DNA of 64,000 bases from Paecilomyces variotii (lineage: Eukaryota), in assembly GCA_004022145.1 (NCBI GenBank), contig RCNU01000002.1, one strand, 5' to 3'. The stretch's first letter is position 1, and each line of letters opens with the position of its first letter. A program made the position numbers and the translations under genes. The notes beneath the pieces are model-generated. The model was not told the DNA's origin, searched no databases, and was given only the letters and a program-made list of their open reading frames with translations. Below are positions 1-64,000 of this stretch, piece after piece.

Positions 1-1350
1 TCTCATTTGGGGAAACGAAATGCGTTCTATGCCACCGCATTATTATTTGTACAGTATCTACCTGCGGCACGTCTTAGCTTGAGCTAGTACATAGTGAGAT
101 GACTTGGTTAGTGGGAGCTAAACGAGGCTGCGCTGGAACCTTAGGTACCCAAATTCAAGGCCGCAATGCGGGTCGAAGCCTCATCCTTCTGAGATCTTCG
201 CGGGAAGAGAGCTCTATTCAGGCGGCATTCGCTTCAGGTAATGCCAGTGAGATCTACTCTACGAAGGTGAGTGAGCTCTGGGTAGTGTGAAAATGCTCAA
301 TGATGCCAACAAGATGTCTCCGTAAGTATTGTCGTTGAAAAGGCAATATGGTGTAGTCAAAACTAGCTAACTATAGGCCGCCAGAAGGCAACGAACAATC
401 AGTATTAGCAACACTGGTTAGTTAGGGGGAAGAAAGTCGTTAGTCAACACCAGAAAGTCCCATAGTTATGTGTTGTGGTGCGTGTTTCGTCCCATCTTTC
501 CCTACATGGTGGACATGAATATAGTTACGACCTACCACCTAGTCTACGCACCACGTGGCAACCAGAGTGATATGGGATGCTTCATTTTTGCATGTTTGAT
601 TAGTTCGGTTCAGTATACTCCAAGAATTGGCAGCATGACGGGGAGTGAAGTCAGCATATTCTCTAGTAGTGATCATGGCTGGCTTCCTTCACGGTGACGG
701 CATTCCGTTTTCGATCCATGGAATAGGGAAACCCTAGCCCTACTTTCCTCCTTGGGAAACCTGGTGGCCGCCGGATTTTCCAGGGAGCTCAGGCAGCGAT
801 ACGGCCCGTGGTATTGCGTTCGTCACAGGATACCGGGGATTCGACGAACCGTTGGGCAATCCGCTCGTGGTGGAGTGCATGACGCTATGCCTGTCTCTGC
901 GTTTCCCGCCAGGGAGATCGCTGTCATACGGCGCCCGGAACAGTCAGTTACGGTAAGTTACGCGCCCTGTCCCAGCAACGAACGAAGGAAGGTTGGATTC
1001 TTCCCTCCCCTATCTGCGATTAATGATCTCTCCCGCCCTTGCAAGTCACCTCCGCTTCTGCCAACGCGGCTTGCTCTCTCTCCCAACGACAACCTGCACT
1101 CGCCGTTTGCGCCCGCCTGTTCGTCGACTTGCTATCTTCCTCCCTTTTCGGGCAATCGTCCGGAATCCGTCGAGGAACGCGCCTGCAACGTGGCAGCCGT
1201 GAGTGTCGCATCTTACGTGACCGACCCGAGTAGGCGACCGCGCAACCTCAACTACGTCCCCTCATCCCCAGTCCCCTTCGAGGCGCATTTCATCGTCCTG
1301 CATCATAGCAGCTCTCGCGAGATACTCTCTCGAGATTCAATATAATCGCT

Positions 1351-2995
1351 ATGGCGCGATCGCTACCAAAGAAGCACAACCCGCTCATCCTTCCGGACGC
1401 GTCCCCTTCCTGTAAGTTTCTACCTTCCGTCGCTAGGCGCGCGCTGCGGCCGACCGCGCGACTCTCCCCAGGTACTTCCGATACTGCATCGCCAGAGCAT
1501 CGTAGCTGACACGCGCTCTCTCCTGGGATGTCGCAGATGAGGAACTTCTTGGACGTCGTCGATTGGGAAAGACAAATCTGTCGGTTAAGCCGGCACAGAT
1601 AGGCACGTCCAATGCCACGAAACCAGAAAACCTGGGTCCCTTCGAATATGCCCATCTGCGTGCGCCCTTGCCAGAGGACCTTTCAGGATCCGAGATTTTC
1701 CCATCTCACAACCCGACGCAACATCCGGTGACTTATTTCTTGATGGTATGTGCCTGCATCGTCTCACCGCCCCCTCAGAGCGTAACTCTCGAGCTTTTGA
1801 TCGACTAACAGTCTTTCTCCCACTCCACAGCGACGAAGCAAGGATGGCTACATCAGCGCGACTGGCATGTTCAAGATCGCATTCCCGTGGGCAAAGTTGG
1901 ATGAGGAAAAAGCAGAACGGGAGTATCTGAAGTCAAAGACGGAAACCAGCCAAGACGAAATTGCTGGCAACGTCTGGATCTCCCCCGAACTTGGTACGCC
2001 AATTCGCCAATGATGCGCCAGAAGCCGTGTACACACGAGAGTTCATCACTAACTGATCTATCCAGCTCTGGAACTTTCCAAAGAATATCGCATGTATGAC
2101 TGGGTTCGCGCTCTCCTGGACCCCACAGATATTGTGCAGAGCCCTTCGAGTGCCAAGAAGCAAATATCTCCCCCGCCAAAATTCGATCTGCCCCCGATAG
2201 ACTCTTCGATTCAGCTTCAGCCCCCTGCGTCCCGCACAAGAGCGCGCCGTTCCGTCTCCCCGAGCAAGGCTGCGTCGCCCAGTAAGAAGTCCAGTTCTCC
2301 TCGCAAGTCACGGCAAACGCGGGCAGCCAAGGAAGCAGCAGTTGCTGCCACTAATGCGGCCAATGCTTCCCTACAGTCTGCGCTGGACACTGCTGCATCG
2401 ACTGCTGACACGGAATCGGTGGATGGAACTGTGGAAACTAACGGCGAAGTAAACGGTGAAGAGAAGGCGGCACCTGCCGAGGAGGTCAAAGAAGAGACGA
2501 AGCCTAGGCCCGGTCGACGAGCAAGGAAAGCTGTTACCGCGGCGGATGAAAAGGTTAAAGTCGATGTGCAATCCACCACAGATGCAGCAGATGAGGTGGA
2601 AGCCACTCAGACAACCGTTTCGGTTGAGATGCCGGCCCTCCTGCCGGACCTTCCACCCGCAGAAGATACCGAACAGATGATCGCTCGAGCAAAGGAGATG
2701 GTCGAAAAAGCCGCTAAACTCGAGCAGGAGAAGGGAGAGTCTTCAGTGGCCTCTAAGAAGCGCAAGTCAGATGAAGCGGTTGATGAGGAGGGTGAGGAGA
2801 CAGATACTCCGGCTCAGCCGACGAAGAAGGCCAAGGTCCTGGAGGAGAAGCTCCGCAAGGAGCGAGTGAGGAATCGTGCCTTGGTCGGCGTTACTGCAAC
2901 ACTGGCACTTGCGTAAGTATCTCCAATCACTTCATCAGCACGTTTGATGTGTATCTGACAAATCCTGCAGTGCCGCAATTCCCTATTTCTTCTAA
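1351..2995 (+). CDS. APSES/KilA-N domain, tail-anchored nuclear envelope protein (Bqt4-like)
   Basis: Five exons read by eye: 1351-1411, 1537-1745, 1831-1993, 2066-2912, 2971-2995. APSES-like segment [25 protein letters not shown]...AGNVWISPE, a low-complexity middle, and a C-terminal hydrophobic tail RNRALVGVTATLALAAAIPYFF*. Confidence 0.8.
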
Positions 2996-4216
2996 AATTA
3001 TTATATTATAATGTCCTTTGGTTTCGTGCCGGCTCGGAGACAAGGGTATATTGGAGATCGTTTTAACAGGCTCTCCCCTATGTCTGTAGTCAGAGGGTCC
3101 GATTTGGTCAGGGTATCAACGCATACTATTACTGCTTGTTTCCAATGTTTTACACCACAGAAATACGCCAGACTGAACCTGATATCATACCCTTAGTCAC
3201 TGCATCACAAGTCTCGAATGCACATCTTCACATTCTTGAAGGTAACCCAACCACTGTCTCAGCTGCGACACCTCTTACACCCAATTCCCTTGTCCATGGG
3301 TTCTCGCATCCTTCCCTCCCACAAACTCACCCTTCGATCTGGCACTCTCTGGGCGCACAAATGTCCTTGAGGTCGTCCTGCCCAGCCCCAAAGCCCGTGC
3401 AACACATCTACTCTACCCTCCCTTGAGATTCCCCCTCTGTATTGCTCGCTTCAACACTTTTAGTCACTTAATTTCTGTTTCCTCTGGTATCGGCTCTTTG
3501 GCATGGACTGGGTAGGTGCGGTGGGTTGGTCTGGTCACTAGCCCCAGGAACTTGAAGCGTGGAGGCTGCAACCTCAAGATCTGCACGTCGATTCCGTCGG
3601 TCTTTTGGATCCCATCTCTCTTTTATATCTGTTCTCTTTGGTCTGGTCGATGTTCTGTATGTCCCACTGTTAATGAACCATGTAAAGGAATTGAAAAGAC
3701 TGTTCTGCGGAGACTGCATTTCGGGATACCGGAGCGCACTTTGCTGCAGTATGTCAGTACACCTGTGAAGATATGACGACTTCTATCCATCTAGAAACAT
3801 GCATATGGGGTTGGAGCTGTGCATTAAGGGCCCTTACTAACAATCCATTCTGCGTTAGAGTAACCTGACCTTCAAACGGTACAGTCGGAAACCTCATGAG
3901 CTAGACAACCTCATTAATTTAAATAAGCTTCATCGTTAAGATTGATGATCGGGGATGGAATGGCAATAATAATAATCAGTGACTCCACTAGTTGTATCGC
4001 TGGGAAAAGAGGTTGCAAACAAGTAAAACAAATCTGCGAAGCTCCGAACTCCATTCACCGCGAAAGAACTCCGCAGTCTCAGATTGCATTTTGAATTGCA
4101 GCACTGGAATCAGAGAATCCCATATCCCTTGGGGACATTGGAGAGATACTTGATCTGAATTACATCAACCCTTTTCCATCGTACCATATTTGCGGTCCCA
4201 GTGATCCAGCAATGCA

Positions 4217-6180
4217 ATGTCTCTGCCCGGTTTAGAGCTGTCTGAACCGTCGGCGGAGTCGCAGTATGTTCCCGCGCCGCCCACGCAGATCAATCTATCA
4301 AGAGGATCGGAGTGGAGATTCGAAGTCGCGTTTGGAACGACAGTAAAGATTAAGGTGTGTTTCTCCTTTCATAGTTCTTTTGGTTTATCTTGTTGTTTTG
4401 TCTGAGCTCTGGCTATGCCACTCACATGCGCGCGGCGCTATACATGTGGCATCGAAGCTAGGAGCACGTGGATGAGCCTGACCTGTCGTATCAGGCGAGG
4501 AATTCACTGGATGGAACTTGAAAAGGCATTCAGCATCGCTAGAATGGAATGGTTTATGGCTGACTTGTCTCGCGCTCTCTGAGTGAGGTGTGTTTCTAGC
4601 TCCTAGATGGCACCGCAGAGCTATTTGGCACAGAGCTTGCCGCTTCACGAACATACACTTTTACCGGCACAAAGGCTGCGATATATACCTGGCATGGATG
4701 TACACTCGAGGTGAGCGCGGGGGAGGCACCTACTGCCACAAATGGGTTCGCTTCAGGAACCACGAATGGGGCTGCTCCTGGCCAAGGGACGGGAGGGTGT
4801 CAGAGTGAATACACGGCGGAGGAGACACCCATGGTGGAATATGCCAATGTTCACTTTGCGCTGGAGACAATGAGACAGGAAGCGAAAGCTGCAGGCAAGG
4901 ATGGACCCCGCGTTCTGATCTTGGGGCCTGAGAATGCGGGAAAGACGAGTCTGGCGAAGATATTGACGAGTTATGCGACCAAGGCTGGGCGCCAGCCAAT
5001 TGTCGTGAATTTGGATCCAGCGGAGGGCATGCTCAGTGTGCCGGGGACATTGACAGCTACAGCTTTCCGGACAATGATTGATATTGAGGAAGGATGGGGA
5101 AGCAGTCCGATTTCTGGACCGAGTCCTATCCCGGTCAAGCTGCCCCTAGTTTATTTCTATCCGATGCAAAATCCACTTGATGCCGATGGTAGCATATACA
5201 AGCCTATTCTCTCCAGGCTAGCGCTCTCTGTGACGGGTCGGATGGCGGAGGACGATGATGCTAGGGAGTCTGGCATTATCGTGGACACGCCTGGAATCCT
5301 GAGCCAGGGCAAGCCAGGTGGAATCGAGATGATAAACCATATTGTCACTGAGTTCTCTAGTATGTACCCTTCAAAAAAGCCATGGCCCAGTGCAGCGCGA
5401 GCTAACGGAACAATAGTCTCGACCATTCTCGTCATCGGTTCTGAGCGTCTTTACAGCACCATGGTCCGAAGCTACGACAACAAGCCAACATCAAGCGCCT
5501 CCGCCGTGGCCTCAGATGAACGCATTTCAGTCATCAAGCTATCCAAATCCGGTGGCTGCGTCGACCGCGACGCCACTTACATGAAGTCCCTTCGTGAAGC
5601 TCAGATCCGAGAATACTTCTTCGGCAGCCCAATCCCATCCACGGGCTCATCAGCACTCCCTGTCTCCGCTACATCCTCTACCACCGTGACTCTCTCACCT
5701 CATGCACAACAGCTTGACTTTGACTCCCTAGCTGTATATAACATCACTGTCGTGACACCAGACGAAGAGGAAGATGAATACGACCCATCTCAATTCGGTG
5801 CCTCCGATGCCTTCTTACCAGGAGGTATCAACGATGCCGAAACATCATCCACACGAGATGAAAGCACACCTATCCCAGGAATGAGCGGTACGCCATCAAC
5901 CCAACCAACCACCTCGAACACCACCGTACCTCTGAAGAAAGTACCTTCCCCGCCACCACTTTCCCTCGAAAACACCCTCCTCGCCATCACGCACGTCCCA
6001 CAAAACGCCCCTCTATCCCAGATCCGCGACGCCAGCATCATGGGCTTCGTCTACGTCGCCGACGTCGACGCCGATCGAGGCAAGATCAGAGTCCTCGCGC
6101 CCGTGGGAGGTAGAATCCCCGCGCGAGCGATCATCTGGGGCCGGAAATGGCCCGGTGAGGTGGTAGGTCTGGTAGGATAG
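4217..6180 (+). CDS. clp1: mRNA cleavage/polyadenylation factor, polynucleotide 5'-kinase Clp1
   Basis: SEWRFEV, GTAELFGTEL, P-loop GPENAGKTS and KSGGCVDRD motifs. Intron 4355-4599, plus a probable in-frame intron near 5360-5416. Confidence 0.93.
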
Positions 6181-7197
6181 AAAAGAAAATTTTAATCTAA
6201 TGAGAAAATTTCTCTTTTTCTTTCTCCAAGTTACAGAAAAACAGGCCAGGAAAGGAGCTCAAGGAGAGAATTAAATCAAATGGCTGCATTATATGTTATT
6301 CTGCGTTCCAAATAATGATAAACTCTATGTAAATAAATACATTCACAAACTACTCGAGGGAAGCAAGTAGTGTAGTTGAGAGATCGCGAAGAAAAGTAGG
6401 AAGAATTTCTTTAGGAAAACATGAAAATGCAACAAAAGCAAAAAATAAAAGGGAAGAGCTTATTTCTTCGTTTTTCTGTCCGAGTTTACTTGTGTTTGGT
6501 AATAGTGGTTCTACGTTTCGAAAGGGAAAGAGATCCCTATGAATGATCAAATTGAAAGTAAATGAGCTTCAGTAGATCATATTATAATACAGACTATTGC
6601 TACAATGTCCCTAATTAGAAATCAATCCACAACCTTAAGCAATTGCGAACTAGGTCAGAATCAATAGTTGCACAAGGGTGAATAACTTTCAGATGTCGTC
6701 TGGCGCACCTGGCTAGATGGAATGAAATGACAGTTTACCCAAGAGAAAATATCCCACGAAATGCGCTAGATGAACCCTGAAGACTTTGCAAGAACGAGGA
6801 TGGTATATATATATGAATGACCCGCTAATGATGATAATGATGATGAAAATGACAACAACAAGGCAATTTTTGCAAACCTCCAAAACGATGCCGGATGTAC
6901 AGTACATAGAATAACTATACACGCAGAACGACAACGGTGACCAATCCAAAAATTTTTTCCAAAATAACTATTCCTGTGGTTTCAATGTCACAATGCGTCC
7001 TCCTGATGCTGTGGTGGTATCACTTTTTATGTCATGTTCAAAAAACGATTTCTTTTTCCTCCCTGCAACGATGTCCTTCCACCGTGTGATAAAACAATCT
7101 GTGCTAGAGCGCGCCGCCAAATTGGGAAAGATTGTACAGGTCAACTGTCACAATAAATAATAACATGTTTGAATAACAAAGATGGATGTCTCAAGTC

Positions 7198-9756
7198 TCA
7201 CTCCCATTTCTTCCACTCCTCGGCGTTGATTCGGAGCTCGGTGTCGCAGTCATAGCCCTTCCTCTCATCGGCCAGGAGCTTGGCCTTTCTCTCGCGGAAA
7301 CGGAGCTCAGCTTGGTATCTCTTCAGCGCTGCCAACTTCAGATACGAGTAATCATTGTTCTGCACAGCTTCCCTGAACCGAGTACGCATGCGAGGTGAGT
7401 ATAGTTGACAGCTCGCCTCTCGACACAGATCTGGTCCATAGCCCGGGAGAAGCCGCATGGTACGTGACACCAGCCTTGCGATGGGTTTGTCGGCTTTGGC
7501 AAGTGGCCGTACAACGTCATCATAGCAGTCCTCGCAAATAGAGAACTCTGGAAGCTCGGGGATATAATGCCACGTGCTGAGAATGAGCCTGTCGCGGCGG
7601 CAATGGTGAAACGAGGTCTTGCGCCTAGCGTAGTCCACGAAGGCCTGCATGTCCGGGGATGGCAGACGCTTGTACTCACATTCGTTGGCTGCAGCATCCA
7701 ACAAGTCGATGTACTGGACAAAACGGGGACTGTCGGTGGCGAGATCGCAAATCCGCTCTTGCACCAGAGTACTGCACTTGAAGCTATCACGATGAGCTGG
7801 CATAAGTATGCGGATATTGCGAACACAGGCCTGGCAGGCGTTGAATCTTGGAAGGCTCGATCCTGTTTCGGGTTCGATGACTTTGTACCAAGACTGAATA
7901 GAAGCTGTTCGACCAGAACATGGCTTGGTTCCTGAAGACGGCCGCGTAATCTGATAGAGAATCTCAAGATCACTGTACCCCTGCTTAATGGTCTGAAGCC
8001 AGGCTAGCCGTGCCCATGGCTCGCTCATGGAACAGCGCACCATCTGGCCACGAGGCTTTGGCAAGCTTGGAATGAAGAAGTCACGGAACTTCGATTTGGC
8101 CATTTGCTTCATGCAAGACGGGCAGATGTCAAGATGCGTCAATCCGCGGATAGTGTACCAGTCCTGGTAGCCAGTGATCGGCACAGATCGCGGGCAAGGG
8201 AGAAGGCAGAGATTGCCGGGTTCTGGAGAAGAACGGCGGACTACAAGCTCTTTGCATGGAGAACTCTGCCTGGATGATCGCGTCTTCGATGGAGCCCTTG
8301 ATCGGCTGACACGTGAAGAGGACGATGCCTGGACGGGCTCCGGGGAGAACGAGACTGTCCTTCTTCTGCGCGAAGAGGATCTTGAAGGTTCCTGAATCGG
8401 TGCGAGGGCAACACATGTATTCTGAGCCACCGATTTAGGAGAAGAAGTGACAATCTCTCTCCTGCTACTCGGAGGTGGGCTAGCGGCAGATGACAAGCAC
8501 TGCAGATGGGGTGCCAGCTGAGAATAGGACCTTGGAACACAGGCTCTCTGAAGCGGAGACTGAGGGGCAGAAGCAGGCAGAGGAACATTAGAGTAGTAGC
8601 CGGCTCCAGGTTTCTGATGCTTGACGGGGCAGCTTTGGTCGTAGCTATCTGATGCATCAACCGCAGTAGACCTGCTCGGCGAGCTCTCAAAATATGCAGA
8701 TGGATCCCAGGCAGAGTACGCTCCTGGAGACTCGGGGCTGCTAGATCTAGCGCGAACGTTCTCAGACACAGTACTTCTTCTCCTGTTGGAGCTGACATGA
8801 CTCTCCGCGGATGTCGACTTCCGTCGTCGATCATAAGAATCTTGGGTCATGTCATGAGCGATTCCGGTATCAGAATAATAGTCGTATTTCAGGGGGGATC
8901 CTCGCCGTGGCTCATCGGGGTTGAGTGGGTGTGGAAGTAATTTATGCCCGTGCCTGAGATCAGCGAATTCTTCACTTTTTGGACGGTCACTGCGCGGCTC
9001 ATGATAGGACCAGCCTTGGTCATGGCTCTGTCTCGCAGACGCCGCACCTCGTCGTTTATGATATACCACCTGGTCAGATTGACCGCGGTGCATGTTGGGC
9101 GCGTTCCGTTTTGGCGGTGGCCGTCTTTCAACAATGTCTGGGGAGTCCCATGCAGATGACTGCTTCAGCGCTTGCCGTTCGAGTTCCTGGACGTTCACGA
9201 GCGACCTTTGCACCGTGACTTCAGGGGACAGGGCGTATTCGGGAGACGGTTCCAGGACTTCCGTAGAGACATGAAGGTTTCCGGGTTGACGAGATACAAC
9301 TTCATCATCCACAGGGTTATGTCTCTTCTTCTTTCCTGGCTCCGCTATGACTGTTCTTGCCGGAGATCCGTGCCTGTCGGTTCCAGGGGCCTTGACGAAA
9401 GGACTATGAGGACGAACAGTTGAAGAGGAGCTCAGCAGAGAGTCATCCGCATGATGGAAGACAGGCTCGTCCTTCAGGGTCGGTGGTGGGGTTGCAGGAC
9501 CCTGGCTATCATTTGACGACATGGCTTCGACACTGGATGTATCGCTGGCGTTGCACTCGGCCGTTGTAGACTGAACCATTTCCATGGACAGGATGATCGG
9601 ATACTGGTCGATAGACCCCCTCACACAAACACCTTCCTCCCCGGGTTTCTCTGCTAACGTGGCAGTTCCATTCAGTTCATGAGCGAGTGATTCAGATTCA
9701 TCCTCCACACTAGGAGATGGCGGCCAGTGAGGGCGCGCACCCCAAGCAGACGACAT
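7198..9756 (-). CDS. Uncharacterised protein with a Ser/Arg/Pro-rich disordered N-terminus and three Cys-rich C-terminal repeats
   Basis: 874-codon open frame, first ATG at 9756. A possible splice acceptor near 9834 suggests an upstream exon, so the start is uncertain. C-terminus has repeated W[YH]...CxxC units. Confidence 0.8.
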   Translation of the reverse strand: MSSAWGARPHWPPSPSVEDESESLAHELNGTATLAEKPGEEGVCVRGSIDQYPIILSMEMVQSTTAECNASDTSSVEAMSSNDSQGPATPPPTLKDEPVFHHADDSLLSSSSTVRPHSPFVKAPGTDRHGSPARTVIAEPGKKKRHNPVDDEVVSRQPGNLHVSTEVLEPSPEYALSPEVTVQRSLVNVQELERQALKQSSAWDSPDIVERRPPPKRNAPNMHRGQSDQVVYHKRRGAASARQSHDQGWSYHEPRSDRPKSEEFADLRHGHKLLPHPLNPDEPRRGSPLKYDYYSDTGIAHDMTQDSYDRRRKSTSAESHVSSNRRRSTVSENVRARSSSPESPGAYSAWDPSAYFESSPSRSTAVDASDSYDQSCPVKHQKPGAGYYSNVPLPASAPQSPLQRACVPRSYSQLAPHLQCLSSAASPPPSSRREIVTSSPKSVAQNTCVALAPIQEPSRSSSRRRRTVSFSPEPVQASSSSRVSRSRAPSKTRSSRQSSPCKELVVRRSSPEPGNLCLLPCPRSVPITGYQDWYTIRGLTHLDICPSCMKQMAKSKFRDFFIPSLPKPRGQMVRCSMSEPWARLAWLQTIKQGYSDLEILYQITRPSSGTKPCSGRTASIQSWYKVIEPETGSSLPRFNACQACVRNIRILMPAHRDSFKCSTLVQERICDLATDSPRFVQYIDLLDAAANECEYKRLPSPDMQAFVDYARRKTSFHHCRRDRLILSTWHYIPELPEFSICEDCYDDVVRPLAKADKPIARLVSRTMRLLPGYGPDLCREASCQLYSPRMRTRFREAVQNNDYSYLKLAALKRYQAELRFRERKAKLLADERKGYDCDTELRINAEEWKKWE

Positions 9757-12264
9757 CTTCCTCCTTTTAGGTTGAAGGGACAACGAGGCTGTCGGATTGA
9801 ATTGGAAAGGTTCTCTTATCACGGTGGTTCTCCTGTCAAGCGCAAATAATTAGATAAATCTTGCTAGATGATCTATCGATCTATTTAGACTCACTCGAAA
9901 GCGGCGGCGGAAGGACTGCGGCCCAAGTAGAAAGAAATGGACTAGAGAGGATATAGACTCGATTGGACATTAGAGCGTAGAATTGAATATATGGTTCTAG
10001 TACGATGGCACAAAAGCAGGAGAACTCGATCGCGATGCGAAAAGCATTTATATGGAAGCAGGATGGCCAAGGAAATGCATGTCCCAACAGCACGATCGGG
10101 CAGCGCCGTCAAATGAGGGTCCATGGTGATAGGGCCTAAAGACCCTGGGCGTTGGGCGCCAAATCATAGCGATGAAGTCGCAGATCCTTCGAAACGAACA
10201 CTGCGTGCGCAGTCGAGATCGCCATCCGGCGGGGGCAGTTGTTCGTTCTTCTGTTTCCTATCCATCTCCGCCGTTCGAAGGGCCTCCATCGCCTGCGTTT
10301 CTGCTACACTAGCGGTGGGCTGCTTTTGCCCGACCCTTCTAGATACCCCTTGACAGGCAGAACAACAGTCAAGACAGAGATGCGGGCCGATCCACGGTGT
10401 GGCACTGATGGGCAAGAATAATGATGGCTGAGAAAAAGCAGCCAACCGCCATGCATCTAGTTTTAACCGGGCGACAACGTGCAGCAGCATGACGCCCTGG
10501 GGAAATCAGTCCAACGTGTCAGACCTATCCACAGTCAGCATGACGGATTTCCTGAAACAATAGCAGAATCTGTTGTCCAGTCGGTTCTATGTGACCTGTA
10601 TGCCGTCTGCGCAGGGCGTGGATAGGTCGCCCTGTGGCATGGCCACTTTGTTGTTGACCACCAAGAAAGGCGCGACAGTATGCAGTGCAGTGCACTGGCC
10701 AGATCGACTGTTATACAGACATTGTAGTAGGGCTGTGGCGACTGGAACCTGCAACGCACTTCAGCAAAGACCAAATGGCATGGATCGAGACCGTCGAGTA
10801 AGGCAGTTCGTCATGTCCAAAACCCCATTGACAGCACGCTAAAACGGGGCGCAGGCAAAGGGTCTGGAAACGAACCTGTGGCCGCAAAATGTCCCAGGAT
10901 CCCTCACTTTGCAAGCCTCACTCTCTTGCTTGTGCCTCTTGAGCTCCATCAAGAATCCACTTGCTGCTACAAGTGTTTTTTGCCCACGTCGACCCCTCCA
11001 GGGATCCTGGACCCGCGATTTCCGGCCCAACTGGCGGACAGACCCAGAAAAGAATCAGAGAAAAGCGAACTCAAGAAGCTCGTCAGCTCATTCAACTGCA
11101 GACGAACTCCATTCTGCATTCAAAAGAGAGAGGATCGTTTTTTCGATAGGTTTTTCTCAGATGAGGGACGCAATCTCAATGGTTTTTGGTGGCCGGTGTA
11201 AATAATATGTGGCGTTCATCCGTATACAAACTCCCACAACTATCCACGGCTTGGCCTGATATCTGTCTCAACAGGATCACACCATGGAAATCCTGGGAAG
11301 CTGTCTGCCTACTACACGTGTGATAGATGGCAAGTCAATAACCCCGGATCATCGTAAAGACAAACCATCCATGGGGCTTCCTATTAAGAGCTCGATGAAG
11401 GTGAGCCACTGCAGCACAACCCTTGCTGAACGACGTCACTAGACATCTTCCTCTACCATTTGGGGCGTTTGAGGACCCCAGGTGTCGTTCGTCTTTTGAG
11501 TATCCGATGGTGACTAGTTTGTTGCCCTTGGATCATGCCATAATTATATGATCCCCTGATGTTGCCCAACATCTACGCTCGTGACAATTCAGCTGGCGTT
11601 GTCGATGGCACCGACGTATACAATCTTCTGAGTTTAGTATTTTGAAGAATAACCCCCGTGAATCATATCTACTTACTTAGTAGTACTACTTCTACTACTC
11701 CGCCCGTCGCAGTCAGAAGTTTCCATGGATACGGTGGGTTTCCGCCAGATGCCGACGGATACGGGCCGATGGGATCCTTCCACCGGGTAAAGGATAATGG
11801 AGTAATATTTAAGAGACGTTAGTCTGTACGGCCGAAAGAAAGCTCTAGATTGTCCGCCCACGCTGAATCGCGTTCCGTCGGATAGCTATCCTGCCAGTTA
11901 GCAGATCCAAAACGGTACTCTCCGTACATAACTACCATATGGTGGTTACTTTATTTTCCGCAAGTGGATCGCACAGGTAGTGTATACCTACTTAACAATT
12001 TCCCTTGATGCTTAGCCTCCAATGCGCCCTTGACGGAGACACCAGTGTAATAATACCATAAACCTCACCTATTCGTGGACCCCGCAGTCGACCAAAAAAC
12101 AACCCCTCGTTGACGATGGCGCGATGCCGATGACAACATCCGTAGCTGGAACAACGAATGAGCTTGGTGCGGAATTGGAGTGCTCGATTGTATATATGCC
12201 CCGCTGAACTGAATAATCAAAAAGATATCCCCGCGGGATCGTAGGGACGATCCCATCCCCTCAA

Positions 12265-13573
12265 ATGTATTTCAATCGCGTACTGGCGTCTCCCGCGACG
12301 CCTATCCTTCGCAGCAGTGGTACCCGTCGACTTTCTGCAATTCGCGCTCAACTGAGCCCGCCACAAGTATTTTTCAGCCCTCGGGTCTCTCAGATTCGCA
12401 AAATGTCGCTCCCATCAAAGCAGAAGGCCATCGTTATCGAGGAGACCGGTGGTCCTGAAGTCCTCAAGGTCAAGACTGACCACCCCGTTCCTACCCCGCA
12501 GGAAGGTCAAGTGCTGGTGAAGAACAACATCTCTGGCATCAACTACATCGACACCTATTTCCGCACTGGCCTCTACCCCTCCCCGAAGCCGGAGGTCCTT
12601 GGTCGTGAGGGTGCCGGTACAATTGTCGCTCTAGGCCCCGGACCAAACCCATATGGCTTCAAGGTCGGAGACCGTGTGGCCTGGCTCAGTACCGGAGGTT
12701 ATGCTGAGTACTCTGCTGTTCCTGCGGCCAAGACCGTCAAGATCCCAGACGGCATCTCAGATGAGGACACCATTGGTGCATTCCTCAGTGGTTTGACTGT
12801 GCTGACGCTGGCCAAGGAGGCATACCCTGTCCAGAAGGGAGACTGGGTGCTTCTCCACGCTGCAGCAGGAGGTGCTGGATTCCTTATGACACAAGTGCTG
12901 AAGTCGCTTGGTGCAAAGGTCATCGGAACCGCTGGTGGTCCAGAGAAGGTCGAGCTGGTCAAGAGCCTCGGCGCAGACGTCGTCATCGACTACAAGAGCG
13001 ACGAGGGAAAGGACTGGGTCAAGAAGGTCAAGGAAGTGACTGGAGGTGAGGGTGCCACTGTCGTGTATGACTCTGTCGGAAAGGACACCTGGGAAGGCAG
13101 CTTGGATGCTGTCAAGAGAAAGGGAACTGTCATCTATTTCGGCAATGCCAGTGGCCCTATCCCTCCTATCCCGATCCCGTAAGCAACTACGCTCTCAAGC
13201 AATCGTTTCCAGCTATTATCTCGTACTAACTACGTCTAGTCGTCTGTCCCCCAAGTGTGTCAAGATCGGCCGTCCCACGCTGTTTGGATACATTGAAACG
13301 CGCGAAGAGTTCGAGTTCTACACCAACGAGCTGTTCAGTCTTCTCAAGTCTGGCCAGTTGAAGGTTAAGATCCACAAGGTCTACCCCTTGGAGCAGGCTG
13401 AGCAGGCACAGAGGGTATGTCTTTGTTCCCCTTGAAGCCCTATAATTTATGAATCTACCTATTCTTCTTTCTCTCCGAGTCTACTGTCGGCCAATCGCTA
13501 ACCTTTGTTTCTTCTGTCGCTCTAGGACCTCGAAGGCAGAAAGACCACCGGAAAGTTGCTCCTGCGCCCATGA
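12265..13573 (+). CDS. NADPH:quinone oxidoreductase, zeta-crystallin/MDR family (Zta1/Qor-like)
   Basis: GINYIDTYFRTGLYP, GREGAG, HAAAGG, VVYDSVGKDT and GRKTTGKLLL motifs. Introns 13179-13239 and 13415-13525. In-frame ATGs at 12265 and 12403. Confidence 0.92.
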
Positions 13574-14055
13574 AGGTAGGAAGATCTACCTCCAGTGCAA
13601 ATAAGTAATACATATATCCGTAATCCAGATATGCCCTTTTCAGAGGGAAATGAAATTATGTTGAACATCACTCCCAAAAGCATTAAAACAATTATACTTT
13701 GCCGACTTATCAGTGTCTTATTCACCTATGCACACGAGACCATGTGAGATGGCCACAGGAGGGTTATCAAGCAGCATCCGCATTCAGACCAATGTCCCCT
13801 GAAATCTCTGTTTAACCTTCATATGCGCTATACCAGAATTATAAGAATTTTCAAATTTGACTAATAGGATAAAACTACAATCCTTTCTCAAAAGTCAATG
13901 CACGCGAGCTCAGTCCTTCTGGGATATGGTTCCTCCTAGCAGGGAGCCTAACGATGCTTTTCATCTTTCTATAGATGAACTCCAGGAGGCTACCGTAGCA
14001 CCTATCCAAAGGAATGGGTATTCCCCGGCCTAATCTGACGAAGGATAACCATAGT

Positions 14056-15397
14056 CTAGGAGTGAGCAGTCATCCAAGCAGTAATATCATCTTCCGTGCC
14101 AGGAGCAAAAAGCCATTTCAAGTAGTCCTCCCGAGGCTGCAGTTTCCTGTCACCATTGAGACCCCATTTCTGCTCAAAGACTTCTCTCTCATCTTTGGGG
14201 AGCCGCATAATGTCTGTTTCGTATGCCATGTCGAGAATTGCGTCGATGCGGACCTGGCGTAGACGATGCCAGTAATCGAGTACCTCGATCAACTTCATTT
14301 TTGGCGGCAGGGAGCTAAGTACGAGAGCCAATGTATAGCCGTCTTCGAATGCTTGATTGACACCCTGTCCTGAGGATGGCGGCATTGCGTGAGCAGCATC
14401 ACCAGTGATAATAACGCGTCCAGTAGGCGAGGACCAACGCTCCATTTTTGGCATGCGCTGGAAAGGCCAGAGTTGCAACCCTTCTTTCCTTGTCGATAAC
14501 TGATCCAGCAACTCCTTTGCTGGGTCGTGCCATTTGTTATAACCCTTACAAAGTAAGCCGCAAAGCGCGTCCTTATCTGCTCCCAAGGCTTCCCAACCAG
14601 CACGATCAAGTGATGGATAGGAGAATTGTCTACCCACCATCAGGTCGGAGCCAGCAGTGTCCTCGGGAATCATGAACAAAGCTCCAGGTTCATCTTGAAT
14701 GGTGCAGCCTTTGTCGGGCTCTTCCTTCAGCCACGAGATACTGTCTGTCGGAACATGCCCGTAAACGCAAGCTATGCCTGTGTATGCTGGCAGGTCTAGA
14801 GTCAGGTATTTCCTAACAGCAGAGTGGATTCCGTCAACTCCTATCAATAACGAAGCCCGTTCAGTTCTGCCATTGATCCGAAATGTCACGCTGTCTGTCG
14901 TCTCTTCCTGAACCTCTTCGAACTTCGCACCGTACTCGACAGGAATATTCCGTTCCTTTAACAAAGCTCTCAGCTCATCGAGCAGCAATTGGCGATATAC
15001 GCGACAGGTCTTGTACCCGTAGAGCTGCTCGGCAGCGAGGTGCACATTGCGAATCGTGTGACCCTCAGCATTTCTGAGCGTAAATGATTCACTCTGGTAA
15101 CCCAGAGGTGCAATACGCTCATAGACTCCCAGACGGTCGAGCACCCTCAAGCCGTTAGGGGTTAAGGTAACCCCGCTGCCGAGCCCCTTAGCATCTTCTG
15201 TTCTGCTTTCATAGATTCGACAGGGGATAGATTTCTGATGAAGAGCAAGAGCCAAGGCAGCCCCCTGTTCAATAATTGTCAGGTACCAAAGTGTAACTTC
15301 ACTAAAGACAAAGAATGTTGAAACAAAACGAGGGGGCGTTGATACTTACACCCAGACCTGCACCGATAATCACAACGTCGTTTGACAAGCTAGCCAT
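14056..15397 (-). CDS. FAD-dependent monooxygenase (salicylate hydroxylase/aromatic-ring hydroxylase family)
   Basis: Exon 1 gives VVIIGAGLG (GxGxxG); intron 15349-15265; DG motif IGVDGIHSAVR; GD motif GDAAHAMPPSSGQGVNQAFED. Confidence 0.9.
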
Positions 15398-15949
15398 CGT
15401 GGTTGTAAGTAAACAAGATTATAGAAGTTACAAATATCCATTACGATGTTCACGATGGTTTTTATATTCATCTGTCAACTACTATTTACCTACTCCTACT
15501 CATATATCGAACTCCTTCATTCGGACATTTTTTGAAGCCCGAGCCCGTAGCCGTGGGCGGGTCTCTCGGGCGGTCGGGCGATAATAATCAAGTACGACCG
15601 AGACCTTTGTCGTTTAGAACTGTGTGGAACCATGCATACTAGATACTACTAGGAGTAAATAACGGTGCTGTAGGTTAGACACTAGAGATATCTGTCAATG
15701 CATTAACTACCTATTCAGTAAGGAGATTGACTGCGCTGTGCCGCCAATGAGGTTTAGAAGTCCAACAGTCCAGGTTGTTTCACTGCTGCAATTGTCATCT
15801 ACCTACCGGATTATTGAGACCGAAAATAAGAGATAGAATGCCTCTCCTGTTCTGTTACTTTGTACCACCTCGAATTTTAACCCAGGTTACAGCCAGGAAC
15901 AGATACGGCATTCTCCTTTGTTCAAGATCCGAAATTGTCCTTGGGCCTA

Positions 15950-17640
15950 TCAGAGATAGTCCTGCAGGTTGTGTTCCTTGCCATCTTCACCATCAGACCC
16001 ATCTGCATCACCGTTGGAATAACTACTAGGTTTCTTCCAGCCAAGCATGAGATCGTTCGGCAGAACGGTGTAAATGGAACAGTAAGCTGACATAACTTCA
16101 TCGAAGAAGCAGATGCCGCAGTTGAGCTTCCAGACAGATGTTATGACCTTCATTCCTGGGTAACATAAATCAAGGAGGCTCTCCTCCATGATGAATTCGA
16201 ATTCATCAGTGGCTAGGTTTCCTTTTTCCCACTGTAGACGCTCCTCAGGGGTCAGATCAGGCAGCGGCCGTGCTGGATCTCGAAAAGCTTTTCCATGTAA
16301 TTTGCCAACGGGGTTAAGGTCAGGAGCATATTGATGATAGAATTCACGCAGATCATCCTGCACCGACTCTACGGCTGTGATCTCGAAACCATCAATGTCA
16401 TCCACACGGACGGCGCAAAGTGCGTTCTCGTGAGCCAGGTCGCGGAATCGAGTTGCTTGTTCGTTCGATCCAGCACCCGCAAGAGCGAACTTGACAACTT
16501 TACGTGCAATGTCGGGTGTCATTCGACGAGTTTCCTCCGCCGTGGGAGCCCACTGGTTCTCCTCGACATAGTCGTCGTAAAACGAACCCCCGAATAAGGT
16601 TGAACAAGCCTCATTGAAATTTCCCGGGCCCTGCACTATGAAACGTTGGTTCTTCCAGAGTTCTTTGATCGCAATGTCGCATGAGACCCGCGCAGCATCT
16701 ATGTTATCCTTATATTCAGGGCAGACGTCATGGTGGAGGAGATATGTGAGGAAGTTTCTGATGGTAATGGGTCCCATCTTGGCCATCTCCTCAGTGTCCG
16801 GGTAGAAGTATCTTGGGTAGAATGCGGTTCTGTCGTTGTCAGTGATCCCTTCACCAAATCTCCTAGATGATCACATACAAATAACCCCTGACAACGGCGT
16901 CAAAGTCGATTAGCATCTTCGAACGATCGCTGTTGATCCAAGCCTGGGCTCTGGCAGCCAGTATTTGCTCCTTGTCCATGTCTTCGAGTTCGCGCTGGTC
17001 CACGCCAGCGAACATTTTCTGTCCAACGTCTACGCCCCCATACGCCAGATACTTCGAGAACATATGAGACCGGTCATTTTCGATTCTGTGTTTCGCCTGG
17101 AAGCGTAGAATAGCCTCTTCGAGGCGGCTGGGATGGGATTAGCGACGTTCAGGTCAGGGCAGTGTACATCTCTTACATGAGAATAGGTAGAGAACTAGAT
17201 ACGGGTGTCAGTAGGTCCCATTTCCAAAACATGGAGAAACATACACATCGTAACGCTTCTTATTTTCATTATACTCCTCGACAGTGATCGGGGGGTCAAC
17301 GTAGAATTCCTCGAATCCAGTAGGTTTGTTCTGTCAGAACATTAGCTTTCCTATCAAGAGTACACCAATACAGATCTCCACGGACGAGGCCTCGTTTGCT
17401 CTTGGGCTTTTTAGATCTCTTCTTCTTTTTCTTTTTCTCCGGCAACGTCAGATCGATCTCTGCCATCATATCTTCTTCCTCGCCTCTGTCATCATCCTGT
17501 TCCTGGAGCTTCTGCACATTGGATGCCTCAAGTGTTTCGTTCTGCGCTGTATGTGAGGCTTGGTCTTGATCATTTTCGACCTGGGGTGCTGAACGGATTG
17601 GAAGGACGGATGCGTCAGCCTGCTCCTCCTTGTTCTCCAT
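15950..17640 (-). CDS. arb1: Argonaute siRNA chaperone complex subunit Arb1-like protein
   Basis: Spliced frame gives KKKKKRSKKPKSKRGL, KPTGFEEFYVDPPIT, FSKYLAYGGVDVGQKMF and IRNFLTYLLHHDVCPEY. Several short introns, including an 18-nt exon at 17177-17194. Confidence 0.82.
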
Positions 17641-19027
17641 CGTAGCCGGAGCGAAATATCTGAGAACCGCGATGCAGATGTTTGATAGAGTCGTCCAGAA
17701 TACTTATCGGACGTACGTCACAGAATGTTAAATGAGCGTTGGGATTGCAGCACGAAAAATGGCTGAAGAATGCTGAGAGACAAAGAAGAGACTTCCACTC
17801 AGTGAAGCCTCAAGTGAAGTTGTGGGATGGCAACAGGGATTCACCTGTCCCTACGCACAACAACCGCACAAGACCCATTGTTTACCAGCAGAAAACCGAT
17901 GGTTGACAAGCAAATACTCTTACAATATGGTCGACCACATCAGCCACCTGGAGTCACCCATTGGAAATCTCCTGCATCTACTGGTGGTCTGTAGCACTGT
18001 GAGTCGATTATACCGCATACCGAATACCGAACACCTTGAGAATATTTCCCCTTGGACCCTGAGATTGCAGGGTCCACCTGACATGGAGCAAGCTCATTTA
18101 CGGGCAACTGCCGATTGACAAACAGGACAAAGAAGAAGTTAGCGGCATCCCCAGACGATGGCATGGAAGATCCTCTTTTTATTGTCGCCATTCACAGTAA
18201 GATCGGCCGTTTCGTGTTGCCGCTACAAACATCCAGGGGATCAACGGCGATGTTTCGGATGCGAGCAGGTGGATGATCTGTCCGCGTGCAGCAAGGCTGA
18301 GCAATCTGCAGTGACGCTCGAACCCTCAGCCGCATCTGAAACGCATCCTGGCTGTTCTTAATGATTCTCGTGTCTTGAATCAATCAGACCAAGAAAGACA
18401 AAAAGGGAGGCTGAGAGGCCTGACGTCGTGCTGACTCGTCACCGCCTTGGGGGATTCCGCCTGCCGTCGATACCGTTCGGTCATGTTCTGCCTGCAATAC
18501 GCAGTCCCCGCAAGCCCGTTTTTTGCGCGGTGAGAGGCCACCAAAGGCCGGCTGAGCCCTGAAACTTAAATTACGGCGGGTATTGTATCGTACACCCACT
18601 TCAACTTCTCCGCCGCGGCTTTGGTTGCTCATCCAGCTTGCTCTCCGACTCGCTAGAGATGCTCATCGATGGCCGTATGCTCGCCATTGATTGATGATCG
18701 TGGCGATTACCTACACTCTCCAATCCACCGTTGCGCCCTGTTTACCCCTACAGCCCGCTATACCCGCCTCTCGTCTCCGCTGACCTGCATGGCGCCTGCA
18801 TCGTGCCATTTCTAGCGGATCACGATCCTGACATGCTCTTATATCTTCACTCTGTTCCTCCCTGGCACTGCATTTTCCCGCTCCTTGTATTGCAGTCCTA
18901 GTGGGAACGGTCGATCGACGCCGCCTGAGTGGTTCCGGAAATACCGGCGAAGTGACTCGTTCGGCATGCGGTCGTGATATCTAGTCTTCTTATCGAGACT
19001 GTCGGTTCTTATCACAGTCTTTTGGTC

Positions 19028-20499
19028 ATGCCATCACCTTCGAAATCCGACAGCCGCAAGGCGCCAAAGCTGGACGGCGACAGCTTTGTTGCATTCGATC
19101 ATGCTGCAGCTGGACAGTAAGTTTTCCCTATCAGTCTAGCTTGCAGCTTTGGTTTGCGTCACCTGGCGATACTGTACTTGCCAGATTTGAAATGGGCTGA
19201 ACAACCGCATATAACTGTCTATACATAGATTCTATGTGCTTTGAAACTGACGAGTTACAATCTCATAGTGATGGCGTTCGTTGTGATCCGTCTGGCTCTT
19301 TGATTGCGAAACCCTGCACGCGTGAGGAGATCGCCTTCTATGAGTCAAGTTCTCTTCATCCCCATTTCAGGGCTTTTATGCCTACTTTTATAGGAACTTT
19401 GTCATCTGCAGACCAACAGCAGTCCCAGGCTCTCGCCCAAGCTCAGCAGGCGGGGGCTATAGTTGTTCCGCCATCTGACGCCCCATCCTCGTCAAATACA
19501 CCAGTCAGTTCAGGAACTTCTCTGCCCGTTACCGACGCATCAGGGCAGGGCACCCCTATCCAGAAACAGGATCCCTGGGTTCCATCGGGCGGGCGTAAAC
19601 TCGAAACAGGCCTGTCAATCGTTCTGGAAAATGTAGCATCAGGCTTCAAGCGGCCAAACGTGTTGGATGTGAAACTCGGGGCCCGATTATGGGCAGATGA
19701 TGCTCCCCCGAGCAAGCGAGCAAAGCTCGATGCTGTTTCTAAGGAAACAACAAGCTCGACGTTAGGATTTCGGATTGCTGGAATGAAGGTCTGGACTGGT
19801 GGAAAGAAGGAAGGAGAAGAGGAAGAGCCTCTAGGTCAGACAGACCCGTATGCCACCAAATACGAGGCGTCTGAAGGCAAGAAAGGGGAAGTCATTGAAA
19901 AAGGGGGCTACAAACGATACGACAAATGGTACGGTCGATCCTTCAACGCTGAAAATGTGAAAGAAGCCTTCGAGACTTTCTTGGCAGGCGCAAAAGCCAG
20001 CAAGGAAGACCGCTCGAAACTAATAGCGCGAAGAATCGCGGAGGAGTTAAGATGTGTGCAGTCTGTCCTGGAGGCGGAGGAGAGCAGGATGTACTCCGCC
20101 AGTGTTCTCATTGTTTACGAAGGTGACTCCGAGGCCATGGAGGAAGCTCTGGAATACGAGAAAAACAGGAAAGATGATGAGGAGGAAGACGAAGAGGAAG
20201 ATGAAGACGGGGAGGAGTTTACCCTCCCTCAAGACGGGTCCCTGGAAGTTGTTGATGTCAAGGTCGGAGACCAGACACTAGCTCAGGGCGCCCTCAAACT
20301 CGATATTGATCCCGGAACCGCAGCAACAGAACTGGGGGATCTTCAAGCCGATGATGAAGAGGAGCCACCCAAGGTTCATGATCTCCGTCTGATCGACTTC
20401 GCGCATGCGAGCTGGACTCCTGGACAAGGGCCAGATGAGAACGTGCTTATGGGCGTGAGAAGCCTTGTAAAAATCATGGAGGATCTCGCGAAAGAATAG
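19028..20499 (+). CDS. ipk2: Inositol polyphosphate multikinase (Ipk2/Arg82, IPK family)
   Basis: Spliced AAAGH|DG across intron 19117-19268, plus PNVLDVKLG, SASVLIVYEGD and LIDFAH motifs. Confidence 0.9.
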
Positions 20500-20853
20500 A
20501 CAAATCTACGGAAAGCCTTGTCATCTAATTTGGAGATCGCTGGCGACCTCCTGACGAGGATAGAACTCGATTCAAATGTTATATTAGCTGTGATGTTAGA
20601 AATCAACAAGTGAATTCGGTTATCACCATATTTAATAATCTTTTGCTATTCTTTAAGTGGACCAATTTATGCCATCATATCTATATCCAGAATAATACAG
20701 CCTATCGTTGTCATGATACTGTCGAGAATGTAGATACAGTCGTTCTATCATCTGATTACATAAGCCGCCCATCTTGGAGATTTCGATGGCGGACATCCAA
20801 GCGGCCGCGTTTTACTCCGACAAGCCAGTCGAGAGACCCAGAAGCAGTTCAAG

Positions 20854-21568
20854 ATGTTCCCCACGCGTGCACTGCTGGCGCGATCGGTCTGGAAAGGTGA
20901 GAATGAATTATCTTTTCCCTACAGGATATTCAACGAACGAACTCAATGCATCAATATAGAGCGAGCTTGGCTAACATCAGATTCAATTCCCAGGTCCGAA
21001 TATCGTTCCGTACGTTTCCCCTTCAACTTCATTTCCTCAGCCTCCATCAGGCCTGAACCCTTTTCTCCTCAGTTAAATCCGAAGGAATAAGACAGAAATT
21101 GAATTAACACCCACACCTCAATACTCACAGACTCGCTCTCCCGCGCGAAATCCCTCCTCCACCCAACACGCCGGCCATCAAGACACAAGCCCGCGCCGCT
21201 ACCATCCTGCCTAACTTCGTGGGCCTGCGCTTTGCGGTTCATAATGGAAAGAACTATATCGATGTGATCATCACTGAGGAGATGGTTGGACGGAAGCTGG
21301 GCGAGTTCGTTCCGTACGTGGAGCCTTTCTTTTCTTTTCCTTTCCTTTTCTGGTCATGTTGTTGCGTTTTCGGATCCCTTTTCTTCCTGGGGTGTTCTTT
21401 ATTGGGACACGTAATGGGTCGAATAACTCAAGATATGAGAGAGAGAGAGAGAGAGCGACGAACGAAAGATTATGTTTAGGGATCGGAATCAGTGGGCTAA
21501 CTAACTGTTCGGTGGTGATATGCAGGACCCGCAAGCGCTTCACGTACAAGCAGTCCAAGAACAAATAA
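20854..21568 (+). CDS. rsm19: Mitochondrial ribosomal protein uS19m (Rsm19)
   Basis: [33 protein letters not shown] and [10 protein letters not shown] motifs; three introns. Confidence 0.92.
21437..21455. repeat. (GA)n microsatellite in an rsm19 intron
   Basis: gagagagagagagagagag run is directly visible. Confidence 0.9.
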
Positions 21569-22218
21569 ATGAGAGAAAAAAAGTTTCGGCTTTCTTTTCT
21601 TTCTTTCCTTTTGGGCAATATTATCTACTTCGCTTTTTTCTCCCGGCGTTAGATTTCTGTCCGCTGGAAAAAGAAGGGATATTATGTCGAAAGGAGTTTT
21701 TGATTTTAAAGGGAAATATTGCGTTGCCATCCCATTGTATTGTACTTTACTTCTTCACGATTTGCATATGTATATTTATGGAGATGGATCCACACGGTAC
21801 GGAATTCTTGAATACAACATCTATACCCTCTTATCTGTACATGGCCATGCTGTGCAGTAATTCTTGACTTTGATCATCTTTGTGTGATTAAAAAGGATGT
21901 CATTTGTAGTAAACTTGATTGGTATCTTTCAATTCTTACAGACAGCTTTAGCTTGTCAGGATTCCCCATTCAACGCCGATTTAATCCAATGGGTTGGGAT
22001 ATCCCGCTTCATGACAGCTCATGATAAAACCACCCGCCATGTACGCCACCGAAATCAGTTCCGAACTCCAAGCCCCCTTCAGGAAAGGCAACGACGCCAT
22101 TTGGCTGTCGAGTCAATGCAATCATGTCTCCGGACCCGGAGATGAATTAAGCCCAGGCAAAATATGGGATGTGCGTGATGATCCCAGTCTGATGACTGAA
22201 AGGTCGAGAGACACGCGC

Positions 22219-23315
22219 TCATCGGTAAAACTCCCCTCTCTTGATGGTGACTCCGTATTCGGCGACGGCCATACCAAGGTCTTCCATGGTGAGCACCGTC
22301 CGTCCTTGTCCGGAACCACCCTGACCACCACCACCAAATCCGGGTCTCTGGATACCGAGATGGGTGTTGGATTGTCCACTCTTCCCCTTGGCTGCATCTC
22401 CAGCAGCTGCACCTGCTGCGCCTCCGGGACCTGCTGCGTTAGGCACCAGGCCTGCAGCAACGTTAAGACCACCCATAGGGTTGTTTGCGCTGGAACTATT
22501 AGAAGAACGGATTCGCGAGTACTGGTACGCATCCGCAGCGATATCAGAGATAAACTTCTGCGTAGCCAAGGCAAGTAGACGCGCTAGATGCGGAGGGGTC
22601 TGATTCGGACCATGACCTGGCGGAGGAAGGCCAGCAAGAGTCAGATAATGCGCGGTGACAGCATCAGGAATCTATCGAAACATGGTTAGTCTTCGCAAGA
22701 ATTTTTGTGATATGAGCAGAAAGCTTGAAGACGGGATGAGAGCCATGATCTTGTCAGAAGGAAGGCAACGGAAATATCCACATGGTTTTTGCGCTTTTCG
22801 GAACAGGTCTGTGAATTTACATCCGAAATATTTCATCATATGATCAGGCGATACAAGTTGCAGGGCAACGTATAGATGGGATAGGTATAATTGAGGTGTA
22901 ACCGAAGGGAAAGCAAACGTGCAACACTTACAATAGGCGCGTACTCGTCCATCTTCCCGAGGAACTCGCGCAGGCTGGTTTCCTTCTTCGTTGGCGGTGG
23001 CGCCGGTGCAACCGATTCTACAGGAAGACCGCCAGCGGCCGCTGCTGCAGTTGGGTCTGCACTTGCGCTTCCATTCTCACCAGCGTTATTAGTATTGGTG
23101 TCGGTTCCAGCCATGTCAATATCCTGCTCGATGGAGGCGTCGATATCTTCACCCCCGGCAGTGCCAGGTTCCTGCTTTGGCACTGGATCTTGTGTCGAGT
23201 TTGCAGTATCTGCTGTTGTTGACGACGGAGCAGTCTCCTGTGATTGTGTCTGTGATGGGGGTGCAGGCTGTGGTGTCGCTGGAGGCTGCGACGTGGAGGC
23301 TGAGGGTTCAGCCAT
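22219..23315 (-). CDS. taf10: TFIID/SAGA subunit Taf10
   Basis: [44 protein letters not shown] and [15 protein letters not shown] motifs. Single 260-nt intron 22931-22672. Confidence 0.95.
22746..22846 (-). ncRNA. Intronic double-guide box C/D snoRNA (snR56-type D' guide and snR52-type D guide)
   Basis: On the minus strand: TGATC stem; box C ATGATGA (22839-22833); guide TCACAGACCTGTT before D' CCGA; C' ATGTGGA; guide TGCCTTCCTT before box D CTGA (22757-22754); GATCA stem. Both guides are complementary to conserved 18S rRNA segments. Confidence 0.9.
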
Positions 23316-23925
23316 GATGGCAAGCAGGATCGACAGCCACTGTAAGAAAAAAAGCCCCCCTGTCTGCTGTCTGCAAATGAAAAGAATCCCTGCTCACAGC
23401 GTGTGGTACGGTTCTGTAACGCTGGCCCGTCCCCTATGGCCTGCTGTTCTTTTTTCTCGCGGTTGAAGGTCGCGCTGGGTTGGTCCAGGTTGGGTGCGCA
23501 CGAAGTTTGGCGAGTAGTGAGTGGTGAAAGCTGGAAGCGGCGTGGTCTTGGCACCACCGCCTTTTCTGAAGTACGGGTATTACTTCCGGGACAAGAGGCT
23601 TGGTATCATCATTTGGGCTTCCTACAGACAAATTTCCATACAGGGCTTACAGATCTGAAGTTGGCAACGGAATATATTTTGATCTCTTAAATAGTAAAAT
23701 TATGATCAACTGATTTTATTTTTTTGAACTACTAGTACTGTGTACATACATACTCTTACAGTGAGTGCGCCCGCGAGAAAGAAGCCCCCAAGGACCGCGC
23801 CTGTGCACCCGCAACACTTGGTTTGATCCCCCCATAGAGGAATAGAACAGAGAAAGAGAAAGAGAAAGCATAAACGGAGATGATGCATCAAAGTGGTATA
23901 TATCGACACTGTGACCCGCCTGCGC

Positions 23926-26661
23926 TTACTGGCCCAGTTGCATATTAGGATCCACAGGATCCTGGTGTTGGGCCTGTTGTAGGAGGTCACCGTGGACTTC
24001 CTGACCCAGAGTCTGCATCAAGTTCTGCTCAGCAGTCTGGTCCATCATTGCATGGTTGTCTGCATCCTGTGGGAGACCTGGAGAACCAGACATATTAGAA
24101 ATGGTGTCCTGTCCTGGTCCAGGTGCAATATGAGGGGCGTGTGCACCAGCAAGAGCCATCATCCCTTCAATTCCCTCCACATGCGCTTTGTCTTCTTCTC
24201 CTCGCTTCTTCTCTCGCTCGCGAGCTTCGTTCTTGGCAGCCTGTGCAGGGGCGCGGGTCTTGAGCTCTCCCGTGACAAACTTGAGATAATAAGGCACTTC
24301 GATACCACTTTTCAAAAAGAAGAGTTTGAGGTTGCGTGCTTTGTCCTTGAGTTGAACTTGATTACGATCTTTTAAGGACTCGTTAATCGTACCTCCCGGT
24401 CCGAACATGGCGAGGATCTGGCTCCAGTGAGGCCCCTTCACCCGATCCAGTCCAGCCATCAAGGCATTTTCTTCCTCAGTGGTCCACGGCCGACGTTGAC
24501 TGGGAAGGCCTGCCCTACGGCTACTCGGGGAAGACTTGGCAGTGGCAGCCATACGAGCACGTTCATATAGTATTTGAGTAGGCTGTGACTGTGAATAGTG
24601 AGGTACACCAGGCATGTAACCGTAGTTTGCCGCCGCAGCATTGGCTCGAGCCGTAATCGATGCAGCGTTGGCGGCGGGGTTGTATTGCTGGAAATTGGCC
24701 TGAAGAGGACTTTGCTGGAATGTAAGTTGTTGAGGTTGTTGAGGCTGCTGATGGTATCCAGGTGGAGTAGGGCTGCCCTGGAATTGTTGCTGCATAGGCA
24801 GGCCGTGCTGTGGCGGAGTTGGTTGAGGGATTGGGGTCCCGTGAGCGGAGTGCTGCTGCTGGGGGGGCTGTTGCATCTGCTGAACCTGCTGAGGTTGTTG
24901 CTGATGCTGATGCTGTTGATGATGTTGTTGCTGCTGCTGCTGTTGTTGTTGTTGTTGTTGCTGCTGCTGCTGTTGTTGCTGCTGCTGAGACTGTTGAGAG
25001 CGTCTTAGCCCGTGGCCCTGCAGGGCGATCTGTGCCGCTCGCGCTGCTCGTGCGACAAGATCTCCGTGCACATTGCGATCAACTGGAACTTCCGGAGGCT
25101 GAGGAGCCACCGAGAACTGAGTTTCAAGGGGAGCGCTGGGTTGCTGCTCCTGAGTCTCGCTGGTGGAGGGTTGGCGCCCTTTCGCAGTCTTCTTCGTCTA
25201 TCTCCCGTTAGCCGCATTCTGAATGGAGTGCATGAAAGGTTGGAGTGACAGACCTGTTGGTTATTGATGGCATCAAAATTCTTGCTAATGTAAGAGCTGA
25301 GATCTCTCAGAAAATCTTCCCAATGGTATTTTTCTGGCAATGCCTTCACTGCTTCTTCGTTGTTTATTTCACCAAGAAGAATATCACGGCGTGAACGGGC
25401 ACGCTTGACAAAATCTGCTTCACTGGGGGCAAGCTGCCTTGTGCCCGGCCGCTTGGCAAGCAGGCGCTGCTCCAGATCCTCTGGGAAGAGGTCGTAGAGC
25501 AGCTCAGTCCTCGTACGTTCCCGGCTGTTCATGGACGCGATAAATGCTTGGGTCTTAAGTTCGAGGAACAATGCACCCTGAACCTTGAGAAGACGACTTC
25601 CCTCCGACACAAAGACATCGAGGAAGTGGTCATTCAATTCGGCGAAGCTGATGTCCTGAGTCCCAAAGATACTTGAGACAAAGGAAGCCAGGTTTGCCTT
25701 CCTGATGATATCCACTTGAGAAGGTTCGGTCAGATCGAGTTCTGTCGCAGACAGGAATGCAGTTTTCGTAGAATAGACTCTCTTAGTATGATCAAACAGC
25801 GAACGCATGGTTGCATAAGCCTGCCCATTCTCTGAGTCGGGCTCAGACACGAACGAGGTAATATCCTGGTAAGAGGATTTGGCCAATAGGGTCAGGATCT
25901 GGGTCGACTATTGATTGGGCTACAATCAGCGTCCAAATATCGTGGAAGTGTGGCATCTCTACCTACCAGATTGTCAAGAATTGGCAGACTCTGGATCTTG
26001 AGATGAGAGTTGGCTTTGAGATAAACGACGCCTTTAGAGGCAGGTGCTCCAGCATCATTTGTCTCTTGCTTCTCCTTTTGACTAGCCGCGAATTGTTCTT
26101 CTACACGCTCTGAATGACCTATAATATTAGATATCACTGCAGCCACATCTTGCGCAGGATCAGGATTTCCCGCGGGAACCGCACCGTTGTCAGTCCCGTT
26201 TTCACCTTGATCGTGACTGCCATTCAGATTCTCCCCGGCCTCAAGCGCCCCCGTATCCAGTGCTGAAGCCAGTTCTTCCTCTATCTGGTTTCCTGCAGTG
26301 ATATTGTTCTCCTCCTTGGTCGGGAAAGAGGATGCATCAAAGGTATCAGGGCCGGAGGTCCGGCGTTTCTTGAACGCCCTTGGGGAGAGAGATCCATCGT
26401 CCTCATCAAGCGAATGCGAGACCTTCCCGAATTCTGCCATTGAAGCAAGTTAGCATGATGCTGTATCATTATGTTGTAGAACTGCGCGGGATAGAGACGA
26501 GAAAAAGTGATGCGTTCACCTGAAGCCGGGAGACAAGTAACAGAGGAAGGTAGCTACAGCCACGGCCACTCACCATTATTTTCATCAGGCACGGACGAAG
26601 TCGGGAAGGTAGAGGACGTCTTCCCATCCGAAGACAACCTCGAGCCTCGTGTACTTACCAT
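23926..26661 (-). CDS. tbf1: Telomere-repeat-binding Myb/telobox protein (Tbf1-like)
   Basis: Exon 1 26661-26574 starts in a GCCGCCATGG context and its phase-1 intron joins the 182-aa ORF; further introns near 25965-25909 and 25252-25199. [12 protein letters not shown] and [11 protein letters not shown] domain; Myb [16 protein letters not shown]...[17 protein letters not shown]. Confidence 0.9.
24890..24993 (-). repeat. CAG/CAA trinucleotide tract encoding polyQ in Tbf1
   Basis: Mixed (ctg/ttg)n run on the + strand; about 21 consecutive Gln followed by a Q/H-rich stretch. Confidence 0.95.
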
Positions 26662-26716
26662 GGCGGCCGAATCTATCCTGTATGCAGGTCGATCTGACTT
26701 CCAAGAGAAGAAATGA

Positions 26717-26745
26717 GGGTTTAGGGGTAGGGCGCGGGCGTAGGG
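26717..26745 (+). promoter_or_regulatory. TAGGG cluster / G-quadruplex-capable motif upstream of tbf1
   Basis: GGGTTTAGGGGTAGGGCGCGGGCGTAGGG: five G-tracts and three TAGGG, one of them TTAGGG. Confidence 0.45.
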
Positions 26746-28436
26746 CTTTGGAGGAGGCTCCGCTTACTTAGCTGCTGAGAAATTTTTGCGCTTATGCCGG
26801 GAAAGCCTCCGATCCCGAGATGGGAGATCGCACGCCAGACTAATTCGATCTATCTCGGGTATCGCATGGAGTTCTTACAAGCGAGTCTTATCACAGCCAT
26901 CGTCTAATTATTGCTCTACGAGATAAATGTGAAGCAAATGCATCCTATCAACTTGTTGGTAGTGGCCAAAGTGCTCGAGCACATTCGCACGTGACAACTA
27001 TGTCCATTTCCTGCCTCAGGCTGCAACTCAAGCGTCACGGGACAGCTCTCTTGCTCTCTCCTTGGTCGGCTAATATGTATTTAACTATATCAAAGCAACA
27101 ATAGGCACTGCTTACTTCTTGCCATATAACACTGTTTTCATGATGATCTCCGACTTCTGATCTTCTTGCATTGTTGGAGATAGACCGTCCCGTCGGGAAT
27201 AATTTCATCTGCTAGGAACCGTACATGCCATTCCTTAAGTAGATATCTAGCGTCTCGACGTTGTCTTTCTCTGTTCTTAACATCAACCGACGTTGATCGT
27301 CTTAGGTGGATTCCACCAACTTTTGGTATTGTGGGATCAGTCGTAAGACTGAACCTACGCTCCTCCTGCGTCATTGACTGGTTGTGTCCTTTCACCAGAC
27401 TGACGTGATATATATGTTTCTCTGCGGTATCAACGGTTACGGTCCGCTGGTTCCCGGCCAGCGAAGCTTCCGCATTTAGTACTAGAAGGTTGCATCAGAA
27501 ATGCCTTGATGAGCCTTGATTTCCGACCAAGAAGTACTATTCACACAATTCGAACCAAGGGACTGCTCAAGGCTATTTGCAACGAGGTCCTGGGCGCCAA
27601 GCATGTATTGTGCCAGAACCCCGCGCTCCATCGCGATAAGGACCGATGATCAAAGCGTTTTCCCGCTGTAGATCCCGCCCGCTCTGTATATTTCTACACC
27701 TCTCCAAGAAATGGAAAACGTTATGAAGATGAAATCTCCAGGATCTTATCAGAAGAACATGACGTCTAGGCTGCGGGTGGGGTTGTTCCCCGAATTCTTG
27801 AAGATGTCCTCGTATAGCAATCCGCAACGGCTCTCTGCCCAATTGCGCAATGATCTATATGAGATTGCTTTTTATTTAACTTCGCGATTTTAAGCACAGA
27901 ATTTCGTCACATCTAGCGCCAGAACTATATTCACTAATGCATACACGTGGAAAGCAATGTAGGTTACTATGTAGTTAGGATCACCGCAACCCTGTGCAAG
28001 CTAAGGGCCAGCTGCTCACACGACCTATTCGAAAAGGTCAAAGCATATTTCCTATCATCCTGACATTCTGGAATTGTATCCGTTTTCAGCTTTAGAGCCT
28101 CCGCAATTTGGTGATCTGCCCTCCATTATCGTTTATCGACGAGGGGTTCTAGCCCAAGCGAGGTACCAGCTCTTCGGATTTGGCGGATACCATGCTCTGA
28201 GGTCATCCGACAATTACTCAATGGCCCAGTCCCTTGAGGCATCGAGATACTTATTCTTGCTGTTACCCAGAAGGAAAAAGCTTTGATAGGCATTCTCAGT
28301 CATCTCCTACTGACACTCCTGGAGTCCAGCTGGTTCTGGAGGGTAGATTCGAGTTCCTCGTCATTGGAATCTATATAGATCCTTATCCCTAGTGTGCAGG
28401 CCACTCTACCCTCCCACACCATACCCATAAAACAAG

Positions 28437-30170
28437 ATGCGACTACTACTTGCCGCAATTACTGCCCTGGTGCTGCAGGCCCAGGTCGTTTGGACACAGG
28501 CTCTCACAGAGACGATCTGGAGTGTTGTCGCCTTTACACTATATGGCGATACCACACCGACTGCTTTCTCCGTGCCGCGCCGATTGACATCTCTCGGGGC
28601 CCAAGATTTATACACGGCTGGTTCTATCTTCCGCGACAGATATGTGGCCTTGATTTCCAATGGCAATCAATCGCACACGGGAGTTCAAGGGATATCCCCC
28701 TACATTCTGAGTGCAGATCAAGTGAACATATATTCGACTTCGGATCAGTTTGTTGCTGCCTCAGCTCAAGCATTTATCCAAGGGCTTTATCCTCCTCTTA
28801 GCATATCATATAATGGCACCTACCTCGATTCCGCCTCCACTTTGGCCAACGGCTCAGTTGTCAGCTATCCGCTCAATGGCTATCAATATGCCGACATCTA
28901 TACAGCAGGCTGGACTGACCCCTATTCGACCGCAGTGGCCGGACAGACTGACTGCTTCACGCACCAAATGTCAGAGTGGGCATACCAGAATACCCCGGAA
29001 TTTTCCCAAATCAAGGAAGATACGCTTGGATTCTATGCCTATATTTACGAACTTGCGCTTACGGGCGTATACGATGAGGACCATGCGAATTACGAGAACG
29101 CTTACGATATCTCCGAATATCTGGAATATTCGTATTTGCATAATTCCACTTTGCAAGATATCCTGACTGAAGAGGATATCAGTTATGCAAGAGCGCTCGC
29201 AGATCAGTATGTCTATGCGACGAATGGCAACGTCACAGGATACGGCCAACGGAGCAACGATAGCCAGGTTTCGACCATCGCCGGAAGGACCATGGTACAG
29301 CTCGTCGTGGATTCCTTCAACTCTAGCATCCAGGCGCAAGGCTCTGAAGCGAAAATGTCCCTGATATTCGGAAGCTACGAGCCCGCTGTGGCGTTTGCAG
29401 CGCTAGCCCAGATGTCAGATCTCAACTCCAACTTCTACGGACGTCCAGTTCCCGGTGCTTCGCTCGTTTTCGAGCTGTTCAGTTACGAGAGTGAATCGAA
29501 CGTCGAGTACCCCAGTGTCTCCGATCTCTACGTTCGGTTCCTCCTCCGCAACAGCACTGATGCCTCAGAGGGCTTTACGTACTATCCACTGTTTGGCTAC
29601 AGTCCCAGCCAGATCGCTGTTCCGTACACAGAATTCGTGGCGGAAATTGCTCAGTTCGCCGTATCCTCCACAGCAGAATGGTGCGAGATCTGCGGAAGCG
29701 AAGCGATCTTCTGTTCTGGTTCAGTCCCCTCGGACTCGGAAGAGCGAACCGGCGCCTCGAAGAAGGGACTTAGTCTTGCTGGTGCAGGAGCCATTGGTGC
29801 ATGTGTCACTCTTGTTACTACAGCTTTAGTTGCTGCTGTCGTTCTCCTGTGTGGTTTCCGCATTCAACGAAAGCAAAGGTCCGCAATGGGAGGCTTCAAG
29901 GGAAATAAGAAGCTCGCTAGCGATACCGATGTGACTTTCAAGAGCCCGTTCGGAGGCGCCATCAAGACTAGCGAGGCCCAGACGGAAGAAACCCCCAATC
30001 TTGGAGCGACTACCAGAGGTCATGAGAGACAGGGAAGCTGGGAGCTGGCTCAGCAAAAGAAAGAGACTGAGGCGGATAATGCACCCAAGGCCAGTCCTGA
30101 TTTTGACCACCATGAGGATGAGCATGTCGATCCTTTTCAGGACCCGGTCAAGCCGCATGAGAGCGTCTAG
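28437..30170 (+). CDS. Type I membrane histidine-phosphatase-fold protein with a degenerate active site
   Basis: Signal peptide; VVAFTLYGDTTP at the RHGxRxP position; LTSLGAQDLY; ASAQAFIQGLYPP; many N-x-S/T sites; TM segment near aa 450-475; cytosolic tail. Confidence 0.85.
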   Translation: MRLLLAAITALVLQAQVVWTQALTETIWSVVAFTLYGDTTPTAFSVPRRLTSLGAQDLYTAGSIFRDRYVALISNGNQSHTGVQGISPYILSADQVNIYSTSDQFVAASAQAFIQGLYPPLSISYNGTYLDSASTLANGSVVSYPLNGYQYADIYTAGWTDPYSTAVAGQTDCFTHQMSEWAYQNTPEFSQIKEDTLGFYAYIYELALTGVYDEDHANYENAYDISEYLEYSYLHNSTLQDILTEEDISYARALADQYVYATNGNVTGYGQRSNDSQVSTIAGRTMVQLVVDSFNSSIQAQGSEAKMSLIFGSYEPAVAFAALAQMSDLNSNFYGRPVPGASLVFELFSYESESNVEYPSVSDLYVRFLLRNSTDASEGFTYYPLFGYSPSQIAVPYTEFVAEIAQFAVSSTAEWCEICGSEAIFCSGSVPSDSEERTGASKKGLSLAGAGAIGACVTLVTTALVAAVVLLCGFRIQRKQRSAMGGFKGNKKLASDTDVTFKSPFGGAIKTSEAQTEETPNLGATTRGHERQGSWELAQQKKETEADNAPKASPDFDHHEDEHVDPFQDPVKPHESV

Positions 30171-30589
30171 AGGTTGGAAGAGGAGGTTTGGAGGCTTATG
30201 CAGTTGTCATGTTTTTCTGTCATAGTATGGAGAGACGGGAGAGGATGCGGGAGGCTTTACCTTAATACTACTTCAGGTAATCTTTTTGAATATATCATGA
30301 TACCAGCAGACACAGTCCATCTCCAGATAGCACAAAGGATACTTGTCAGCGTGCCTGAATGTCGCCAGGGTCACTTAGAAGCAACACTCCAAGGTCACGG
30401 GACGTTGTTGCCATATGCTGAAGCATCTGGGGGACACCTTCTGGGGGACACCTTCCCCCCTGGATATAGAACGCGCTAGCCGTGACAACAACAGAAGAAA
30501 AACACTCACCTGAGAGTTGCTTTGTTCTTCTCTGCTCCCAGTCACTCCCATTTCATCACAGTACCTCCGCAACCTCCAATCCTTCCAAG

Positions 30590-33542
30590 ATGAAGTACGA
30601 TATCCCAACCCTGCTGGCCATGAGCCCCAACGGCTCTATCGATATTGGCAAGTTCAGTGTCCATGCACTGGAAAGTAAGTATCTTTTCACGTCACTGGAA
30701 TAGAGAAACATGAAGACACTGACGCGTGAGCCAGACAACCTTCTTAGCCGCCGCAGAGCAAGTGCGAACATTTTGACTGAACGCTCTGTCAACCGCTCTC
30801 GTGTGGCTTCGAGCTTCTCTGCTACCCATAGCGAGGACTCTCCCTTTACTTCAGGAGGCCCTCTTCAATATCCCTGCCGGCAGCCTCGCAACGCTCCGCA
30901 TGGAAATCTGGCACAGACAGACGTTGGATTTGCTCGTTTCCTCAAAGAGCACGCATCCCCTAAGTACCACCGCGTCACTGCTGGAGGACGCATCGTTCCC
31001 ATGAATTCAGAACTGCCCGCTCCGCAGTTCAAGCTGCCGACGAAAAAAGAAGAAGCGGCCAGCTCCGGTAATCATCGCAGGTCTGAGGCTCTGACTGAAC
31101 GCAGAGCCAGCAGCAGTGGAATACACATTGCTCCTACACGAGATGCTCATGGTAACGCCAACTCCAACGCCATAGAACATCCTTCCATCTCGGGAACCGT
31201 AGGGAGTGCTGAAGCGCCGTGTCCAGCTTTTGATGGACCCGGCTGTGATGCTCGAATCCCAGGACCCCAGCAGACAGCGCCTACCGTGCAGAATCTTTGC
31301 TCCCAGCCTCACCTTGCCTTAGGGGCCAACAACACTCACTCTTCTCAACCGGTACAAACGTATCAAGAGTGTATGACATTCGCACCAAACCATGGAGCGT
31401 ATACTATATGTGCTGATCAGGTCAACTGGCTTCCAAACAATAGCTCCCTCACTGCGCAGAGAGCCCCGACACCATTTCTGGCCGCCCCGACCCAGCAGTC
31501 TGCAGCTGGACCAGTCTCCCCATTCGGAGTGCCAGTAGGAAGTATCCCTGGTATGTTCCCCTCGGGAAACACCTTGAAGTTACCAAGCGGAGCTCCGTTT
31601 TATCCTCTAGTCGGGATGAGCTCTACTCCAATCATTGGTCCAGTCTTCCCTTCCGTGAATCAGTCACTGCTTTCCATGCCACTGCCGCAAGAATCTGCAA
31701 TCCAAAAGTCTCTACAGGAGGCAAACAAACAGTACGAGACTCTTTCGGCTCAGCTTTCGAGTATTGACAGATACATGGCGCTCCATAACTTTGACCGGGA
31801 CCACAGTTCGAAGAAGATATTGGTTGAAAACCGAATGCAGCTGGTGCGGGAGCTGGATGCGACACGCCTGTACAAAGAGCAGCTCGAGTCAAACCTGAGA
31901 CAGCAGGAGCTCCTGACATCCACTGACAACCGGGCAGCGTGTGCATCTGGATTCGAGTCCATGTTTTCCTCAATGCGCCTGGGGGATATCTCAAATAATG
32001 CGAGTATGCAGAACATTTGGCTTCCTGCTCTAGCTGCCGGCAATGCACATTCAATCTGGACGCCGCCCATCCAAAACGCCTTGGCATCAATGCTGCCAGC
32101 TAACGAATCACTCAACGCATCTTTTCCCTACCAGTTCCCAGCCATAGGAAGCATGGCTTCAATGCATAGCGCCTTTGCATACGGAGATCCGCGTATGAGT
32201 ACCGGGAATGTCTACAATGACCAACAGAATCGTCCCGACTGGGTCATAGGTGCAAGCCACGATGTGAATAACCAGACGATGCATGCACTTAGCACTGAGC
32301 AGACAGGAGCGAAAGACATGGGCGCAGAAAATGATGGCTGGATAGCTCCTATGCAGTCAGCCCCGCTGGAGATCAGTCATATTTACCGCAAGATCGAAGA
32401 AGCTGCTAAGCATGGAGAGCCCATCGAGGAGCTGCTCAAAGAACTTACAGCCGTGACCACGAGACTTTCTCAGCCGCTGTCTGTAGAACATGTGGCTCTC
32501 CGTCCTCAAAGGTCATCGTTTGCTGCCACAGACAGTCACGGAGATGGAATCCAAGTCAAGTCGCAGGGCAAAGCGGCCCATGTAGGCGAAGACGTCAAAT
32601 GTGCCGAAGCAGCACAGAAACGCAACCAGTCCTTTACATCGAATGGAAAGGCCAGAGCAAAGGGAAAACCGCGTAAATCAGGACCGAGCAGCGTTCAGTC
32701 TTCAGGTAGAGGATATCAAGGGTTACGTGAAGTGGAGGATGATGATGACGGCAAATCTTGCTATTCTTGCCTTTCAACTACTGACTCCTGGGCAACTATC
32801 CAGGAAGGAGAGTAAGTACCATTGCTGGATTAGTAGTGTGCGAAGAGAAACTGATGTCGATAATAGCAAGCGCTGGCTTGCGCGAGAGGCCGCCAAGGAA
32901 AGACTTGATGATGAATCAAACGAAGGGTAAGTTGGCGCTCTCCGAGTAATCATATGTATGGTGAACTAACCAATGCACCTATACAGAGTTGAAGGAGCTT
33001 TAAGCTCTGGAAAGAGCAGAGGTAGATCTGGGCTTGGGAATCGAGCTGTGAACATCCGCAACACCGTCGAGTGGATCCAGAACATTGACCACGAAGCTGC
33101 TCCGGCGCAAGAGCCGCGAAACGCCTCGTCCTCTTCCTCTAACCTGGGCAATCAGGGGGTCGTCAAGCAGAGCAGTTCGCAGACTGGCCCACCGTGGAAA
33201 CGCAACCAACGCCGAGGACACTCGTCTAAGAAGGGATGCGCACCGGCTGTCTCTCAGAATGTCAATGCCTACGGATTCCTACCCCCATTTGATGGACCTG
33301 GAGATCAGTCAGAGACGGGGGCGTCTCGCACCGACGATAACCACGTGGGAGACGGCTATTCACGCCCGAACGAGACGCACCGGCCACATACAGCACAACA
33401 GCCTTGGTACAAGAAGAGACTGCGTGACAAGCCGGCGGCAGATGAGGTGCGCGAATTCTTTCGACGCATCGAAGCGGACGAAGAGCAGATGATGATGATG
33501 CATAAGTACCAGATTGATGACGGCCGCGACGAAGCCCGTTAA
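30590..33542 (+). CDS. Uncharacterised, largely disordered protein with an N-terminal YxxxxLphi motif and a central coiled coil
   Basis: Exons 30590-30674, 30735-32811, 32866-32926 and 32988-33542 splice in frame. Block FARFLKEHASPKYHRVTAGGRIVPM looks conserved; helical coiled-coil-like segment in the middle. Confidence 0.8.
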
Positions 33543-34970
33543 CTAGGATGGTCAAAGACCGGAAGCATAACGGCAATCGCAGCATCTGGCACGATAGACA
33601 CATTTGAGCGGACGACTTCGGACTTAGGGACAGCATTGTGGATTTGACGCCTGGCGCTTGGAGATATCCTGGTACTGATAGTATGATTAGCACGTTGTTT
33701 GTATCAGCAGGTTAGTTTCGTTGATTGGAACGGCCGTTTATGTGGAGAGGCGGTGATTGGTGGATTGGCGGATGGCAGAGGTGAAACCGGCTGCCATCAC
33801 CGGCAGACCGTCGTTGTACGCGCTTTTAGTCGAGTCTCCCTTGAGACCATTATTGCTTAGCTAGCACTGCTGACGGATGTACTCGAGCTTCATGAATGGA
33901 TCAGTTAAGCCTGCAGTGGCACTGCAGAGTTTTTGATTTCGCCTCATGAGTAAGTACTGGTAGTAGTGCTGGACAGGTAGACGGACGTTGGATCTCGCCA
34001 CTTGCCGCTAGACTCAGGTCATTCATGCTGCAGACTCGGCATTGGTGCTCATAGTCCGGGACTAGTGCCGCCCAGGGGTTGGTGGATGAATTTGAACTAG
34101 AAGGAGGAGGCTCAGGGACAGAGCGGAATGTGCACGATGATCGAACGGAGCAGGATGAGTTCGGATGGATGGACGAGATGGGGTCAGAGATGGGCAGAGA
34201 GACCAGAGGAACCAGTCATTTTAACTAATTGCTCCAGGCATCAATAATAATAATAAGAAGAAGAAGAAGAATAATTAGTTAGTTAACCAAGAGAACAAGA
34301 GAAGAACCGCGGGCGAACCAAGCCAGACGCGTGGCCTGAGGCAACTGCTGGTTACAGTGGCAGTGCTTCCAATGAAATAATCGCGATGAACGATCGCAAT
34401 CACCTCTCAGTCTCGGCCGGGTCGACCTGGGCCAACTAGGTAGGTTGGTTAACTAACATACTAGTTAGCTAGTTAACTACCTAGCTATCTGTCTATCCAA
34501 GGCAGTTGAGCTACCTGAGGTTATTCAGTTCTCGTCTCGACTCTCGACTTTCAACCCCGTTCTCGGTCTCCACCTGGCACTTCCTCTTCCCTCCATTCCA
34601 ACTGACCTCACTTGACTCTCTCCTTGTTCTCCGGCAACCTCCTCCCACCCATCCTGAAATTCCTCCATGTGCCTCCGTTTGTCCTGTCATTGAGGCATCT
34701 GCCCATTCGCATTTCAGACAGAGACTCTCTCTCTGTCTGCCGGGACATAGCCGGAATTTCGACGGTCGTCCGCGCGCTTGTTTCCGCCCGGTGATAGCCC
34801 GTTATCGGTGCTGGCGCTCGTTCCCGCTGCGTTGCTGAACAATCCGGCCAACCCGCCTTCCCAGGCCCTCCTTGTCCGTCGATCGACCTGTTCGTCCTGT
34901 CATTGGCCTCCAGCGGCTTCATCTTTATTATTATAACCGTCTGCCAGGACGGATTCAGCAGTCATCCGCC

Positions 34971-37076
34971 ATGACTCAACTCTTCACGTCGAACAACACG
35001 CCTGCGGTGGGCTCTGAGAAGCGCGGCAACTTTCCGGGCATCTCTCTCGCCTCCAGGAAACATTCGGGCGACTCGAACAGCAGCCACCTGCCTGCGAGGA
35101 TCAAGAACTTTTTTCGAATCAACAGTAACGGCTCCCACGGTAGCAATCAGAATAGCAATGACCGCGATCGGGAAGGGGGCCAGTTGCCGGCTCTGAAGAT
35201 CGAGCCAAAGGAGTCCAAATCCACCTTCAAACAGTCTCGTTTCCTGCCTACAATCGGCCGTAATCGCTCCGCCACGGTTGCCAGCGAAGGAAACCCGCTC
35301 GATGACGGCCTCTCACCTACCGCTAATGCCAACCCATACTTTGCTCACCAGGGCCAGCCAGCCCTGCGCCATCGCAACGAAGGCTCCGTACCCTCCTCTC
35401 CGCCAGACACCCCCGAGCTTCAGGTCGAGGGAATCTCTCCTGAGGACCAGGCGACAACTGCAGGAAAGGAGGAACTGGCGCGGAAGCTGCGTCGAGTCGC
35501 ATCGGCGCCGAACGCCCAGGGGCTCTTTTCCGGAAACAAGGCCGATGAGCGACCTAACACGGCGGAGCTTGGAAAGGAACCCTTAATAGAACATCCGGGA
35601 GACAGTCCTAAACTCAGCCTCGTCGATCAGTCGGGAGAATCGAGCCCGTCTTTGCCTGTGCCCAAACTTGGCCCAGATAGCAAGCTGCCTTCCCCTGGCC
35701 AGATCAGAAACTCAGTTGCCTTTAGACGGACCTATAGCTCGAATTCGATCAAGGTCCGCAATGTGGAGGTCGGTCCTGGGAGCTTCGACAAGATCAAGCT
35801 CATTGGAAAGGGAGATGTGGGCAAGGTATATCTGGTTCGAGAGAAGAAGTCGAGTCGGCTGTATGCCATGAAAGGTGAGACAGTTGGCTTTGGGAAAGCG
35901 TTCCTTCGAGAATGTTCAAATTTCTGACTGAACTAGTTCTGAGCAAGAAGGAGATGATTAAGCGTAACAAGATCAAGCGTGCGTTGGCAGAGCAGGAAAT
36001 CTTGGCTACCAGCAACCATCCCTTTATCGTGACGCTGTATCACTCGTTCCAATCGGAAGACTATCTTTATCTCTGTATGGAATATTGCAGTGGTGGTGAA
36101 TTCTTCAGAGGTATGCGATGGACGTTTCCTAGGTATTCTCATTTGGCAGATGATTAACGCTGTATAGCCCTACAAACACGCCCGGGAAAATGCATCCCAG
36201 AGGACGACGCTCGATTCTATGCGGCAGAGGTAACGGCAGCTCTGGAGTATCTCCACCTGATGGGCTTCATCTACCGTGACCTAAAACCGGAAAACATCCT
36301 GCTTCACCAGTCTGGGCATATCATGTTGTCTGACTTCGATTTGTCCAAACAATCTGGTCCTGGCGGTGCCCCTACCATGATCCTCGGACGCAACGGGACT
36401 TCGTCGACCTCTCTACCCACCATCGACACCAAGTCGTGCATTGCTGATTTCCGCACTAACTCCTTCGTGGGCACGGAGGAATATATCGCTCCAGAAGTCA
36501 TCAAGGGATGTGGCCACACCAGTGCGGTAGACTGGTGGACCCTGGGAATCTTGATCTACGAGATGCTCTACGGGACTACGCCATTCAAGGGGAAGAACCG
36601 CAACGCTACTTTTGCAAATATCCTGCGGGACGAGGTTCCCTTCCCCGAACACTCGGGGGCACAGCAGATCTCAAAGTAAGTCTGGGGCGCTTAGTATTCT
36701 GACATGGCGATGGTGCTAATATTATGACAGTCTCTGCAAGTCTTTGATCCGTAAACTTCTCATCAAAGATGAGACGAAGCGACTGGGTGCCCGTGCAGGT
36801 GCCTCAGATGTCAAGACACACCCCTTCTTCCGACAGACCCAGTGGGCTCTGATCCGTCATATGAAGCCGCCAATGATCCCGCATCAAGGCCGTGGGATCG
36901 ACACGAGCAACTTCCGCAACATGAAAGAAAGCGCAAGTGTCGATATTGGCGGAAACAGCCCGAGCAAGATGAAGGGCGTCCCGATGGACTCTGGACTTTC
37001 TACTCCTGGTGGAGAGATCGCGGATCCGTTTGAGGAATTCAACAGTGTGACATTGCACCATGATGGTGATGAGTGA
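34971..37076 (+). CDS. nrc-2: AGC Ser/Thr kinase of the Nrc-2 / Fpk1-Kin82 (flippase kinase) family
   Basis: [24 protein letters not shown] (DFD is typical of this family) and [14 protein letters not shown] motifs; three introns. Confidence 0.95.
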
Positions 37077-38470
37077 TAATCACTGCCGTCGATATGATCT
37101 TTTCCAAGACATAGGGTAGGTCCGCTCTTCAGCTTGAGGGCCAATGCTGCATTCACAAGGACGGACCCTGCGGTCTAGACCATGACGAATAACGGTATAT
37201 GCGCTGAAAGAAGTTTTTCGGTCGGTCTCATAGTCGGCGTTTTGGGAGTGATTTGGAATCTGGCTGGTTTGCCTTGCGTGTGATGTCTTTGTGTGCTTTA
37301 TTGCTGGCTCTTTTATGCGAAGTAGAAGGACGTTTGATCCGACGCTTTCATCTAGAACGTCTCCACTAATTGTTGGCTCGAGGTCCCGAGTGCTTCAGCC
37401 ACGCTGTTCTGGCCGCAGAGGCCTCGACCGTGCTGGTGCGTTTATCAACCCAGCAAATTTGCTTTTCATCTTACGGTCTCTGGAACTTATTGTTGATGGA
37501 TACGGTTTGCCTCGCCCCATACAGTTTCTTCCTTGTTCCCTTACGAAAACGAGACTACCTGTGTCTTTCTAGGCGTGACTACACGCTTTACACGCTTCTT
37601 GCAGAGTATGGCGTTTCCGACCCCGTTCCCCTTCTTGTTTCTGCTTTTCTTTGCTTCTCATGAGAAGCCGTGTGCGTTATGAGTACACTTGCTGTTCATT
37701 CTAGCGGTGACGAGACCAGATGAGACAAGATAAGATGAGATGCATTGATCTTGACCTTTCTCTTTTTTACTATGTGCAGTCTTGGTCTTTTGCCAGATTG
37801 GCCAGATATCTGGGCCTTTCCATCTTCCTCATGGCGGCCCGATTCCCACTCCAGCAGACTGATATCGAGTACTGTATCGATGATACATGCAGAAACCTAG
37901 CGCCATGTCAAATTGTAGCACTGTATTTTATTATTACTAGTTAAAGACCATTTGAGAGCAAAGACCAGTGTTAGTAAAACTATCCATTAACTAAAATGAT
38001 CCAACCTTCGAACAGGCCTCATAGCAAGTAGTGCGCCTACCTTTGAAGTTCGACATGAGCGGACTGCCCGCCCGTGCTAAAACGCGTCCTTGGAGTTGCA
38101 ATATCTCCGCCCCGCGCGGACAGAAACAATTGAACTGCCAGTCTCCCCTCACCGCCCCAAAACTACACAATAATAGCAAAGCGCTGACTTAAGAGCACTG
38201 CAGTCTTAGCTGAGAAGACGATCGTCGTTGTCATTGTTTTTTCTTCTCTGAATATACATACCATTGGGGTACGATCTGGTACCTCCTTTTTCTCTTTCCT
38301 GGCTTGTCCCCCACCTGCAGCCTTCCACCTGCCAGAGACTACGAACGATCGAAGTTGTACACCATAACCGGACAAGACAAGACAGCTCTAATTGCTTCTC
38401 AGGAGCAGCAATAGAGTAAAGCAGAAGACCACCAAAAAAAGAAAGAAGAAAAAGGAAAAAAAAAGAAACC

Positions 38471-38960
38471 ATGTCCGGCGACGACACTACCACAAACCTC
38501 ACTTCCTCCACGACAGAGAACCCCCTCCTCCGTCCATCCAATCCATTAGTCTCGGATCTCGAACAAGAAGTCCTAGATGAATATACACGATTACTAGAAA
38601 ATGTGAATAAGGTTAGTTTAGTTATTCCCCCTCATCCCTCTCCCCTCATCCCTCTCTCCTCATTTCTCTCTATTCTTGAAGACCATACTAACCACCAATA
38701 TTCTATCCTTCCCCCTACAGCTTTCCGACAAACTCGCCGATCTATCAGGAAACCCATCATCAATGACTCTCGATGGACTTCGTCTTCTCGAACGCAAAAC
38801 CGCTACCGTGTGCACGTTACTCAAGGCCAGTGTGTATAGTATCGTGTTGCAGCAGCAGATCTATAACGATGAGGAGAATAATGAGGTTGGTGGGGATGGT
38901 GGGGCCGGTTATGAGGGAGATGGTTATACTATGGGGATGGGTGATGTTACGATGAGTTAG
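38471..38960 (+). CDS. dad3: DASH/Dam1 complex subunit Dad3
   Basis: LEQEVLDEYTRL...LDGLRLLERKTATVCTLLKASVYSIVLQQ; intron about 38612-38720. Confidence 0.9.
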
Positions 38961-39645
38961 GAGGGGGTGTGTTTGTTTGGAGATGGGATGAGGGCGCATA
39001 CTTTTTTTTTCTCTTTTTCGTTTCGTTTTGTTGTGTTGAAAGACGCATGAATACCCGGGTTTCATTGGGCTGGCGTTTGTGTCGAGGGTGTTTATACATT
39101 TTCTGATTGAGGATGGGGTAGATGTTGTTGTTTTTATTACTTTGGAAGTGTATAGGGCTGCGAATGCGATCGTATAGTACATACTTCCTAAAGACAGGTT
39201 GATGAGATTTGTATACTGTACAGTTGTTTTGTGTTGTTTAGTTGGGATCAGATGAACACGTCTGAAAAGATCCGTGAAGACACTTAGCGTAATCTAGCTT
39301 CAATGGATATCTATTTTTCCTTCGTAGTCTTTTTGGATAAAGGGGATGATCCTATGCAGTTACAAGTACATGTGAATATGAAATCAAAAAATGGAATTAC
39401 GTACAGCACCGGGCAGAAAAAAGACGGTTGGAAAATGAAATGACAGCATCTTCTCTGACTCCGTGCCTGCGCTTTGTGTATCGTGCCCATACTCGTACAG
39501 CCCATCTAAGCATGCCAGATAGAAAGGCGGCCAAAGAAAAAAATAAAGCCTAATCCATATCAAAACAGTGGCTCGTTATATAGAAGTGGCTCAAGCAACC
39601 CGCCAGCCTGTCAAGGACAAGGGATAGAGAGGAATGAGGGTACAT

Positions 39646-40946
39646 TTAGACCCTGCCGGCGTAGTAGACCTTCCGCACATCGACCAGCTTCTTGCCCCTG
39701 GCGCGGGCAACGTCCTCTGGGTTCCGCTGGCTCATCAAGGCCTCGTAGGCGGCCTTCACCGTGTTCATGGGGTTCCTCGAGCGGGTGACTCGTGCAGCCA
39801 GATCATGAATACCGGCGGCTCGGCACATTTCGAAGATCAAGTGCTGACAGCGGAGACCAAAACCTGAAAGCAAGCATCACTCGTTAGTCAAGAACTCTAG
39901 ATATGATACGGAAAGGACGAAGCCATACCTGGAGGACGGTTCATCAATAGCAGCTCGACAGCTCCAACCTTTCCTCGGACATCACCGAAGATAGTACGGT
40001 TCTCATAACGTTGGATCGGCTGCATGTTTCTGATGGCTCGGTACTTGGATTGTGTCATCGCATCGCCCGACTCTTCGGACTTGGCCTCTCCAATACCGAG
40101 GAGACCATTGCCGTTACCGGCAATTGACAGACAGTACTGTCTGCGGACCTTACCCAGACGTGTCTGGTTGACGACTGCGTGCGAAACCAGAGTCTTCAGC
40201 TTCAAAGACCGGATCATGTCGGGAGTGTAACCAGTGGCCTGGAGTAGGCGCTTCAACGCATCCGTCATTTCCTCCGACTCCTTTCCTTTCTGTTCGCCCT
40301 CCTTGACGGCATTCTGGGGCCTGGGGTCTTGAGTCAGAGACTCTCCCTCCTTGAACAGCGGCGGCACCAGCGCAGTGTGTGGGTTGAGCTCATTCTCCTC
40401 CTTGCCCTTGGTCAAGCGCAGGGTCTCCGCGAAACGGACCCAGTCAGCCGCGGTTGCATTTTCAGGCATCTCTGCGAAGAAGCGAGCAAAATCGGCGGCG
40501 AAGTCATCATCATCCTTGAGTTCCGCGTTGTAGTCGGAGTTGGACTCGGGTGCCCGGACGTGCTTGTCGACCACCGGCTCGATTGTTGAGAAGTCGTCCA
40601 GATATTGGAGCTTCATAGGATCCCTTCGGATTGCAAACTGCTCTGCCAGGTCCTTCGGGTCGATCGCAGACTCACCAGCCTCGATAGCGGCGATCTGAGC
40701 CTCCGAATACTCCTCGGAAAGACGCGCCTTCTCCTCCTCGGTGTACGGCTTGAAGTCCTCCGGCTTGAGATCGCGAGTGATATCCTGGATATTCTTCAGA
40801 TCGGTCGCCTTGATATTCGGGTACTTTGGCTTCCGGTCAAACTGTGCAGCTGATACAGAGAACTGTCGTCGAGGCACGCGAGCGCCGGTATTGACAGTTC
40901 GAGAAAAGCTGCAGAACAGACATCGTGCCGACCGTGAGACGCTCAT
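39646..40946 (-). CDS. mrps5: Mitochondrial ribosomal protein uS5m (Mrps5)
   Basis: Mitochondrial presequence; VVNQTRLGK, AGNGNGLLGIGEAKS, RYENRTIFG, RPPG|FGLR and RSRNPMN motifs; one intron about 39927-39865. Confidence 0.92.
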
Positions 40947-41238
40947 GGCGACGACTTGTTGTGCTCTACCCCCAGAAAGGGCCCTCTGCAAGCCCCAATG
41001 GATGGCAGATGAGGCAGGGGAACGAGGTGGTGGTGGTGGGTGTTCCTGGTGGAGGAGCAGAGCAGCAAGAGGATTGCCGGGATGAAGTTCGGAGAAAGAC
41101 AAATTCTCATGGAGCGATTCGGCCTCTCACCGTCCGCGCATTTCGCCTTAGCCTTTCCCTAAAGATTATTTCCCCCGGCGCAAACCACCCCGCTTCGTTC
41201 TTTTTTTTCTTTTCCCCCACGGCGACTTTGTCTCCTTC

Positions 41239-43035
41239 ATGTTTAGCAGGTTATTTCCTCGTGGTCTTTCCTGTATCCATTCGAGTTCTGCGCTTAATAT
41301 TGCACGACGCAACCTCCACATCTCCTACCAGCCAACGAACCAGCTTCCTCCGCGGAATGCGCAGTTCCGCGCCGCAGTGATGCCTCACCCTGCAGATAGA
41401 CCACGACACGAATCGAAGAGACGGAGAAAGGCGGCGGAGAAAGCAAACAAAGGAAGCGGCTTCGATCAGGTCCTTCAGCTTGATATCGACAACCTGCTGA
41501 AGAAGAGCAGAGAAGAGAAGGACCAAGATGGCGAGCAAGCGACTGGCGCAGTGCAGCTGCCCGAACCATTTACAGAGATTGAAGTGAAGATCACAGAGCT
41601 GTCCTCGACTGGAGATGGTCTTGCGCTCACTGATAACGGCGACCATGTCTACGTTGTGCCATTTACCGTTCCTGGAGACAAGGTCCTCATCAAGGTCATC
41701 AGACACTTCCGAGATCTTTCCTATAGCACGGCGGACTTTCTGAAGGTTATCGAACCGGGCCCTCAAAGGAACGATTCTCTTATAGGATGCGGCTATTTTG
41801 GAAAATGCTCTGGGTGTCAATTGCAAATGCTGCCGTATCAGGAACAACTCGCCCACAAGAAGAAAATCGTCGAGAAGGCATATGCCAACTTTTCTGGTCT
41901 GATCCCGGAACTAGTGCCTGCTATCGATGATACCTTTGGCTCTCCTCTGCAGTACGGCTACCGGACGAAGCTCACGCCGCACTTCACCACACCTGGAGGA
42001 TTCTCCCGGAACAAGAAAAACAATAAACCTAAGGACCCTGCTGATATTGAGATCCCCCCAATTGGATTCACAATGAAGAACCGACGAACCGATATGGATA
42101 TTGAGGATTGCCCTCTGGGAACAGATATCGTGCGCAGGGGTCTTAAGAGGGAAAGGAAGAGGGTTATAGAGAACATCCAGGAGTTCTCCAAGGGAGCCAC
42201 GCTCCTTATGCGTGAGTCTACGACACGCGTGAAGAAGGAAGCGGCGAACAACAAAGAATCGAACGGGACAGCAAAGCAACCGGTCGAACAGAAGGATGGC
42301 CAAACGTCGAATTCCAAAGATGATGAAGACGTTATCCGTATTGAGCACCCGGATTATATCGAAGAGAAACGCTGCATCACTGACAACAATGCTACCTCTA
42401 TCGAATATATCGACGATTTCATCTTTACGAACAAAGCTGGCGCTTTCTTCCAGAATAACAACTCCATCCTCTCCGGTTTCACCGAGTACATCCGCCAACA
42501 CGTCCACCCCAAGAATCCCCGCCCCGACGAGAAGCCCATCAAGTATCTCCTCGACGCATACTCTGGCTCTGGCTTGTTCACCATCACCCTGTCTACCCTC
42601 TTCAAATCCTCCCTAGGTGTTGATGTTGCAGGCGACTCCATTGCCTCCGCACGCCAGAATGCCCGCGCCAACAATCTCAGCAACACCGGCTTCGCAGCCG
42701 CAGATGCAACCACCCTCTTCAAGGATGTCCCCTATCCTGCCGACCAGACACTGCTAGTCATCGACCCTCCCCGCAAGGGCTGCAGTGATGACTTTCTCAA
42801 TCAGCTACTCGAGTACGGCCCCAGACGCGTCGTGTACGTGAGCTGTAACGTCCACACGCAGGCCCGTGATGTCGGTGTCATGGTCCAAGGAGACAAGGAG
42901 GGCAAATGCCGTTATGAGATCGAGAGTATTCGAGGCTTTGACTTCTTCCCGCAGACGGGACATGTCGAGGGCGTGGCCATCCTGAACCGGGTACATGAGC
43001 CAACTGCTGCTCCGACTGTTTCCATCGAGTCATAG
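41239..43035 (+). CDS. trm2: tRNA (uracil-5-)-methyltransferase Trm2 (TRAM domain + RlmD/TrmA fold)
   Basis: CGYFGKCSGCQLQ, YGYRTKLTPHF, AFFQNN, DAYSGSGLF, IDPPRKG, YVSCN and DFFPQTGHVE motifs. Confidence 0.93.
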   Translation: MFSRLFPRGLSCIHSSSALNIARRNLHISYQPTNQLPPRNAQFRAAVMPHPADRPRHESKRRRKAAEKANKGSGFDQVLQLDIDNLLKKSREEKDQDGEQATGAVQLPEPFTEIEVKITELSSTGDGLALTDNGDHVYVVPFTVPGDKVLIKVIRHFRDLSYSTADFLKVIEPGPQRNDSLIGCGYFGKCSGCQLQMLPYQEQLAHKKKIVEKAYANFSGLIPELVPAIDDTFGSPLQYGYRTKLTPHFTTPGGFSRNKKNNKPKDPADIEIPPIGFTMKNRRTDMDIEDCPLGTDIVRRGLKRERKRVIENIQEFSKGATLLMRESTTRVKKEAANNKESNGTAKQPVEQKDGQTSNSKDDEDVIRIEHPDYIEEKRCITDNNATSIEYIDDFIFTNKAGAFFQNNNSILSGFTEYIRQHVHPKNPRPDEKPIKYLLDAYSGSGLFTITLSTLFKSSLGVDVAGDSIASARQNARANNLSNTGFAAADATTLFKDVPYPADQTLLVIDPPRKGCSDDFLNQLLEYGPRRVVYVSCNVHTQARDVGVMVQGDKEGKCRYEIESIRGFDFFPQTGHVEGVAILNRVHEPTAAPTVSIES

Positions 43036-44409
43036 ATGAGCATGTACTATCTCTCAAAAGTGCACAGGTTGGCGTTATGGGTCATTAAAAAAGAGGGGAA
43101 ATGGGTTTTATCACAGCGCTCTAATTTGTATATATGACAGCCCAGCATTCTCGGGAAATCTTTCCCAGGTAAGAAAAGTAGTATAATATTTTGGATTCAG
43201 CTTATCTTATCTACATAGCTCTGCGAAGACAACGAACTAACTTTTACTGTCAATGTACGATCCTGGGAGATCTTTGACCGGCAAAGTTTTAAATATATCC
43301 TTACTGCTGGGCCCTCGTACTCCCTAATACACAGCTTATGTAACAATGTTTCCCCATGGTCGGCGAGATTGAATATGCATGAAGCTGACATTGATTCGCT
43401 TGGGATGGAGAAGTTCTGTAGACTCGTCTTCGAGTACGTTATTCTCAATTGAGTGCACTAGTTGTTAACGAAGCCCAGTACTGTATACGAGACCGAGAAT
43501 ATGCAAAATACAACGGTTATCAATGCTTGCATGCGCTCGCGCTCCTATCATGATTTATAACTTGTAGCTAACTATCTACTTGCATAAGAAGAACCTGCGA
43601 ATTTTACAAGAAATATGACAAGCTTCCTTAGTATGTCCTGTGGTCACCAGACCCTAGCTCTTCCAAGTCTTTCAAAGAGGAGAACAGTAAGCAAGAATAG
43701 GAGAATAGTATTATTAGCTACTAGTTATCGGTATTTTCTAGAATTCACGAGCGCCTTTCCTGATTACGATGTGCCCGCCATCTACATAACATGCAGTCAC
43801 TAAGGAGAATCATGGTTATGTTCAGGGAAAGAGTGAATCAACATAAAAGCCAGGTCCATGTAATACTGGAAGTCACCCTGGCCATATATTCATTTCATGC
43901 CTTCATCGAGATTATGTCGGCTTCAAGCAGGAATAGAGTAGGATTGTGGGAAAGCCCCGCCGCAGCATGTTCACTCTACTCATGCCTTCACTTCTGGTTA
44001 ATTTCCGCTTGCCTTCTTCCTATCTGTTGGGCAGGGTCCTCCGGAAGTCATATTATTTCACTGTTACTCAAGAACAGGTATGTACATTCATCGGCTCTTT
44101 TCCTTACACGCGACTTTCATTCTTGCCTATAAGTACCCCTCTTCTTTCTGACCTTCGCTCTACCAGGTTACTATCCCCTCATATAGTTGGCACTCTTAGT
44201 CTATGTAGACTGGAGAACATATCTTATATATCTATATCTTCTAGTTCCTTTTTCTTATCTAGTCTTTTGTTTATTTGTCTTTATATTAAAGAAATTCACT
44301 CTCAGCCTGTAGAGTTAGAGACTTAGACCCTTTCCGCTATTGTCAAGACTATATGCGAGCCACAAGTCTCAAGGCAAGATGCCTATGAGGTGGTCGCCGC
44401 GCGCCCTTC

Positions 44410-46454
44410 CAAGGGTCTCCCCAGGGACCGGTAAGTCTTGTCTCCTTATGGTTGTAATTTGAGCACAGGAATCATCCATTATTAATAGACATTTAGTGTG
44501 CTTCTCATCTCCAGGATGGCAAAGAGCTATACCTCTCCATCGCCCTGTACGAGGGGGGTACAAAAGGTACCTGGTGGGGAACTAATATAAACAAGCGGAA
44601 CGACATGGACAAGTTTGCGAAGCAAAGAATCAATAAGCAGCGTGGCGATTTTCTAGTTACTAGAGGTAAGGTACCTATCTATCGATGTATAAAGCAATAT
44701 TAACGAAGAACAAAAGAAACGACAAAGACACCACCATGGCTATAAAGAAATGAGGACGATCGAAGAGTCCTAACTCTCCTTCAAAGCGAAGGGCATTAGG
44801 GGAAGTTCCGCCAGAAGTAAGGTGTTCTTAATGACATATCGTTGCTGCCTAGGCTATTTTTTTATTATTTAAAGACATAGAATGCAGTTGTCGCCCACAC
44901 ATACTCGGTATCACCCACCCAAAAAACACGAGTCGATAAACGACATCAAGGAGGAAATTTTGCATCCAAACGACGTCGAGATGAACTCCAGAAAGAAATT
45001 CATCGGAAATCGAGAAGGCCTAAGCCTACTGGCAGAGAAGAGTGACGTCGACACCGAACTATTCGTCCTCAGAGCGGCCACACTCAACGAGTGGACAAAC
45101 CAGAAAGCCGAAAATCGAGAAAATATAAATGAGAGAGACTTGACAGTTCACGGCGGCAAGATCGTCGCTGATATAATGACTATCAAACGTTTTTCTAAGC
45201 TTCCAAGAATGGAAGATCGAGTCCAGAAATGGACTATAGCATTCTGCAACTTCTACGGAGTCTCCTTCAAAGACGTTGAAACAAAAGATATTCCGCCTCA
45301 ATTGAGGCTCGTCTTCAATCGACGGGCCACTGTCTGCACGTTATATATATGGCAGACACATCGCAATAAGGAAAGACGCTCGCGAATTCTAGAAAATGCC
45401 GATACTATTATTCGAAGCTGGTTGAATAATAATGATGTGGGTCTATTCGCAGAAGGGTCTCATGTGCTGAAGCTTTGTGATAGAATTGATGAAGACTGGC
45501 TTTTAGGCTATGTCTAGGTAGCGATCAGCAATAGATTTCCACGCGAATTATGTCATTGTGGAAGAAGCATCCCAAATGTCCGAGACGATGTGCCTAAATG
45601 GCATCGTGAGACATTTTGCTTCCGCAAAGAAAATACTCCTTAGTGGCGCAGTTACCTCCGACTGTTACTTCTATGCATCGCAATGAGTGCTAGTTATGAG
45701 TCGGAGCGGATGTCACTTTTTGAACGACTGATGAAATCTGGACACCCAGCAGTCCAGTTACGTATCAAGCATAGGATGCACCCTCACATCTCCAGATTTG
45801 TTTCCGATTAATTCTATGGCGGTAGTCTTAGAGATCATCCTACTTGCCTGGATCGTCCTCTGGCGAAATACTTCCGTGAGCAAATGACGAAATATGCACC
45901 TCAATGCGACCCCGGAAACTCGTATTTCATTTCTATTGAGAATTCTACCGTCTGGCAAAGGAAGGGATTCCATTCGATGTTCAATCCTGATCGTACACCT
46001 TGTTCGCATGCTTCTTGCGACGGGGCTTCCACAGGACAAAATGTTGATTTTGTCCTACTATTCAGAAGAACGTCGCATTCTCTCTGAGATTCTGAATGGG
46101 TCATACGGGTATAAGAATGTCGAGATTTCTAGCGTCGACTCCGCTCAGGGAAAAGAAAAGGATGTCGTTATCGTCTCCACGTGCCGTCCTGGTGGTAAGA
46201 TAGGTTTGGGCTTTGTGGCAGATAGGCAGCGACAATGTGTCGCCATGAGCGGTGCTAGAGACGGACTCATTCTTGTCGGCAATAAGAGGATGGGAAATGG
46301 CGGGCAGAGCTCTGGCCAGCAATGCTGGAAAGATGCCGTGAACTATTTTGCGGGCCAGCGCCGTCTTGTCAGTGTCCCTGGCAATCGCACAGCCATCCAG
46401 GAAAGGTTGAATATCCCTAACCCGCAAATCTTCTCCGAGGTTCATGGTCGTTGA
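44410..46454 (+). pseudogene. Decayed Upf1/Dna2/NAM7-like superfamily 1 helicase
   Basis: Walker A-like PGTGKS (44421-44438), Walker B YVIVEEASQ (~45549-45575), frameshifted LSG..QLPP, SLFERL, HRMHPHI, SVDSAQGKEKD and GFVADRQRQCVAMSGAR. In-frame stops at 45515 and 45809 and several frameshifts. Confidence 0.8.
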
Positions 46455-46674
46455 CTTGAAGATTGATAATCCTCCGGTGGAATAATCGCACAAGTCTGTC
46501 CAAGATAAGGAAGATTATGGGATTCAGTTAGAGATATTATTAGACTCGATAATACCAATCATCTATTTCAGTCTCTGCATTGGCCTGTATTTTGCGGTCT
46601 TATCCTATGATGTTAACTTTCTAGAAGTCGTAATATAACTATCGACAAGCGGAACTAAAAATTGGATATTTGCA

Positions 46675-48184
46675 CTAAGAGCTTCCCGGTCCACCCAGCA
46701 GCGCGAATCTCCGGACGATGCTGGGTCCAATCTCATCGTACTCGGCCTTGGTGTGGCAGTAGCTTCTGAATTCTGGCGTCTGGCCAAGCAGACTGCCTCC
46801 GAACCACGGTCCGTGCCTTTGGCGCTTGTGCGTGACGACCGCGACATCGAGACCACCACTCTTTGCTCCACCGCTGCGTGCCTCTGATGCGCGAATACGA
46901 GCATCCACGAGGTGTCGAATATCACGCTGGAGACGACGTCCAAAGTCCTTGTAGAGGGTCGAACCACCAGAAAGAACGATGTTCTTGTAAAGACCTCTTC
47001 GGACATCGATAGGCGATGACTGAATAACACCATCAACGACGACAGGGAGCGGCGTAAGGAAGTCAGAGGAATAGATTTCAGGGTTGAAGAAGATCTCCGG
47101 GGCGAGGAATCTTTCATATCCGATATCGATGGTCACAGAACGGCCGTTCGGGGAAGTAACGGTATGCTTCAGGAATCGGTCCGGTTCCCTGTCGTACCGG
47201 GCGAATTCCTTGACAATATCCGGGCACACGTAGCAGTATTCTTCCTTGACCTTCTCCGCAGTCTTCAGGCTGCTGTCAGCCTCACCTCGATCACGGAGCA
47301 AGCTCTGGACGAAGTAGGTAATATCTCTACCCGCAATGGGAATGCTCTTAATGGAGGATCCAATGACGTAGCCTTCCGCGACGGGAATGACATGGGTAAC
47401 ACCGTCACCAGAGTCAATCACAGTACCGGTAAGAGATCGGTCCGTGACCTTGGAAGAGGTCCATGATGCCGCCAGGGCAAGGACGGCCTGAACGGCAATG
47501 TATAAACCGGCACAGTTGAACGACTCGAACATGATCTCGGCAGTGTTCTCTCGGTTCTCAGGGGGGTTCAGAGGCTATATAGTAATTATAGTAAGCAGCT
47601 GCTAGGGATATGTTCGGAGCTAGCTGGAAGAGAATCGCTTACAGGCTCAGTGAGCAAGAAGTAGTGGTCTTCTGGCTCGACTCGCAGGTATTTGAAGATG
47701 GAGTTCGACCAGAACCGCTCCATGTGGTCCCAATTCTCAATCTGACCATGGCGGATAGGGTAGTTGATACCATAACCAGGGCCGTTCGCAGCTGCTAGCG
47801 CCTCGTCACCGATGAAGAAGTCCAGATCCTCAGTCCCCCGCTTCGTAGACAGGTGCGAGCTTGCCCCGCCACCGCCAGTTAGGTACGAGGGCTTGTTTGC
47901 AACTGCAGGTCGTCCTGTCGAGCTTCCAGCAGCTCCAGCAGCACCCTTGGTCGCGATTGCGGTTGGAAAGACGAACGAGGGAGAGTCGTTACCGGCGAAT
48001 CCTATTCCGATAGTCAGTCTCGAGGACAGCACCTGGACACACCGCTGATGCGATTGCACACACCGAGTTTGGAAAAACCGGTACCGCTAGGAGGGAAGAG
48101 AAGTCAGCTGTATATGTCTCATAAGAAGACTTTTGGATAAGTGACATACTTGTCCATGACAACGGCCGGGGTCTGGGTAGCCAT
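46675..48184 (-). CDS. arp3: Actin-related protein 3 (Arp2/3 complex)
   Basis: [39 protein letters not shown] and [14 protein letters not shown] motifs; three introns. Confidence 0.97.
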
Positions 48185-49298
48185 GGTGACCTTGGACGGG
48201 GTACTGCCCGATCCACTGGACTTTGGAATTAAGGCCCGGAATTAGAAGATCGAAATTCCTGAGTTGAGTACGCAATGTCTGGCGTACGATCTGCAGATTG
48301 GTATCAGAGGAAGAATAAAGGTGGTGTGCAGCCTACCCCAAGGAAGAGGAGAGCGCGGGGGAAGGATGTAGTATAGAGAGCGTAGCTGTCGTTGCCTCGT
48401 GTCCGCCCGGTCGTTCTGGAGTCGCGGCAAGTGGGAGCGCCAAGCCGCGTCATGTGCTCCGCTCTGCTTTGGCGGAGATCGACCAACTATTATTTAGTAG
48501 AGTCTCAGAGAGTCGAACAGCACTTTTGATGGAGAATCTTCGTGGTCTCTGATTCACAGGCATTGGGATATCCAGGATTCAAAGCAGGACTAGCGGATGG
48601 TGGTTTCCCCCTGCAATCCGCCATGGCTCCTTGAGGAAGAAATCTGAATGTAAGATGAAGGGAAGGTGCACCAACGTCTTCTCAATCTTCATCACTCTCC
48701 CCAACCCGCTGTGGCGATAGACTTGCTGTTCTACGCATCTCTATCTTTCAATCGAGCCCCTAAGTTTTCATATCCAGAGAATCTCTGGATAACTTTCTTT
48801 GTCCGCGGTTCTATTACCTGTAATGCCTTCGCGATATCATAACTAGTGTTACTTAAGGCTTATCATTCCCTTCTGCCTTCCTATATTCTTTAAGCCGGAA
48901 AAGAAAAAAGCCTAGCTGGTTCTTTTCATGCAACACTTTCTGTGAGCCCACGCAGCTGGTTTTGCCCACGACAACTGTCCTTGCAGGTCTTGAAGAATTC
49001 TCAAAGGTGAAACTGGCGGACTTCAACACAAAATGACAACGGGTATCCGTCTATGGTTGTGATTGTTTTGTCGACAGACCGTTTCTGTCAAACCTCGACT
49101 CACTTCAGCGGTGCCCACCTAATGCAGGTCTTTCGTCTGCTTTGAACTCACGCCCCTCGCACTTCTCCTAGCTGCTGCAGCTGATGCTGCCTCGACCACA
49201 GGGATCTATCTCCTGCTTGAATCAACATAGCAACAAGCCTGGCTTCCTGTGTCAGCTTAGCACCTGTCCTTCACAACAGCATCAGGATAATACGAAAC

Positions 49299-51280
49299 AT
49301 GACACCCCGCCATAGAGAGGGGGGCGATATTGCTGCAATATTCGTGCATGCAGGAGCAGGATACCACAGCGTCCAGAATGAAAAGATCCACCTGGAAGCC
49401 TGCAATGAGTGAGTAACTCCCTAAATTGGATATTTGTTAGAGAGTTACATGTCTTCACCCTCCACACTGTCTTGTTGATGTTCTACGGATCTTATCTGAC
49501 ACCCAACAGGGCGGCTAGGGTTGCCATGACACTGCTCAAGAACGGTGGCTCAGCAGTCGACGCCGTAGAAATGGCCATTGCGTTGATGGAGGACCATGAA
49601 ATCACAAATGCAGGTTATGGCAGTAATCTGACCGTCGATGGTACTGTCGAGTGTGATGCTACCGTCGTCGATCACCTCGGGCGTAGTGGTGCTGTTGGCG
49701 CTGTCTCCCGTGAGTGTCTCTGTCATTTCTGTCCGCGAGCTTCTGAGGACCTCCTTCTGAACAATTACAGAGATAAAGAACCCGATATCCCTAGCACGTA
49801 AAATCCTTGATGCTTCGACGAAGCCCCTCTCCTTGCACAGAGTTCCCCCGAATCTTCTTGTCGGCCCCGGGGCTACAGATTTTGCCTACGATAATGGCAT
49901 ACACGTGCTCCCTCCCGACTTCCTGGTTTCTGATCCTGCTAGGGAACGCTGGCGTCGCTGGAGACAAGATCTGCAGGCTGCTGATCGTCAAGCAATGGTA
50001 GAGTTGGAAGAACGGATGGAGCTCGAGTGCCAGGATAATCCATATATGATTTCCGATTACCCTGGCATTATACGTGCAACCCAGGTTATGTCGCCGCCTT
50101 CTAGTGTTGAGCCTAACCTGGCAGTTGATGCCACCGCCAGTCCAAACGCAGCCAGGGTTAATAGGGGTACCGCGATTGAGGACGGCGCCAATACTTCCTA
50201 TGGTATTGATCAGGACCAGCACATCGACTCCATGGAATATGAGCACTACCAAGAGCCGCAGGACGACGTCGACAATGCCTTCTCTTGGGAACAGCACCCT
50301 TCCAACTTTTTGAGGGATTCTGACGGCTACTCTGGCCACGATGGTCGACTGACATCGGCCGCAACGCTGCCTGTCCGCCTGCACCACGCTGAACACGCTG
50401 AAGTGACCCCAGGAGAAGATGCGCAGAGTGGAATATCTTCCCCTACGCCGCACAGAAAGTCTCTCGTGGAAGACTACAATGGACATAAAGTGGATAACAT
50501 CACCGATACCGTTGGTGCCATTGCTGTGGACTGTTATGGAAATATTGCAGCAGCCTCATCTTCCGGTGGCATTGGGATGAAGCATCGCGGCAGAGTCGGA
50601 CCTGCAGCTCTGGTGGGGATTGGTACTGCCGTTATTCCTGCGGATCAGGAGGATCCTGACAGGGTGTCTGTCGCTACTGTTACATCTGGGACTGGCGAAC
50701 ATATGGCAACGACAATGGCCGCCAGCACTTGCGCATCACGCATTTACTACAGCCAAAGGAAGGGCGAGGGCGGCACGTTCGAAGAGGTCACTGAGGACGA
50801 GGCCATGAAAGCAATGATTGAAAAGGATTTCATGGGTATGTTCTTGCATGCATCGAAACTGATATTGGAGTCTATGCCTAAACACAGTCTATACAGATCA
50901 TGTTGGCGTGAAGAATAGTCACTGCCAAGCCGCCATTGGTATCATGGCAGTCAAAAAGACCAAAGACGGCGTCTTTCTCTTTTTCGGTCACAATACTGAT
51001 TCTTTCGTGAGTATGGCTATCTCATAGGAGTAATTCTGAGCTAAACATTGCACAGGCCCTGGCCTCCATGAGCTCCGAGGAGAGAAAGCCAGTTTGTGTC
51101 ATGTCGCGCAGCAATGGGAACGGAAGCATCGCTCAAGGAGGTCGTGCTTACAGACACAGAAGGTACGTTGGTATTAAGAAGTACCTCGATCAGAAGCAAC
51201 CGTGCATCACAATTGGGCGAGATAGCTGACCGCAATGCTGCAGATACAGAGTTAGACACTTCCCAATTGGGGAGTTCTAG
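49299..51280 (+). CDS. Threonine aspartase (taspase-1-like, Ntn-hydrolase/asparaginase-2 family)
   Basis: IFVHAGAG, TNAGYGSNL, VECDA, D|TVGAIAVD, SSGGIGMKHRGRVGPAA and TSGTGE motifs. Multi-exon; the last exon and stop position are uncertain. Confidence 0.88.
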
Positions 51281-51783
51281 ACTAGTCTTCTTATTTGCGC
51301 CAACACGTAGTATGCGGGTTTTGCATTCAGTTTGCTCACTGACGGAGGCGTTCGTATTCCCGGTTGTTCCATTTCCGCCCCTGCATTGATACCAGAGCGG
51401 TTTGGAGATCGAAGTCCATAGCGAATCCCGCTCCATGCGGCCGTTGTTGATGACTGCGCCTCGCATTGGCAGTTTGTGTCCACATACCAGGTAGCGCCTA
51501 TCGTGTTTTCCGTACGTCCAGTAGCAGACGGCTCCAGGTATCACGAGAGGTATTTGGCTTGATAGGAAAATAGGACAGTTCAAAACATTCACCTGTGCTT
51601 GTAGATTGCATGTCATTGCTCTGTGCTTTCAAGGTAATAGGCGGTGATGCTTTTTTTGTCGGGACATATGGCCTCTTCTTGGGACAGTTTAATTACCCTC
51701 CCATGTCACCGTCAAGTCATAGTGGAGGGACATACTGGTATGGTATGGTCAGAGTCCATAAAGCATGGATATCATGGAAAGAC

Positions 51784-53047
51784 TCATTGGCCAGGCGTAG
51801 CTCCTGGCGTGGGCGTGCTTGCACCGGGAGTGCCATTTGCGCGAGTCTTCTTTTTCTTTTTCTTACGTGCAACCACCGCAGGCTTAGCACCGTAGTCACC
51901 CAACTCAAGATGAGTGCCACAGGTCAGACAATCACCATTCTCGGGCGGTTCACAGAAAATACTGAGGCAAATAGAACAAACGAAGCCTACGTCCACGACA
52001 CGACGATGGCAGAAACATGCAGCACGGAAATCGACGTCTACGCGTGATGGAAGCACCAGATGATACCGAGACCGTTGGTCAGGCAAGAATGCCATCATCA
52101 AATACTGGAGCAAACCGCGCGGCTCTGTCAATGACATATACACGCCTTTCGTCGCATCTGAAGCTTGCTGCAAGAAGACAGCATCGCCGCTGAGCTTGCA
52201 GACATCGATTGGAACGTGAAGCCGCTGGCACGCGAAGATAGCGTTCATGATAGGAATGTACTGGTGCGCAGAACCTGTAGAGCTGCTGACTGAGATAATC
52301 AGAATCCTCGACTGCAGTCCGGTGGCACTGTTCCCTGATGCCGACGTGCCGCTGCCATTCCCCCCCGGTACGAGCTCTGCTGATGTTGCCGTCGAGGCAT
52401 CGAGCTTCGCCGCGCCGTGAGCTTCGGCCCATGCAAGAGTCTGACGATTGATATGGGTGAGCGCCAATGTAAGAGCACCCGCCATCATGGTGGAGGTCGT
52501 CGAGCTCACATCAGATGCACTGGTCGTCGCGAGCAACTCCTCGAGGTTTCGTGTGACCTGCTCCTCGACAACACGAAACGGTCGATACTTGTTGGCTTCC
52601 GCGGCCGAGCGGGAACTGGAGCCATCTTCCAAACCACCATTCATGACAATGTCTCCGTCTGCGTCAGCGGATATCTTGGCCTGCTGCCCGTGGGACGGGT
52701 AGAGCCAAGCCGCTTGCTGGCTGTGTGAAGCGACAACGGCGACCTCATTTGCATAATTGCAGGCGAGATGTGCATTAATGAACACAAGAATGTTTGCCAC
52801 TGCTTTCGAGAGAGGCAGTGTATCTTCTAGGAGGGCCCAGGCATGGGGGTTGGTGTCGAGGACGATCGTCAACAGGGACGGAGCAGGCTCTAGAAACCGA
52901 TGCTATCAGTCAAGTGTCTGAAAGAGCTTGGCAAAGTAGCAGATCGCGATGATCTCGAATAATCACAAGACCCCAGTAGGTAGAGGACACGGAAAACTAA
53001 CCGTTTGCGCCTGTCGCATAGTGCTCCGATGCGTCCACGGCATTCAT
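51784..53047 (-). CDS. tfb4: TFIIH subunit Tfb4 (p34)
   Basis: PSLLTIVLDTNP, QYIPIMNAIFACQ, FLQQASDATKG and C4 finger DFRAACFCH...FVCSICLSIFC; intron 53001-52890. Confidence 0.95.
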
Positions 53048-53384
53048 GGTGGAATCGATGAAGTGGGAAGAAAAGATAGCATCCTGGGGAGGCGCGGAAT
53101 GGAGGTTCAGGTAGAACCGACTCTGGCACTATCAAGTGCTGTGTCACTTCCCCTAGATTAGTATCCTTGGCACGAATCCACCTCCTCCTCGCGTCCAAGC
53201 CTTGAGGGACGTGGGAGTAGTGAGGCTCAGATATAGTTAGCAGTAAAATTAGAATAATATGCCCTGTACGCGATCCCAGAGCTTCACTTTTTGGCGCTGA
53301 TCAGCGGAAGCGGAGATCTCGTCACGGGAGCGCGCTATTGACACCAAAGCACGTGATGCAATGGACGATCAATGTGAATGAAAG

Positions 53385-53420
<36 letters not shown>
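53385..53420. repeat. (AATC)9 microsatellite
   Basis: Perfect aatc tandem array upstream of tfb4. Confidence 0.95.
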
Positions 53421-53421
<1 letters not shown>

Positions 53422-54661
53422 GCGCGATCAACGAGGATCATCGCCATGTTGTATTACCCGGAACTTTTTGGCCGCCAATCTGTGCTCCAGCAGACAGGGA
53501 GGTTGGAACCCAGATCTCAGATCCCAGCTGTCATCCGAACTCCACCAACATTCTCAGATCGAGGCGTGGGCGGATAAATAGCAATATGTAGTACGCAGTA
53601 GTAGATATAGAAGGTTTAGAATGAGCTTAGATAACTAAGTGCTACATCCGGGGTTTCTGGAGAGTCTAGACTCCACGACAGAAATCCCAACCCCTGGCAT
53701 GGACGCAGACTATATCTGAAATCCGTTGAGCAACTCTTGGTCGTTACTTGGCATCCCTTACGGTTGTCGTTCTCTGGAATGGTTCATGTCGATTGTTGGA
53801 CGATGTGCTACGGATCTCCTTTGTCTTGGAAACGTGATAGCGTCCGTTGTCGTGGTTGGCGCGTGTTGGTTCACCGATGGTATCAGTGGATATAACTAGT
53901 TATCCCGTATAGTTGGGACCTGGTGGTATTATTCAGATACGGACGGAGGACGATGGACCGAGTCAGATAAGCGTGCAGTTGGGTGGAGAGCATTGAGATT
54001 GTCGATGGCTTCTCTTCTCTTCTCTTTAAGAATAATATTGCCAATATTGCCAATATCGCCAAGTAATTATGTAGACTAGACGATTGTCTCAGAAGAGCCT
54101 GTGATCCGCGCAGCATCATTCTTCGAGAAGTCTTGGGAGGTTGATGCTGAGATCGCGGTAACTATGTACTCCGTATATATGTACATTCTGTACTTAAAGA
54201 GTACCTCGAGTCCTCGACTAATTCATTCATTCATTCATTAATAGATTAACTTACTGATCCCAACGTGCTCCGTGCGTTAGTTATCGGCCGCTCTTTGGAG
54301 GGGCAGCGTATTAGTTAAGTCTCCGCAGCCGAAAGGAACCAAAGAGGCAAAGGAAAAAGAGAAGAAACGCCCCCATTTCCGTGTGTTCAGCATCGCATCA
54401 TCTCAATCCTAGTCGTCTGGTTCTTTCTCATGATTACACGCTGGCCTTGTGTCTGCCTGGTCCGACACTCCGGCGGTTAGATTCGCGGTGCTTTCACTGC
54501 TTTGCTTGGTCGCGCCTCTAGAGCCCCTCCGAACTCTTTGGTCTCCCGCTCATCTTGGACTCTCCAGCCCATAAAGACAAGCTACGCGCCGTCCCCTCGT
54601 TTCCCAGTCTCTCAGCTTACCGTCAACTTTTGCAACAATCTTTTGTCTCTTTTCCAACTTC

Positions 54662-57269
54662 ATGTTGGAAATGGCCCAGATAAGGGACCAAGAACATGCT
54701 GCGTACCTGGCGCGGGAAGCTGTTAAGTCGATAGATGCGGGTAAGCGTGAGGTCAGTAACAAATCGCCCTTTTGACTCTTCTTTTTTTTTTTCTTTTCTT
54801 GCGTCAGTCAGTCATGCTAACACCCCGCGTTTTGTATAGGTTGCCTCGCAATACATTCGCCAAGCTATTGCGATAGCTCCAGAAAACCCGGAGGTGAAAT
54901 CCTCCTTTCTTCGAGTGAGAGAGGACGAAGAGAATGGCCATCCGCTACTAGACCTCTGTCGCCGCTACACTACACAGAAAGATGAAGATGCGGGAAAGGA
55001 AGCCGGTCGTTATCTCCGCACAGACGGACTTAAGCCCCCAGAGAACACGGCACTCGAGTGTCTGAAACTCATCTTGGCGGAGAAGCCTGGAGATTTGTCT
55101 TCTGCACAAGATGAGATCATATCCGGTCTGGTGCGACAAAGTATCAATGTGCGGCGCTTCTTTGCGAGTGAGCTCCAGATCTCCGTGACTGCGTTTTTCG
55201 ACGCCATCTACGATAGAGGAGATGGGGCCGCTGTCTGTTTAGATACGATCGTGTTGGATCCGACGCTCTGGAAGACCGAAGATTCCCGGTCGCATGCCGA
55301 GAGTGAACTCTTCCAGCTCTTCATTGCCAAGCTGATGGAGTCGGGCCATGATCTCGATGGACGCTCTCTGAAAGGGATCGCGCGGCTGCTGGCTGTCGAT
55401 GCAGAGAGGCTACAGCACCTAGTGGATGACGAGGAGTTGGATGTGATCATTACCTCGCTCGATAATAGACTTCCGCTTGAAATACGAAGCCAGGCTACAT
55501 TGTCTGTGGCCAAATATCTCGAGGCATCCAAGGATGTTGGCCAGAAGCAGTTTTCCAAAATCATATCAGCCAAGGTGAAGAAGGGCCGCGCAGAAGACTT
55601 GATTATTGCCTTCTCAGCTGCCGCGGCCGTATTCCCCGTGGCACCCAATGCAATGGCTTCCCTCTTTCTCACAGAAGGCTTTTTGCAGTCCGCCGTGCCA
55701 CTGGTCTCTCGCCAGGTGAAAAGTCGTAGCGTGGAGATTGCAATGCTGGAGTTGTGCAACGCCGCCTGCATCGATCGAGCCTGTCGGGAGGCGATTTCGA
55801 AGCATTGTTCGGAGTGGCTCTCCCACACGCTCACCAACGGTAGCAGCGAGAGTTCTGATCTAGCGGCCGTCGTCCTGGCAAAGATCCGGGCTTCGGAACC
55901 GAGTGATCCTTCCAAATCGAATGGTAAGGCTCAGGGTGATGATAACAGCGTGCAGGAACTTGTCGATCGATTTAAGGGACTGATGTCTGAACCCAAGGTC
56001 GAGAACCCCCAGAACACGGTCGAAGGTCTGGCGTACTCCTCCGTCAAACCTAAGGTCAAAGAACAACTGGCTAAGGATTCTTCTTTTCTGAAGAACCTCT
56101 TTGGTTTGATCCGCCAAAACATTGGGGACACCTCGGTGGTATACGGCGGCTTGATGATTATATTCAATGTCACCAAATATCTCCCCAACATGTCTGAGGA
56201 ACAGAAGAAAATGTCCCAGCTCAAGGCTTATGCCAATGCTTCTGGGCCGTCGACAGGGCCGGATCCTCTCGATGACGAGGAGCATGTTACTGCACGCTGC
56301 AGCGCCGTGATCGAAGCCGGCATTGTGCCAGTACTTGTTGAGTGTACGAAAAACAACCTCGCCCAGACCTCTATCTCCGACTTGGTCAGCAAGATTCTCT
56401 TAGCTCTTTCCAAGAACCCAAAATCTCGCGGCAAGCTCGCACAGCAGGGTGCCGTCAAGCTGCTGCTTTCTATTCTGGCGCCTAAGAATGGAAATTCAGA
56501 TCCTGTCATGAATGAAACGACCCAAGCCGCAGCTCATGCTTTGGCCCGGATCTTGATTTCCGTTAACCCATCCCATGTCTTCCCGTCTTCCGGCCTTCCA
56601 CAGATCACGTCCGCTGTCCGGCCGCTGGTGATGTTGCTCAGTTCGCCAGAGAGTTCTGCCGATCAGCCACGCGACCTTCTGCCTGCCTTCGAAAGCCTCC
56701 TCGCTCTGACCAATCTCGCCTCATCCCCAGATCCCAGTGCAGCAGAGGCGATTGTGCGTCACGCTTGGTCTACACTGGAAGATCTGCTCTTGTCCAATTC
56801 TCCATATATCCAGCGAGCCGCCTGCGAGCTGGTTTGCAATCTGATGACCTGCGAGTCGGGAGTAGGCAAGTTTGCTGACGGTTCGAAGCGAGCCGCCCAG
56901 CGCCTCCACATACTGCTTGCTCTTACAGACGTAGAGGACGTTGCCACGCGGAAAGCTGCCGGAGGCGCCCTGGCCATGCTGACCGAATTTGATGCCGCTG
57001 TGGCAGCTGTCCTCGATCGACCGCGCGGCGTCAACCTCCTGCTGGGGTTGTGCCAGGAAGAAGATGACGGGCTTGTCCACCGGGGCATCGCCTGCATCCG
57101 CAATCTAACGTGCGCGTCAGGCGATATCGGGGTCCGCGGGAGAGAGGCAGTCAGACGGAGCGGAGGGATCGACACTTTGAAGGGCTGTCTCAGGCGGACC
57201 ACCAACCCGGCGGTGCTGCAGGCCGGGGTTGAGGCGCTGAAGCCGTTGGTCGAGCAGAATGCGGGGTAG
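54662..57269 (+). CDS. she4: UCS-domain myosin chaperone (She4/CRO1/Rng3)
   Basis: ARM/UCS motifs VEGLAYSSVKPKVKE, RGKLAQQGAVK, ALARILISVNP and FESLLALTNLAS. Intron 54752-54839; start at ATG 54662 or 54671. Confidence 0.9.
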
Positions 57270-57772
57270 ACAAGGGAGATAACCTAGAAACTTGACCTCG
57301 TCAAGCCCGAAACCTTCTGTTGACCGCAATGGCGGAGATCTCGTCGCTCGTCCCCTTTCCGCTTTTCCCATTAGAATTTTCCTTTTGCCCAAGGGGATAC
57401 GGGAATTGTGGGATATGGGGCATCTATAAGGACATTCCTGAGGTTGTGTCTCTCCGAATGCACCGGACGCATGCCACCAATACAACTGGCCTGGGCTGGG
57501 CTCATCGCTAATGACACATCCATCCATCCATCCATTCGACTCTTGTGCAACTTTTTTCTTTCTTTGTTTATATTCATTTCTTATTTCACGGGAGCATCGC
57601 TTACGGCGGCGTAGAAAGGAGGGGAATTACCAGGTCAACCGGGGGTTCTATATGATTTTATTTTGCTTTTTTTTATCTGCCATCGAGGGGATAGCTATAT
57701 GTGTCTTGTTGTCTTTTGATATTATTATTCGCTATCAACATTCTCTCTACTATGGCCCTTAGACCTGTTTTG

Positions 57773-57801
57773 TTTTTTTTTTTTTTTTTTTTTTTTTTTT
57801 T
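57773..57801. repeat. Poly(T) tract, 29 nt
   Basis: Homopolymer directly visible downstream of she4. Confidence 0.95.
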
Positions 57802-60800
57802 CGGCGGCAGTGAGAATTATCACATGACTTGATGATGGTCCAATTCGAGAAGATCTAGAATATATAATTGCTTTTTTTTCTCTTTTTTATGTTCTTTTCC
57901 GGGTGTTGATGTATTACAGGATTGGGTCGGGTTGGGTTGATTTAAATGGCTTCTTGTCGATTATTGTATTGTACAGTATAATCTCTGTTGAGCTCAGGCC
58001 CTTCTGAATCTCCCTGGCCATGGTTATTCTCTATGGCTGGTTACTGTAACGTGTCGTCAGCGGCACCTTCAACCCCGCGTCCCATGTCGGAGCAGACATT
58101 GAAACTTGTTCTCATATAAAAGTATCCTGGGAATGTTAATAATGTCAGGCGCACTGGTTTCAATTGTACCGGTCATCATGGTGAGTATCATCAATATTAT
58201 TATTGACTAGTGATGTCTTCACCCTTTTTCTGTTCCTCTCCATCCTCGGAAATACACTATGTTCGTCCTTGCAGGAGTCAAATGATCACTTGGTTTATAA
58301 ATAAGTAGTTATGGATCGGTGGAGTTTCTCGTGAGAGTGCTATTGGGTGCCGATACTACCCTGCCATTAGACTGTTGACATCAGTGGAGAAGGTGGTGGT
58401 CTCACGTGGTCATAATAATATTATTGCGGTGTGAGATAATAACTACTAGTTAAGTCCGGGTGGTTTAATAATAGTAATGGTGAGCAGGTGAAAAGGAGAG
58501 GAAGAGATAACTCCGCTATCTCTATCTGCTGAGTTGGTTGTCGTGTTGGTCGGAGAAAAGCTGTAAGGTTATCGATGGCATAATAATATGCATCAAGTTG
58601 TAGAAAAGACAAAACCAGGATGACCACGAATCCCAGTGGGCCGCAATTAACAACTTCGGTTATGATCAACCTGATGCTCCTTTGGGATACTTACATCAAG
58701 CTCGCATCTGCTTCCCGCGGGTCATTCGTTCCTTTAGAATCACCGTCCAACAAGCGGTGTCTTCCAGGAACATTATTATTGATGGAGTAGGTCTAAAGAA
58801 GCGAGCTCTTGTCTGCTTGAATGTTGAGACGAGACGAGATGGTCAGCCAATGGAAGAGGAGGAACTGACTGATCCGACGAATCAGATAACAGAGCATGTG
58901 CCGGTCGGCTAGAGTTAGCATACAGCATATCACCTCGTGATTAGATTTGTGATCTGTGAACGGACGTGGAAAATCGACCGATGCATTCTGCATTCTGCAT
59001 TCAGTGTTAGACTCCTCTAACTTAGTTCTGTTTTACAGGTAAATATGGTAGTACGGAGTAGTAGTAGGAGGGTCCTGTCAACTTGTCTGTGGAGAAGGCC
59101 CTGAGCTGTGTGGGTGTTCTATCTGGCTCGAACAGTCCAGATCTTCTGATAGAGAACCAGGGTAGATAGCTGGTCGGTCCCCATCAGCCCTCTTCGGCCC
59201 CGGACGGAGACAGATAATGTAAACGCGACTCCTAAACGGGGATATTGAGCCGAACTCATGGAGTTGAATACTAGACTATGGGGATTATTAGGATCAGATA
59301 GTTAACTAAATAATAATAGTAATTATAATAAGCAGAGGACATCACTGTACCCCCAACAAGGAGTCCTATGGTATACTGTGGCGGAAAGCCACGGGCAAGC
59401 CGGTCGGTCTGCGTCAGGAACGGCGCAACGCTTGAGAGAGCAGGGATCAGACCGGCGACGCTCGAATGAGACGGGCTTTGGGATACTTAAGAGGCGGTGA
59501 CTTGGAAGCTCGAATGCACGATCTATCTAGGGCGAAGACTATTAGTACAGCTCAACGAGTGATCGTTGTGGTCCGCGGTCAAAAAGTTATGGCCTTTCCA
59601 CTTGGTCTGCCCGTGAGCCTCCGGTCGTGCAGCTGGCGGATGGGTTATTGGTTTCATAGATACCTAGGTAGATGGTTAGTATGTATCGATTCGGAGGAGG
59701 ACTCAGTCGTCCTCAGGACTGGGAAGTTTGAACCTATTTAAAGACCGGGCTCTCTAAGCGCCTTTGGATGTATGAAACATATCTACATACATCCATAGCG
59801 GACTGCGCTGGCTGATCTACCTAAATTAATAATTATTATCCTTCCTTAGTTAGATCAGAAGCTTGCCACCATTTCGTATCTGGACAACGATTCCCTCTTG
59901 CCTGGTGGTCCCCGAGGTCAACGCAATCGCTGAGCGGTGACAGGCAAATCAGAGGCAGCAAGACAAGCACGCTGGGCGGTAATTCATCCCCCTTTTATCC
60001 TCAATCCTCCATTATGATATTATTCCTCCGTACTTTGCTGGTTGAGTGAATTAATTATCCCGACCTGCCATTGCGAGCACGCTCCAGCTCCTTGTGCTTG
60101 AGTTCTCCTTTCCCACTCGTCCACAAAGTCTCATTCGCGCAACGTTTAGACGCTCTCGCCACTGGTCGCCCGCGACCAAACTTTTCTCCCGATCTACTTA
60201 GTAAAGCAACCCACGGAAAAGAAAAAAAAGGACAGGGCTCTGGCCCTACGATGAGCGTAAGTGTTATCAAAGTAGGATTAATCAATTTATTCCTTCCCCA
60301 CAGAAAAGGATCAATCTGAAAAGGTGACGCCGGTCGGCCTGATTATCCAGTCCGGCGCATCGTAACTAACTACACTATCTAGTCGACTTTCTCCGCCGAG
60401 TACCACTCTAAGCTCCGCCTCTAGGCCGGTTTCTGAGCACTGAGCAGGTCTTACTGACGACTGAAATTTGAACGTGCAAGGGGAGCAACCATTAACAACT
60501 GCTCCTTGAGTCCCACTGGATCTTGCGCAGCTCCTCGACGCTGTTTCGACTCCGACAAGACCGAAGGGTGTCCGCAAGACCCGTCGATCACCTGCAAGCT
60601 CTCTCGGAGCTACATACATGGCGTCCGCGTACCTGGATCCTCAACCTTTCTTTTTGTTACATGCTCGTCTGCGCTTGTCGTCAGCGTAACCAACATCATT
60701 TTCTCCTACATCCGAGTCGCCTTAGGATTCTTCTCCTCATACTATTTTTTTTTTTCTCTCTTTCTAATCAGCATATACGCTTGGAAGAGGGTAGAGAGGC

Positions 60801-60951
60801 CTGTCGGAGTCACGGACGAAGGAAAACAGAATTAATATCTACGGCTGCTGGGAAACGAAGAAAAACTGCGGAGTTTTCTGTCCTTACGGAACGATTCCGG
60901 TGACGCTTTGCGCCAGAAAGCGTTCCTGTGAGGAACAAGTACGCGCCCATC

Positions 60952-63900
60952 ATGAAGTTTGGTCGCAACCTCCCACGAAACGTCGTCCCAGAATGGGGCT
61001 CCTCGTACATCAAGTACAAGGCATTGAAGAAGCTGATCAAGCTTGCCGCGGATGACATGAAGGCTGGCAAAGAGCCCGACCTTGCTGGTAAACACACAAA
61101 GTTCGACTTCTCTCAATAGATCAGTCCTTGCTAACTTATTGTTTCAGGATTCTTCTACTCCCTTGACCGGAATCTCGAAGATGTCGACCATTTCTATAAC
61201 AAGAAATTCGCAGATTTCTCTAGGCGCCTGAAACTGCTGGAGGATCGTTTCGGACATTCGAGGGTTGCGGGGCAGCGGTTAGAGTTGGAGGATGTCGAGG
61301 ACCTTCTAGCTGCGTTGTTGGAACTACGTGGTCAACTGCGGAAGCTACAGTGGTATGGAGAGGTAAACCGCCGAGGATTTATTAAGATCACCAAGAAGTT
61401 AGACAAGAAAGTCCCGGGTGCTCAGGCACAAAAGAGATACCTCGAGGCGAAGGTTGATCCCGCACCTTTCGCTACGAATACTCGTCTATCTCAAGCTCTG
61501 AAGCACATCAATGACTGGCTATCGGTGCTGGGCGACCAGAAAGTCCAAGACGACGCCAGCTCGACCCATTCTTCTCTGTCTCTAAAGAAGGTCTCCTCGC
61601 GCCCGATCCTCAACCTTCCCTCGAGCGTTCTCGTGGCGGTCGATGAGGCACTTCGCAAAGATGACACGCATGTCCTTCTGGAACTGCTCGAGACTCTCAA
61701 GATTGCGGCGGATGAGATGGGTGACAATATCTACCCCAAGGTTCTGAAAAACCTCTTGCAACGAGCTATTTTTACGCGTGCGAAGTCCTCTGTTACGGTA
61801 TTACTGGACAGAATTGATGACCTCGAAGAGGACGACGATATTAACAAGCGGAACTGCATCCACCGTCTAGTGATCTCCATTGGAAGAGCGCAGTCTACCT
61901 CGGATTCAGAGCAGGCCGCTTCTATGGTCCTGGACTTCCCTCTGGAAACGTCCAACTACATCACCCCGGCTGCTCCTCCTACCTTGCAGCCGCCTCGCGC
62001 TGTCGTGAAGGAGACCAGTCAGCCACAGACCCTAGACAGAGATGATCCGTCAGTCTCCCTGCTACAGCACCTGCTAGACCATCTTCACCCTCGCCAGAAA
62101 AGCGCATTACTTGCCAAGGACCTGTCGGGCCGTACACCCCTTCATTACGCTGCCCAGTACGGATTCAGGGTTGTCTGCGAAGTTATCATCGAGCATCTCC
62201 AGGCATGGGATATGTTTGATGTTAGCGAGGGTATCGACGGACCTGCGTGGCAAGATAACGAAGGATGGGCGCCTCTTCACTTAAGTGTGGTGGGCGGACA
62301 TCCACTTACCACTCGGACTCTGCTCGATGCAGAGAATTGGAAGGGCTCTTCCACGGAGAAGGCTGCTATCCGCAAGCACGTCTCCAAGTCAAGCGCCGTT
62401 CTTGCGCTGGCAACCAAGGCGAATTTCGTTGATATTGTCCAGCTTCTGGTTGATGCGGGCGTTGACATCAACTATCAGGATGAGCAGGGTGAAACTGCTC
62501 TTCATATTGCGGCTCGCTTCGGGCACGATGAATGTGCAAAGATCCTCCTGGAAGGCTCTAATGACCAGAAAGCAGACACTGAGCTTGCCGAGAACACCTA
62601 TTCCTGGACGCCCCTGTTCATCGCCTGTGTTGATGGTTCACTCAGTGTGGTAGAATTGCTCATTGAGGCTGGTGCCGACCTTGAGCGATTAGATTCTTCC
62701 GGATGGACGGCGAAGGAACATGCCTCTCTCAGAGGTCATCTTCCCATTGCTCGACGTCTTGCTGAGATTAACCCTACACCTGTTGTCACTGAATCGGAAC
62801 CAGTCAATGTTCCTGTGCCGGCATCTTCTTCTCCGCCGCAGTCGTCGCTTATTGAGCGGAAGTCCAATTCCAACGTGAATTCTGCAAGCGGGAGTTCTGG
62901 GACACGGAGTCCTGAGCCTATCAAGTCCTTCGGACATCGGTATCTTACCGATGAATCCATGATTTTGGTCAGCTTGGGCACTATGGACATGCGCAAATCT
63001 GTTCCCGCCGTCAGCCTCGATCAGATCCCCGTTTCCAGTGCCCATTCCACTCAACTTGACACCGCACTATCTATTGTCGTGTCGGCCAGTGGAGCTCACG
63101 GTGAACCGGAGCTGATCGATCTCCCCATCCAAGACAACATCTCTACGGAGCCCATAGTTTTCCACTCCGCAGATCCCACCAAGGTTAAGCTCCTGTTTGA
63201 TTTGATCCCTACATACGCTGGTTCGAAAGACAAGGTCGTCGGACGGGGTGTTGCTTTGCTTTCTAGTATCAGACCCAGCATCGGCTCTGATCGCATTAAC
63301 CTGAAGGGAGATTCAACCGTCCCCATCGTGGCCGCGAATACGCTGGAGGTCATCGGTTCTGTCACCTTCAACTTCCTCGTCATCACCCCGTTTAGCCACC
63401 CAAACATGTCGATCACTGAGAACCAGACGTATTGGAGAACAATGACTTCAACTATGGTTATCGGACATCGAGGTTGGCTTCCTATTTCTTTTCTATCCCT
63501 GCTTTCTCTCCTAACCCATAAATTTAAGGTCTCGGAAAGAACTTTGCCAGCCGGAAGTCTCTGCAACTCGGAGAGAACACTGTTCAGGTAAGATCCTCTA
63601 CACCAAACACCCGGGTTACTGATCTGACCATATCTACAGTCCTTCATTGCTGCGGCGAATTTAGGAGCATCTTATGTTGAGGTGAGTTCTCCATTCCCGT
63701 ATGAGGAGTATTCAAAAAAAGAAAACCGAAACGCTGACCAACAATCTCCAGTTTGGTACGAAATCGTAGCACTGCGCCTATTGCAAGAAGATAACTAATA
63801 CAGTAAAAAGATATTCAACTGACTAAAGATCACGTTCCCGTTATTTATCACGACTTTCTCGTCAGTGAGACTGGAATTGATGCTCCAGTTCATACGCTTA

Positions 63901-64000
63901 CCCTTGAGCAAGTATGTTTCCCAACATATATTTTTGCGGATATCGTCTGACTTGCGCAAGTTTCTCCATTTGAGCGAGGCACGTACCAGTCGTTCGTCTC
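60952..64000 (+). CDS. gde1: Glycerophosphocholine phosphodiesterase Gde1 (SPX + ankyrin + GDPD), truncated by the window end
   Basis: SPX start MKFG...YIKYKALKKLIK and NRRGFIKITKKLDK; ankyrin repeats; GDPD motifs VIGHRG|LG, GENT and YVE|F|DIQLTKD assembled across introns. Confidence 0.95.

Follow-up and report, generated by a model that had tools for sequence, protein, structure and literature searches.

We have identified a box C/D snoRNA on the minus strand of a 64-kb window of Paecilomyces variotii DNA, the window being the whole stretch that was analysed. The snoRNA lies within the only intron of the TAF10 coding region. It is very probably an intron-encoded methylation-guide snoRNA that belongs to the snoZ13/snR52 family of fungi and has the two targets already known from Aspergillus. 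Its D guide is predicted to be the snR52 guide for yeast 18S Am420, and its D' guide the snR56/U25 guide for Gm1428. The finding adds an unannotated but standard snoRNA to the genome and matters little beyond annotation. The modest new point is the host, which is TAF10 here, SHMT elsewhere and usually an LSM14/Scd6 intron.

Methods

The window was scanned against Rfam at the family thresholds, and a relaxed Rfam scan of positions 22650-22950 returned 8 matches with E values up to 10. Relatives of the snoRNA were collected by scanning metagenome contigs for box C, followed by 45-75 nt and then by the Am420 guide with its box D, which gave at least 117 loci and at least 121 pattern matches. Within these, copies of the scaffold were defined by a regular expression in which box D' is CCGA, CUGA, CUAA or CCAA, followed by GCGC or GCGT.

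The set of SSU rRNA sequences consisted of eukaryotic 18S contaminating prokaryote assemblies, retrieved with the 13-nt target and a universal SSU primer (at least 38 loci). One of them, L154, is a complete eukaryotic SSU (RF01960, 1789 bits, positions 82-1877) and was used as a stand-in for the organism's own 18S. As an observation in its own right, eukaryotic 18S rDNA occurs in at least 38 assemblies that are filed as bacterial or archaeal (L118-L155), and in L154 a complete 18S-5.8S-LSU unit is found in a contig filed under Pseudonocardia.

Transcript evidence was drawn from assembled contigs of four RNA runs, designated X1, X4, X6 and X9. In such contigs intron-derived RNA is visible, and the ends of a mature RNA of ~95 nt are not resolvable from them.

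Identity and fold of the snoRNA

The snoRNA matches RF00335 (snoZ13_snr52) at 101.3 bits against a gathering score of 47, with an E value of 8.3e-20 and over model positions 1-101 of 101. RF00335 is the only Rfam family that reaches its threshold in the 64-kb window. The scan had been proposed in a preliminary description of this intron, which also reported boxes C, D', C' and D together with a TGATC/GATCA stem and gave no strand. Every one of these elements is present and had been placed correctly, and the strand is minus (Table 1).

Box C is located near the 5' end and box D near the 3' end, and the UGAUC/GAUCA terminal stem brings the two together, as is required of a box C/D snoRNA. The internal boxes D' (CCGA) and C' (AUGUGGA) deviate from consensus. 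The centroid fold keeps a single helix, the terminal stem, which is extended to 8 pairs with one bulge, and the stability of the fold is no better than that of shuffled sequences (z -0.51). Fold stability close to that of shuffles is usual for box C/D RNAs. The box C/D snoRNA in the TAF10 intron is genuine.

Table 1. Positions of the snoRNA, its elements, the host gene and neighbouring genes in the window.
Feature	Position	Strand	Basis or remark
Box C/D snoRNA, snoZ13/snR52 family	22745..22848	-	Rfam RF00335
Terminal stem, 5' arm, UGAUC	22842..22846	-	Pairs with 22746-22750
Box C, AUGAUGA	22833..22839	-	Read in sequence
D' guide UCACAGACCUGUU	22802..22814	-	C22806 is the fifth base upstream of D'
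Box D', CCGA, non-canonical	22798..22801	-	Read in sequence; directly after D' guide
Box C', AUGUGGA	22777..22783	-	Read in sequence
D guide GUUGCCUUCCUU	22758..22769	-	U22762 is the fifth base upstream of D
Box D, CUGA	22754..22757	-	Read in sequence; directly after D guide
Terminal stem, 3' arm, GAUCA	22746..22750	-	Pairs with 22842-22846
TAF10 exon 1, coding part	22932..23315	-	128 codons from ATG; open frame, contiguous with exon 2 in spliced contigs
TAF10 intron, 260 nt, GUAAGU...ACUAAC...AG	22672..22931	-	Joint 22671|22932 in RNA contigs
Putative branch site ACUAAC	22685..22690	-	Sequence; 56-61 nt downstream of snoRNA 3' stem
TAF10 exon 2, coding part, TGA stop included	22219..22671	-	Pfam PF03540 (TAF10), 78.5 bits; stop read in sequence
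Clp1 (neighbour)	4831-6177		
Inositol polyphosphate kinase (neighbour)	19234-20496		
Trm2-like tRNA methyltransferase (neighbour)	41239-43032		
UNC45/She4-like (neighbour)	55335-57266		
GDE1-like (neighbour)	61717-63588		

The TAF10 intron and its transcripts

The host gene was recognised as TAF10 by its second exon, which lies well above the PF03540 cut-off of 28 bits; exon 1 (22932-23315) matched no Pfam family. Splicing is documented in two of the four RNA runs (X1 and X9, from different studies), in which contigs cross the exon joint and omit exactly 260 nt. The same two runs also contain intron-only contigs, covering 22678-22888 in X1 and 22695-22931 in X9. Contigs of X4 and X6, which belong to one study, cross the intron unspliced. 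A 260-nt TAF10 intron with box D about 82 nt from its 3' splice site had been proposed from the letters of the DNA, and both claims agree with these data: from the end of box D to the last intron base there are 82 nt, and from the 5' splice site to the start of the snoRNA 83 nt. The ACUAAC at 22685-22690 is presumably the branch-site motif.

In X9, a separate contig of 250 nt starts exactly with the first base of the intron (22931). It matches the intron as far as 22695, 9 nt short of the putative branch A, and then continues with 13 untemplated A in the RNA sense. It would fit an excised, adenylated intron intermediate, which we regard as a weak hint from one contig in one run. Its depth is 197 and that of the spliced mRNA contig 51, figures that are no evidence of abundance, as contig depth cannot rank the parts of a gene. 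The other genes recognised in the window are ordinary fungal housekeeping genes. Two proteins of the window have exact counterparts in 90% clusters in which every named member is from Paecilomyces variotii / Byssochlamys spectabilis.

Guides and 18S targets

On the stand-in SSU, the D' guide forms 13 Watson-Crick pairs with its fifth base opposite G1424, and the next best site gives 7 pairs. The D guide forms 12 pairs, including one G-U, opposite A416; an alternative site at position 455 also offers 12 pairs, but five of these are G-U. The spacing of the two target sites is 1008 nt, equal to yeast 1428 minus 420. The pairings with 18S at Gm1428 and Am420 that the preliminary description had put forward are reproduced on the stand-in. 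Both guides have the arrangement expected of box C/D guides, namely at least 10 base pairs to rRNA beside D or D', the fifth guide base lying opposite the target. Twelve SSU loci extend at least 1050 nt upstream; nine of them contain the 10-nt A-site target there, seven at a distance of 1007-1011 nt. In the three other long loci (L121, L134 and L147) the 10-mer was absent within 1500 nt with one mismatch allowed.

The guides were also compared with those of established families. The second-best match in the relaxed Rfam scan was to snR56 (RF01188, 42.8 bits, E 7.6e-5), whose consensus guide ACACAGACCUGU plus D' aligns on our D' guide, and the latter matches the consensus guide core ACAGACCUGU. 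The D guide is identical to the D-guide consensus of snR52 (RF01195), U83B and U83D, with which only the D guide UGCCUUCCUUCUGA is held in common. Judged by these pairings, each guide places its fifth position opposite the base that is methylated in yeast. Yeast snR52 is recorded as guiding 18S-A420 and 25S-U2921 (PMC9418376), and snR56, U25 and snoR19 are described as having the G1427/1490/1431 site in common (PMC3511168).

Two further sequences in the window that resemble the guides (25247-25258 and 25694-25708) fall in coding-like DNA without box context and were set aside as chance matches.

Relatives of the snoRNA

The scaffold of the window snoRNA is common to 84 loci (86 copies) among the 117 listed; the other loci listed are shorter variants, other eukaryotic snoRNAs and chance matches in bacterial-looking DNA. 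In an alignment of 69 sequences (A1), the D' guide region is variable. Little or no variation is seen in box C, CGGAU, D', GCG, C' and the D guide, some of these columns, including the TGATGA of box C, being fixed by the search pattern itself. Within box C', a G and the final GA are invariant in these 69 sequences. Their internal helix is closed by C-G in 61 cases, by U-A in 4 and by U-U in 4. Box D' is CCGA, CUGA, CUAA or CCAA in all 87 scaffold copies, as required by the regular expression.

The Gm1428 guide was found in 9 of the 117 loci listed. All 13 bases are present in L008, L112, L036, L038, L050, L071 and L078, where L112 is identical to L008 over the full length of L112, and 12 of the 13 are present in L041 and L113. 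Counting the window, this guide is kept in three intron hosts, and the spacers and flanks vary. When the whole window intron was compared with its homologues, similarity was limited to intron positions 83-190, the snoRNA occupying 84-187. The closest intron matches among the loci listed are L113 (93.5%) and L050 (91.7%).

Two further features of the family were observed. Tandem snoRNA copies lie 130-330 nt apart in L064 (1189-1297 and 1406-1514), L117, L013 and L027, and in L064 and L117 the tandem copies differ slightly in their D' regions. In L007, L037, L052, L065 and L111, a small GC-rich hairpin of the type GCCUUCGGGC replaces the D' guide region.

Host genes across the family

An LSM14/Scd6 Sm-domain exon lies just upstream of the snoRNA, on the same strand, in 60 of the 117 loci listed (53 of the 84 scaffold loci and 7 short variants), and Pfam PF12701 was matched at 61-86 bits on three such exons. 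The usual family home is the intron right after an LSM14/Scd6-like Sm-domain exon, as in L002, L005, L009, L050, L071, L078 and L113. Our literature search met no mention of LSM14/Scd6 as host for an snR52-family snoRNA and, among the papers listed, none of a TAF10-hosted snoRNA. A tblastn search with both TAF10 exons placed TAF10 beside none of the homologues in the 117 loci listed (best E 0.72), among which those from L081 onward have 300-nt flanks only, so that a distant exon could be missed.

Other hosts were recognised at single loci or small groups of loci. In L116, the scaffold (289-393) occupies an intron of a serine hydroxymethyltransferase (SHMT) gene, with an exon piece on either side (135 and 118 bits). 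In L084, the scaffold (289-395) may sit in an ATP synthase gamma gene, the match being below the Pfam cut-off. In L008/L112, L036 and L038, the snoRNA is found in a GUAAGU...CUAAC...AG intron of an unnamed gene. L008 and L036 alone extend far enough to reveal its neighbourhood, and in both this gene lies immediately downstream of eRF1.

Among the matches listed, five of the nine loci with the Gm1428 guide are in LSM14/Scd6 introns. A tree was constructed from the LSM14 exon pieces of at least 60 aa (41 distinct of 47, shorter pieces being dropped), and on it those five loci make up one side of a branch supported at 90/94, not starred. Because they group in this way, the double guide looks like a property of one fungal lineage and not of the whole family.

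It may be, although our doubts somewhat outweigh our confidence, that the double-guide snoRNA left an LSM14/Scd6 intron in the Paecilomyces lineage and now resides in the TAF10 intron as the only copy. If so, the move would belong to a series of at least four host changes in the family (LSM14, SHMT, the unnamed gene beside eRF1 and TAF10), in each of which only the snoRNA body of ~100 nt was carried.

Discussion

Following what is generally known of intronic snoRNAs, the RNA would be transcribed within the TAF10 pre-mRNA, freed from the excised 260-nt intron and trimmed exonucleolytically at both ends to ~95 nt. Snu13, Nop56, Nop58 and Nop1 would bind the C/D and C'/D' motifs, protecting the snoRNA and assembling the snoRNP. 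The 13 bases of the D' guide would then pair with the conserved 18S stretch containing yeast G1428, and the 12 bases of the D guide with the stretch containing yeast A420, and the equivalents of A420 and G1428 would be methylated. In yeast, the two jobs are divided between snR56 and snR52. Deletion or replacement of the TAF10 intron in Paecilomyces variotii may also remove an rRNA methylation guide.

Whether the TAF10 copy is the working one has to be considered in light of a near-identical relative, represented by contigs of X4 and X6 (two food-fermentation RNA runs), which differ from the window at 11-12 of 1201 bases. At 22835 these contigs have G for A on the plus strand, which turns box C into AUGACGA; X1 and X9 are unchanged at this position. 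Five further differences, four base changes and a TA insertion, fall in the other 156 nt of the intron. The box C change could reflect relaxed constraint on the TAF10 copy, which might then be a redundant or decaying paralogue, with a working gene elsewhere (for example in an LSM14/Scd6 intron) or with a separate snR56-type RNA for Gm1428. The prevalence of LSM14 as host in the loci listed, none of which has TAF10, also points that way. So do the two other Gm1423 guides, CD19 and CD41, that Neurospora is recorded to possess (PMC2780460), which make guide redundancy likely in general. We consider a paralogue of this kind unlikely all the same, since the window copy retains every box and both guides intact and matches the Rfam model over its full length. 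Moreover, the snoRNA body is 91-94% identical to its closest homologues while the rest of the intron is without similarity, and intron-derived contigs are present in two RNA runs.

A second alternative is that only the D guide, directed at Am420, works, and that the D' element is a leftover, given that D' is CCGA and C' is AUGUGGA. Besides these non-canonical internal boxes, the family at large can be cited for this, as the remaining 77 of the 86 scaffold copies from metagenomes have a D' region without relation to the Gm1428 guide (no more than 9 of the 13 bases agree), so that loss of the guide is tolerated. Neurospora CD42 is likewise given Am417 alone by Liu et al. (2009, PMC2780460). The distribution of guide identities is bimodal, however, with agreement at 12-13 of the 13 bases or at no more than 9; the guide is therefore intact or absent, which argues for selection where it is present and not for drift. 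Its complementarity to 18S is perfect over 13 bp, and the identical guide recurs in seven other loci across different hosts. CCGA is, moreover, one of the four D' forms seen in the scaffold copies, albeit by definition of the scaffold, and both sites were predicted for Aspergillus Afu-200 (Joechl et al. 2008, PMC2377427). We thus judge a snoRNA with a single working guide to be quite improbable, slightly more so than a redundant paralogue. That an ordinary intron should contain these boxes and complementarities by chance deserves practically no credence: single short motifs do recur by chance, as the near guide matches at 25247 and 25694 without boxes illustrate, but a chance origin is excluded by the full-length RF00335 match at its E value, and the scaffold is common to at least 84 metagenome loci.

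The preferred reading remains an intron-encoded snoRNA with two guides, and its position among known systems can be described as follows.

Comparison with known systems

The closest published counterpart is Afu-200 of A. fumigatus (AM921928), which was represented by 2 clones and a 91-nt cDNA and is assigned to intron 3, in sense orientation, of Afu1g12390 in Table 1 of Joechl et al. (2008, PMC2377427), with 18S Am415 and Gm1422 as predicted targets. Afu-200 and the TAF10-intron snoRNA are both intronic, sense-strand C/D RNAs with an equal pair of predicted sites, the likeness being one of predicted targets, and Paecilomyces variotii and Aspergillus belong to a common order, Eurotiales. They differ in that Afu-200 is found in the third intron of its host and the present snoRNA in the only intron of TAF10. 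The two-target RNA is thus not new, as the same site pair has been in print for Aspergillus since 2008, and it was already in print there that one RNA can carry guides which are split in yeast between snR52 and snR56. The preliminary description had allowed that the combination might be catalogued, and it was right to do so in view of Afu-200 and of clan CD_19, into which snoStrip merged snR52 and snR56 because of target switches (Canzler et al. 2018, PMC5824354). The TAF10 host is the only feature for which we found no parallel, and its newness depends on the identity of Afu1g12390, for which our literature look-ups found no gene name. Hosts as different as TAF10, SHMT and LSM14/Scd6 illustrate the mobility of intronic snoRNAs among host genes, which was described in general terms by Hoeppner and Poole (2012, PMC3511168).

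For Neurospora crassa, Liu et al. (2009, PMC2780460) give 18S-Am417 as the target of CD42, the snR52 homologue, and Gm1423 as that of CD19 and of CD41/snR56. CD42 has 92 nt. Like the window snoRNA, it is intronic and has a 12-bp D guide, in its case for Am417; unlike the window snoRNA, it is listed with a single target.

The window snoRNA and RF00335 have a common scaffold of box C, CGGAUGUAAA, D', GCGCAAAA, C', UUUCCG and the Am420 guide. The RF00335 consensus is variable in the D' guide region, where the window member has the Gm1428 guide, as do the nine loci noted above.

Comparison with yeast snR52 (RF01195) reveals an identical D guide and box D, with Am420 as the target. The window snoRNA nevertheless scores 19.4 bits against RF01195, below the threshold of 45; its D' region fails to align, and the yeast D' guide to 25S-U2921 is absent from it. 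The yeast snR52 gene is a free-standing RNA polymerase III unit and is not intronic.

The relationship with snR56, human U25 and plant snoR19 (RF01188, RF00054) is of the converse kind. These RNAs and the snoRNA described here agree in the D' guide core that precedes D' and in the conserved G that is targeted (PMC3511168), and the window snoRNA falls short of the RF01188 threshold (42.8 bits against 54), the guide being in common and the scaffold different. The yeast snR56 consensus of RF01188 contains UAUUGCCuUUUuUUuCUGA before box D, a degenerate look-alike of the Am420 guide. This look-alike would fit a descent of snR52 and snR56 from one double guide.
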